This document shows, piece after piece, positions 1-52,857 of a stretch of DNA of 52,857 nt; the first letter of the stretch is position 1, and every line of letters starts with the position of its first letter. The DNA comes from Chiloscyllium plagiosum. Lineage: Eukaryota. The translations under genes and the position numbers were made by a program. The notes beneath the pieces were generated by a model. That model was not told where the DNA came from and searched no databases. It was given only the letters and a program-made list of their open reading frames with translations. The stretch is from assembly GCF_004010195.1 (NCBI RefSeq), contig NC_057718.1:5526701-5579557 (forward strand). The letters are read 5' to 3'.

Positions 1-715
1 CTTTGCCATCAACTACTACCTTCTGTCTTCTTCCATCCAGCCAATTCCTAGTCCAAACCTCCAACTCACCCTCAATGCCATATCTCTGTATTTTCTGCAG
101 TAGCCTACCATGGGGAACCTTCTCAAACGCCTTACTAAAATCCATATATACCACATCTACCGCTTTCCCCTCATCAACCTCCTTCGTCACCTTTTCAAAG
201 AATTCAATAAGGTTTGTGAGGCACGACTTGCCCTTCACAAAACCATGCTGACTATCCTTGATCATATTATTCCTATCCAGATGTTCATAAATCCTATCCC
301 TTACAATTCTCTCTAAGACTTTGCCCACAACAGAAGTGAGACTCATCGGCCTATAGTTACTAGGGTTATCCCTACTCCCCTTTTTGAACAAGGGAACCAC
401 ATTTGCTATCCTCCAGTCTACTGGCATTATTCCTGTAGACAACGAGGACATAAAAATTAAGGCCAATGGCTCTGCAATCTCCTTCCTTGCTTCCCAGAGA
501 ATCCTAGGATAAATGCCATCAGGCCCAGGGGACTTATCTATTTTCACCCTTTACAGAATTTCCAACACCTCTTCTCTACATACCTCAAAGCCATCCATTC
601 TACTTAACTGTGACTCAGTATTCACATCGGCAACAATGTCCTGTTCCTGATTGAATACTTTTCGTCAGTATTCATTCATTGTCTCCCCAATCTCTTCAGC
701 CTCCACACGCAAATG
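1..715 (-). mobile_element. CR1-clade LINE ORF2 fragment (RT domain)
   Basis: Minus strand of 1-250 translates to HGFVKGKSCLTNLIEFFEKVTKEVDEGKAVDVVYMDFSKAF, the typical CR1 RT motif; truncated by the window edge. Confidence 0.9.
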
Positions 716-1049
716 TCACAGCCTCCACACGTTGATGTCACTGTGTAGTTTTATCAGTGACTCCTTGCCGTGGGTCCAGAGGAAGAAAATGGCATCAATA
801 TACCTGGTGTACAATGTCGGGTGGAGATCCTGCATAGAGAAGAAATCTTGTTCGAACCTGTGCATAAACATGTTGGCATATTGGGGTGCAAATTTGGTCC
901 CCATGGCTGTTCCGTGTGTCTGGATGAAGAATTGGTTGTCAAAGGTGAAGACATTATGATTGAGGATAAAACGGTTGAGTTGTAGGATGGTGTTTGGAGA
1001 CTGGCAGTTGTTGGTGACGAGTACTGAGGCTGTTGCTGCGATGCCATCG
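716..1049 (-). mobile_element. Penelope-like element RT fragment, inverted relative to the adjacent copy
   Basis: ORF 716..1099 contains QTHGTAMGTKFAPQYAN...YTRYIDAIF (PLE RT motifs GxAMG and RYIDD-like). Confidence 0.9.
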
Positions 1050-2063
1050 CCACCACCAAAATGGACCTGTTGGTTCTGGCAGCAGACAGAGGAGTTCATC
1101 AGACGAATGAGACTCCGGGAATTCTTTCAAGGTGCCAGCAGTGATCCCACTGAGCCCACTGATGAACTGGAACAGTCATCACAGGGATCTGTAGAGGAGC
1201 GACCAAAGAAGGTGTCAACATGGACCCCACCGGAGGGCTGCTGCCCTGGGATTGACATGTATGCTCAAACTGTCAGGAAATATATAAATGCCAGATTCAT
1301 ACCCACAAGGTAGAGCAAAACATCACCCGCTCACAACGTAATGCCATCCAGGCTCTCAAAACCAATCACAACATTGTCATCAAAGCAGCAGATAAAGGAG
1401 GAGCCGTTGTCATTCAGAATAGAACAGATTACTGCAAGGAAGTGTACCGACAACTGAACAACCAGGAACACTACAGGCAACTACCAGCTGATCCGACCAA
1501 AGAACATATCCGAGAATTAAACACACTGATCAGAACTTTGGATCCAGTCCTACAGAGCTCCCTACGCGCCCTCATCCCACGTACTTCTCGTGTAGGTGAT
1601 TTCTACTGCCTTCCAAAGGTACACAAAGCCAACACACCGGGACCCTATGTGAGAATCTCTCCGGCTATGTAGAAGGCATCTTGAAACCTGTTGTACAGGG
1701 GATCTGCAGCTTCTGTCGCGACACTACAGATTTCTTGCAGAAACTCAGCACCCATGGACCAGTCAAACCGGGAACACTCCTCGTCACAATGGACGTTTCC
1801 GCACTCTACACCAGCATCTCCCACAATGATGGCATCGCGGCAACAGCCTCAGTACTCAACACCAACAACTGCCAATCTCCAAACACCATCCTACAACTCA
1901 TCTGCTTTATCCTCGATCATAACGTCTTCACCTTTGACAACCAATTCTTCATCCAGACACACGGAACAGCCATGGGGACCAAATTTGCACCCCAATATGC
2001 CAACATTTTTATGCACAGGTTCGAACAAGATTTCTTCTCTATGCAGGATCTCCAACCAACATT
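1050..2063 (+). mobile_element. Penelope-like element ORF fragment (N-terminal region and RT), disrupted
   Basis: FIRRMRLREFF, IVIKAADKGGAVV, FYCLPKVHK, LLVTMDVSALYTSI and GTAMGTKFAPQYA in successive frames, with stops and frameshifts; ends at an N gap. Confidence 0.92.
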
Positions 2064-2076
2064 NNNNNNNNNNNNN
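2064..2076. other. assembly gap (13 N)
   Basis: Run of N; the flanks belong to different elements (PLE left, CR1 right), so contiguity across it is uncertain. Confidence 0.99.
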
Positions 2077-3270
2077 CTTGTCAAAGGCAGTATTAAAGTC
2101 CATGTAGACAACGTCTGCCACTCTGCCCTCATCAATCTTTTTGATTACATACTCAAAACAACTCAATCAAGTTCATGAGACACAATTTCCCATCAACAAA
2201 GCCTCACTGACAATTCCAAATCAGTCCTTGTCTCTCCAAATGCACGTAAATCCTAACTCTTGGAATCCCCTCCAACAACTTACCCATCACTGACATCAGA
2301 CTCACTGATTAATAGTTCCCAGGCTTCTCCTTAGAGCCTTTTAAAAATAAAGACACACCATTAGCCACCCTCCAGTCCTTCAGCCTCTCAAGTGTGGCTA
2401 TAGCTGATGCAAATATATCTGCTAGGGGCCACACAGTTTCTTCCCCAACTTTCCACAATGTCCTGGGATACACTTGATCAAGTCCCAGAGATTTATCCAC
2501 CTTTATCTTTTTTAAGATCTCCAGTACCTCCTCTTCTGTGATGTTGTCTGTTTTCAAGATATCAATACTGATTTCCCTGAGTTGCCTAGCCTCCCTATCT
2601 TTCTCCACATTAAAAACTGATGTGAAATATTTATTTTGTATTTCTCCCATCTCTTGTAGTTCCACACATTGATGACCTCATTGATTTAAAGTGGCTCTAT
2701 TCTCTTCCCAGTTGCTCTTTGCTCTTTTGGATTCTCCTTAATCTAATCTGCCAAGACCATCTCGAACTCCATTTTTTGCCCTCCTGATTTCCCACTTAAG
2801 AATGTCCTTACTCCCCTTATACACTGCAAGAGAATAATTTGATCTCAGTTGTTTATACCTAACATACCTCCTTCCTATTTTTGGCCAGAGTCTCAATATT
2901 TTTATCCATTGTTCCTGACTCTTACTAGCCTTACCCTTTCCTCTAAGTCAGACATATAAGGTAACGCCTCTGAACTCTTATTATCTCACTTTTGAAAGCC
3001 TCCCACTTACCAGCCATTCTTTTACCTGCGAAAGACTATTTGTGTCGTGCCTTCAAAATTTGCCTTAATCCAATTAAGAAATTTAATTTTTATATAAGGC
3101 CTATCCTTTTCCATAACTATTTTAAAACTAATAGAATTATGATTATTAGTCCCAAAGAGCTTCCCCAATAACACTCCAATCTGCCTTATTTCTCAAGAGG
3201 TCAGGTTTACTCCTTGCCTAGTATGACGTCTTCATCTTGATAAAGAAAACTTTCTTGAACACATTTAACA
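2077..3270 (-). mobile_element. CR1-clade LINE ORF2 fragment (endonuclease end to RT start), decayed
   Basis: ORF 2309..2665 KIKVDKSLGLDQVYPRTLW...DWRVANGVSLFLKGSKEKPGNY; VDEG-like and DVVYMDF motif near 2080-2130. Confidence 0.88.
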
Positions 3271-3274
3271 AGTT

Positions 3275-3547
3275 CCTCACGTATGGAGTCAGCTATTATG
3301 AGGGGGCATAGCTTTAAATTAAGGGGTGGTCGGTATAGGACAGATGTTAGGGGTAGATTCTTTACTCAGCGTGTCGTGAGTTCATGGAATGCCCTGCCAG
3401 TAGCAGTGGTGGACTCTCCCTCATTATGGGCATTTAAGCGGGCATTGGATAGGCATATGGAGGATAGTGGGCTAGTGTAGGTTAGGTGGGCTTGGATCGG
3501 CGCAACATCGAGGGCCGAAGGGCCTGTACTGCGCTGTATTCTTCTAC
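3275..3547 (+). mobile_element. CR1 LINE 3' end (young subfamily)
   Basis: RGHSFKL...RFFTQRVVSSWNALP...FKRALD C-terminus plus 3' tail; very similar to 42226-42616. Confidence 0.9.
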
Positions 3548-4076
3548 ACACACACACACTTTCTCATACTCACAACCCCCACCCCAGACAGACACATACA
3601 CAGACAGACAAAGACCCACATGAACACATTTTATGTGGTGACTTTTTTTGTACTTGCAGAGTTTAATTGCACTTTGCTCAAAAACTGCATACATTCACGT
3701 AGAACTCTGAGCTCAAAAACTGCATGAATTTATGTAAAACTCTGTTATTTCACTTTTTAGATTAGATTCAATCTAAACATCAGGTTATAGACAGAGAACA
3801 CAGGGGGCTAACACCTTCAACATATTGTCTAGCTATCACCATTGTTAACAGCTAACCCGAGAATGCAACTTTAAAAAAAAAGGATATTGTGATTTACACA
3901 TGAAAGAAGTGAAACTATCACTGTATTCTAACAGATGAAAGGCTTAACAGACAATCAATTCTTCAATGTATAATTACAGTTACATCACACTGCAAATTTT
4001 TGCTATAAATCTTTGTTACGATCGAGCCCTCCACAATCACCCTGATGAAGGAGCGCCAATACCGGCATCTCCGAAT
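3548..4076 (+). mobile_element. Penelope-like 3' region (CA-rich) with internally deleted family-A terminal repeat
   Basis: Same layout as 29660-30286; ends cctgatgaaggagcg...accggcatctccgaat, the two ends of the family-A terminal repeat. Confidence 0.75.
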
Positions 4077-4704
4077 AGTGAGAAAAGCAGGAATCTTTAT
4101 ACTTAAAACTATTCACTCGCTATCAATTAATACTAGAGATTAGTCATCCATTAGACCAGTACATTGAATTATGATCTTGTTATTACTTCCAAGGTTTATC
4201 ATGTTGACTTCCCCAAACCTTGTGTCACGTATGTCATGCCATAATCTTGTCCTTGGTGGGGGCTCAGAGGATATTATGGAATATCTTATTTATGCTAAGG
4301 ATTTATGTGGAGTCAGCTAATCAAAGTCTGACAAGGTCTACCGAGGTTAAACTATTTACCAGGACTCAGCCTACATCAAGTCCTGCTGAGGTTAGCAATG
4401 CTTTGACCTTTGCTATAGTCTTGACCTGTATTGTGTTACAACTAGGAGTTGGCCAGTTTTCCCATCATGCAACTATCTGTTTCACACAATTCCACAGACC
4501 TGAGTGAGTGGATGTGGACCTTGGTTAAATGTCATATTTGAAAGATAAAGTTAAAACAGGCCTCAATGAGGATTATTTAACAAAAAGTTAATTGGCATTC
4601 TTTATGATACTGAGCGCTTAGAAAGATATTGTCACAATTTAATACAACACCAAATGAAGCCTGGTTGCTATCCTGGCTTTGGGAATAAATAGAAACAAAA
4701 TAAC

Positions 4705-5051
4705 ATAAGGTGAATAGACAAGGTCTTTTCCCCAGGGTAGGAGAGTCTAAAATTAGAAGTCATGGGTTTAAGGTGAGAGGGTAAAGTTTTAAAACAGACC
4801 TAAGGAGTAACATTTTCACACAGGGGGTGATGCATGTATGGAATGAACTGCCAGAGGAAGTGATAGAGGCTGTTATAATTATAATATTTAAAAGACATCT
4901 GGATGGGTACGTAAATAGGAATGGTTTAGAGGGATATGGACCAAATGCTGGCAAATGGGACTAGATTAATTTAGGATACCTAGTCGGCAAGGACAATTTG
5001 GACCTCAGGGTCTATTTCTGTGTTGTATATCTCTATGACCCTATGACTCTA
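4705..5051 (+). mobile_element. CR1 LINE 3' end
   Basis: WNELPEEV-coding segment and (ctatgact)-type tail repeat. Confidence 0.88.
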
Positions 5052-5257
5052 ATTACTTTTCTGTTTACCTAATAGTGGGTAAATTATTGTACATGAAGTG
5101 TGTAACTCATCTCTAAGAAAGAGGAATAACATAATATAAAACACATAATTTTAGGTGACTTCTTGAAAATTGAGATGTCATTGTGGTTAGTGGGTTGCTG
5201 TCTGTTGTCTCCATGCCAGAGGGCTGTAAATTTAACTCCAATTCCTGAGATTTGAGA

Positions 5258-5412
5258 ATGCTGCAAAAAACAAAGTGCTGGGGAAACTCAGCAGTTGTGA
5301 AGAGAAAAAAAGAGATAATGTTTCAGGTCCGGTGATCCTTGAAAGATCCCTGTTGAGTTCCTCTAGTACTTTCTGTTTTTGCTTCCTACCTCCAGCATCT
5401 GCATTCTTTGTT
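5258..5412. mobile_element. old, degenerate PLE terminal-repeat fold-back
   Basis: gcaaaaaacaaagtgctggggaaactcagcag pairs with ctgttgagttcctctagtactttctgtttttgc; followed by ccagcatctgca tail. Confidence 0.6.
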
Positions 5413-5436
5413 TTATTTGTGAACATAATCCTGGTT

Positions 5437-5635
5437 GACAGCCCAGCGCAGAACAAAGGAAGAACTGCACTTCTAGTGGTGCTGTCTTTTTAGATGAGAT
5501 GTTAAACCAATTCCATGTCTGTCCTCTCAGATAAAAGGCATCTATCTTGAAGAAGAGCAGAACAATTTTCTTCAAAGGATTAAAATGAGATTACCTGGTA
5601 ATTATTATACTATTACTTGCAGGAAATTGCTATGA
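5437..5635 (+). mobile_element. DeuSINE (SacSINE1/AmnSINE-like) fragment
   Basis: ggtgctgtctttttagatgagatgttaaacc...ctgtcctctcag resembles the Deu domain; similar to 13755-14100. Confidence 0.65.
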
Positions 5636-5804
5636 ATAATTTTTTTTATTCATTTATGGGATGTGCAGGATGACAGCTATAGCCCATCCCACATTGCTCT
5701 CGTGAAGGTAGTTGCAAGTTACCTTTTTGGAAGACAAACACTAAGTGCTCGAGAGACTTGGCATTTTCGGAACAATGTGTGGAGAGAGAAACAGAATTAA
5801 CATG

Positions 5805-6115
5805 GGGTGGCACGGTGGCTCAGTGGCTAGCACTGCTGCCTCACAGCACCAGAGACCTGGATTCACATCCCACCTCAGGTGACTGTCTGTGTGAAGTTTG
5901 CACATTCTCCCTGTGTCTGTGTGGGTTTCCTCGGGATGCTCTTGTTTCCTCCCACAATCCAAAGATGTGCAGGTTAGGTGAATTGGTCATGCTAAATTGT
6001 CTATAATGTGAGGTGTATTAGTTAGAGGGAAATGGATCTGGGTGAGTCACTGTTTGGAGAGTTGGTGCGGGCCTGTTGGGCCGAATGGCCTATTTCCACG
6101 TTGTCGATAATCTAA
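5805..6115 (+). mobile_element. HE1-type tRNA-derived V-SINE
   Basis: Box A TGGCTCAGTGG, box B-like GGATTCACATCC, central gtgggtttcctcgggatgctc...tcccacaatccaaaga, CR1-like tail. Confidence 0.88.
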
Positions 6116-6211
6116 TCCAAGTCCATTATGACTCCTTTTCAGCTTTTTATGTTTCTAGCTTTGTTTGAAAGAACTGATGTGTCAATGCCATTGTTCTGGC
6201 TTTGCATAAGG

Positions 6212-6370
6212 TCAGAAGTCACACAATGTCGGGTTATAGTCAAACTTCACCTGATGAAGGAGCAGCGCTCTGAAAGCTTGTGATTTCAAATAAATCTATT
6301 TGATTATAACCTGTTGTCGTGCGACTTCTGAGTTTGTCTACTCTGGTCCGACACTGGAACCGCCACATCA
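6212..6370 (+). mobile_element. family-A PLE terminal-repeat fold-back
   Basis: tcagaagtcacacaa...gttatagtcaaa is the inverted copy of tttgattataac...gtgcgacttctga. Confidence 0.75.
6247..6283 (+). ncRNA. minimal type-I hammerhead-ribozyme-like motif
   Basis: TCAC-CTGATGA-A-GGAGC agc GCTCT-GAAA-GCT-T-GTGA: core boxes, stem II, palindromic AGCT stem III, 4-bp stem I. Activity not shown. Confidence 0.65.
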
Positions 6371-6597
6371 CAACGGGATAAGGATAACATTCGTGAACCA
6401 GCTAGGTTTTAGTGATAATCTAAAAGTTTTAGATTAACGATAATACCAGCAATTTATTTCAATAATTTCAAACTCACTTTAATTAAATGAAAATTCTTCA
6501 GCTCCAGTGGGATTTTAATTCTTGCAGTGGTCATTAATAAAGGTTCTTGGATTACTCTTTCAGTAGCATAAACTCCGAGGTGGTACATTCCCTGCAA

Positions 6598-6701
6598 TAC
6601 AAAGAACTACAGCAAGTGCTAGAGAAACTCATTAGGCCTGGCAGCATCTGTGGAGAGAGAAAAACATAATTAACATTTCCAGTCCAACTCTTCTTCAGAA
6701 C
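6598..6701 (-). mobile_element. old PLE terminal-repeat fragment
   Basis: gtgctagagaaactca...ggcagcatctgtggagagaga; minus strand begins gttctgaagaaga (CUGAAGA box). Confidence 0.55.
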
Positions 6702-7603
6702 CTATATGACAATACTGACTACATTTCAAAATTCAGTTATTGGTTTGGAACACAATGGCATGCAGAAAAGTGCTATATAAATGCAAGTCCTTCTTTCTCC
6801 CAGCCTGTAAAGCATTCTATGATAACTCTCAGTTAGTGAACATGTAATTCTAAGGGAAATGCAATATGTTTTGCAGTCACATCAATGTAACCCATGGGTC
6901 AACTGCGCTTTGCTTTAATCTGATCTCCATCTGCTATGTAAGAAGAAATTAATTCATTTTCTTCGTAATTTGATCAGCAATGTGCCATTTTGCTAGTGAT
7001 TCACTGAGAACAGATCTCATGAATTTTATTTATCCCATGTTTTAAAATGCTACTGTGGCTGCTTTCCCTCAGTCTCTCGGGGTGCATTGGGCCTTCCCCT
7101 TTTATTGCTCAGCTTGTGGAGAACAAGATTTCTAATTTCCCTAAGGCACTCCCTTTCATTTCTGCCTCACATTCATCTGTTCCAGAAGCTCTGCAATTTT
7201 TCAATCTGCAAATGCTCAGAAATTGCAGAGTTTGGCTTTTCCCAAGGGGGCGGAATGTGTTCTGAGGAAAAAGACAGAATGAAAAAGGAGTTTAGGTCTA
7301 GAATCCACAATGTTCTGATTCAGTGCTAAAGTGCTGCCAACTGACAAGGACAGTATTGTGCCTGATATCAGTCCTGACATCACAAAATTGAGCTGGTGTG
7401 AAAATAGTCAAAGTTTGCATCTAAAATTTTGTTTTGCTGATTTGCTTTGATTAAATTAGTCAATCTTGTAACTCAATGAACAGAGAACCTGATTTAAGTG
7501 TTAGTTGGGGGTTAATGTACTGGACAGAACTGTGCTGTTCTGTTTCAAAACAGCACGCGGGAACTTTAGTGTCAAACTGAGAAGTCAAACAGTGCTGCAG
7601 TTT

Positions 7604-7805
7604 TAAAAATCACACAACACCAGGTTATAGTCCAACAGGTTTAATTGGAAGCACACTAGCTTNNNNNNNNNNNNNNNNNNNNNNNNNNNNNNNNNNNNNN
7701 NNNNNCGAAAGCTAGTGTGCTTCCAATTAAACCTGTTGGACTATAACCTGGTGTTGTGTGATTTTTAACTTTGTACACCCCAGTCCAACACCGGCATCTC
7801 CGAAT
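7604..7805 (+). mobile_element. family-A PLE terminal-repeat fold-back, centre in N gap (7663-7705)
   Basis: Perfect inverted arms either side of the Ns; 14-bp TSD cagtgctgcagttt at 7590-7603 and 7806-7819. Confidence 0.9.
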
Positions 7806-7819
7806 CAGTGCTGCAGTTT

Positions 7820-7970
7820 GATATTTCAACTGAAAAGCAGCATTTGCAACACAGCAGCACTCCCTCAAATAGGCACCAGAAATGCCAGCCTGGAATTTGC
7901 ACTCAGATTCCTGAAGTGGGGCTTAAACCCACAATCTACTAACTCAGGAGGTGAAAGAGCAACCCACTGG
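7820..7970 (-). mobile_element. DeuSINE fragment
   Basis: cagcagcactccctca is the reverse complement of the tgagggagtgctgc motif; tRNA-like head remnant near 7920-7970. Confidence 0.55.
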
Positions 7971-8308
7971 GTCGAGACTGACACCTGGTGGTCATTTGAG
8001 TGACTTCCCAGAAGACAATTGAATTCAAGGATAGTCCACTTAATTTCATTGCAATCTATTGTACAGAGGACTAGGTTATTTTACTGCAGCTAATTAACAT
8101 AGCAATGAGTTCTTGTACTCATGTACACAAGTCAGGATGATTTTCTCTCAAATCTTTATAATTAGCCGGAACTCACTAAAACTCATCAACAAATTCTTCC
8201 CTTTAGTTTATCAAATCTATCTATATCTGCAACGCAGATCAAAAGATCTTTGAGCAAACTTATTTTATATGCATGAGAGACCTGGAAGCTTTACCCAAAG
8301 TCTTCGTA

Positions 8309-8438
8309 ATTTCTGATAAAGGGCTTATGCCCGAAACATCAATTCTCCTGCTCCTTGGATGCTGCCTGACCTGCTGTGTTTTTCCAGCACCCTATCCTCG
8401 ACTCAGATCTCCAGCATCTGCATTCTTCACTTTCTCCT
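8309..8438 (+). mobile_element. solo family-B PLE terminal repeat
   Basis: Matches the terminus of the PLE at 20967-21097; 12-bp TSD aaagtcttcRta at 8297-8308 and 8439-8450. Confidence 0.88.
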
Positions 8439-9019
8439 AAAGTCTTCATACCCTCATCATCCACAACAAATGAGAAATCTGCAATAAATCTGTCACTTTC
8501 AAATGACACAGGATCCATTGTCTGATCTTACTTCCTACATCAATAAAACTATGCATTTAGATAACATCTTTAATGAGCAAAATGAGTAAATGAATAAAAT
8601 GTGTTTCTCAGCAGTATTTCCAGATGATATTTGATTCTGACTCACATGGGCAGAAAGTAGAGTAGATGATGACTAGCTTGGTCAAAGAAGGTAGATATTA
8701 TAAGGAGTGTCTGAAGTAAGGAGAGGAAGGTGGTGTGACTAAAACTAAAATTAGAATCCATGATGCACAAGAGATCAATAGTGGAGGAAGACCAAGATCT
8801 TGGAGGGTTGGTAATTGTTAGATATGGGGTGAGGTGGGGAGAGACCATGCAGGATTTTAAATAATATACTTTCTTAACCCCCTTTTTCAAGCAAATATTT
8901 AAGCGTATGTGGATTAATTATCAGGAAGGAGGGAGAAAGGAAACTGATGTATGGTGCAAGAGGGGAAGAATAGCGCTGGTATTGGGGTGGGGGAATAATG
9001 GACACAGTTGGTCAGTGGT

Positions 9020-9385
9020 GAAGCAGTTCAAGATGGTATTATTGCTAGACTATTAATCTAGAAACTCAGCTAATGTTCTGGAGACCCAGGTTCGTGCTAA
9101 AGCAAATTCATTGTTTAAAATTTGGGAATTAAGAATCTAGAACAACCAAGAAACCATTGCTGTTTGTTGGAAAAACCCACCTGATTCACTCATGTCGTTT
9201 TGTGAAGGAAATCTGCCATCCTTTCTTGGTCTTTCCTACATGTGGCTCCAGACCCACAGCAATGTAGTTAACTCTGAAATGCCCTCTGAAGTGGTCTAGC
9301 GAGCCACCCAATTCACAGGCAGCATGAGATGGGCAATAAATGCTGGCTAGCTTGTGATGCCCACCTCCCATGAGTAAGTAAAAAG
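9020..9385 (+). mobile_element. tRNA-derived SINE, family 2
   Basis: Shared body gaaggaaatctgccatcc...ctccagacccacagcaatg and tail gggcaataaatgctggc. Confidence 0.8.
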
Positions 9386-9785
9386 TAATTACCCTGAGGA
9401 GCACCTGCTGAGATATCCCAAAGCTGAGATGACTGAGCTCTGACAAACCACAACTACATTTCTATTCGGTATGACTCCAAACAGCTTTCCTCCTGATTCC
9501 ATTGTGAGAAGTGTCACTGGAAGGTGTTGATTTATGGAAAGCAACTAATCAGCATTAAATATTATAAATAGGCAGGATTGATCTTTTTGGACTATCATTA
9601 GGGGAGGGACAATGAAGTAGAATGATGTAAGATTGAAGGAGACAATTCTGTCCATTGTATTTGTGCTGGTTCTTTGAAAGAGCTATCCAACTTGTTTTAC
9701 TTCTTTCTTCTTCAAGTATTCATTTCAATTCCCTTTTGAGAAGTATAATTGAGACCGCTTCCATTGCCCTATTGATCAGCACTAA

Positions 9786-10537
9786 CGTTATGAAGTTGAA
9801 GGCATGTACTGTAACTTTAAGAGAGAGTGAATGCTGTTTTGCACTGAGAGCTTACAAGCGCCTGTCATATGGCTAACTAGCAGTCTCAGAGTGTACTGGA
9901 AAATTGAAAATATGTAACATTTGGCTGTGAAATAGATACCTGAGTTGTTTTGACAACAATTCGAATCTAATCAATTAGTTTAAATTATGCCCCAGGATAC
10001 TAAAACCCAATCGAGTTTGAATTTATTGTTTTTGCCAATATCGAACCAATGAAACTTTCTGATATTTGGGGCATCAAGAAGCATAGATTTTGAAAGTCAG
10101 AAGAATAAACTGCCATCAAGAAAGACTGCCATTCAAAACACTCTATCAAAGGTACCTTTGTCATATGAAACATCTTTGCCGTAAAAGAAAGAAGATGACC
10201 CAGGGAGATCTTTAGCCAAAAGAAGGACATTAGAGACGATAGCTGTTGCATGGTTTTGAAATTAAGTTGATGTAATTTTAATAAGTTATTTTTATTGGAA
10301 CCATATATTGTTATATAATTGGAGGCAGATAATAAGCAGTTAAGAGAAAAGGGACTTAGAGTTGTAAATACTTGTTTAATATTCACATTTAGAGTTAAAG
10401 AATAAAATGATTTTTTTTCTTTAAATAGTGGAGTTTGGGAGTTCTTTTCACTCATATTTTAACAGATTATGAGGCGAGGTAAGATTTTCTGAGTGTTTGA
10501 TTTAATTAACAGAAGGGTTCACCGTTGTGTGCTAACA
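9786..10537 (+). mobile_element. solo LTR, probably Gypsy-type
   Basis: Ends (C/T)GTTA...TAACA, 4-bp TSD ctaa at 9782-9785 and 10538-10541, AATAAA near 10401, 752 bp. Confidence 0.7.
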
Positions 10538-11462
10538 CTAATAAATGACAGACAGGGCATATTGTACCCAGTCTGTTGGGGTGGGGGCGCGGGGATGGGT
10601 TTGATTGATTCTCTTGTCACATTCTGAATGAAACCCAGAAAGATCAAACAGGTTGGAACTCTTCTCTTCAGGAAAAGAGGGACTGAGGATAACCAGGTAG
10701 AGGTAATTCATTTGAGGAAAGGATTTGATTGAGTGTGAAGGAGACCAAAACAAGAAGCTACAAACAGGACACAGACATGAATAAGTCCATTAAAGAAGAA
10801 GAAATCAATTCACCCAGAATGTGGTGAGAATGTGGGACACACTACCACAGGGTGTGTTTGCAATAAATAGTGTGGATACATTTAAAAGGAAACTACATTA
10901 ACATACTGGGGAAGAAAGAGTGGAAAAATTAGTTGATACAGTAAGATAAAGAAGATTGAGCCAAAAGGTTTGCTTGTGTGGTGTAAATACAATTGAATAG
11001 AACCACGTCGATCCCAAAATAGCTTTCAAAATCAATGTCAGTCTACTCAGTTGATTGTCTGTGCTTGTGTGTCCATGGGATGTATTAGTTGTGAAATACA
11101 GTTCTGGTTGCAAGCTGGTGCATTCTAATCCTCAAGGATATAAAGCATCTAACTGAGTCAGAAGAGAGAGCTTAGAAATATTTCTTTCTTATTATTAAAC
11201 ATTAAAGTACAAAAATGCCTGAATGAGTGAATAGTTGCACTGAGTTCTTATGTGGAAGCAACAGTGAGCTCAACTCTAGCTAGCTCAATCTATTACATCA
11301 TTGTACTGTAATGGTCAAGGTCTGACTCAATGAAGGGCGGGCAACTTTCCTCTGTTGTTCTGCCCTCGGGATTGGATTGGGCTTAAATGAGGCCCAAGTC
11401 AATCTCTTGCGTACGAACTCTGTGAACTAGCCTATGAATATTGAGTCACAAATGTCTTTTAA

Positions 11463-11817
11463 GAAATTCATTCATGGGATGAGAGTGTTGCTGGCTAAGT
11501 CAGCGTTAATGCACATCCCTAATTACCCAGAGGGCAGTTAAGAGCCAACCAAATTGCAGTGGGTCTGGAGTCACATGGAGGCAAGACCAGGTAAGGATGG
11601 CAGTTTCCTTCCTTAAAGGGCATTGGTGAACCAGAGGGATTTCCCAACAATCGGTTCATGGTCATCATTAGACTCTTGATTCCAGGTTTTCTTTTTGCTG
11701 AATTCAAATTGAAATTCCCATATCTGCCGTGATCGGATTTGAACCTCAGTCCACAGATGATTACTTGTACCTCTGGATTAATAGCCCAGTGATAATACCA
11801 CTGGGCTGTTGCCTCCC
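11463..11817 (-). mobile_element. tRNA-derived SINE, family 2, full length
   Basis: Reverse complement of the family-2 head (ggggaggcaacagcccagtggtattatc), body and tail. Confidence 0.85.
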
Positions 11818-12094
11818 CTTTATCACAGGGGCAGTGCACTGGTCAGTGAGAAGAATACATATTTATTCTCGTACAGTATGTCAACATTTCTGGAAAACCA
11901 ACCACTTTTTGCCCATCTGTATTGGTCCTTGAACTGAATGGCTTCCTGGGCCATTTCAGGAAGCAACTAATCCATTGCTATGGATGTGGAGTCCAAACCT
12001 GATGGAAGGACATTAGCGAACCTGATACGTTTTTGTGGGAATTGATGGGAGTATTGTGGACAATAGCTTTACATTACAGATTTATTCTGAAGTG

Positions 12095-12332
12095 TGGCAG
12101 AATTTCTTGAGCCACTGAGTAATAAATCTGTGAAACTCATTGCCACAGAAGGCTGTGGAGGCCAAGTCAATGAATGTATTGAAGACAGAGATAGATTCTT
12201 GATTGATATGGGGTTCAAAGGTTACAGGGTGAAGGCAGGAGAACAGGGTTAAGAAACAAATCAGACATGATCAAATGACAGAACAGACTTGATGAGCCGA
12301 ATGGCCTAATTCTGCTCCTGTACCCTGTGGTG
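12095..12332 (+). mobile_element. CR1 LINE 3' end
   Basis: ctgtgaaactcattgccacagaaggctgtggaggcc...gaatggcctaattctgctcct terminal pattern. Confidence 0.8.
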
Positions 12333-13159
12333 TTATTTAATTGCAATTAAATTTCAGCTGCTGTCACAGTGTGATTTGAACTCATATCCCCAGAGAATTA
12401 GCCTGGCACTCATGATTATTAATCTAATGAGATTACCACAACATCACCATCTCTCCAACTAGGATACCATAACCAGGGAAGTGGGAGGTGAGTGGCGGGA
12501 GATAATGGTAAGGTGGTGGTGAGCTAGACCATAGCAAAACGATAGATCTCATTACTTGAGCACACTGCCGTCTTACAATGCACAACCATAAACTCAACTC
12601 TTTTCTAGCAGAAAAACCTGGAACTACCATTACAATAAGGGCTTCAGTTAAGCAACGGATTCCAATTATTCTGCTGCAAGACCCAACAATTCTGTAACAA
12701 TGCTAAAATTAACCTTCAATTCCAATCTTCAAGCTTCCCGTGGCTCCCTTCACTGAGAAATGATTCTGTAACCAAGAGTTGAATAATGACATGCCCTGAC
12801 ATCTTCCAACCACAGTACTGAGATGGCACTTTTCATGGAGGCAGTATTTCAAATCTGTACAGTGTCAGTGTTCAGAAATAATCGCATGCTGGGAGAGGCA
12901 TTGGCCTTACGGAGGTGGAACACATTAAAAATTTATTCCAAGTCTTGTACAATGAAAGATTAATTAGTCAATCACCTGTTTCTAAAGGCAAAAAGGAAAG
13001 AATCTGTAGTTACATGGCCATTCATGACATCAGCACATTTAAAGTCAATAAAATAATGTTTTAAGGGTAATTACTGTGGTAATGTAGAAAACACAGCTTT
13101 CAATTCAGGCAAAGCAAACTCCTTGAAGCAGCTACAGTATATTGATCAGTTTATCTTTC

Positions 13160-13310
13160 TTAGAATCATAGAATCTCTACAGTGCGGAAGCAGGTCATTC
13201 AGCCCATCGAGTCCACACCGACCCTCCAAAATGCATCCAACCCAGATCCTGCATCCTACCCTATGCCTGCATTTCCCATGGCTAATCCACCTAGCCTGCA
13301 TATTCCTGGG
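13160..13310 (-). mobile_element. HE1-type SINE 3' part
   Basis: Reverse complement of the HE1 tail region shared with 23035-23200. Confidence 0.7.
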
Positions 13311-13336
13311 CACGATAGATAATTTCAATCGATAGA

Positions 13337-13461
13337 TAGAAAGTGAGGACTGCAGATGCTGGAGATCAGAGTCGAGAGTGTAGTGTTGGAAAAACACAGC
13401 AGGTCAGGCAGTATCCAAGGAGCAGGAGTATTGACGTTTCGGGTAAAAGCCCTTCATCAGG
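13337..13461 (-). mobile_element. solo family-B PLE terminal repeat with hammerhead-like core
   Basis: Minus strand starts cCTGATGAaGGGcttttaCCCGAAACGTC and continues as the family-B repeat. Confidence 0.85.
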
Positions 13462-13754
13462 CCTCCATAACTGATAAAGAGTATGAGTGCTGTTTTTGTT
13501 TACCCCTACAGAGTTAATTAATTGTGTTCAATATTCTCACCATGATCAGATATCATTAAAATACATTTTACTACATTTATGTCCTTATTTGTTCCTGTTT
13601 GTGCTTTTCAAGTATCTCAATGAGTGTTAAGGTTCGGAATACTGCTATCTATCTCCAAGCTCAAATTAATCAACTTTGCATGCCTGAACCAAATATTTGA
13701 AGATCACTTTGAAGCTTTAAATTGCAATTATATTAAAGTGTTTTTATCATTTCC

Positions 13755-14100
13755 CTTCTGAGTCCAAAGGTAATAGGTTCAAGTCCCACTCCTGACACCT
13801 AAACACATAATTTGGACTGACACTCCAGTGCAGAACTGAGGGAGTGCTGCATTGTTGGAGGTGCTGCCTTTCAGGCGAGGTGTTAAACTGTCTGTCATAT
13901 CGGGTAGATTTAAAGATTCCATGACAAATTTTAAGAAGAGCAAGGTAGTTATCCCCAGCACCCTATCCAACATCCCTAAAAACCATCTTGGTCATTATCT
14001 CACTGGCATGTGCTGGATCTTGCTGTGCACAAGTTGGACTGACATTAATGTATTTTGGTAACTCCTGAGTTGAAAATTGCTGCATAAATGCAAGCGTCCC
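13755..14100 (+). mobile_element. DeuSINE (SacSINE1/AmnSINE-like), near full length
   Basis: Box B ggttcaagtccc, then tgagggagtgctgcattgttggaggtgctgcctttcag...gttaaac Deu-like domain and ataaatgcaag tail. Confidence 0.75.
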
Positions 14101-14376
14101 TTTTGTTTCCTGCTGCAGCCATGCTGCATCACTCCAATGCTTGAATTCCTGTGATCATCAGTTGTCCCCATCCAAAGCCAAAGCGGACTCTTTCTGTATC
14201 AATTAAAGATAAGATATTGCAAGTGTAAGCTTTCAATAGCAGGTTCTCACTGATCCATTAATGTGGGATGTTGACTTGTTGATAAATCAATATCTTGGAT
14301 AGAGCTCATCAACCAAGATCTCCTTCATGAGGACCAGAGTACAAGGCCAAAGGGACATGACGGTGGACCATCCTGT

Positions 14377-14687
14377 AGATTAGATTACTTACAGTGTGGA
14401 AACAGGCCCTTCAGTCCAACAAGTCCACACTGACCAGCCGAAGCGCACCCAACCAGACCCATTCCCCTACATTTACCCCTGCACCTAGCACTACGGGCAA
14501 TTTAGCATGGTCAAGTCACGTAACCTGCACATTTTTGGACTGTGGGAGGAAACCGGAGCACCTGGAGGAAACCCACACAGACACGGGGAGAATGTGCAAA
14601 TTCCACATAGTTACCTGAGGCGGGAATTGAACCCGGGTCTCTGGTGCTGTGAGGCAGCAGTGCTAACCATTGTGCCACCGTGCCGCC
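14377..14687 (-). mobile_element. HE1-type SINE, full length
   Basis: Minus strand starts ggcggcacggtggcacaatggttagcactgctgcctcacagc; A and B boxes intact. Confidence 0.9.
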
Positions 14688-15339
14688 CACTGTACTGTAC
14701 AGTACTGTTCTGTGTGTCCTGTGGACTCTCAATTAGCAATGATTCTTATTATGCAAACTACCCCTGTAACGTGAAGCAGAAGTGTTCAGCCAAATACTTC
14801 TTTTGAGTCCACTATGAGATTGATGTATTGATTGACTGAGGTTGCTACTCTGAGGCACTTACCTTCAACTAAACTAACAGCACCTGTCTCAATCTCCTTC
14901 CCTTGTTCTGAAATTCTAGGAGAAGCTAAGTGGGTGATTTTGAAAAAAGCAGTACTCGGTCTTTCTGAAGCTCAGCTCAGATGCCAGGTAAGTGGGTCTC
15001 AGAACAATTCCTACAAGTACACTCATAATCAAAGAAGAGTTGCCTTGGAAACCAGATGCTTTGAGGTTGACAAGGTTCATTCAAAGAGTTGGTTAACCCT
15101 TTGCTCACCACATGGCCCCATTCGTAATCCCTCCTTTCAGAATCCAATGAGTTGTGTTTGCTTGCTGGAGATTTGTTTGGCCTTAACAAGCATCCAGCCC
15201 ATTGTAAGATCACTCTGAAGTGACTAAATTATTAATAGGCCCCTGTAGCTGGTCGACTCATCAGACAACTGAAGCCCAGCAAAGATGACATTGGTCTTTT
15301 TTTTACATTTGGGGTGAATCAGCGTTGACATAGAGCGAA

Positions 15340-15530
15340 AGATGATGGGGTTGGGGGCGGTGAAGGATTAGGATGGTGAGTTGGAGGTGAGGGAGGGATG
15401 GGTTGAGGGGTGCATATATAGGGTGAAGAATTGCGGGGGATCTGGGAGTGAGGGAATAGGAGTAGGGATTTAGGCAGTGATTGTGGGGGGGGATTGAAGG
15501 GTGGAAGATGAAGGGGTGAGGGGGACTGTT
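15340..15530 (+). repeat. G-rich low-complexity tract
   Basis: Many GGG(G) runs, almost no C; G-quadruplex potential. Confidence 0.75.
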
Positions 15531-15649
15531 TGGAGTTGCAAATTAAGCTGGGCCGATTGAGTGAGAGTGATCAGATGTCATTGAATATTTTTAAGGCAGT
15601 GGTAGTTAGGTTGTTGTGAGGCAAGTGAAATCAAACATTGTCACGGATA

Positions 15650-15859
15650 CAGACAGTTCTCCTATAACACGGTAGGTCCATTCTCGTGCAATCCTGTATT
15701 ATAAGAAAATCGCACAATTGCAAACCATAATGGGGATGGAATCATGTTATAACCAATACACACATTAAAAGTTTGCACTTTAGAAACAGTGTCCCCATTC
15801 TTTTATCACGTCATAGCGAATTCACAGTAACAAAATGCACATTATAGCAGAATGACCTG
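15650..15859. mobile_element. non-autonomous DNA transposon (Tc1/mariner-pogo-like MITE)
   Basis: TIRs cagacagttctcctataa / ttatagcagaatgacctg, TA on the left; homologous to 28125-28337 and 37893-38080. Confidence 0.75.
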
Positions 15860-16029
15860 GAAATGAGAACGCAAAATTCAAATCACAAATAAATCAACTG
15901 TGGTCTTATTGACTGCAGGAGCAGGGTTGAGGGCTGCATGGTCTTCTCGTGTTCTCGGATAGTATGTGTATATGTTTGTACAAGCATTTCTGACAAAAGT
16001 GTAACTAAAATAGATCTAACTGAACATCC

Positions 16030-16235
16030 AACGATGTGCAGGTTAGATGGATAAGCCACATTAAGTTGCCCAGTAGTCTCCAGTGATGTGCAGATTAGAT
16101 GGATTTGCCATGGGAAATGCAGGGTTATAAGGATTGGATCAGGGAGACTGGGCCCTAGTAGCATCCTCTACATAGGATCAGTGCAGACTTGATGAGCTGA
16201 ATGGCCTCTTTCTGTACTGTAGGGGTTCTATAATT
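16030..16235 (+). mobile_element. HE1-type SINE 3' half
   Basis: gatgtgcaggttag...ttgcccagtag...ctgtactgtaggggttcta. Confidence 0.7.
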
Positions 16236-16344
16236 CTATTAATGTCAGAGGAAAGCTCAAAGGGATGAACGGTGTGCTCCTGTTTCCAGGTCTCTGCTTC
16301 CTGGGACAGACTCGAATGGGTATGAATGTCTAACCATCCCCTGC

Positions 16345-16585
16345 AAGTTCCCCTCCGAACCACTCACCATCCTGACTTGGAAATATACCAACATTCCTTT
16401 ACTGTTGCTGGGTCAAAATCCTGGAATACCCTCCCTTGTGGGCATTGTGGGTCTACTACAGCATGTGGACTGCAATGGTTCAAAAAGGCAGATCACCAAA
16501 ACCTTCTCAAGGGCAACTAGGGATGGATAATAAATGCTGGTCCAGCCAGCGACATCCACATCCCATGAGTGAATTAAAAAAAAAC
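16345..16585 (+). mobile_element. 3' end of a CR1/L2-group LINE sharing its tail with SINE family 2
   Basis: SWNTLP...GLQWFKK..H..LLKGN* followed by gggatggataataaatgctggtccagccagcgac...catcccatga tail. Confidence 0.75.
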
Positions 16586-16698
16586 GGTCCCTACTCATCA
16601 TGGTATCGTCGGCAAGTTTAGCAACCATACAATCAATCCTTTCATCCAAGTTTAAAAATTGATGCTCCATACTATATGCATGACATATCGTATTTACA

Positions 16699-16896
16699 GC
16701 TGAAAATGTGTTGCTGGAAAAGCGCAGCAGGTCAGGCAGCATCCAAGGAACAGGAGAATCGACGTTTCGGGCATAAGCCCTCCTTATGCCCGAAACGTCG
16801 ATTCTCCTGTTTCTTGGATGCTGCCTGACCTGCTGCGCTTTTCCAGCAACACATTTTCAGCTCTGATCTCCAGCACCTGCAGCCCTCACTTTCTCT
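16699..16896 (+). mobile_element. family-B PLE terminal-repeat fold-back
   Basis: ~78-bp near-perfect inverted arms; 15-bp TSD catatcRtatttaca at 16684-16698 and 16897-16911. Confidence 0.92.
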
Positions 16897-17157
16897 CATA
16901 TCATATTTACATCCTGCCAATCTGAAAGAATCCTTTTATGCTAACTCTCTCTGCTACCTCAGCTAACCAATCTCTATCCATACTAATTTGCAATGCCATG
17001 AACTCTTATCTTTTGGAGCAACCTTTGATGTGGCATTTTGTCAAATGCCTTCTGGAAATTGACTGGTTCAACATGCACTGGTTCCCATTTATCTACATTG
17101 CTTGTTGTTTCCTCAAAGAACTCTGCTAAATTTATCAAACATGATTTCCTTTCACAA

Positions 17158-18918
17158 TTCCCTACTGACGTCCAGGTCTGAGGTGTTCAAGTTGGGTGAC
17201 CCTGACCTATACAGGAAATCCAGGTATGACCCTCACACCAAGAGGCAATGCCAAACTAAGTTTGAGTCCCAGACAAACCATATGGACACCAGTTGTTAAG
17301 CCAGTGGATAAATAATAAATTGCAATGTACGGCTGCATTTCCTTCCCAGGAAATGGTAGTCCCAGATGCCAAATGCCACATTGACACAACTGTGCACTAT
17401 CGTACAATAAAACCTGAAATAAAGTTTGGTATAATCATTAGATGATTGAAAACGTTCATGAACATAATGAGCTAAAAGGTGAAGTCAAATAGAATCACAG
17501 GCACACAATACACCCGTCTCCGGTGAGCTCAGTGCATTCTACGCTCACTTTGAAACAATGTCACCTATCTCAACAACCTCGGTTGCATGTGTACCCACGG
17601 TGACCTCCCTAGACGTAAGATCAGCCTTCTTAAGGGTGAACCCACAAAAAGCTGCCGTTCCAGGTGAATTCCCCGGCTGTGCACTCAGATCATGTGAAGA
17701 CCAGCTGGTGGAACATTCACTGACATCTTCAACCTCTCCTCACTACAATCTGAAGTCCCCACCAGCTTCAAGAAGACCATTATCATGTTGGTGTCAAAGG
17801 AAAATCATGCAGCGTGCCTCAATGACTATCACCTGGTGGTTCTGAAATCCATAACTACAAAGAGCTTTGAGAAGTTGGTCATGGCTCATAATAACTGCCC
17901 TTGGTCCCTTGCAATTCACCCACTGGCGCAAAGGTCCACAGCAGATGTCATCTCCGCAGCCCTACACTCATCCCTGGAACATTTGGATAACAAGGAAACC
18001 TACATCAGGCTCCAACTTACTAACTACAGCTCTACTTTCAACATTATAATTCCAAACAACCCTAGGCCTCTGCTCCCAGCTCTGTAAGTGGATCTTTGAC
18101 TTCCTGACCAATAGACTGCAGTCAGTAAGTACAGTTGACAACACCTTCTCTACAATAATCCTCAACACCAGTACCCCGCAAGGCTGAGGACTCAGCCGCC
18201 TACTATAATCCTTATACACAAATGACTGTGTGGCCAAATTCTACTCCAAGTCAATTCACAAGTCTGCTGATGACACTATCATTGTAGGTTGGATCTCAAA
18301 CAACAATGAGATGGAGTCCAGGAAGGAAATAGAGTGCTTAACCACTAGATGTATAGAGAACAATCTCTCCATCAACATCAGCAAAGTGAAAGTCTTTGAC
18401 TTCAGGAAGTGGAGTGGGGGGCACACCCCTCTCTGTATCAATGGAGATGAGGTGGAGATGGTCGAGAGCTTCAAGTTTGTGGGAGTGACGATCACCAACA
18501 ATCTGTCCTGGGCCACCCACACTATGGTCAAGAAAACACAACAATGTCTCCAGTTTTTCAGGAGACTAAGGAAATTCAGCATGTCCATAAAGACTTACAA
18601 ATTGTTTTACATGCACTATTGCCAGCATCCTAACTAGATACATCACAGCGCATTTTGACAACTGCTCTTTCCAAGACTGAAAGAAACTGCAGAGAGTTGT
18701 GAACGTAGCCCTGTCCATCACGCAAACCAGCCTTCCATCCACTGACTTCATCTACACTTCCTGCTGTCTCAACCAACATAATCAAAGACCCCTCCCATCC
18801 CACCTCTTCCATCCTCTTCCATTGGGCAGAAGATACAAAAGTTTGAATGCATGTACAAACAGATTCAAGAACAGCTTCTTCCCCACTGTTATCAGACTTT
18901 TGAACGGGCCTCTTTATT
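17158..18918 (+). mobile_element. Rex1/Babar-type LINE, decayed RT and C-terminus
   Basis: ACLNDYHLVVL, RSTADVIS.ALH, KSADDT, FKFVGVTITNNLSW, PLPLGRRYKS...RFKNSFFP. Confidence 0.85.
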
Positions 18919-18974
18919 GAGGAGAAGGTGAGGACTACAGATGTTGGAAATCAGAGTTGAGAATGTGGTGCTCT

Positions 18975-19700
18975 AGGAAGGACTTTGACAGGTCCTAACA
19001 GCTCCCTAATGCCAGGCTGATAGAAAAGATGACGTCACATGGGATCTGCAGTGACTTGTTTTGCTGGATACAGAACTGGCTTTGTCATATAAGACAGAGA
19101 GTAGCTCTGGAAGAGTGTCTTTCTGACCGGAGATCTGTGACCAGTGCTATTCTGCAGGAATCATCACTGGGGACACCTGATGTTTGTAATATATATAAAT
19201 GATTTGGAGAAGAAGATAGGTGGTCTGATTGGTAAGTTTGCAGACAACACAAAGATTGACGAGCTGTGGATAGTGAAAAGCATTGTTGGAGGATACAGCA
19301 GAATATAGATAGGCTGGAGAGTTGGCTGGAGAAATGGCAGATTTTATTTTATCTGGACAAATATGAGGTGATGCACTTTGGAAGATTTAATGCCATAGGA
19401 AAGTATACAATGAATGGCAGAATTTTAGTAGCATCAATTTATAGCAGGCTCTAGGCAGACAAGTCCACAGTTCCCTGAAAATGGCAACACAAGTGGATAA
19501 GATGGTCAAGAAGGCATATGGCATGCTTGCCTTCATTGATCATGGGACAGCATACAAAAATCAGAAACTCATGTTGCACCTGTATGGAAGTTTAGTTAGA
19601 AGAATATGGACTGAACAGAGACAAAGATTTTTAGTTTAGAAAGGCATCATGTGTTGCTGCAATTTTGGTGGGTCAAAGGGCCTGTTCCTGTGTGTATTTC
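18975..19700 (+). mobile_element. CR1 LINE RT fragment with deletion, joined to 3' tail
   Basis: YINDL, KFADNTKI, WLEKWQ..F..DKYEVMHFGR. Confidence 0.85.
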
Positions 19701-19863
19701 TTCTTTACTTCTTTAGATAAGTGAGAGGTGATCCTGTTGAAACATATAAGATTCTTAGGGTGGGCTTTTCACATTGTAGATTTTTAAATTTTTTTAGAAT
19801 TCATTCATGGATTTTCCGTATCACTGACTAGGCCTGCATTTATTGCCTACAGGACACTTAAGA

Positions 19864-20369
19864 ATCTTTTTTAAATGTTGTAATTGTACCAATCTCCACC
19901 AGTTCCTCTGGCAGCTCATTCCATACATGCACCACCCTTTGTGTGAGAAAGTTGCCCCTTAGGCCCCTTTTAAATCTTTCCCCTCTCACCCGAAACCTAT
20001 GCCTTCCAGTTCTTAACTCACCCACCTCAGGGAAAATACCTTGTCTATTGACACAACACCAGGTTATAGTCCAACAGGTTTAATTGGAAGCACTAGCTTT
20101 TGGAGCGCTGCTCCTGTATCAGGTGGTTGTGGACAACCACATGATGAAGGAGCAGTGCTGTGGACCTGGTGTTGTGTGATTTTTAACTTTGTACACCCTA
20201 GTCCAACTGGCATCTCCAAGTCTTGTCTATTTACCCTATCCATGCCACTCATGATTTTACAAACCTCTATGAGGTCACCCCTCAGCCTCTGACAATGTAG
20301 GATATTTGGTCCGCATGGACAAGTTGGACTGAAGGATCAGTTTCTATGCTGTACATCTCTATGACTCTA
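19864..20369 (+). mobile_element. CR1 3' fragment with 5' inversion
   Basis: 19864-20297 is antisense CR1; 20298-20369 is the sense terminal tail ending ctctatgactcta. Confidence 0.78.
20051..20220 (+). mobile_element. family-A PLE terminal-repeat fold-back inside CR1
   Basis: Inverted arms around ggtggttgtggacaaccac; TSD cttgtctatt at 20040-20049 and 20222-20231. Confidence 0.88.
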
Positions 20370-20639
20370 AGAGCAACCACAATGCGAGGATCTGGAGTTA
20401 CATGTGGGCCAGACCAGGTAAAGATGGCAGTTTCCTTCCCTAAAGGACATTAATGAACTTAAATGGGTTTTTCTTGATAATTGACAATGAATTCATAGAT
20501 ATCATTAGACTTCTATTTCTAGATTTTTTTATTGAATTCAATTTGGTGGAATTGTGGGATTCAAACCCAGGTCCCCAGGACATTATCTGGATCAACAGTC
20601 TAGCAATAACACCAATACACCATCGTCTTCCCATAACAA

Positions 20640-20966
20640 GAAGTTTCCCCTTGTGGAAGAATCTAGGACCAAAAGGAATAATCTCAGAGTAAGAGGTCAT
20701 CAATGTAAGACAATGATGAGGAGGAATTCTTTCTCTCAGAGAGGGTATTGAATCTATGAAATTCTTTACCACAGAGGGCTGTTGAGTTTGGGTCATTAAA
20801 TATATTCAAGGCTGAAATCAACAGATTTTTAATCAGAAAAGGAATTAAGGGTGATGGGGATAAGGCAGGAAAGTGAGGTTAAGGATTATCAGATCAGCCA
20901 TGATCGCATTAAAATAGTGGAGCAAATTCAATGGGCTGAATGGCCAACTTCCGCTTTACATTTTAT
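20640..20966 (+). mobile_element. CR1 LINE 3' end
   Basis: RRNSFSQR motif and atcagccatgatc...gggctgaatggcc tail. Confidence 0.82.
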
Positions 20967-22530
20967 GGAGGAGAAAGTGAGGACTGCAGATGCTGGAGAT
21001 CAGAGTTGAAATGTGTGATGCTGGAAAAGCACAGCAGGTCAGGCAGCGTCCGAGGAGCAGGAGAGTCGACATTTCGAGCATGACATCTTCATCAGGAATG
21101 AGAGGATGGCTCAAGTTTTGTTTGGGATTATGTCCGGCATGTACTGGTTGGACTGAATGGTCTGTTTCTATGCTGTATGACTCTAAGGTGGGGAGGTGAT
21201 GGTGATAGGTCAGATGGGAGGGTGAAGCGGATAGGTGAGACGAAAGATGGACATGGTAGGACTGTTCAAGAGGGCGGTGCCGAGTTGGAAGGTTGGGTCT
21301 AGGATAAGGTGGGGGGAAAGAAGATGAGGAAACTGGTGAAATTAACATTGATCCCGTATGGTTGGAGAATCCCAAGGAGAAGATGAGGCGCTCTTCCTCC
21401 AAGTGTTGGGAGGCTAGAGTTTGACAGTGGAGGAGGCCTGGGACTTGGATTGGGAGGGGGAGTGAAAGTGTTCAGCCACAGGGCAGTGGGGTTGTGTACT
21501 GCATGTGTTCCAGAGACATCCTCTGAAACATTGCACAAGTTGGCATCCTGCCTCCCACATCGAGAGGAGACCACATCGAGAGCAACGGACACAGTAGATG
21601 ACGTGTGGAAGTACAGGTAAATCTCTGTCGGATGTGGAAGGATCCTTTGGGGCTAAGGGTGAGGTGAGGGGAAGGTGTTGGCGCAGGTTTTGCACTTCTG
21701 TGGTGGCAGAGAAAGGTGCTAGGAGTGGAGGGTGGGTTGGTAGAGGGACATGGACCTAACAAGGGAGTCGCAGAGGGAATGGTCTCTGCGGAACACAGAT
21801 GGTGGTGGGGAGGGAAATATATCTGTGGTGGTAGGGTCTGATGTAGATGGCAGAAATGGCAGAGGATGATATGTTTTATCCAGAGTTTGGTGGGGTGGTA
21901 GGTGAGGACCAGTGGGTGTCTGTCCTTGTTGCGAGTGGAGGTACGGGGAGTGGAGGAGATGCACTAGAAGGCATTGTCGACCATGTGGGAGGGGAAGTTG
22001 TGGTCCTTGAAGAAGGAGACCATCTGGGATGTTCTATGATGGAACTGGTCCTCCTGGGAGCAAATGCAGCAGAGGCGGAGGAATTGGGAGTAAGGGATAG
22101 CATTTTTACAGGAGGTAGGGTTGGAGGAGGTGTAGTCCAGGTAGCTGTGCAACGCGGTGGGTTTGAAATAGATGTCCATGTTGTCGTCCACAGGAAATGG
22201 AAATGAGGAGTTCTAGGGAGGAGAGGGAAGTGTCTGGGATGGACCAGGTGAACTTGAGGTCAGGGTAGAATGCTTTAGTGAAGTTGATGAACTGTTCAAC
22301 CTCCTCATTGGAGCACGAGGCGGTGCCAATGCAATCATCGATTTTGCGGAGGAAAAGGTGGGGGATGGTGCCGGTGTAACTGCGGAAGATGGACTGTTCC
22401 ACATACCCGACAAAGAAGCAGGCATAGCTGGGGACCATGCTGGTGCCCATGGCTACCCCTTTGGTGTGGAGGAAGTGGGAGAATTCGACGGAGAAATTGT
22501 TGAGGATGAGGACCAGTTCAGCCAATCAAA
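20967..22530 (-). mobile_element. Penelope-like element (family B), 5'-truncated: RT, GIY-YIG endonuclease, terminal repeat
   Basis: LVLILNNF..TKGVAMGT..LRKIDDCIG; YFKPT.LHSYLDYTS..CKNAIPYSQFLRL; HVIYCVRCSRCGLL; EERLIFSLG; terminal repeat 20967-21097. A short CR1 tail is inserted at ~21105-21185. Confidence 0.92.
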
Positions 22531-23034
22531 TGAGTATTATGGTCTTATTTGGTGTCCATGCAGCTCAACAAAAATGACACGGAGCTGATTTCTCATAATA
22601 TTCAGTCCTTCTTTCTTTCTTTTCCACTGGAATATGTTTGTCTGAGTATTCTGAAATATCTCCTTTAAAACTGCCTCTGTCTCTACATATTTTCTTCAAT
22701 AAATTTATTTTTTATACATCAAGTGAATCAACAAATCAATAATTTAACAGTAGTTGGACACACAGATTTATAGAGGCAACACAAATGTCACAAAACCTGG
22801 TGAAAATATTCCATTATGATGAAAACTACAGCTCATGGATCAGATTTCATGACTCCTAACTTACACTCTGTTCTGCTTCTCAACAAGGACACAGCCACTG
22901 CCCATCCCTTGGCTTCCAGAAGTGGAACTGGAGTTTGAGTAACAAACAACACAGTGAATTAACCTTTATTTTTCAATTATTGATTTCAATATAACCTCCA
23001 TGACTAGCATTCTTTTGAAACTTCCAAATACATA

Positions 23035-23362
23035 CAAATCCTACAGTGTGGAAGCAGTATATTCAACCCATCGATTCCACACCAACCCCCCGAAGAGCAT
23101 CTCACCCGGACCCACCCCCTAACCTATCCCTGTAACCCTGCTTTCCCCATGGCTAACTTACCTAGCCTGCACGTCCCTGCACACCACAGGCAATTTCCCA
23201 TGACCAATCATATCTTTGGATTGTGGGAGGAAACTGGAGCACCCAGAGGAAACCCATGCATACACGGGTAGAATGTGCAAACTCCACACAGACAGTCACC
23301 CGAGAGTGGAATCAAACCCAGGTCCCTGGCACTGTGACGCAGCACTGCTACCCACTAAGCCA
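23035..23362 (-). mobile_element. HE1-type SINE
   Basis: Reverse complement of head, V-domain-like body and tail. Confidence 0.87.
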
Positions 23363-24144
23363 CACTCTTACACTCCCATAATCTCCTACACATTATTAAT
23401 CCCAAGGCCCTTCACAGCTGATTTCGAATGTAAAAATCTTATCAATCTGAATAAGAGGCATCTTCAAAAGGCATGTCCCAGCTCTCACCCTCTAAGATGC
23501 TTTTAGTTCAGACTGATGAGATTTTTACATTCTCAGTCAGCTGTGAAGTCCTTTGGGCTAGCCTGAGATCATGAGAGGTGCTATACAAATACAAGTTTGT
23601 AACCCACACCCTCACAGAACATAAAAGCAGTGAAATGTCTCAAATCTGTTCCACTCTCCAGTGATTTGCTCAGGAGTTAAGACCTGGTCTTTATTCGACA
23701 ATAACTTTCTGATTCATCTTTATCCCAATATTGGTGACATCTTCCTTTATACTTTGGTTTAGTTCACAATTTAAAAATATGCCTCATCCATAATAAAGTT
23801 TGCAATGACATTAATTATTAGTCCTCCGCCACAGGAACGTCTTCTCCGCTGCCCAGCTGGGGCAATTTGATGTGTACTTGAATAATTCAGAGCTAAATTG
23901 CTTTTAATTGCTTTTGTATTCAACTTAAACATAATTATGAATGGATCAGTGAAGCAGTGAAAACAGCAAATGCAGGGAGGTTTTAGCCTATGTATCAAAT
24001 TATATTTTTAGACATTTAGTGAACGACAATGATAATAGGCAAAAATTAGTCTCTTATAATGTCAGGGAGATCACAGTCAAGCTTTATCTTTGAAACAAAA
24101 CTCTGGAAAGTCAGTAGGTCCAGAGCCATCTGCATAGGAACAAG

Positions 24145-24320
24145 GAACATAGAAACAGGAATAGGCCATTCAGCCCCTCAAACCTGTTTTGCCACTTAGA
24201 GAGATCATGGCTATTCTGTGTCCTTTAGCCCATATCTCTTAATAGATTTGCTTAACATAAATCTATCAATCTCAGAGTTAAAATTACAATAGACCTAGCA
24301 TCCACTGCTCTTTGTGCATC
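24145..24320 (-). mobile_element. CR1 3' tail fragment
   Basis: aacaggaataggccattcagcccctcaaacctg...gatcatggct. Confidence 0.7.
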
Positions 24321-24454
24321 TATAGATAGAGAAGAGGAGTGAACGTTATACTGAAAATTTTGTGGACATGAACAACAGGACCAAATGGGACTCCTGAGCT
24401 CACACTTGCTGTCAGCGAGACTAGCTCAGCAATATTATTGAAAGTAGACCCCTA

Positions 24455-24687
24455 GAGGAGGCAACAGCCTCATGGTATTATCACTCGACCAGAGAGCCAA
24501 ATAATGTTCCAGGGATTCTGGGTTCAAATCCCACCATGGCAGAAGGTGTAATTTGAATTCAATAAAAATCTGGGATTAAGAGCTAATGATGATAATGCAT
24601 TCATTGTTAGAAAAACCCATCTGGTTCACTAATACCCTTAAGAGAGGGAAATCTGCCATCCTTACCTGGTCTGGGCTACATCACAGC
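24455..24687 (+). mobile_element. SINE family 2, 5' part
   Basis: gaggaggcaacagcctcatggtattatc...ggttcaaatccc box B...ctgccatccttacctggtctgg. Confidence 0.8.
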
Positions 24688-25682
24688 TGTTAACATCAAC
24701 CACGCCAACCTCAAGAATGTGTGACCAAAATACCACCAACATATCTCCTGTTTCAGCAGAGGTCTGAGCATCCTACACAATCGTCATCCCCCCCCATCCA
24801 CGTTTTGGAATGGTGCACCTCCTCCTGGCTTACAAGCAGAAGTTGTAGTGTGAGGATGCAGTACAGAAGGTAGTGCAGAGTTGGATTGAGGAAACAAAAG
24901 GGATTTTACGGAACTGCTTGGAGTCGGTGAATGGTCCATACTGCCAAACTAAACAAGTATACCACTTTGATAGTAAGTGTGTAGCTGACTGCATGCCGGA
25001 GAAGTTAATGCAAATGTTCCCAAACAGAGAGTGTGGATGAACCGGGAGATCCACTCCCTCCTGAGGTCCAGATCTGAGGCGTACAGGCCAGGTGACCCCG
25101 ACCTATACAGGAAATCCAGGTACAACCTTCCTGAGGCCATCAGACACCCCAAGAGGCCATACCAAACTAAGCGTAAGACCCAAATCAACCACATGGGCAC
25201 CTGTCATGTGTGGCAAGGCTTGAATGACATAACGGGTTACGTAGCAAAGTCGATTGAAATTGCATGCAACAATTCACCCCTACCTAATGAGCTCAGTACA
25301 TTCTACACTTGCTGTGAACGGAAGGTCAGTGAAACAATGTCACCCATGCCTACAGCCTGGGATGCACCTATACCCCCCTATCACAGACACTATATCGGCC
25401 TTCTTCAGGGTGAATACATGGAAAGCACCTAGTGTGGATGGTGCCCCCTGGCGTGGATGGTGCCCCCTGGCTATGCACTGAGACTTTTGCAAGGAGCTCT
25501 TTACTGCTAATGTTGATCTCTCTCTCTGCATCTTCCCGGCACTTATAACACTGTATCCTGCACTCTGTCCTGTTACCCTGGTGCACTTGTACAGTACGAT
25601 CTGGATGTAAAGGATGTAAGGCAACACGTTTCACTGTACCTCAATACACGTGACAGTACTAAATCAAACCATATCAAGTCAA
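24688..25682 (+). mobile_element. Rex1/Babar-type LINE with a large internal deletion
   Basis: WMNREIHSLLRSR...GDPDLYRKSRY homologous to 17158-17700; jumps at ~25480 to a 3' UTR similar to 32230-32290. Confidence 0.78.
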
Positions 25683-25814
25683 ATAATCATTGCATTATTG
25701 TTTAATTTTGTTTGTAATATATTATTACTTTTCTCTTGACTAAAGAAACCAGGCTGACTTGTTTCTAACACTAAACCATATTGAGTCTAAAACCTACATA
25801 ATTGGTTATATCAC

Positions 25815-25920
25815 CAGTTGTGATGAAGAATCACCAGACCCGAAAATTTGACTCTGCTTTCCCCCCCCGACAGATGTTGCCAGACCTATTAACTTTCACC
25901 ATCCACTTCTGTTTTTGTGT
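25815..25920 (+). mobile_element. old solo PLE terminal repeat
   Basis: gtgatgaagaatcaccagacccgaaa core-like motif; flanked by ttggttatatcacc / ttggccatatcacc. Confidence 0.6.
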
Positions 25921-26072
25921 TGGCCATATCACCATTCTTATAATTTGTTTCTAAATGTTCTGAAAAATGGAGGAGAAGAGCAAAAAGGAGTAGTTGCAAT
26001 CCTCCTAACTTGATCAGAATAAATCTCTCAATTTGCATGTAGCAATGTTCAGTTGGCATCCTGGGCACAAGT

Positions 26073-26254
26073 CAGGCAGCATCCGACGAGCAGGAAAATC
26101 GATGTTTCAGGCCGCAGACTTTCATCAGGAATTCCTGTTGAAGGTCTTCGGCCCGAAAGACGATTTTCCTGCTCCTCGGATGCTGCCTGACCTGTTGTGC
26201 TTTTGCAGCAACGCACTCTCAACTCTGATCTCCAGCATCTGCAGACTTCAGTGT
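26073..26254 (+). mobile_element. family-B PLE fold-back inserted in the Gypsy RNase H
   Basis: Axis ttcatcaggaa|ttcctgttgaa; TSD atcctggRcacaagt at 26058-26072 and 26255-26269. Confidence 0.88.
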
Positions 26255-27804
26255 ATCCTGGACACAAGTGCAATTGATTGTCTTTTACCACGGGGGTGGG
26301 GGCGTTGTTCTAAGCCCTCTCTGACCAGCATCATTCTGCAACGTGACTTCAGCATCGATTAAGAACCTTAGCATTGGCATTGTTGTTACTTCTTGTTTAA
26401 TATAAGCAAAAGTTGCTTCCTGTTAAATGTCCCTGTACCTCTGACCCTTCAATGACCTTGTGTAGTGATTCACATTCTGAAGAGAAATGGGGGAAACAAC
26501 TTTGTTGGAAAGTTCACAAATCCAGTAAATCAGTGTACCATCCTGACATGTATTGTTTGCTGCATCTGTGCTGCAGCCCTCACTATGTCAATTTCAGGGT
26601 GAAGTCTTTTCACTGCCAGTACAGAGTCTATTAACCTAGTTTTAATAGCAATTTTTTTTATTCAGCTTCAGGTTTATGTGACAAGCTCTCTTTTGTAGTC
26701 TGAATATGGTCAGTGATGGTATCTGTACAATCACTTCCAGCCCAGGAGGTTCACTGACTATTTCATGTCACTGGCATTGACACTCTCCTGGAGCAGGGAA
26801 AGTGTCAAGCACAGCCATCTGTACCCTCCAGATAGTGTCAAAGTATAGTCAGGAAACTGCTGTCTACATCCCAATGCCATTTACCAGCATCCATCCTTCA
26901 CATATTGGATGGTAAAGACTTTTATCTAGGCAAATTACAGCAACATTTCTTCAATGATCAGTATATAGTAGCAAGATCCCTTCAAAGATTTATTGGGGTC
27001 TTTTGATTTTGGCCTCGCACACTGTCAGCTTTCCAGGCTTTGGATTATCAACATGTCGCTATTCCAGTCTGTCAGATTTGTCACTTTATTGATTACTCCC
27101 ATTTTTTTCCGACTCCTCTAACTTGTCTTTAAGACAAGACTTGGGAGCAGTTGGAAATCTCCTTGGAAAATGCTGAGTTGGCCTCCTGCCACATCCATTT
27201 CAAGAGGTCATTCACCAGGAAGACATCCAAGGCTCATAAAAACATTTCTATAATTTTTTTAGGATCTTTTCTTAAACTATTATCTTGGTGCATAGCTAAA
27301 TGCTGCAAATTTCTTTGTGTTGAGTTATCAGTTCAAGCGTCAGACTTGCTTCAGCTGTGATGAGGCGTTTCGCACAGTTTCTCCATTCAGGAGCTGCAGA
27401 TCTTTTTTTCCATAGCATTGATGTCTCAGCTTCATTTGTGCCCTTGGGGTGAGTACCACTCCATTATATAACTTCGACATTATCATCAGTGGATTCATTT
27501 TCAGGTCACCATTTTGTGTAAGTTCACACAAGTCAGTAAAGGTTTTAATGTAAAGGTCTTTAAAGGTTTTGATGTTTCACCTAACACCAGTATCGATCTA
27601 ACACTTCGCAAACACTCAAATCTGTGCTGCTGCAGTAACTGTTCCAATAGATACAAGTTTTTTTAAACTTGAGACTTGATAGTGCAAGCCTTACTAGCAT
27701 GCATTACAGCATAGAACTATTCCTCAGAATCAATGTTCCATATTTCTCCAGCAACCATTCTTGTGGATTGGCCGAATCTATAGAAAGAGAAGCAATTAAC
27801 AATT

Positions 27805-27938
27805 CAGGTTCTGAGAAACAATTATAATCAAAGCATTAACTCTATTTCTCTCTCCACAGATGCTGTGAGACTTCTGAACTTCCCCAATACTTCCTGTTTT
27901 AATTTCAGATCTCAGTCATCTGCAGTAATTTGCTTTTG
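27805..27938 (+). mobile_element. old PLE terminal repeat inside Gypsy
   Basis: tctctctccacagatgctg...ctgaacttccccaatacttcctgtttt...cagtcatctgcagta. Confidence 0.55.
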
Positions 27939-28124
27939 CCTTATATTCTTGTCTTTCGTCTTTCTGGCAAAAATGCCAAGTTTTTCAGGTATCTGCAGTG
28001 TTTTCACCACACTCGATACATCTCCTTTTCTTTTGTACTGTGTCCTCCACAATATTTACCCCTCCTACTTTAACCTTTGACCTGTGGGTCCTCTGCAAAT
28101 ATTTCTTTCATTTTCTCCTCTGTA

Positions 28125-28337
28125 CAGGCCGTTCTGCTACAATGCGTGTTTCATTAACGTGAATTCGCTGTATAGTGATTGACGAATTGGGGGCACAGTT
28201 TCTAAAGCACAAAGTTTTAAAACGTGTTGGCTGTAACGCGATTACATCACCAACACTGTAAGTGCTGTTTTTGAAGCACGATTTTTCTGTAATGCAGGGC
28301 TGCACAAGGACCAATCCTGATATAGAAGAACTACCTG
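28125..28337. mobile_element. MITE (same family as 15650-15859)
   Basis: TIRs caggccgttctgctacaa / atatagaagaactacctg; TA on the left. Confidence 0.78.
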
Positions 28338-28625
28338 TTTTGATTAAGAAAGCCTGGACTGCCTCTCAGCACAGTTAAAAGCTTCATCAGTTCTTCCATC
28401 AATGCTCTCAAGCTGATGATTAATTCTGAACACCTATATAGCTTTCTTGATTCTCTACTCTGAGCAGGCATACTCTTGTTCCTAAGCTCATGCTAGTTTA
28501 AATAAGATCAAACTTTAGTTGTCCACCCAAGAATCAGCTACTTATATCAGTGCAGTCACATCCAGACCTATACTCTTCCCCTTTTCCTGAGCTCTGGTGT
28601 CGAAAATGTAGCATTCATAATAAGC

Positions 28626-28908
28626 AGCACAGTGGCTCAGTGGTTAGCCTGTGTGGAATTTGCCATTCTATCTGTGTCTGCGTCGGTTTCCTTTGGGTGG
28701 TCCAGTTTCCTCCCACAGTCCAAAGATGTGCAGGTTAGGTGGACTGACCATGCCAAATTGCCCATCGTGTCCAGGATGTGTAGCTTAGGTGGGTTACCCA
28801 TTGGGAATGCAGGGTTCCAAGGATAGTTGAGTCTGGGTGGGATGTTCTTTAGAAGGTTGGTGTGGACTTATTGGGCCGAATGTCCTGCATACTGTAGGGA
28901 TTCTATGA
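28626..28908 (+). mobile_element. HE1-type SINE with a deletion in the head
   Basis: gcacagtggctcagtggttagc joined directly to ctgtgtggaatttgc. Confidence 0.82.
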
Positions 28909-29540
28909 ATTCATTAATAGGGGCCTCAAAATATGTCTTCAAGGCATCCAAACAGGCTTTTCAGCTCCTCAGTAGAGTCTAGTGTACAATATAGCTTACA
29001 ACAATTTCCCAGTGCTGGTTACAGAATTGACATTCTTGTTTCCCCAGGTTTCTTGTCTATTGGAGAATTCTGACAATAAGACTAGAAGGTTTTCCAATTA
29101 TTTCTCCCTTCATCTTTGGAGGAGCAGATATAAAAGTTTTTGTGATGGAGTGGTACTGTTCAGATCTCTGGGCTAGAGAGTCTCGACTCAAGTCTCACTC
29201 TCTTGGGAGAGGTGTCAAAACATGTCAAAGCTGGGCTGAGTACAATGTCATCAGGAACAGGTACTGGAATATTCAAAAACAGTTTCTCACCCAGCAGTTG
29301 ATGTGATGTGCAAAGTTTGAGATTGGTTTCATATTCTCTGCTGTTTTCATCAACTGCTGACTTTGTTAAAGCAATGGAAATTCACTTGACCTTTCCACAC
29401 TCCTGGCATCAGGTTTCATATGGCCAGTGCAATGGATTCTGCTCAAACACCTTCATAAACAAAGGATAATACCAGAGGTCAAATGACTTATGGCAAGTTA
29501 CTGGCAAGGCACAATGCTCAAAACCATTTCTGCAAATATA

Positions 29541-30286
29541 TCTAAGATCCTGAGGGGGTTCTTCAGGAAATGCAACAACGCAGGAGTTGCCGAGCAGAGG
29601 CTGATAGCCATGAGGATTGCCTCAACAGGAACCTTGGGTTCATGTCACACGACAGGTGATCCCACCACACCATACACTCTCTCTCACACACACACATGCG
29701 CTCGCGCGCACACACACACACACACACAACCTCTCTCATGCACACTCACACTCTCTCCCTCACTCTCTCACACACACATACACACACGCGCACACACATA
29801 TAAGTCTATGGGGTGAATCTGCATTTGCTCGTTTATGTTTGCAGATACATTCTATTTTGTTCTAAAGGCAATCAATCTGTAGGCAGTCAGTCCATGTGAC
29901 ATTTTATAAATTCCTACTTTGGAAAAAGAACCTGCCTGACTTAAAGATTGAAATACATACAGATTCTAACTTCACACCTTTAATGCATTGTCTGAGCTGA
30001 GATATCACCTTTTTGTTTATAAAATCTTGTTATCTCGGAAATGTGACTTAAGAGAAATTATTGGATTTACATATTAATCAATCAAAACCTGCAACCGATT
30101 CCAAGTGATTAAAGACTTAACAACAACCTAGGTTTGTTCAATACATCTAGTATGATCTTTTACTAGAAATTCTGTGTCCTATGATCCTGCCCGACTATCC
30201 ACCTGAAAAAGGAGCAGCGCTCCGAAAGCTAGTGCTTCCAAATAAATCTATAGGACTATAATCTAGTGTTGGGTGATTTTTAACTG
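29541..30286 (+). mobile_element. Penelope-like element (family A) 3' end: ORF C-terminus, CA/CT microsatellite, terminal repeat
   Basis: VAEQRLIA...LNRNLGFMSH C-terminus; terminal repeat with cacCTGAAAAaggagcagcgctccGAAAgctagtg at 30200-30234. Confidence 0.82.
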
Positions 30287-30475
30287 TGAAGGGGATTGAC
30301 AGGGTAGCTGCTCGGATGATCATTCTCTGCTTGGGGGGGCTCACGATTAGAAAACAGAGTTTAAAAAATAATGATCTGGAATTTAAGACAGAGTTGAGAA
30401 AAATGTTTGCCTCTCAAAAGTCTCTGGACTTCTCCTGTCCAAGGAACAGCGAAGGCTAGACCATACAATTCAAGG

Positions 30476-30548
30476 GTGACCTGCTGTGCTTTTCCAGCAC
30501 CACTCTAATCTTAACTCTGATCTCCAGCATCCGCAGTCCTCACTTTCG
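30476..30548 (+). mobile_element. family-B terminal-repeat 3' fragment inside an old CR1
   Basis: Perfect 15-bp TSD ccatacaattcaagg at 30461-30475 and 30549-30563. Confidence 0.85.
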
Positions 30549-30719
30549 CCATACAATTCAAGGCTGAGTTGGGCAGAATTTGAACTGAAAGGGAAACAAG
30601 AGTTTGAGGTCCAAACAGTGAAGAGGAGTTGAAGCCACAGTCGAATCAGCCATGATCATATTTAATGGTGGATCAGGCTTGAGGGGCCAAATGGCCTACT
30701 CCTGCTACGATTATGATTT

Positions 30720-31390
30720 TAAAAAATTCATTTGTAGGACGTGGGCCAGCATATACTGCCCTCAAGAAGGTGGTAATGAACTGCTTTCTTGCTGCAGCCC
30801 TCATGTTGTAGGTTGACCCACAATGCATTTAGGGATGGAATTCCAGAATTTTGTCCCAGCAGCAGTGAAGGAACGGCGATATATTTCCAAGTCAGAATAT
30901 TGAGTGGCTTGGAGGAGAACTTGGTGTTCTCATGTATCTGCTGCCCTTGTCCTTCAAGACAGAAGTGGTCATGGGTTTGGAAGGTGCTGTCTAAGGATCT
31001 TTGATGAATCTCTGCAGTGCACCTCGTAGATAGTACACACTGCTACTACTGAGCATTGGGGATGGAGGGGTTGGATGCTTCTTGATGTAATGCCAATCAA
31101 GCAAGCTGCTTTGTCATGGTTGGTGTCAAGCTTCTTGAGTGTTGTTGGAGCTGCACCCATCCAGGGTGCAAATAGGTGTATTCCATCAAACTCCTGACTT
31201 GTGCCTTGTAGAAGATAGACAGATTTTGGGGAGTCAGGAGGTGAGGTACTTGCCACAGTATTCCTGGCCTCTGATGTGCTCTTGTAGCCATTGTATTTAT
31301 GTGGCGAGTCCAGGTAAGTTTCTGGTCAAAGGTGACCCTTTGGATATTGATAATGGGGTAACACCATTGAATGTCACAGGGTGGTGTGTC
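30720..31390 (-). mobile_element. CR1/L2-group LINE 3' fragment (SINE family 2 tail type)
   Basis: LTPQNLSIFYKAQVRSLMEY..., WMGAAPTTLKKLDT..DKAACLI. Confidence 0.8.
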
Positions 31391-31494
31391 TCACACTGAT
31401 CAAGTAGGAGGCAGGGTCCACTGAAAATTTCATTTAAATATATTGTTAAAGACCTCTGATGGACTGATGAAACTTGATAAGGTGGAAAATCTCA

Positions 31495-32322
31495 CAAACT
31501 TAAAAATACGACAATGAAACAGACTACAGACAGGAGCTGGAAGACCTGGAAAAAATGGTGCACTGAGAACAACCTAGCTCTCAATGCTGACAAAACCAAG
31601 GAACTTATTTTTGATGTTTGGTGGGATGTTACTCATGCACCCCTACACATTAACAGCACAGAAGTTGAATGAGTGGAGAGTGTTAAGCTCCTGGGAGTGG
31701 TCATCCCCAACAACCTTTCTTGGAATCTGCATGTGGACGCACTGGTTACAAAGGCCCAACGATGTCTCTTCTTCCTCAGGCAGCTGAAGAAATTTGGCAT
31801 GGAAGTGAGTACCTTTGCCAAATTTTATCGGTGCGCCATCAAGAGCATTCTATCTGGATGTATCACTGCCTGGTATGGCCACTGTACCATTCAAGATCAG
31901 AGATGGTTACAGAGAGTGGTGAACTTGGCCCGGACAATCATAAAGGCCAACCTCCCATCTATAGAATCCATCTACCAGGTCCGCTGTCAAGGAAAGGCCG
32001 CCATCATTCTCAAAGATCCATCCCACCCTGGCAATGTTTTTCTACAACCTCTACCATCGGGGAGAAGGTACAGAAGCCTGAACACACGCACCAGCCGGTT
32101 TCGAAACAGTTTCTACCCTACTGTTGTTAGAACACTGAATGGCCTCATAAACTCTTAACATTCACCTGTACCTGTGTTTTTGTTTTTGTGCTGTTTACCT
32201 ATTATTTACTTATCTACGCTATTTAACTATGTGATTACCTGTATTGCTCACAAGACACTGTGCCTCTGTGCACGTGACAATAAATTCAATTCAATTCAAT
32301 TCGATTCAATTCAATTTAATTC
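31495..32322 (+). mobile_element. Rex1/Babar-type LINE 3' end with (AATTC)n tail
   Basis: ORF 31673..32158 KLLGVVI.NNLSW...SILSGCITAWYG...DPSHPG...LPSGRRYRS. Confidence 0.9.
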
Positions 32323-33677
32323 AGTACTTGGATGAACACCTGAAATGTCATAACATTCTAGACTGTGGATCTAGTGCTGGAAGGTGGGCTTAGTGTAGAT
32401 TTTAAAGTAGCATATTACTGGTGTAGACTTGATGGGCTGAAAGGTCTCTTTGCATTATGATTCTATAATACACAACTTAGGACAATAATGCCGATCGAAA
32501 TATTTGACAGAGATCAGGGAATGCTGAGAGTAGGCAGTAAGCAAGTCCGATAAAATTGTTTCCATGGTAATGAAACTCTCTCTTCAATATCAGTTCTCTC
32601 AGTTGGGGACTGCAAGCCGTTAGAACTGTGTGTGTTGATGGAATTGTAAGGCGTTACAGGGCAGAAGGAAGCCATTCTGCAACACATGCCCAGGCATGAA
32701 AGGTACTATGGAAATGCAGCCCTTTTTCCTTCCTATAGATAACGAACTTGCATTTACAAAGCGCCTTTCACTATTTCAGAATGACTTGAGTCGCTTCATA
32801 GATAATGATGTTCTTTGAAATGTAGTCATTACTGTAATATAGAAATGCCATGCAGAATGACCTGGTCTAACAGTATTATAGTCCAAACCCAGAACCTTCA
32901 TGATTTATTATTGAATCTGATTGTTCTTTAACACTGTGTGATCAACCCTTGTTCTGGGCAGTAGTAAGGTTTAATGGATCAAAACTTTTGTTTAAAAATG
33001 CCCTAAAGATCATAAAGAAATGTTGATGTGTGCATAACTCTCCTTATACTCCATACTGGACTAGTGGCTTGCGCGAGGTTACAAAGAATTCACAACACAG
33101 ACACAGGCCATTCAGCACAACATGTTGCTCAGGACAAGCCCCTGCACACTCTTCTTCTGCTCGGTCCATGAGAATATCCTTCTATTTCTTTCTCTCTCAT
33201 GAACCTATCTAGTTTCCCAAGTCATAGTAAGTGTGCCACATTGTGTAACCTCCAGCTAATTCACCATAAATTAGCTCCCAGTGTTTAAACACTGGTGGTT
33301 TTAGCCCAGACCATCCTCGACAAAATAGTGGCGAGGATGGAGGATTAAAAATTCAGACTTGACACTCTCCAGGTGGTACCACACCTTAAGGACTGCCTAC
33401 AGTTTGCATGTCTTTACTCACAGAGGGCGATACCCTCATGATATAGCTCAGACAAGTTTCACTCAGCTCATTCCAGATTGAGAAGATTTGCCTTATAAGG
33501 AAAGGTTGATAAATTCGGGTCTGTATATACTGCGGTTTAGAAGAATGGGAGAATACCTTAGAGAACACAAAATTCTGAGGGAGCTTGACAGGGTAGATGC
33601 TGAAATGCCTGAAAACTAAGAAAGACGTTTTTGAAATAAAGAACTTTCCATTTAAGATTGCACTGAGAAAGCATTTC

Positions 33678-34168
33678 ATAGAATCCTTGCAGTGTCGAAG
33701 CAGGCCATTTGGCCTATCAAATTAACATCAACCCTCCAAATAGCATCCCACTCAGACCCACCCTATACCCACAACCTTACATTTCCCATGGCTAACCCAC
33801 CAGTATGCACATTGGTAGCATGGTCAATTCCCCTAACCTGCACATCTTTGAACTGTGGGAGGAAACCCACGCAGACACAGGTGAGAACATGCAAATTCCA
33901 CACAGATAGTCAGCTAATTGAGTCAAGAGTAGAGTGGTGCAGGAAAAGCCCATCAGATCAGGCAGCATCCGAGGAGCAGGAAAATTCATCAGGCTTTTTG
34001 TCCGAAACGTCAATTTTCCTGCTCCTTGGATGCGCCTGACCTGCTGTGCTTTTCCAGCACCACTCTAATCTATACTCGGATTTCCAGTCCTTACTTTTGC
34101 CTAAGGCTGGAATTGAGTCCAGGTCCCTAGCACCTTGAGGCAGCAGTGCTAACCACTGAGCCACCGTG
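33678..34168 (-). mobile_element. HE1-type SINE split by a PLE fold-back
   Basis: Head at 34102-34168, body and tail at 33678-33917. Confidence 0.82.
33918..34101 (+). mobile_element. family-B PLE fold-back
   Basis: agagtggtgcaggaaaagc...ggagcaggaaaatt inverted against aattttcctgctcc...gcaccactct. Confidence 0.82.
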
Positions 34169-35359
34169 TCACTTAGAATTTTGCCTGTCAGAGGATCATT
34201 AGTTTTTGGCTTTCTCATCCCCTGGGAGCAGAGGAGGCTAAACATATTCCAGGGTAAGTTAGACCGTTGATCAATAAGACTTACTGGGGATAGACAGGAA
34301 AGTGGGCTTAATAACATAAGGCAGCAGAACAGACGCGAGCAGTGAATGGTTTACTCCTGCTCCTAATTCTGATGTTACGATCATGATGGTGAGTGGAATT
34401 AAGTGGTGCTCACACGGATTCAGAGAGAGAGATCCAGTCTGGATTTCCACTTTGTGAGCTCTACTTTGTGAGCTGCATCGCGTATTAAGCCAACAGACGG
34501 AGCAGAGCAGAATAAAAATATGAAATTAGGCTCAATTGTCTTTTTGGGATCCTGAAGCCAGTAACTTGGAGAAATTGCCATCCGGCATGACAATTAGAAA
34601 TGCTATTTAAAGATGTTTCCTACTGGTCCATTCTCATTGTAAGCTCTGATTGCGTATACAAAACTTGTCACAGATTTAACTGAGTGGTGAATGAATGGAA
34701 ATTAATGTGGTGAAGTGATGAAAGAATTGATTGCTTCCTGCCTGTTCAAACTGTGCGTATGTCAAAGAGAGGGTATTCACCTTGGGCACAGAAGTCACTT
34801 TCCAATCAGTGACTATGTCATAATAATGTCGCTGGACTAGCAATCCAGAGAATGTGAGTTCAAGACTCACCATGACCGAAAATTTGACTTTAGTTCAAAC
34901 TCTGGAAATAAAAAGTGACCCTGTCATTTGGTTTTTTTCAAAGTTCACTAATGCCTTTACCTTGTTGTCCTGTGACTCTAGGCTCACAGCCATATAGTTG
35001 GGTCCAAATATCCCAGCAAGTTTTCGATTGTGTTAAAACCCCAACCGGGATTTCAGGAAGAAGGTGATTTGCGCTATCCTGGTAAGTAATTGTATTAAGG
35101 AACACAAAACCATAGTTGGTAACTGGAGTTAAAGTCTAAATATTTGCGGTAAATCTTTGAAAGATGTGGTTATGTTTCTAACATACAGCAATGTAGAGGA
35201 TATGTAAACATAGTGAGATTCCTCAAACACATGCAGAACTATTCTTGATGGATCCCTGTTATTATGTTAGTGATCTCATTTTAAGTAGTCAGAGCCATGT
35301 ATGAAGTGATAGCTATCACAAGGGTTAGGAAAATGTAACAACAGTCAATCATCAGTTCA

Positions 35360-35698
35360 TGACACAGTGGCTCAGTGGTTAGCACTGCTGCCTCACAGCA
35401 CCAGGGACCTGGATTTGATTCCAGCCTCAGGTGACTGTCTGTGTGAAGCTTGCACTTACCCCCTGTGTCTGTGGTCTGTGTGGGTTTCCTCTGGGTGCTC
35501 TGGTTTCCTCCCACAGTCCAAAGATGTGTAGGTCAGGTGAATTGGCCATGCTAAATTGCCCATAGTGTTGAGGGATGTGTAGGTTAGATGTATTAGTCAG
35601 GGGTAAATACAGAGTTATGGGTTTGGGTGGGATACTCTTCGGAGAGTCAGTTTGGACTTGTTGGGACAACGGGCCTGTTTCCACACTGTATGGATTCT
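35360..35698 (+). mobile_element. HE1-type SINE, full length
   Basis: A box tggctcagtgg, B-box-like ggatttgattcc, body and tail. Confidence 0.9.
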
Positions 35699-36183
35699 AA
35701 GATTAAAAGGAACAGCAGATTTGAGGGAATGAATGGCCTCCTCCCCTTCCTGTGTTGCTACACATTCAGTCCTCAATGGATTTCAAATATTATACTTGGC
35801 AATTTAAAAGCTGAGGACATCAGAAAATAAATATCCTTTCATTATTAATGCACCATTTACTGGTTCTTATTGGTGAAATATTTCATTGTGGTCAAAACCA
35901 CTTCAATATTTTATACCAATAGTTAGCAGTAAAGCCAATTTGAACCAATCATCGATTTGACTGGGTCACTGTCTAACCACTGTTTCCACAGCAACGCCAG
36001 TGAGAATAATAGACTATCCATACACACAGGCCATTGTAGGAGGGAGCATTGTCTTTATACTGCCATTTGCAATATCAGCCTCTGTTAAAGCTCTTGCAGT
36101 AAGTGACACAGTCTGACCTCCAGAAGCAGCAAGAGACACAACAGGCATTGGCAGTGAGATGGATGGTGGTCATGGGTGGTTTT

Positions 36184-36505
36184 GGAATTAGAATTAGAAT
36201 TAGAATCCCTGCAGTGTGGAAACAGGCCCTTCAGCCCAACAAATCCACACTGACCCTCTGAAAAGTAGCCCACCCAGAGTCATTCCCCTACATTTAACCC
36301 TTGACTAATGCACCTAACCAGCACATCCCTGAACAGTGTGGACAATTTAGCATGGCCAATTCACCTAACCTGCACATTGTTGAATTGTGGGAGGTAACTG
36401 GAACACCCAGAGGAAGGGAGAATGTGCAAACTCCACATAGACAGTTGCCCGAGGCTAGAATTGAGCCTGGGTCCTGGTGCTGCGAGGCAGCAGTGCTAAC
36501 CACTG
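36184..36505 (-). mobile_element. HE1-type SINE with (ttctaa)n tail
   Basis: Reverse complement of HE1; tail repeat at 36184-36205. Confidence 0.87.
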
Positions 36506-36529
36506 GGACATATATCTGGAGCCCTTTTA

Positions 36530-36800
36530 GGAATGAAGGATAGAGAAAAGGAGTGTGGTGTAAAAATGATGGAGAGCAATTGAAAATAAAAGAGACAAGA
36601 AACAGAATGAGAGGAAAGGCAGGGATGAGGGAGAGCTGGTTTGAGAGGGGAAGAAATGGAAGTGAGAAGTGACAAAGACAGAGGAAGAGGAAGAGAAACT
36701 CAAGAAGGGCAACAGAGAAAGGCAGAGAGAGGGAGAGGGGAAGAGTGAGAGGGAAAGGGAGGTAAAGAAGGATAGATATACAGAGGGAGATTTCTGGAGC
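36530..36800 (+). repeat. purine-rich (GA) low-complexity tract
   Basis: Strong A/G strand bias. Confidence 0.8.
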
Positions 36801-36934
36801 AAGGGGGTACCTATACGAATACCCTGAGGATATTTAGGGTGAACAGGTGGAAGAAGCTACGTCGACATGATGTCAGATCTCATGGGACTGAGACCCAATG
36901 GAGCAAGATACTAGTCAATTCAACTGAGCCAAAC

Positions 36935-37683
36935 TACATAGAAACAGGCCCTTTGGCCCACCATGCCCATGCTAACCAATAAACACCAAACCAAACTAAT
37001 TCCATTTACCTGCACTTGGTCCATAGCCTAATGTGCCCTGGCTCTTTAAGTGTTCATGCAGGTGTTTCTTCAATGCTGTGAGAGTACTTGCCTCCACCAC
37101 CCTCTCAGGCAGCACCTTCCATATTCCTACCAACCTCTGAGTGAAACAAAATTCTCAGATCTCATCTAAACCACTTGCTCCTCACCTTAAACTCATATTC
37201 TCTGATCTTAGACTCATCTGCCACTTAGGGGAAGAGATTCTCACCATCCACTGTGTCTATGCCTCTTGTAATTTTGAATACCTCAATCAGGCTTCCCCCC
37301 TCAGGCTCCTCTGTAACTGAGAAAACAAACCCAGCCTATACAGTCACTCCTCATAACTGAGACCTTTTTATCCCAGCAACATCCTGGTGAATCTCCTCTG
37401 CACCCTCTCCAGTGTAATCACGTCCTTCTGATAGCATGGCAAACAGAACTACGCACAGTATTCCATCTGAGGCCTAACCAATATTACATAAAGTTGCAAT
37501 GAAACTTCCTTGCTCCTATATTCTACTCCCTGACTATGAAGACAAGCATCCAATATGCCTTTTTCACCACCCTGCCTACCTGTTGATCTATGAACTTTCA
37601 AGGTTCCTTAGTAATCTCTTGGGACCTGCCATTCATTGTGTATATCCTTCCCTTATTAGACATCTCAAAATGAATTATCTCAT
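36935..37683 (-). mobile_element. CR1 LINE 3' fragment (older)
   Basis: Reverse-strand tail, WKVLPERVVEA-like segment, LVRPQMEYCA*F. Confidence 0.8.
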
Positions 37684-38175
37684 AGTTAGAGTCAGAGTGA
37701 TGTACAGAATGGAAACAGACCCTTCAGTCCAACTCGTCAATGCTGACCAGATATCCTAAATTAATCTAGTCCCATTTGCTGATATTTGGCCCATTTCCCT
37801 CTAATTCTTTTCTATTGATTTTCCCATCCAGATGCCTTTTAAATGTTGTTATTGACCAGCCTCCACCACTTCCTATGGTAGCTCATTCTACACAGGCAGT
37901 TCTTCTATAACACGATGGTTTCATTCTTGTGCAACCCCGTATTATGGAAGTCGTACATTAGAAACAGCACTTAAAGTGTTGGTGATGTAATCGTGTCACA
38001 GCCAACACATGTTTTAAAAGTTTGCACTTTAGGAACGGTATCCCCAATTCATCAGATGCACGTTGTCACAGAACGACTTGTACATGCACCACCCCATGCA
38101 TCAAATTGTTGTCATTTAGGTTCCTTTTAAATCATTCCCCTTTCACCTTAAACAAATGCCCTGTAGTTTTGTACT
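37684..38175 (-). mobile_element. CR1 LINE 3' end interrupted by a MITE
   Basis: Same subfamily as 40463-41028 and 47305-47720. Confidence 0.82.
37893..38080. mobile_element. MITE (same family as 15650-15859)
   Basis: TIRs caggcagttcttctataac / gttgtcacagaacgacttg; TA on the right; splits a CR1. Confidence 0.8.
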
Positions 38176-38388
38176 CTAATACCCAATACTCCATATCTGC
38201 ACTCCTTTAGCTCTGGCCTCTAGCTTGCTCTACCATTTGTAATGGTGCATTCAGTTGTTGAGGTCTCAGTGCAGGGGTTCCCTATGTAAACATTTCTGAA
38301 TCTCCATCTCTTCTTCCTCCAGTCTCACATGGACACAGTTGAACCTTTACTAGCTGATGAGGTGGCTCAGCAAATCAATCAGTTGTAT

Positions 38389-38568
38389 TCAATAGATGTG
38401 AAGCTGGAAAAGCACAGCAGGTCAGATAGCATCGAAGGAGCAGGAAAGTCAACGCTTCAGACCTGACGTTGACTTTCCTGCTCCTCGGGTGCTGTCTGAC
38501 CTACTGTGCTTTTCCAGCTTCACATCTATTGACTCTGACTTCCAGCATCTGCAGTCCTTACTGTCTCC
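38389..38568 (+). mobile_element. family-B PLE fold-back
   Basis: caatagatgtgaagctggaaaagcacag / ctgtgcttttccagcttcacatctattg; TSD tcaatcagtt at 38375-38384 and 38572-38581. Confidence 0.87.
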
Positions 38569-40211
38569 GAGTCAATCAGTTTGAACTCACCATCTTTCAC
38601 GAGAGAAAAGTAACTAAAACTGGTCTTGCTGGCTACACCCATAGCCCAAGAATGTGGTCCAACCTGTGTTTGGGAATAACTATCAGCAATCAACACAAAA
38701 GCAGCCCAAATGCAGCTGGCCTCCATGGCAACTGGTTTCTAAGTTATGAATAGGCGATTTCATGAGAGGAGAGAATAAACCAGAGAGGAAAACTTCACAA
38801 ACAGCAGGGAACAATTTCCTGAGGGGTTGATCCTTCTGGGAATTCTGACTCTCTGCATTATAGATTTATTCTGCATTCGTAACAGAAAAAAATGCAACTT
38901 TCATAATGGAAAACTCCTGAGAGTTGGACGTTTAATTGTTCCCTCACTGGCTGCTGTTACCAGGGTCACCAAGTTTCCCTAGCCTCCATTTGAAGGACAA
39001 ACAATGACCACGCCTCTGTTCTCTGCCAATGCCCAAATCTCTGATTCCCAAGTTACTTGTGAATGGAAAGGGAAATTGTCCATTGGCAGAAGTAATTGTG
39101 GAGACAGCCTGGGTGAGGGGATTAGAAACATGTGGAGGATTAACTCAATATCTGTAGTATGTGACTGCCATAAGCATACTGAGCATTTATTGCTCATCCT
39201 CAGTTGCCGTTGAGAGAGTGGTGCTGAGCCAACATCTTAACTACAGCTGAATGGCGTTATCCACTGTTTGACAGGGAAAGTCATGAACTAATCATGCCGC
39301 TGTGCGCCTGGAGTTGTACAAACGCTGGATCAGGCAAGGAGGACAGAATTCCTTTACTAAAAGTTATTAGCTAACCAAAAGGACTTTAATGACAATCTGA
39401 TAGTTTCATAATTACCATTGCAGAAATTGGCTTTTGAATCCCAGTTCGACTTCATTAATTGAATTCAACTTCTTTATCTGCCATGGTGAGATGTAACACA
39501 GAGGAAGCAAGTCAAAAAATGGAAATCTTGAATTTATCCAGCACCAAAATTAGACTACTGATATATCCTCTATGCTCTGTACCCACTTGCTGACAATATT
39601 GTTGGTAAATATCAGTGTTCATGTTCAAAATGTGTGGCCATCATGTCTTTACCCGAATATATTATATGGATGAATCGCTGTGCCTGAGCACACCCTAGAT
39701 GATATTCTCGAGTGTGCTTGGACAGGCTTCTTAAACCTGGATGAGCATCATGAGGTGAAGAAACCCCATTGTGGTGAAAGCCCAACTTCACCGACTGCCC
39801 CCAGGCTGTGTTCACCACGCACCTTGCTTCACATCATCCACAGACAACATTAACATTTTATTTCCCCAAAGAATTCACAGAAATTTGGAATTGAATGGCT
39901 CAATATGCTCTGCTTCCATGTACTAGACAGTCTGTTACATAGATCCATAGAGCATTCATGGAATGGGAATGTGTCTGGCTATGCCAGTATTTATTGCATA
40001 TTCCTACTTGTCCTTGCAAAGGAGGTGGTGAGCTGTCTTTTCAAATCATGGAAGTGACACCAGCAGTGCTGCTGGAAAGGGAGCAGGTTTTTGACCCAGC
40101 GACATTAAGGGAACAAAGATGTAATTAATTCGGGCTGACGTGTGTCTCAGAGGGGAGCTTTCAGTTGATGGAGTTCTATGCATACAACTCTTGTAGCCAT
40201 TGTATTTACAT

Positions 40212-40418
40212 CAAGCAAAAACTGAAATTGCTGGAGAAACACAGCAGATCGGGCTGGATCCGTGGAGAGAGATATAGTTATGTTTCGAGCCTTTCTGAAG
40301 AAGGGTCACTGGATTCGAAACATTAAGTTTGCTTTCTCTGCACAGAGGAGGTCATCCCGCTGAGTTTCTCCAGCAATTTTTGTTTTTGCTTTTGTTTTCC
40401 AGCATTCACATTCTTTAT
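40212..40418 (+). mobile_element. old PLE terminal-repeat fold-back
   Basis: aagcaaaaactgaaattgctggagaaacacagc / gctgagtttctccagcaatttttgtttttgctt; central CTGAAGAagggtcactggattcGAAA. Confidence 0.7.
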
Positions 40419-40462
40419 TTTACTTTGCGATCTTTATATGGCTGGTCCAATTCACTATCTGG

Positions 40463-41028
40463 ACATAGAGTCATTGAGTCATGGAGATGTACAGCACAGA
40501 AACAGACCATTTGGTCCAACTCGTCCATGCTGACCAGATATCCCAATCCAATCTAGTCCCATTTTCCAACATTTGGCCCATATCCCTCTAAACCCTTCCT
40601 ATTCATATCCCCACCCAGATGCCTTCTAAGTGCTGTAATTGTACCAGCCTCCACCACTTCCTCTGGCAGCTCATTCCATACAGGTACCACCCTGTGCATG
40701 AAAATGTTGCCCCTTAGGTCTCTTTTATATCTTTCCCCTCTCACCCTAAACCTATGCCCTCTAGTTCTGCACTCTTCCACCCCAGGGAAAAGACCTTGTC
40801 TATTTATCCTACCCATGCCCCTCATGATTTTATAAGCCTCTATGAAGTCACCCCTCAGCCTCCGACCCTCCAGGGAAAACAGCCCCAGCCTGTTCAGCCT
40901 CTCCCTATAGCTCAAATCCTCCAACCCTGGCAACGTCCTTGATCTTTTCTGAATCCTTTCAAGTTTCACAACATCCCTCTGATAGGAAGGAGACCAGAAT
41001 TGCATGCAATATTCCAAAAATGGCCAAA
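40463..41028 (-). mobile_element. CR1 LINE 3' end
   Basis: ORF 40553..41017 EYCMQFWSP...LSYRERLNRLGLFSLE.RRLRGD...WNELPEEVV. Confidence 0.93.
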
Positions 41029-41765
41029 TGGTAACTTCCAGTCGGGGGGCATTAGCATGGTGATACTATTGAATGTCAAGGAGATATGGTTAGTTTTTTT
41101 TTTATTGTTTGAAGTGACCATTGCCTGGCATTTGTGTGGCACAAATGTGACTTGCCACTTATAAATTCACACCTGATAATACCCAGATTTTGTTGCATAT
41201 GGACGTGGACTGCTTCAGTGTCTGAGGAATCATGAATATTGCTGAACAATATGCAATCATCAGCGAACACCTCCACTCATGTTGGAGAGAAGGCCGTTGA
41301 TGAAGATGGTCAGGCTTAGGAAGAACTAAATATTTTGTGGTGCCGTCAGCAGGACATTTGTTCCATTCCTCCTCTAGGTGCCAAATTCACAAGATGCCTC
41401 CAGGATTGTTGACCAGTGGTGTGTGGAACAGAGAGTTGGCAGCATGCCAGAGCATATGATATTGAAAGAAACACCCACTGCCATCTTACTGGCAACCTTG
41501 GTAGAACTGAAGTGGACTTCTCATCAGAATCCTTGTGGAACATGTCAGACAAGGAAAGGCTGCACCCCACTGCACCATCGCCTTCCCAGAGGTTATTTTG
41601 TAAGCAGTGAGGACACAGAGGCAGGCGCTGCTTCCACAGGAACTTGTAACGATGACCGTGAAACCATTGTCGGTTGTTGGCAAAGGACATCTGGTTCACC
41701 AATGTGCTTTTGGGAAGGAAACTGCTGTCCATGCACACATAAAGTCTACATATGACTCCAGACTC

Positions 41766-42082
41766 AATCATCATTCATTCATAGGCAGTCCCTCGCAGAT
41801 GAGGATGACTTTTTTCCACTCTCAGGGTGAGTCTGTAGGTAACTGTACAGATGGATGTGGTGACAATAGGCTGTGTTACACTGGGTCAGAAGGTTGTCCT
41901 GGGAAGGGGTGGGTGCGGCTCCTTCATTTGCTGTCGCCTGGCTTCCAGTTTCTCCTGACGGCAAGTCTTGAGGAGCTTAGCGCCTTTCTGAATGCTCCTC
42001 CTCCACTTTGGATGGTCTTCGGCCAGTGATTCCCAGCTGTCTATGGGAATGCCACACTTCACCAGTATGGCCTTGAGAAGTA
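41766..42082 (-). mobile_element. RTE-clade LINE 3' end inserted in a family-2 SINE
   Basis: LKAILVKCGIPIDSWESLAEDHPKWRRSI C-terminus; ends gagggactgcctatgaatgaatgatgat; SINE halves at ~41645-41765 and ~42083-42180. Confidence 0.72.
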
Positions 42083-42225
42083 CTACAATGCAGTTGGCTC
42101 CTAACCACTCCCTGGGCAATTAGGGAAGGGTAATAAATGCTGGAGTAGCCAGTGATATGCATATCTCATGAATAAATAAGAATAAAATTTTCCATTGTCC
42201 TTCCAGTAAACACAAACATTCCATT

Positions 42226-42616
42226 TCATAGAACATAGAACATAGAAAAATACAGCGCAGTACAGGCCCTTTGGCCCTCGATGTTGCGCCGATCCAAGCC
42301 CACCTAACCTACACTAGCCCACTATCCTCCATAAGCCTATCCAATGCCCGTTTAAATGCCCATAAAGAGGGAGAGTCCACCACTGCTACTGGCAGGGCAT
42401 TCCATAAACTCACGACTCGCTGAGTAAAGAATCTACCCCTAACATCTGTCCCACACCTACCACCCCTTAATTTAAAGCTATGCCCCCTTGTAATAGCTGA
42501 CTCCATACGTGGAAAAAGGTTCTCATGGTCAACCCAATCTAAACCCCTAATCATCTTGTACACCTCTATCAAGTCACCCCTAAACCTTCTTTTCTCCAAT
42601 GAAAACAGCCCCAACT
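42226..42616 (-). mobile_element. CR1 LINE 3' end (young) with (ttctatg)n tail
   Basis: ORF 42309..42644 LGLFSLEKRRFRGDLIEVYK...WNALP. Confidence 0.93.
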
Positions 42617-42959
42617 CCTTTCTATTCACTTGCTGTACCTGCATACTAACTTCTTATAATCCATGTCCATCTCTATTTAGGGGAGGCAACAGCTGGACTG
42701 TTATTATCCCTGGGCTGGTAATACAGAGACCCAAGTAATGTTTTGGGGATCCAGGTTCAAATCCTGCCAAAGGCTAAAATTTGAGTTCAATAAAAATCTG
42801 GAATTAAGAGCCTGATGATGACCATGAATCCATTTTTGATTGTTGGGGAAAATCCCATCTAGTTCACTAACACACTTTAGGGAAGGAAACTATCATCCTT
42901 ACCTGGTCTGTCCTACATGTGACTCCAGACCCACAGCACTGTGGTTAACTCTTAAACTG

Positions 42960-43174
42960 GGAGGAGAAAGTGAGGACTGCAGATGCTGGAGATCAGAGCT
43001 GAAAATGTGTTGCTGGAAAAGCGCAGCAGGTCAGGCAGCATCCAAAGAGCAGGCGAATCGACGTTTCGGGCATAAGCCCTTCTTCAGGAAGGGCTCATGC
43101 CCAAAACGTCGATTCTCCTGCTCCTTGGATGCTGCCTGACCTGCTGCACTTTTCCAGCAACACATTTTCAGCTC
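42960..43174 (-). mobile_element. family-B PLE fold-back
   Basis: ~85-bp inverted arms; perfect 15-bp TSD ttaactcttaaactg at 42945-42959 and 43175-43189. Confidence 0.93.
43056..43090 (-). ncRNA. minimal hammerhead-ribozyme-like motif (family B)
   Basis: ttc-CTGAAGA-A-GGGC ttat GCCC-GAAA-CGTC-gatt; palindromic ACGT stem III, GUC triplet; stem I only ~2 bp. Confidence 0.5.
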
Positions 43175-43259
43175 TTAACTCTTAAACTGCCCTCTGGGCA
43201 ATAAATGCTGGTCTAGCCAGCAACACTGTCATCCCAAGAATGAATAAAAAAAACTATAT

Positions 43260-43985
43260 AGGCACACCCAGATACCTCTGCACCTCAGAGATCTGCAAAC
43301 TCTCTCCATTTAAATTGGATACTAATTTTCTATTCTTCCTGCCAAAGTGGACAAGTTCACACTTTCTGACATTGTATTTCATCTGCCAAATGTTTGCCCA
43401 TTCACTCAACCTGGCTATATCAATTTGGCAACTCTATTCTTGACAACTTACATTCCTACCTATTTTGATGTCTCTGCAAATTTAGCTACCATACATTTGG
43501 CCCCTACATCCATGTTGTTGATAAAGATTGTAAATGATTCAGGCTTTAACACAGATTCCTGTGGCACTCTACTGGTCAATCTGTCATTTCAAAAAATGAT
43601 CCGTTTTAGCCTGACTCTCTGCCTGCTGTTTGCTAGCCAATCTTTTATCTATAATAATATGTGACTCTGAAGACTAGGCTTTCCAGTCTTGGGCAAAAAC
43701 TTCTGATGTGACATCCTCCCAAATGCATTTTGGAAATCTAAATACAAGATAACTCCTTTTTGCACTTCATCCGCCTTGCATGTTACTTCTTCAACAAACC
43801 CTAACAAGTTAGTTTAATTATGATTTCCCTTTCACACAGCCAATCTTGCTGCGCCTAATCACATTGAGTATTTAAAGTATCCTGTTTAACCTCTTTCGTG
43901 ATGGATTCTAACAATTTTCTTCTGATAGTCATTGGACTAACTGGCCTATAGCTTCTTGCTATTTGTCTCCTTTCCTTCTTGGATA
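43260..43985 (-). mobile_element. old CR1 LINE RT fragment
   Basis: Minus strand VAKFAETSKI and YLDFQNAF-like motifs. Confidence 0.72.
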
Positions 43986-44214
43986 AAGAAAGTTGTGGAT
44001 GCAGAGAAAAGTAAACAAATTGTAGAAGTTGCTGGAAGCAAAGAGCTATAAATACGGAGCAGACATTTTAACACACTATGATTAAAATCTGTTGTACACA
44101 TAGAATCTATTTCCACCTCTGTACTGAAACTATACAACACTGACCTCATTGTCGTACAAGTTAGTTAATACATGAAAAGGTTAACTGGTATCATAGAATA
44201 TACTTCTATTAGGA

Positions 44215-45050
44215 TTATATGGTGAATGGCAGAAATCTTAGGATCATTGGTATGCAGAGGGATCTGGGTGTGCAGGTCTACAAATCCCTGAAGGTGGCAG
44301 CACAGGTAGATAAGGTAGGAAAAAAGGCCAATAGCATATGTGCCTTCATTGGAAGTGGCATTGAGTATAAGATAGACAAGTTATGCTGCAGCTTTACAGA
44401 AGTTTAGTTAGGCCACACTTGGAATATTGTGTACAGTTCTGGTCACCACACTACCATAAGGATGTGAATGCTCTGGGGAGATTACAGCAAAGGTTTACCA
44501 AGATTCTGGATTAGTGGTGCTGGAAGAGCACAGCAGTTTAGGCAGCATCCGAGGAACTGCTGTGCTCTTCCAGCACCTCTAATCCAGAATCTGGTTTCCA
44601 GCATCTGCAGTCATTGTTTTTACCTTTACCAAGATGTTGCCTGGGATGGGGAATTTTAGCTATGAGGAAAGATTGGATAGACTGTTTTTACTGGAACGCA
44701 GGTGGCTGAGGGGTGACCTGATAGAAGTTTATAAGATTGTGAATGGCATGGATAGAGTATGAGGATTTTCCCCAGGGTGGAGGGGTCAATTACTAGGGGA
44801 CAGGTTGTGGGGGAGGGGGGTTTGAGAGGGAGTGTATAAGAGATTGGCGAAGCACGCTTTTCACACCATGATGATAAGTGCCTGGAACGTGCTGCTCGAG
44901 GAGGTGGTGGAAGCAGACATTTTAGCAACATTCAAGAAACACCTGGATGAATACACGAGTAGGAAGGGAATAGAGGGATACGGATCTGTCAGTGAAGACA
45001 GTTTTAGTATGGAGAAACAAAATGTATTGGCGCAGGCTTGGAGGGCTGAA
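44215..45050 (+). mobile_element. CR1 LINE 3' fragment
   Basis: QRDLGVQVYKSLKVAAQVDK, LVRPHLEYCVQFWSP, FKKHLD. Confidence 0.88.
44501..44624 (+). mobile_element. family-B-related PLE fold-back with deleted centre
   Basis: agattctggattagtggtgctggaagagcacagcagtt / aactgctgtgctcttccagcacctctaatccagaatct; TSD tttaccaagat at 44494-44504 and 44625-44635. Confidence 0.88.
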
Positions 45051-45499
45051 GATAAGGTAATAGTAATTATCCTTTTTTAACTATGACTGAAACGAGATTC
45101 TGCCTAAGGCTTCATGCAGACATCCTTCCCACATTATCAGTAGGCTGGGACAACATCAACAAGAAGGATTGCCATCACTGAATCTATGCAAGACATCCCA
45201 GGCGGTTCCAGCAGAAACCAAACTAGACCAGGCCTATGACTACTGCTGCTCCTGCACAGATACAGGTCAATCAGGTTGTGGTAGCTCACACTCTTATGCA
45301 GTCCTGTGGAAATGCTTGCATACTTGGACACTTAGGCATCTACACTCCTTGACAATCTCACTCAGACACAAATATTCAGATACACACACACTCAAATGTA
45401 CTCACACATTCAGATGCATGCATGCACTTTCACCAGGTTACATAGCTACACATAAACGTAGTGCTCACGAGTACACGAGTGTTAGCGATGAATTTGAGT

Positions 45500-45930
45500 A
45501 AACTTGTATTCCTTGGAATATGGAAGATTAAACAGTGATCCAACCAAAATGTCTCAAATAGTTGGAAGATTTGAGAGGGTCGATAGAGAAAATCCATCTT
45601 TTATAGTAAGGGAATCCAGAAGAAGGGAGACCAAACTCAGGCAATTGGGACTAGTTCAGTTTCGGAAACCTGGTCAGCATGGATGAGTTGGGCCGAAGGG
45701 TCTGTTCCCATAATGTATGATTCCATGGCTCTGTAATCTTAAAACTGTGTAATCTTAAAATTAAAGTTCTGAATGCTGGGAGTCAGCTGAGGCCTTCAAG
45801 ACTGAGATTAATAAATTTTTTATTGTTTGTCAAGGGATATGCAACAAAGATAAATGATTGGATTAAACTACAAACCAGCCATAATCTGAATGAATGGCAG
45901 AATGGGTGAGACAGGCTGAAACACCTCCTG
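45500..45930 (+). mobile_element. old CR1 3' fragments (nested tails)
   Basis: LYSLEYGRL-like segment; a second CR1 tail at ~45640-45733. Confidence 0.65.
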
Positions 45931-47304
45931 ATTGTATAGATGCTGATGTAAAACATTTTCATTTTCCCGTTAATTGTTATTGCTCAACATGAGGAAATCT
46001 GCAAAACCATCAGAAGAGGACGTGCTGCGCAAATTTAATTTTACAGAATGGTGTCAGAGCGTATATTTATATTAACTGGACATGCTCAAGGCGAGTTTGT
46101 GGATCAGACCAGCAGCAAGATAAACACACACATTATTGCAACAATTGGTCACCATCAACACTTTGTTCTCGTTTAGTTTGGTGGAAGAGGGTGTTCATAA
46201 AATGATTAGAATTCTTGTAATCTCCTGAATATTTGACAGGGAGGGAAACAGGTTCTTTACCATTTGTGGTCCATATCTACAGGAATGTACATTATGTCTT
46301 GTAACTGTATATTGATATCCTGCAGTCTTTGGATGAGCTGCAGCTTGGCTTAGAAGCCCAGGAGCATCTTTGCGATATTGTAAAGCGTAGGTGTGAGTAG
46401 CCAGGGCTGAGAACAGTCACAGCATAAAACACAACAACAAATGAATACTGCACCGCCTAGAGATGAAGTAGATTTTGAGTCTCATCTAATTGGATTTGAA
46501 TTAACCCCTTGCCCCTCACAAAGAGGCAAATAAGGGGGTGGCAAACCATAGCTATGTTATATCAACCTGTATTGTTCTGTTAAAGTTCAGACTGCTGCCT
46601 TGTTATGTCATATTTCCAAAGCCTCATAATATCATGATGTCTTGAACACGCTATAACCAGAGTACTTTTGAGATGTAGCCACTGTAGTAATGTAGAAAAC
46701 TGACAGCTAATTTGTGCACAGCAGAACCTCATACACACAAACGTGATAATGACCAAACAATTTGTTTCTCAATTGCTGGATAACTATTAGTCAGAACTAA
46801 TAACTAAATAAATAACTATAACTAAACCTGGCTTGTTCTGTTTTTTTTTTGAAATTGTGCAATACGATGACATCTCTAATGCCCACCAGAGAATTCAGAC
46901 ATGGCCTCATCCAAGAGTTGGCCTGGCTCTTTCCCAAATGACTTCTGCTGGGGCACTGCACTGCACTGTGCTGCCCCAAGTCTTTACTTCTCTGACTCTC
47001 ACCTCCTAACACTCACTTATTTCCTATTGGTTACCTTGGCCCTCCAATCTGGGCCTCTATCCTTCCACCTCATTTTCATTCTGCCCTCCTTTACCTGCAT
47101 TGTCAGAGTTTACCTGCCAGTACTAGCCTTGACAACCTTTACTAACTGCCTCACTCAGACTCAGTGTTCACTTTCTCACCTGATTATTTTGTTGTTTGTT
47201 GTAGGTGATGGGTCTCCAGTGGCTACCTGCTCTGGATATACAGCGTGGATACATAGCTCCAGATATACAACTCGACATCCATAACACTGAATGAGCAGCT
47301 CTGA

Positions 47305-47720
47305 ATAGAGTCATAGAGCTGTATAGCATAGGATCAGACTCTTTGGTCCAACTCATCCATGCCGACCAGATATCCTAAATTAATCTAATCCCATTTTCCA
47401 GCATTTGGCCCATATCCCTCTAAATCCTTCCTATTCATATACCCACCCAGATGCCTTTTAAATGTTGTAATTATATCAGCCTCCACCACTTCCTCTGGCA
47501 GCTCATTCCATACACGTACCACCCTCTGCGTGAAAATGTTGCCCCTCAGGTCCCTTTTAAATCTTTCCCCTCTCATCTTAAACTGACACTCTCTAGCTTT
47601 GCACTGCACTATCCTGGGAAAAACACCTTGTATATTTACCCTATGCATGCCCTTCATGACTTTATAAACCTCTATAAGGTCACCCCTCAGCCTCTGACAC
47701 TCTGGGGAAAATAGTCCCAG
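47305..47720 (-). mobile_element. CR1 LINE 3' end
   Basis: ORF 47385..47657 RGNIFTQRVVRVWNELPEEVV. Confidence 0.9.
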
Positions 47721-47733
47721 TTAACTCCTTTTG

Positions 47734-47817
47734 AATGTACAATTCTGGATGTACAGTGCTTGATGTATACCTCCAGATGTATACCTCGAGATGTACAGAG
47801 CTGGATGTACACCTCCA
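47734..47817. repeat. 14-bp minisatellite, 6 units
   Basis: RATGTAYA core every 14 bp followed by a variable 6-mer. Confidence 0.85.
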
Positions 47818-48361
47818 AATGGTCAGTCATTGTGAATTTCCCACTGGCCATGAAAGGTGAGGCTTGGATGGGCTGAATCCATTTTCTCAGTTTACCTCAT
47901 GTCCTTCATTAAAGGGGAGGTATCTGAGTCCCTCCTCCCTCCTTTTCTCTCCTTTACTTGCCAATTCACAGAATCACACACAGAATTGTTATGCATGGAA
48001 GGAGGCCATTCATCCCATTGTGCCTGCATTGTTTTTGTTATCGAGAACCAATCTCCTGCCTTTCCCCTACACCCCTGCACACCACTTTTATCCAAGTAAT
48101 CACCCAACTCCCTCTTGAATGCCTCATTTGAACCTGCTTCCTCTCCAGTTCTAGGCAGTAAATTCCATACCCTAACTGTTCAGATTTTTCTCACATCACC
48201 TTTGCTTCAATTTCTTTTCCTCCCCTTCTCTTCATCCATTCTCTCGCTATATGCCTCTCCTCTCTCCTCCTCTTTCTCTCTCTCTCTCTCTGCCACTTAC
48301 TTACTCCTACCTCTCTCTCTGCTTCTTTTCCTTCCCTTTCCCGCTGTGATATACCAACTCC

Positions 48362-48748
48362 ATATGACCATAAGAAGACCATAAGACATTGGAGCAGAAA
48401 TTAGGCCATTCAGCCCATCAATTCTGCTCCGCCATTCAACCATGGCTGATAAGATTCTCAACCCCATTCTCCCATTTCCTCCCCATTACTTTTGATCCCC
48501 TTGATACTCAAGAACCTGTCTGTCTCAGTCTTAAATATACTCCATGACCTGCCTTCTGTGGCAGTGAATTCCATAGGTTCACCATTCTGCGGCTAAAGAA
48601 GTTTCTCCTTATCTCCATTCTAAAATGTCTTCCCTTTACTCTAAGGCTGTGCCCTCGGGTCCTAGTCTCTCCTAGCAATGGAAACATCTTCCCAACATTT
48701 ACTCTGTCCGGGCCATTCTGTATGTTTCAATTAGATTCCCCCTCATCC
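48362..48748 (-). mobile_element. CR1 LINE 3' end with cttatggt-type tail
   Basis: RRMRGNLIETYR...TRTRGHSL and terminal tail. Confidence 0.85.
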
Positions 48749-49545
48749 TTCGAGGACCCATTGATCCTTCGCTGCTCGCACACTTCTTCTGTCCTTGCAT
48801 CATTCTTTTCTCTCCTTCTCTGCTTTTCTTCTCTTTTTCCTTTCTTATCCAACTTCCTTTGTCTCTTAAATCCTTGTGAGTCTGTTCTGGACAATCTGTA
48901 TTTGTTTGTGATAAACGAGATGGACGATCTCTGGATCCACAGACCAGACATTGATTTTCAAAGAATGAGCTAAATGGTATTTGTAATGAAACCATTTAGT
49001 CATGGCACAGTTTCGAAATCCCATTATGAACACATTAGTCTGACATAATACTACTTCCAATAAATTGTATCCTTTACGGCAATTTTGCATTAGTCTTGAT
49101 GCAATCACCGGCTCTAATTATACAGTCTGTCAACACAACTGGGGAATGACTCTTATTGTTATTGCAGCATTAAAGGAGGCCATTTGGCCTATCAAACCCA
49201 TGCTGATTCTCTGTGGAGAAATCCAAAAAATCTCATTTCTGTAATGTTGCAGGTTTATTTCCCTCAAGAGCCAATCCAATTTCCTATTGATTTCATTGAT
49301 TTTCTGAGTTTCCCCCATCCTCGTGGGCAGTGTATTACCAGTTGCTACATTAAAACAAATCTCACACAGTCTCCCCTTTCTTGCAGTCCAGCATTACTCA
49401 CATTTGAGTCAACTCCTCATCCGTGAACCATCAGCTGATGGGGACAACTTTATTTTGCCAAGCTTATCTAAACTTGTGTGTCACAATCTTTACCAAACCT
49501 CCTTTCAAGCTTCTTTGTTCCAAGGGGAACACCCCAGCTTCTGCA

Positions 49546-50238
49546 CATAGAGTCACAGGTTCATAGAGATGTACAGCATAGAAACAGACCCTTCAGTCCA
49601 ATTCGTCCATGCTGACCAGACATCCCAACCTAATCTAGTCGCATTTGCCAGCATATGGCCCATATTTCTCGAAAACCTTCATATTCATATGCCCATCCAG
49701 ATGCCTTTTAAATATTGCAATTATACTAACCTCCATCACTTCCCCTGGTAACTCATTCCATACACGTACCACCCTCTGCGTGAAAAAGTTGCCCCTTAGG
49801 CCCCTTTTATTGCTTTTCCCTCTCACCCTAGACCTATGCCCTCTAGTTCTGGACTCCATCACTCCAGGGAAAAGACTTGTTTATTTATCCTATCCATGCC
49901 CCTCATGATTTTATAAACCTCTGTAAGGCCACCCCTCAGCCTCCGATGCTCCAGGGGAAACAGCCCCAGCCTGTTCAGCCTCTCCCTGTAGCTCAAATCC
50001 TCCAACGCTAAGATTTGCTTTCCCAAAATGCAGCACCTCACATTTATCTAGATTAAACTCCATCTGCTACTCCTTGTCCCATTGGCCCATCTGGTCAAGG
50101 TCCCGTTGTAATCTGAGGTAACCTCCTTCGCTGTCCACTACACCTCCAATTTTGGTGTCATCTGCAAACTTGCTAACTATACCTCTTATGTTCATTTATA
50201 TAAATGACAAAAAGTAGTGGACCCAGCACCGATCCTTG
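49546..50238 (-). mobile_element. CR1 LINE 3' fragment with internal deletion near 50007
   Basis: QGSVLGPLLFVIYI/KFADDTKIGG then jumps to LEDLSYRERLNRLGLF. Confidence 0.9.
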
Positions 50239-52414
50239 AACCATTCTGGTAAATCTCCTCTCCATTTCCTCTGGGACTGTAACATCTTTTATAAATTATG
50301 GTACTCTCTTTTACTTGTCGCAGTCCTCTGCGATCAGGAAAAAGAAACTGGAAATGTGTATATATACACTGAAGGTATGACCTTTAACTACAACAGAGAC
50401 CGGGAGGGATCTCCTATGATTATTGATCATTCATTGTCAACAGTGAATCAATGTAAAGTTATCAGTCAGATACTAGGCTCCATCTCTAGAGTGTTTGACT
50501 AAAAAAAGGGACAGAATTTAATTTGTATAGCACCTACCACGATCTCTTGGCATTCCAAAGAGCTTCACAGTTCAATGGTGATATGCAGATGAATACAGTA
50601 ATGGGGCCTAGCTGGGTGAGTGGGGATGTATTGTGATAATAGTGTGGTGGTGAGGAATTGGAGAGAGGGGTGCAGGTGGGATGGGGTGGGATCAGTAACA
50701 AGAGCAGGGGAGGAACTTCATGCATGTTCAACCCTCCCTAAAACTGGATCTTTTGATCAGAATGCCTTTGATTTAAAAACCACCCTGCCTGCCCCCCCAA
50801 CACAAAGAGACCCTGTTCCATTGCTCGAACAATTTTGATTGGCATTCACATTGGACATGATCAGAGGGTAACACGAAGCTCTTGGGATCTTCACCCTATG
50901 CCTATGACACACACACGCACGCACCCTTATCCTCCACCTTGTGTATTTTGCTGGAAAAAATTGCCTGCTTTTTATCGGGAGGACCTTGCTACACTTTCAG
51001 TCAAGATTTTTTTTTTGACATATTCATAGACACATTGGTTTAAGCAAACCCTGCTTGCTGTCAACATTGGTCGTATGCCTCATTTATTGCTTGACGTAGT
51101 ACTGTCAATGCTCGACCAATACTGCCAGGGGAGAATACAAATTCACTCTTTTCTGGGGAGAATCTGACATCACCCTACACCAGAGCAGAATACAACATCA
51201 CTCTCTTTCTCGCATGAAACAGCCAATGATCAGCTTGTTGTGATAATAAGGCAGGGTGAGAGAGAACAGATTACCTCAAAGTGATGTCTGATATTCTCAG
51301 ACATCTTTAGGCAGAGAGCAGAATCCTTCACTTGAAGGATCAGCAGTTCCCTCACTTTGTTTCCAAAGACAGTGCATTCAACTGTGCATTCAGTCCTTAA
51401 GAGTGAAGGACTGTATTTTCTGTTTCAACTGATCATGTCCAGAAACGATTCACATAAATTACAGTTGCTATTTGTACCTCTGTGAACTCAGTGACCATTT
51501 GTGCATGCTGAGATCTGACAAACTTCAGTAAGTTAATTGATTCCTGAACATTTGGACAAGTAGCCATGTTCAGCAAGACAGTTCTGAATATTCTGTCCAA
51601 TGGACCATCTCAAACATACATCCGAGGCAATAAAGCTTTCACATGACATCGCATCCAAATTTCAGCTCCTCAGCTTTGACTGTACATTCAGTTCTGAAAG
51701 GAACATCAAACACACAGATTCCTGATTCAAAGAATGAGCATGCTGACCACTGAGTCACAGCTATGTTAAATAAATGGTTAAATAATGGAGCCAAAAATTA
51801 GCACAGGAGCAATGACAATTAGTCATGAGCATCGTAAAACTGAGATAAAAACACAACATGCTGAAGGTACACAGCAGGTCAGGTATCATCTGGGAAAGGG
51901 ATGACAGAACTAATTGTTTTAGATCTATGAACCTTTGTGACAACTTTAATTTCAAAATCAGGATAAGTGAGCTCTCAGTGTTGAAATGCTGTGGATTCAG
52001 AGACTTGAGCACTCAATTATTGACTCCTAGCAAACGTTGTTGAAGACTTAACTCTAATTAGTTGCTTTTGTTCTGGGCAGTCAAAGTTTGATGCTTCATC
52101 TTAATTCCAGTAAAAAAAGTGAACCAAAGTCTACCAGCAAGTGCATTGAATGGCAAGTCAATGTATAGTGTCTTAGCGCCTTCAAGTGTCCAATGGCAGT
52201 ACTGCAGTTGAGGGTCGAAGATTTGTGCTTTCTGAGGTGCATTCCACCAGATGTTAAAAAAATTACAGTTGACTTTAATATTCCAGTAAAACAAATTATG
52301 TTCAAGTAGCCATCACAATATTACAGTGTACCTTATCAACTCATCTGAAGATTATAATCTTTCAAAGGAAACTGATATCTTGTTTGTTTTGCAGGTTCCA
52401 ATTTAAACCTCTAA

Positions 52415-52782
52415 GTGAGGGGGGAATCTCATGGAAGTACAGAAGATCTTGACGGGACTGAACATGCTAGATGTGGGAAGAATGTTCCCAATAGTGGGGA
52501 CGTCCAGAACTCGGGGGCACAGTCGAACAATAAGGGGTAAGCCATTCAGGACAGAGATGAGGAAGAATTTCTTCATTCAGATGGTTGTGAACCTGTGGAA
52601 TTCTCTCCCACAGGAAGCTGTTGGGGCAAGTTTGCTAGATTATATTCAAGAGGGAGCTACATGTGTCCCTTGCGGCTAAAGGGATCAAAGGGTGTGGAGA
52701 GAATGTGGGAGTGGGATACTGAGATTACATGGTCAGCCATGATCATATTGAATGGTGGTGCAGACTCGAAGGGCTGAATGGG
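52415..52782 (+). mobile_element. CR1 LINE 3' end
   Basis: ORF 52431..52679 RTRGHS...RKNFFIQMVVNLWNSLPQ. Confidence 0.9.
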
Positions 52783-52857
52783 TAAAAACACTGACTGCAG
52801 ATGCTGGAAACCAGATTCTGGATTAGTGGTGCTGGAAGAGCACAGCAGTTCAGGCAG
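52783..52857 (-). mobile_element. PLE terminal repeat (same subfamily as 44501-44624), cut by the window end
   Basis: gactgcagatgctggaaaccagattctggattagtggtgctggaagagcacagcag. Confidence 0.85.

What the first reader, a model, noticed from the sequence alone, without database searches (positions are those of the whole stretch)
16684..16911. A population of short fold-back 'mini-Penelope' insertions, most with their own TSD
Seen: about 11 inserts in 53 kb (5258, 6212, 7604, 16699, 20051, 26073, 33918, 38389, 40212, 42960, 44501) consist only of a PLE terminal repeat plus its inverted copy, with no ORF. Seven have clear 10-15 bp TSDs. Subfamily-diagnostic bases match between the two arms of each insert (cacattttcagc at 16699/42960, cttcacatctattg at 38389, ctaatccagaatct at 44501), so both arms were copied from one template in one event. 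Established: PLEs can form inverted terminal structures. Inference: this is either a very frequent abortive PLE integration product or a non-autonomous hairpin retroelement class. If transcribed, for example in an intron, it would be a dense source of dsRNA for ADAR or Dicer.
Basis: partly seen in the sequence, partly recalled or inferred. Interest (0 to 1): 0.8.

Follow-up and report, generated by a model that had tools for sequence, protein, structure and literature searches.

The report
Miniature fold-back Penelope retroelement insertions
The short hairpin-shaped repeats are real, very common one-step insertion products of Penelope-like retrotransposons in a shark-like genome, made anew at each insertion and not copied as hairpins, so they are a miniature form of a known insertion pattern.

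Summary
Window 16699-16896 is a 198-nt insert: two 80-nt inverted arms (99% complementary, 5-nt loop), a 34-nt extension on one arm only, and 15-bp target-site duplications. A related species has the uninterrupted site.

Each arm is the last 95-130 nt of a Penelope-like element (PLE), from a hammerhead-like motif to its 3' end. Longer copies carry a reverse transcriptase plus GIY-YIG reading frame about 175 nt upstream.

In 30 near-identical copies elsewhere in the genome, the outer ends are constant, the duplications all differ, and the central junction varies: 20 distinct centres among 28 parsed. So the fold-back is rebuilt at every integration and does not spread as a unit.

In family A, 15 of 18 unbiased fold-backs have one arm ending at each of two sites about 33 nt apart. 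Often neither arm could be a copy of the other. This fits the two start sites, the 'tail' and the two-strand extension reported for an anole PLE in vitro (PMC11167929).

This is the known PLE architecture (PMC8557442) in miniature. Density is about one per 10 kb.

The parts
16684..16698 (.). Left copy of the 15-bp target-site duplication of the focal insert
   Evidence: Direct repeat of 15 nt with 1 mismatch. A contig of a related species joins 16683 directly to 16897.
16699..16777 (-). Short arm: antisense copy of the PLE 3' unit. Its outer end lies at start site 1 and it has no tail. Its inner end lies inside the hammerhead-like motif.
   Evidence: Inverted repeat. Profile hit 16697-16785 on the minus strand, model positions 11-99.
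16778..16782 (.). 5-nt unpaired centre, the junction between the two arms
   Evidence: This centre differs among 30 near-identical copies.
16783..16862 (+). Long arm, the part paired with the short arm: sense copy of the same unit
   Evidence: Profile hit 16783-16895 on the plus strand, model positions 19-131.
16863..16896 (+). 34-nt 'tail', the extension present on the long arm only. It runs from start site 1 to start site 2 and is the 3' end of the insert.
   Evidence: Contigs of three DNA runs lose their common sequence after about 16863 and after about 16895 (table 7). The 30-40-bp PLE tail is described in PMC8557442 and PMC11167929.
16897..16911 (.). Right copy of the target-site duplication
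26068..26258 (.). Family-A fold-back. Both arms reach model position 4. 15-bp duplication with 1 mismatch.
33919..34097 (.). Family-A fold-back. Arms 88% alike. 9-bp duplication.
38389..38568 (.). Family-A fold-back of another subfamily. 10-bp duplication.
40219..40419 (.). Old, diverged fold-back. Arms about 65% alike. No clear duplication.
42963..43181 (.). Family-A fold-back of the same subfamily as the focal insert, in opposite orientation (tailed arm on the left), with a different centre. 15-bp perfect duplication.
44503..44622 (.). Family-A fold-back with short arms, both truncated well 3' of the hammerhead-like motif. 11-bp duplication.
6176..6370 (.). Family-B fold-back. The left arm also seems to carry a diverged tail.
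7603..7807 (.). Family-B fold-back with a run of N (7663-7705) at its centre. The tailed arm is on the right.
20049..20222 (.). Family-B fold-back. 10-bp duplication.
20970..21099 (-). Complete family-A unit (hammerhead-like motif to tail) at the 3' end of a longer PLE copy
   Evidence: Profile hit, model positions 4-132
21272..22543 (-). Remnant of the PLE reading frame (C-terminal part of reverse transcriptase plus GIY-YIG nuclease), broken by frame changes. It ends about 173 nt upstream of the unit at 21099.
   Evidence: tblastn to P0002 residues 33-469. P0002 carries RVT_1 and GIY-YIG, the latter at 23.2 bits against a cut-off of 22.6. Homologues are shark proteins with RVT_1.
8309..8437 (+). 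Solo family-A unit that starts just 5' of the hammerhead-like motif with unique sequence upstream. It shows the discrete 5' end.
13338..13464 (-). Solo family-A unit with a complete hammerhead-like core

Best explanation
Each fold-back is the product of one integration event of a Penelope-like element.

Inferred model. The element's nuclease cuts both strands of the target about 15 bp apart, which gives the duplication. Both freed DNA ends prime reverse transcription on the element's RNA. One starts at an inner start site (site 1). The other starts at a site about 33 nt further 3' (site 2), so only one arm carries the 'tail'.

Both cDNAs run only 60-130 nt, to the hammerhead-like motif or the discrete 5' end just before it. 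There their ends are joined head-to-head, by a template jump or by end joining, at a point that differs from event to event.

Shown: one event per fold-back, the PLE origin of the arms, constant outer ends, variable centres, and arms that cannot be copies of one another.

Inferred: priming from both nicks, and the way the ends are joined.

More speculative: both cDNAs are copied from one RNA held by a protein dimer, with the site-2 enzyme trailing the site-1 enzyme.
For: (1) Single event. Direct-repeat score was 9 or more in 41 of 47 family-A fold-backs, and in 13 of the 18 unbiased ones, against 3 of 231 controls. Duplication lengths were 10-18 with mode 15 in the 38 scoring 10 or more. Eight of 41 have uninterrupted paralogous host-repeat copies whose two flank matches overlap by the duplication length within 4 nt. 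A 437-nt contig of a related species (run X11) lies on 16556-16683 and 16897-17206 without a break. Another individual of the window's own species (X4) covers the element-flank border 16877-17206.

(2) PLE origin. Longer copies continue upstream into a frame matching proteins with RVT_1 and GIY-YIG. The frame ends about 175 nt before the unit in the window, L013 and L045. Two core boxes of a hammerhead are nearly invariant in 44 copies whose mean column identity is 68%. Helix II is paired in 86.9% of cells, with double changes at 3 of 4 pairs.

(3) Made anew each time. In 30 copies of one young subfamily the outer ends are constant within about 3 nt. The duplications all differ, and 28 parsed centres fall into 20 distinct strings.

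(4) Two start sites. In family A, 43 of 47 fold-backs (15 of 18 unbiased) have one arm ending at model position 86-110 and the other at 116 or more. One of 47 has two tailed arms, none has two untailed arms, and 3 have an arm cut short at its outer end. Solo copies end at either site, 19 against 30. If the two ends were drawn independently at the solo frequencies, 15 mixed out of 15 has probability about 1.4e-5 (my arithmetic).

(5) Independent cDNAs. In 27 of 43 mixed pairs (8 of 15 unbiased) the untailed arm reaches at least 5 positions further inward than the tailed arm. Each arm then holds sequence that the other lacks.

(6) Published biochemistry (main text of PMC11167929 read). The anole Poseidon protein cleaves and extends both strands. 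It starts reverse transcription at two adjacent internal sites whose interval equals the genomic tail, downstream of a hammerhead, and is predicted to be a dimer. Passages of PMC8557442 describe strong 5' truncation, an adjacent inverted 5'-truncated copy, and a 30-40-bp tail often at one end only.
Against: Family B does not keep the one-tail rule strictly. Of 14 fold-backs, 9 are mixed, 4 have two tailed arms and 1 has none. At least one of the four is an artefact of a profile hit overrunning the element end (7567). At least one looks real (6176, by eye). Two tailed arms cannot come from a single RNA.

The finding that the untailed arm reaches further inward is partly a detection bias. A strongly truncated tailed arm is still detectable through its tail, whereas an equally truncated untailed arm is not. 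The 29 selected copies also resemble the query by construction.

Rfam hammerhead models do not match complete copies even at E up to 10, so the ribozyme assignment rests on the motif and pair counts.

I could not fetch a full-length element. Whether the unit also opens the reading frame, as in the anole element, is not shown.

In 4 of 43 mixed pairs the tailed arm reaches further inward, and in 12 the arms are within 4 positions of each other. Those pairs are also compatible with self-priming.

No experiment on this element exists.
Confidence: 0.75

Rival explanations
1. Snap-back self-priming. One cDNA is made by target-primed reverse transcription. Its 3' end folds back on itself and the enzyme copies the cDNA, so the second arm is a copy of the first.
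For: Arms are nearly identical at young loci (99% in the focal insert). The centre often lies in the self-complementary helix II of the hammerhead-like motif. In 4 of 43 mixed pairs the tailed arm also reaches further inward, and in 12 the arms are within 4 positions, which this model allows.
Against: In 27 of 43 mixed family-A pairs (8 of 15 unbiased) the untailed arm holds inner positions that the tailed arm lacks, while the tailed arm holds the tail that the other lacks. Neither can then have been templated by the other. Extreme cases are L040 (tailed arm model positions 91-130, other arm 4-100) and L050_8506 (40-132 against 5-98). The centres seen do not have the form expected from priming on helix II (my reading).
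Confidence: 0.1
2. A non-autonomous hairpin retroelement. The fold-back itself is transcribed and retro-copied as a unit by the PLE machinery.
For: At least 40 scored genomic places match the whole fold-back at 91-98% identity, from 2737 first-look candidates. Some centres recur: 4, 3, 3 and 2 times among 28.
Against: There are 20 distinct centres among 28 near-identical copies. Loci sharing a centre show no shared private substitutions on inspection. The untailed end always abuts the duplication, with no carried-over flank. Solo units and fold-backs of the same subfamilies coexist.
Confidence: 0.05
3. Two successive insertions. A second copy homes into the 5' end of an earlier copy in the opposite orientation.
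For: PLEs are reported to insert into their own copies (PMC11167929, main text). One tandem pair and two tail-to-tail pairs exist in the sample.
Against: One duplication flanks the whole structure in 41 of 47. Paralogous and orthologous empty sites lack both arms at once. The excess of head-to-head over other orientations at 80 nt or less (18 against 2 and 1 in the unbiased family-A set) would need an orientation-specific homing site at variable positions.
Confidence: 0.03
4. Palindrome formation at the DNA level after insertion: repair or replication fold-back of a solo copy.
For: Palindromes can arise by hairpin-capped break repair (general knowledge; the listing shows such papers, which I did not read).
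Against: The outer ends coincide with the two element-specific 3' ends also used by solo copies. Duplications flank the whole structure. The process would have to recur hundreds of thousands of times on this repeat only.
Confidence: 0.02

Closest known systems
Canonical insertion architecture of endonuclease-bearing Penelope-like elements (Penelope/Poseidon, Neptune, Naiad), as described in PMC8557442 (passages read) and PMC11167929 (main text read)
   Same: Strong 5' truncation. An inverted 5'-truncated copy abuts the 5' end. A 30-40-bp tail sits at one end only. A hammerhead motif lies upstream of the reverse-transcription start sites. The element has a reverse transcriptase plus GIY-YIG frame, and target duplications of variable length. 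All of these are seen here.
   Different: The structure is reduced to its minimum. Both copies are truncated at or near the hammerhead-like motif, so the insert is only 120-240 nt and has no coding sequence. This form makes up 18 of 73 family-A loci and 14 of 25 family-B loci in my sample. I found no paper in the held library describing such a population: no paper listed held 'Penelope-like' together with fold-back, foldback, snap-back or twin priming. One review held it with head-to-head and foldback, but I did not read that review.
Twin priming of LINE-1, giving 5' inversions (recalled from Ostertag and Kazazian 2001; not read here)
   Same: The second nicked target strand also primes reverse transcription. 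This gives an inverted segment inside one duplication-flanked insertion.
   Different: In LINE-1 the two cDNAs copy different, adjoining parts of one RNA, so the arms are not repeats of each other. Here both arms cover the same stretch and start at two fixed sites.
Animal non-LTR retrozymes, hammerhead-bearing tandem repeats proposed to be non-autonomous PLE derivatives (bioRxiv 10.64898/2026.07.22.740005, abstract and passages read)
   Same: Short non-coding PLE-derived units with a hammerhead motif, at high copy number in lower vertebrates, including one cartilaginous fish in that survey.
   Different: Retrozymes are direct tandem repeats thought to pass through circular RNA. Here direct tandem neighbours number 1 of 50 close pairs in family A and 1 of 15 in family B. 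The units are inverted.
MITEs and foldback DNA transposons
   Same: Short, non-coding, hairpin-forming inserts with target duplications, dispersed at high copy number.
   Different: MITE ends are symmetric and their internal sequence is copied faithfully. Here the ends are asymmetric (a tail on one arm), the centre varies between near-identical copies, duplication length varies from 9 to 18, and the arms are the 3' end of a retroelement.

Membership tests
Penelope-like elements (endonuclease-bearing) | Reading frame with reverse transcriptase joined to a GIY-YIG nuclease | tested here: met
   This holds for longer copies of the same repeat, not for the fold-backs themselves. Window 22543-21272 (minus strand) matches P0002 residues 33-469. 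P0002 has RVT_1 and GIY-YIG at 23.2 bits against a cut-off of 22.6. The frame in L013 gives GIY-YIG at 20.4 bits, below the cut-off. Placement of the reverse transcriptase in a PLE tree was not tested.
Penelope-like elements (endonuclease-bearing) | Hammerhead ribozyme motif in the terminal repeat region | tested here: inconclusive
   No Rfam hammerhead family matches, at gathering score or at E up to 10. But both core boxes are nearly invariant in 44 copies. Helix II is paired in 86.9% of cells with double changes at 3 of 4 pairs, and the covariation score exceeds 500 of 500 shuffles and all slid controls. PLE hammerheads are described as minimal forms lacking helix III (PMC6155905, passage). 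Cleavage was not tested.
Penelope-like elements (endonuclease-bearing) | [quoted passage not shown] | tested here: met
   34 nt in the focal insert (16863-16896). One tailed and one untailed arm in 43 of 47 family-A fold-backs and 9 of 14 family-B fold-backs.
Penelope-like elements (endonuclease-bearing) | 5' truncation with an adjacent inverted 5'-truncated copy | tested here: met
   Head-to-head pairs dominate close neighbours. A large-scale example is L009, where a copy truncated at residue 104 has an inverted unit fragment directly upstream.
Non-LTR retrozymes | Direct tandem repeats of a hammerhead-bearing unit | tested here: not met
   One tandem pair within 80 nt among 50 close family-A pairs, and 1 among 15 family-B pairs.
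MITE / foldback DNA transposon | Symmetric terminal inverted repeats, with the internal sequence copied unchanged between copies | tested here: not met
   The ends are asymmetric. There are 20 distinct centres in 28 near-identical copies.
LINE-1-type twin-priming inversion | The inverted and direct segments are different, adjoining parts of the element | tested here: not met
   Both arms cover the same model positions.

The most novel reading that the evidence does not exclude
The fold-backs are genomic footprints of a concerted two-strand integration. A dimeric PLE protein holds one RNA, places the two ends of the cut target on the RNA's two start sites, and both enzymes copy the same RNA in file. 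The site-2 enzyme trails and stops behind the site-1 enzyme, then jumps onto the displaced first cDNA.

This would explain the one-tail rule, the usually shorter tailed arm, and the event-specific centres. It would make a shark-like genome with an estimated few hundred thousand such inserts a natural record of PLE integration mechanics. Those inserts would also be a very large pool of near-perfect hairpins if transcribed.
Probability: 0.3. Interest if true: 0.6.

Novelty: new member of a known kind. Interest (0 to 1): 0.38.

Why it matters
How Penelope-like elements make their inverted repeats and one-sided tails is still an open mechanistic question. PMC8557442 calls for an in-vitro system, and PMC11167929 gives the first one.

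These miniature inserts are short enough that both arms, both ends and the junction can be read in full at many loci. This turns the question into a countable one. One can ask which start site pairs with which, how far each cDNA ran, and how the ends were joined.

There is also a practical side. At about one 120-240-nt near-palindrome per 10 kb, in two families alone, these inserts matter for assembly, since hairpins break contigs. A run of N sits exactly at the centre of one fold-back in this window. They also matter for repeat annotation and for any search for hairpin RNA genes: microRNA models match the focal insert at E down to 5e-10 without reaching gathering score.

Tried and rejected
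Rfam. There was no match at gathering score in the whole window. At E up to 10, only microRNA-precursor models and a few unrelated weak hits matched the hairpins, and no hammerhead family matched. The microRNA hits lie far below gathering score and I take them as generic hairpin matches.

Pfam GIY-YIG over the whole genome gave one weak match out of 150 scored candidates. This was useless for finding the autonomous element. The route through a window frame and its shark homologues worked instead.

Conserved RNA structure in the 3' part of the unit. RNAalifold on 20 copies gave -1.7 kcal/mol and 7 pairs, almost without covariation. I make no claim from this.

More random genome. The loci could not be cut out for the same reason. 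As a result the census rests on 346 kb, of which 200 kb is random, and no full-length element was examined.

The empty-site test was then done from coordinates only.

Expression. No RNA holder was listed for the focal stretch. A run guessed to be RNA (X15) has contigs carrying arms of the family, but no depth on the unique flank 16912-17013. The base differences seen inside the arms occur in DNA runs too, so they reflect copy variation and not editing (table 3).

Earlier notes of this scan: three look-ups returned nothing.

The partner-arm test has no power for the young subfamily. Duplication detection for family B was poor because the profile ends are imprecise: 4 of 14 scored 10 or more. 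One paper search failed on a badly formed term and was not repeated.
Full report
THE OBJECT

At 16698-16862 the window holds two 80-nt arms that are 99% complementary, with 5 nt between them. The right arm continues for another 34 nt to 16896. A 15-nt direct repeat with one mismatch lies at 16684-16698 and 16897-16911. The insert is therefore 16699-16896 (198 nt), and the finding's coordinates run from duplication to duplication. As RNA it would fold into an almost perfect hairpin: -163.9 kcal/mol against -56.4 +/- 4.4 for shuffles, z = -24.3.

THE POPULATION IN THE WINDOW

A profile built from natural copies of the arm (family A, 134 positions) finds seven head-to-head pairs in the window: 16697, 26068, 33919, 38389, 40219, 42963 and 44503. 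A second profile (family B, 130 positions) finds three more: 6176, 7567/7603 and 20049. The eleventh, 5258, is a diverged pair visible by eye only. An inverted repeat at 23401-23557 belongs to another repeat.

WHAT THE ARM IS

Solo copies in the window (8309-8437, 13338-13464, 20970-21099) show the full unit. It starts a few bases before a hammerhead-like core, runs about 63 nt past the predicted cleavage point to a first end (site 1, model position about 98), and then about 33 nt further to a second end (site 2, position about 130-132).

In 44 aligned copies with a mean column identity of 68%, the two core boxes of the hammerhead are nearly invariant. Helix II is paired in 86.9% of cells, with changes on both sides at 3 of 4 pairs. 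The whole structure is paired in 77.3% of cells, against 9-54% when the partners are slid. The covariation score exceeds all 500 shuffles.

Rfam's hammerhead models do not match, even at E up to 10. A review states that PLE hammerheads are minimal forms without helix III (PMC6155905, passage). I treat the ribozyme as likely but unproven.

Longer copies share homology to at least 1.1 kb upstream. Window 22543-21272 (minus strand) matches residues 33-469 of P0002, a shark protein that carries RVT_1 and GIY-YIG above the Pfam cut-off. The match ends about 173 nt before the unit. L013, L045 and L011 show the same arrangement.

Reverse transcriptase joined to GIY-YIG is the mark of endonuclease-bearing PLEs (PMC8557442, introduction passage). 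The genome gave 73 scored matches to P0001, out of 125,818 first-look candidates. Several lie in open frames of 700-1380 residues without stops, so an autonomous partner probably exists.

ONE EVENT PER FOLD-BACK

The sample was 346 kb: the window, 20 random 10-kb pieces, and the 3-kb surroundings of 29 copies picked by similarity. In it, family A gives 149 profile hits: 47 head-to-head pairs (29 of them the picked copies, 18 unbiased) and 55 solo hits.

- A flanking direct repeat scoring 9 or more is present in 41 of 47 (13 of 18 unbiased), against 3 of 231 offset controls.
- Duplication lengths are 10-18 with mode 15, and the duplications are 64.5% A+T against 57.4% for the sample.
- Eight of 41 fold-backs sit in other repeats for which the sample holds uninterrupted copies. 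There the matches to the left and right flank overlap by the duplication length within 4 nt.
- For the focal insert, a 437-nt contig of a related species (run X11) lies on 16556-16683 and then directly on 16897-17206. A contig of another individual of the window's own species (X4) covers the border 16877-17206.

So the insert is absent from the relative and present in the species.

Close neighbours (80 nt or less) are head-to-head 47 times in family A, tail-to-tail 2 times and tandem once. The unbiased counts are 18, 2 and 1. For family B the counts are 14, 0 and 1.

NOT COPIED AS A UNIT

The genome holds many whole-length matches to the focal insert: at least 40 scored places at 91-98% identity, from 2737 first-look candidates. 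Aligning 30 of them shows three things:
- the untailed outer end is constant within about 3 nt;
- the tailed end is constant apart from a few terminal bases;
- every locus has its own duplication.

The centre, however, is variable. 28 centres could be parsed and they fall into 20 distinct strings. The commonest occur 4, 3, 3 and 2 times. Loci sharing a centre show no shared private substitutions on inspection. The fold-back is rebuilt at each integration from a single-arm template.

TWO ENDS, ONE OF EACH

In family A, 43 of 47 pairs (15 of 18 unbiased) have one arm ending at model position 86-110 and the other at 116 or more. One pair has two tailed arms, none has two untailed arms, and three have an arm cut short. 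Solo copies use either end, 19 against 30. With independent choice at those frequencies, 15 mixed pairs of 15 has probability about 1.4e-5 (my arithmetic).

Family B is less strict: 9 mixed, 4 two-tailed and 1 tail-less of 14. At least one two-tailed call there is an artefact (7567) and one looks real (6176).

ARMS ARE NOT COPIES OF EACH OTHER

In 27 of the 43 mixed family-A pairs (8 of 15 unbiased) the untailed arm reaches at least 5 positions further inward than the tailed arm. In 4 it is the reverse, and in 12 they are within 4 positions. Where the untailed arm is longer inward, each arm holds sequence that the other lacks. Extreme cases are L040 and L050_8506. Neither arm can then have been templated by the other, which excludes simple snap-back synthesis for these cases. 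Both arms must have been copied from RNA.

The direction of the asymmetry is partly a detection bias. A short tailed arm is still found through its tail, whereas an equally short untailed arm is not. The existence of such pairs is not affected by this bias.

FIT TO WHAT IS KNOWN

PMC8557442 (passages read) describes PLE insertions as strongly 5'-truncated. They often have an inverted 5'-truncated copy at the 5' end and a 30-40-bp tail, often at one end only.

PMC11167929 (main text read) reports the following for a purified anole Poseidon protein. It cleaves and extends both target strands. Reverse transcription starts at two adjacent internal sites of the RNA, and the interval between them equals the genomic tail. 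These sites lie about 85-90 nt past the hammerhead cut. The protein is predicted to be a dimer.

The shark-like fold-backs show the same geometry: about 63 and about 96 nt past the predicted cut, with a 33-34-nt tail. My reading is that they are that architecture at minimal size, with both cDNAs stopping at or near the hammerhead-like motif.

Many solo copies and arms end at model position 4-6 with unique sequence upstream (table 7). This points to a discrete 5' end of the template, or a strong stop at the folded motif. I cannot say which.

I found no description of such a miniature population. No paper listed held 'Penelope-like' together with fold-back, foldback, snap-back or twin priming. 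One review held it with head-to-head and foldback, but I did not read it. Searches listed nothing on point either. The library lacks most subscription journals, including the older PLE papers of 2005-2006, which I recall but did not read.

MECHANISM, WITH GRADES

Shown:
- single-event, duplication-flanked insertion;
- PLE origin of the arms;
- two alternative 3' ends;
- event-specific centre;
- arms that are independent copies of RNA in many cases.

Inferred, about 0.6: the two 3' hydroxyls of a staggered double cut each prime reverse transcription, one at each start site, and the two cDNA ends are joined by a template jump or by end joining.

Speculative, about 0.3: one RNA serves both enzymes in file. 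This would explain the one-tail rule and the shorter tailed arm. The two-tailed pairs of family B argue that this cannot be the only route.

ABUNDANCE

The 200 kb of random sequence holds 10 family-A and 10 family-B fold-backs. That is one per 10 kb. Extrapolated to 3.56 Gb it gives about 3.6e5, with Poisson limits for a count of 20 giving roughly 2e5 to 5.5e5. This is my arithmetic from a small sample. Fold-backs make up 18 of 73 family-A loci and 14 of 25 family-B loci. The window, with 10-11 in 53 kb, is about twice as dense as the random sample.

WHAT REMAINS OPEN

- Expression, Dicer or ADAR processing were not tested. No RNA holder was listed, and the differences in the arms also occur in DNA runs.
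- Ribozyme activity is untested.
- The position of the unit in a full-length element is not shown.
- The identity of the autonomous partner of each family is not established.
- Whether one RNA or two are used is unresolved.

VERDICT

The second, a propagating hairpin element, is not.

The object is a new member of a known kind: the known PLE inverted-plus-tail architecture in miniature and at very high copy number. It is of moderate interest, mainly as a readable natural record of PLE integration.

Noticed in passing
window 7663-7705: A run of 43 N sits exactly at the centre of the family-B fold-back 7603-7807. It is either an assembly gap caused by the hairpin or a withheld stretch. The 346-kb sample holds 7602 N in all.
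   Followed up: no
window 755-2037: Reverse-transcriptase pieces only 31-40% identical to the shark PLE proteins lie head-to-head. One piece runs leftwards from about 1078 to 755, and another runs rightwards from about 1080 to 2037, starting at residue 111 of P0001. RVT_1 hits lie at 2-550, 716-1126 and 1600-2178. This looks like a large-scale inverted, 5'-truncated pair of another, older PLE family.
   Followed up: partly
window 23401-23557: An inverted repeat with 64-nt arms, 81% complementary and 29 nt apart, shows no likeness to the PLE units. It is possibly a small DNA-transposon-like element.
   Followed up: no
L009:2296-3204: A PLE copy truncated at about residue 104 of the frame starts at 2365. 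It has an inverted fragment of the 3' unit (model positions 45-100, ending at site 1) directly upstream at 2296-2351. This is the large version of the fold-back.
   Followed up: partly
38 family-A fold-backs of the sample: The first three bases of the duplication, on the side next to the tailed 3' end, show a weak preference: C in 20 of 38, then A in 17, then T in 18. The duplications are also richer in A+T than the sample. This is possibly the nuclease's target preference, or microhomology with the element's last bases.
   Followed up: partly
window 18209-18637 and 31673-32158: Open frames match Pfam ALKBH8_N at 21.7 and 27.5 bits, against a cut-off of 21. They are probably parts of another retroelement's frame and not a host gene.
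   Followed up: no
window 16717-16844: MicroRNA-precursor models of Rfam (MIR2118, mir-1253, mir-680) match the focal hairpin at E from 5e-10 to 7e-5, but far below gathering score. Such inserts could inflate hairpin-based microRNA predictions in this genome.
   Followed up: no
L049 (G000:C19:3000001-3010000): One random 10-kb piece holds 9 family-A hits (7 solo hits and one fold-back), one family-B fold-back and three GIY-YIG-region remnants. It is a local pile-up of nested PLE copies.
   Followed up: no
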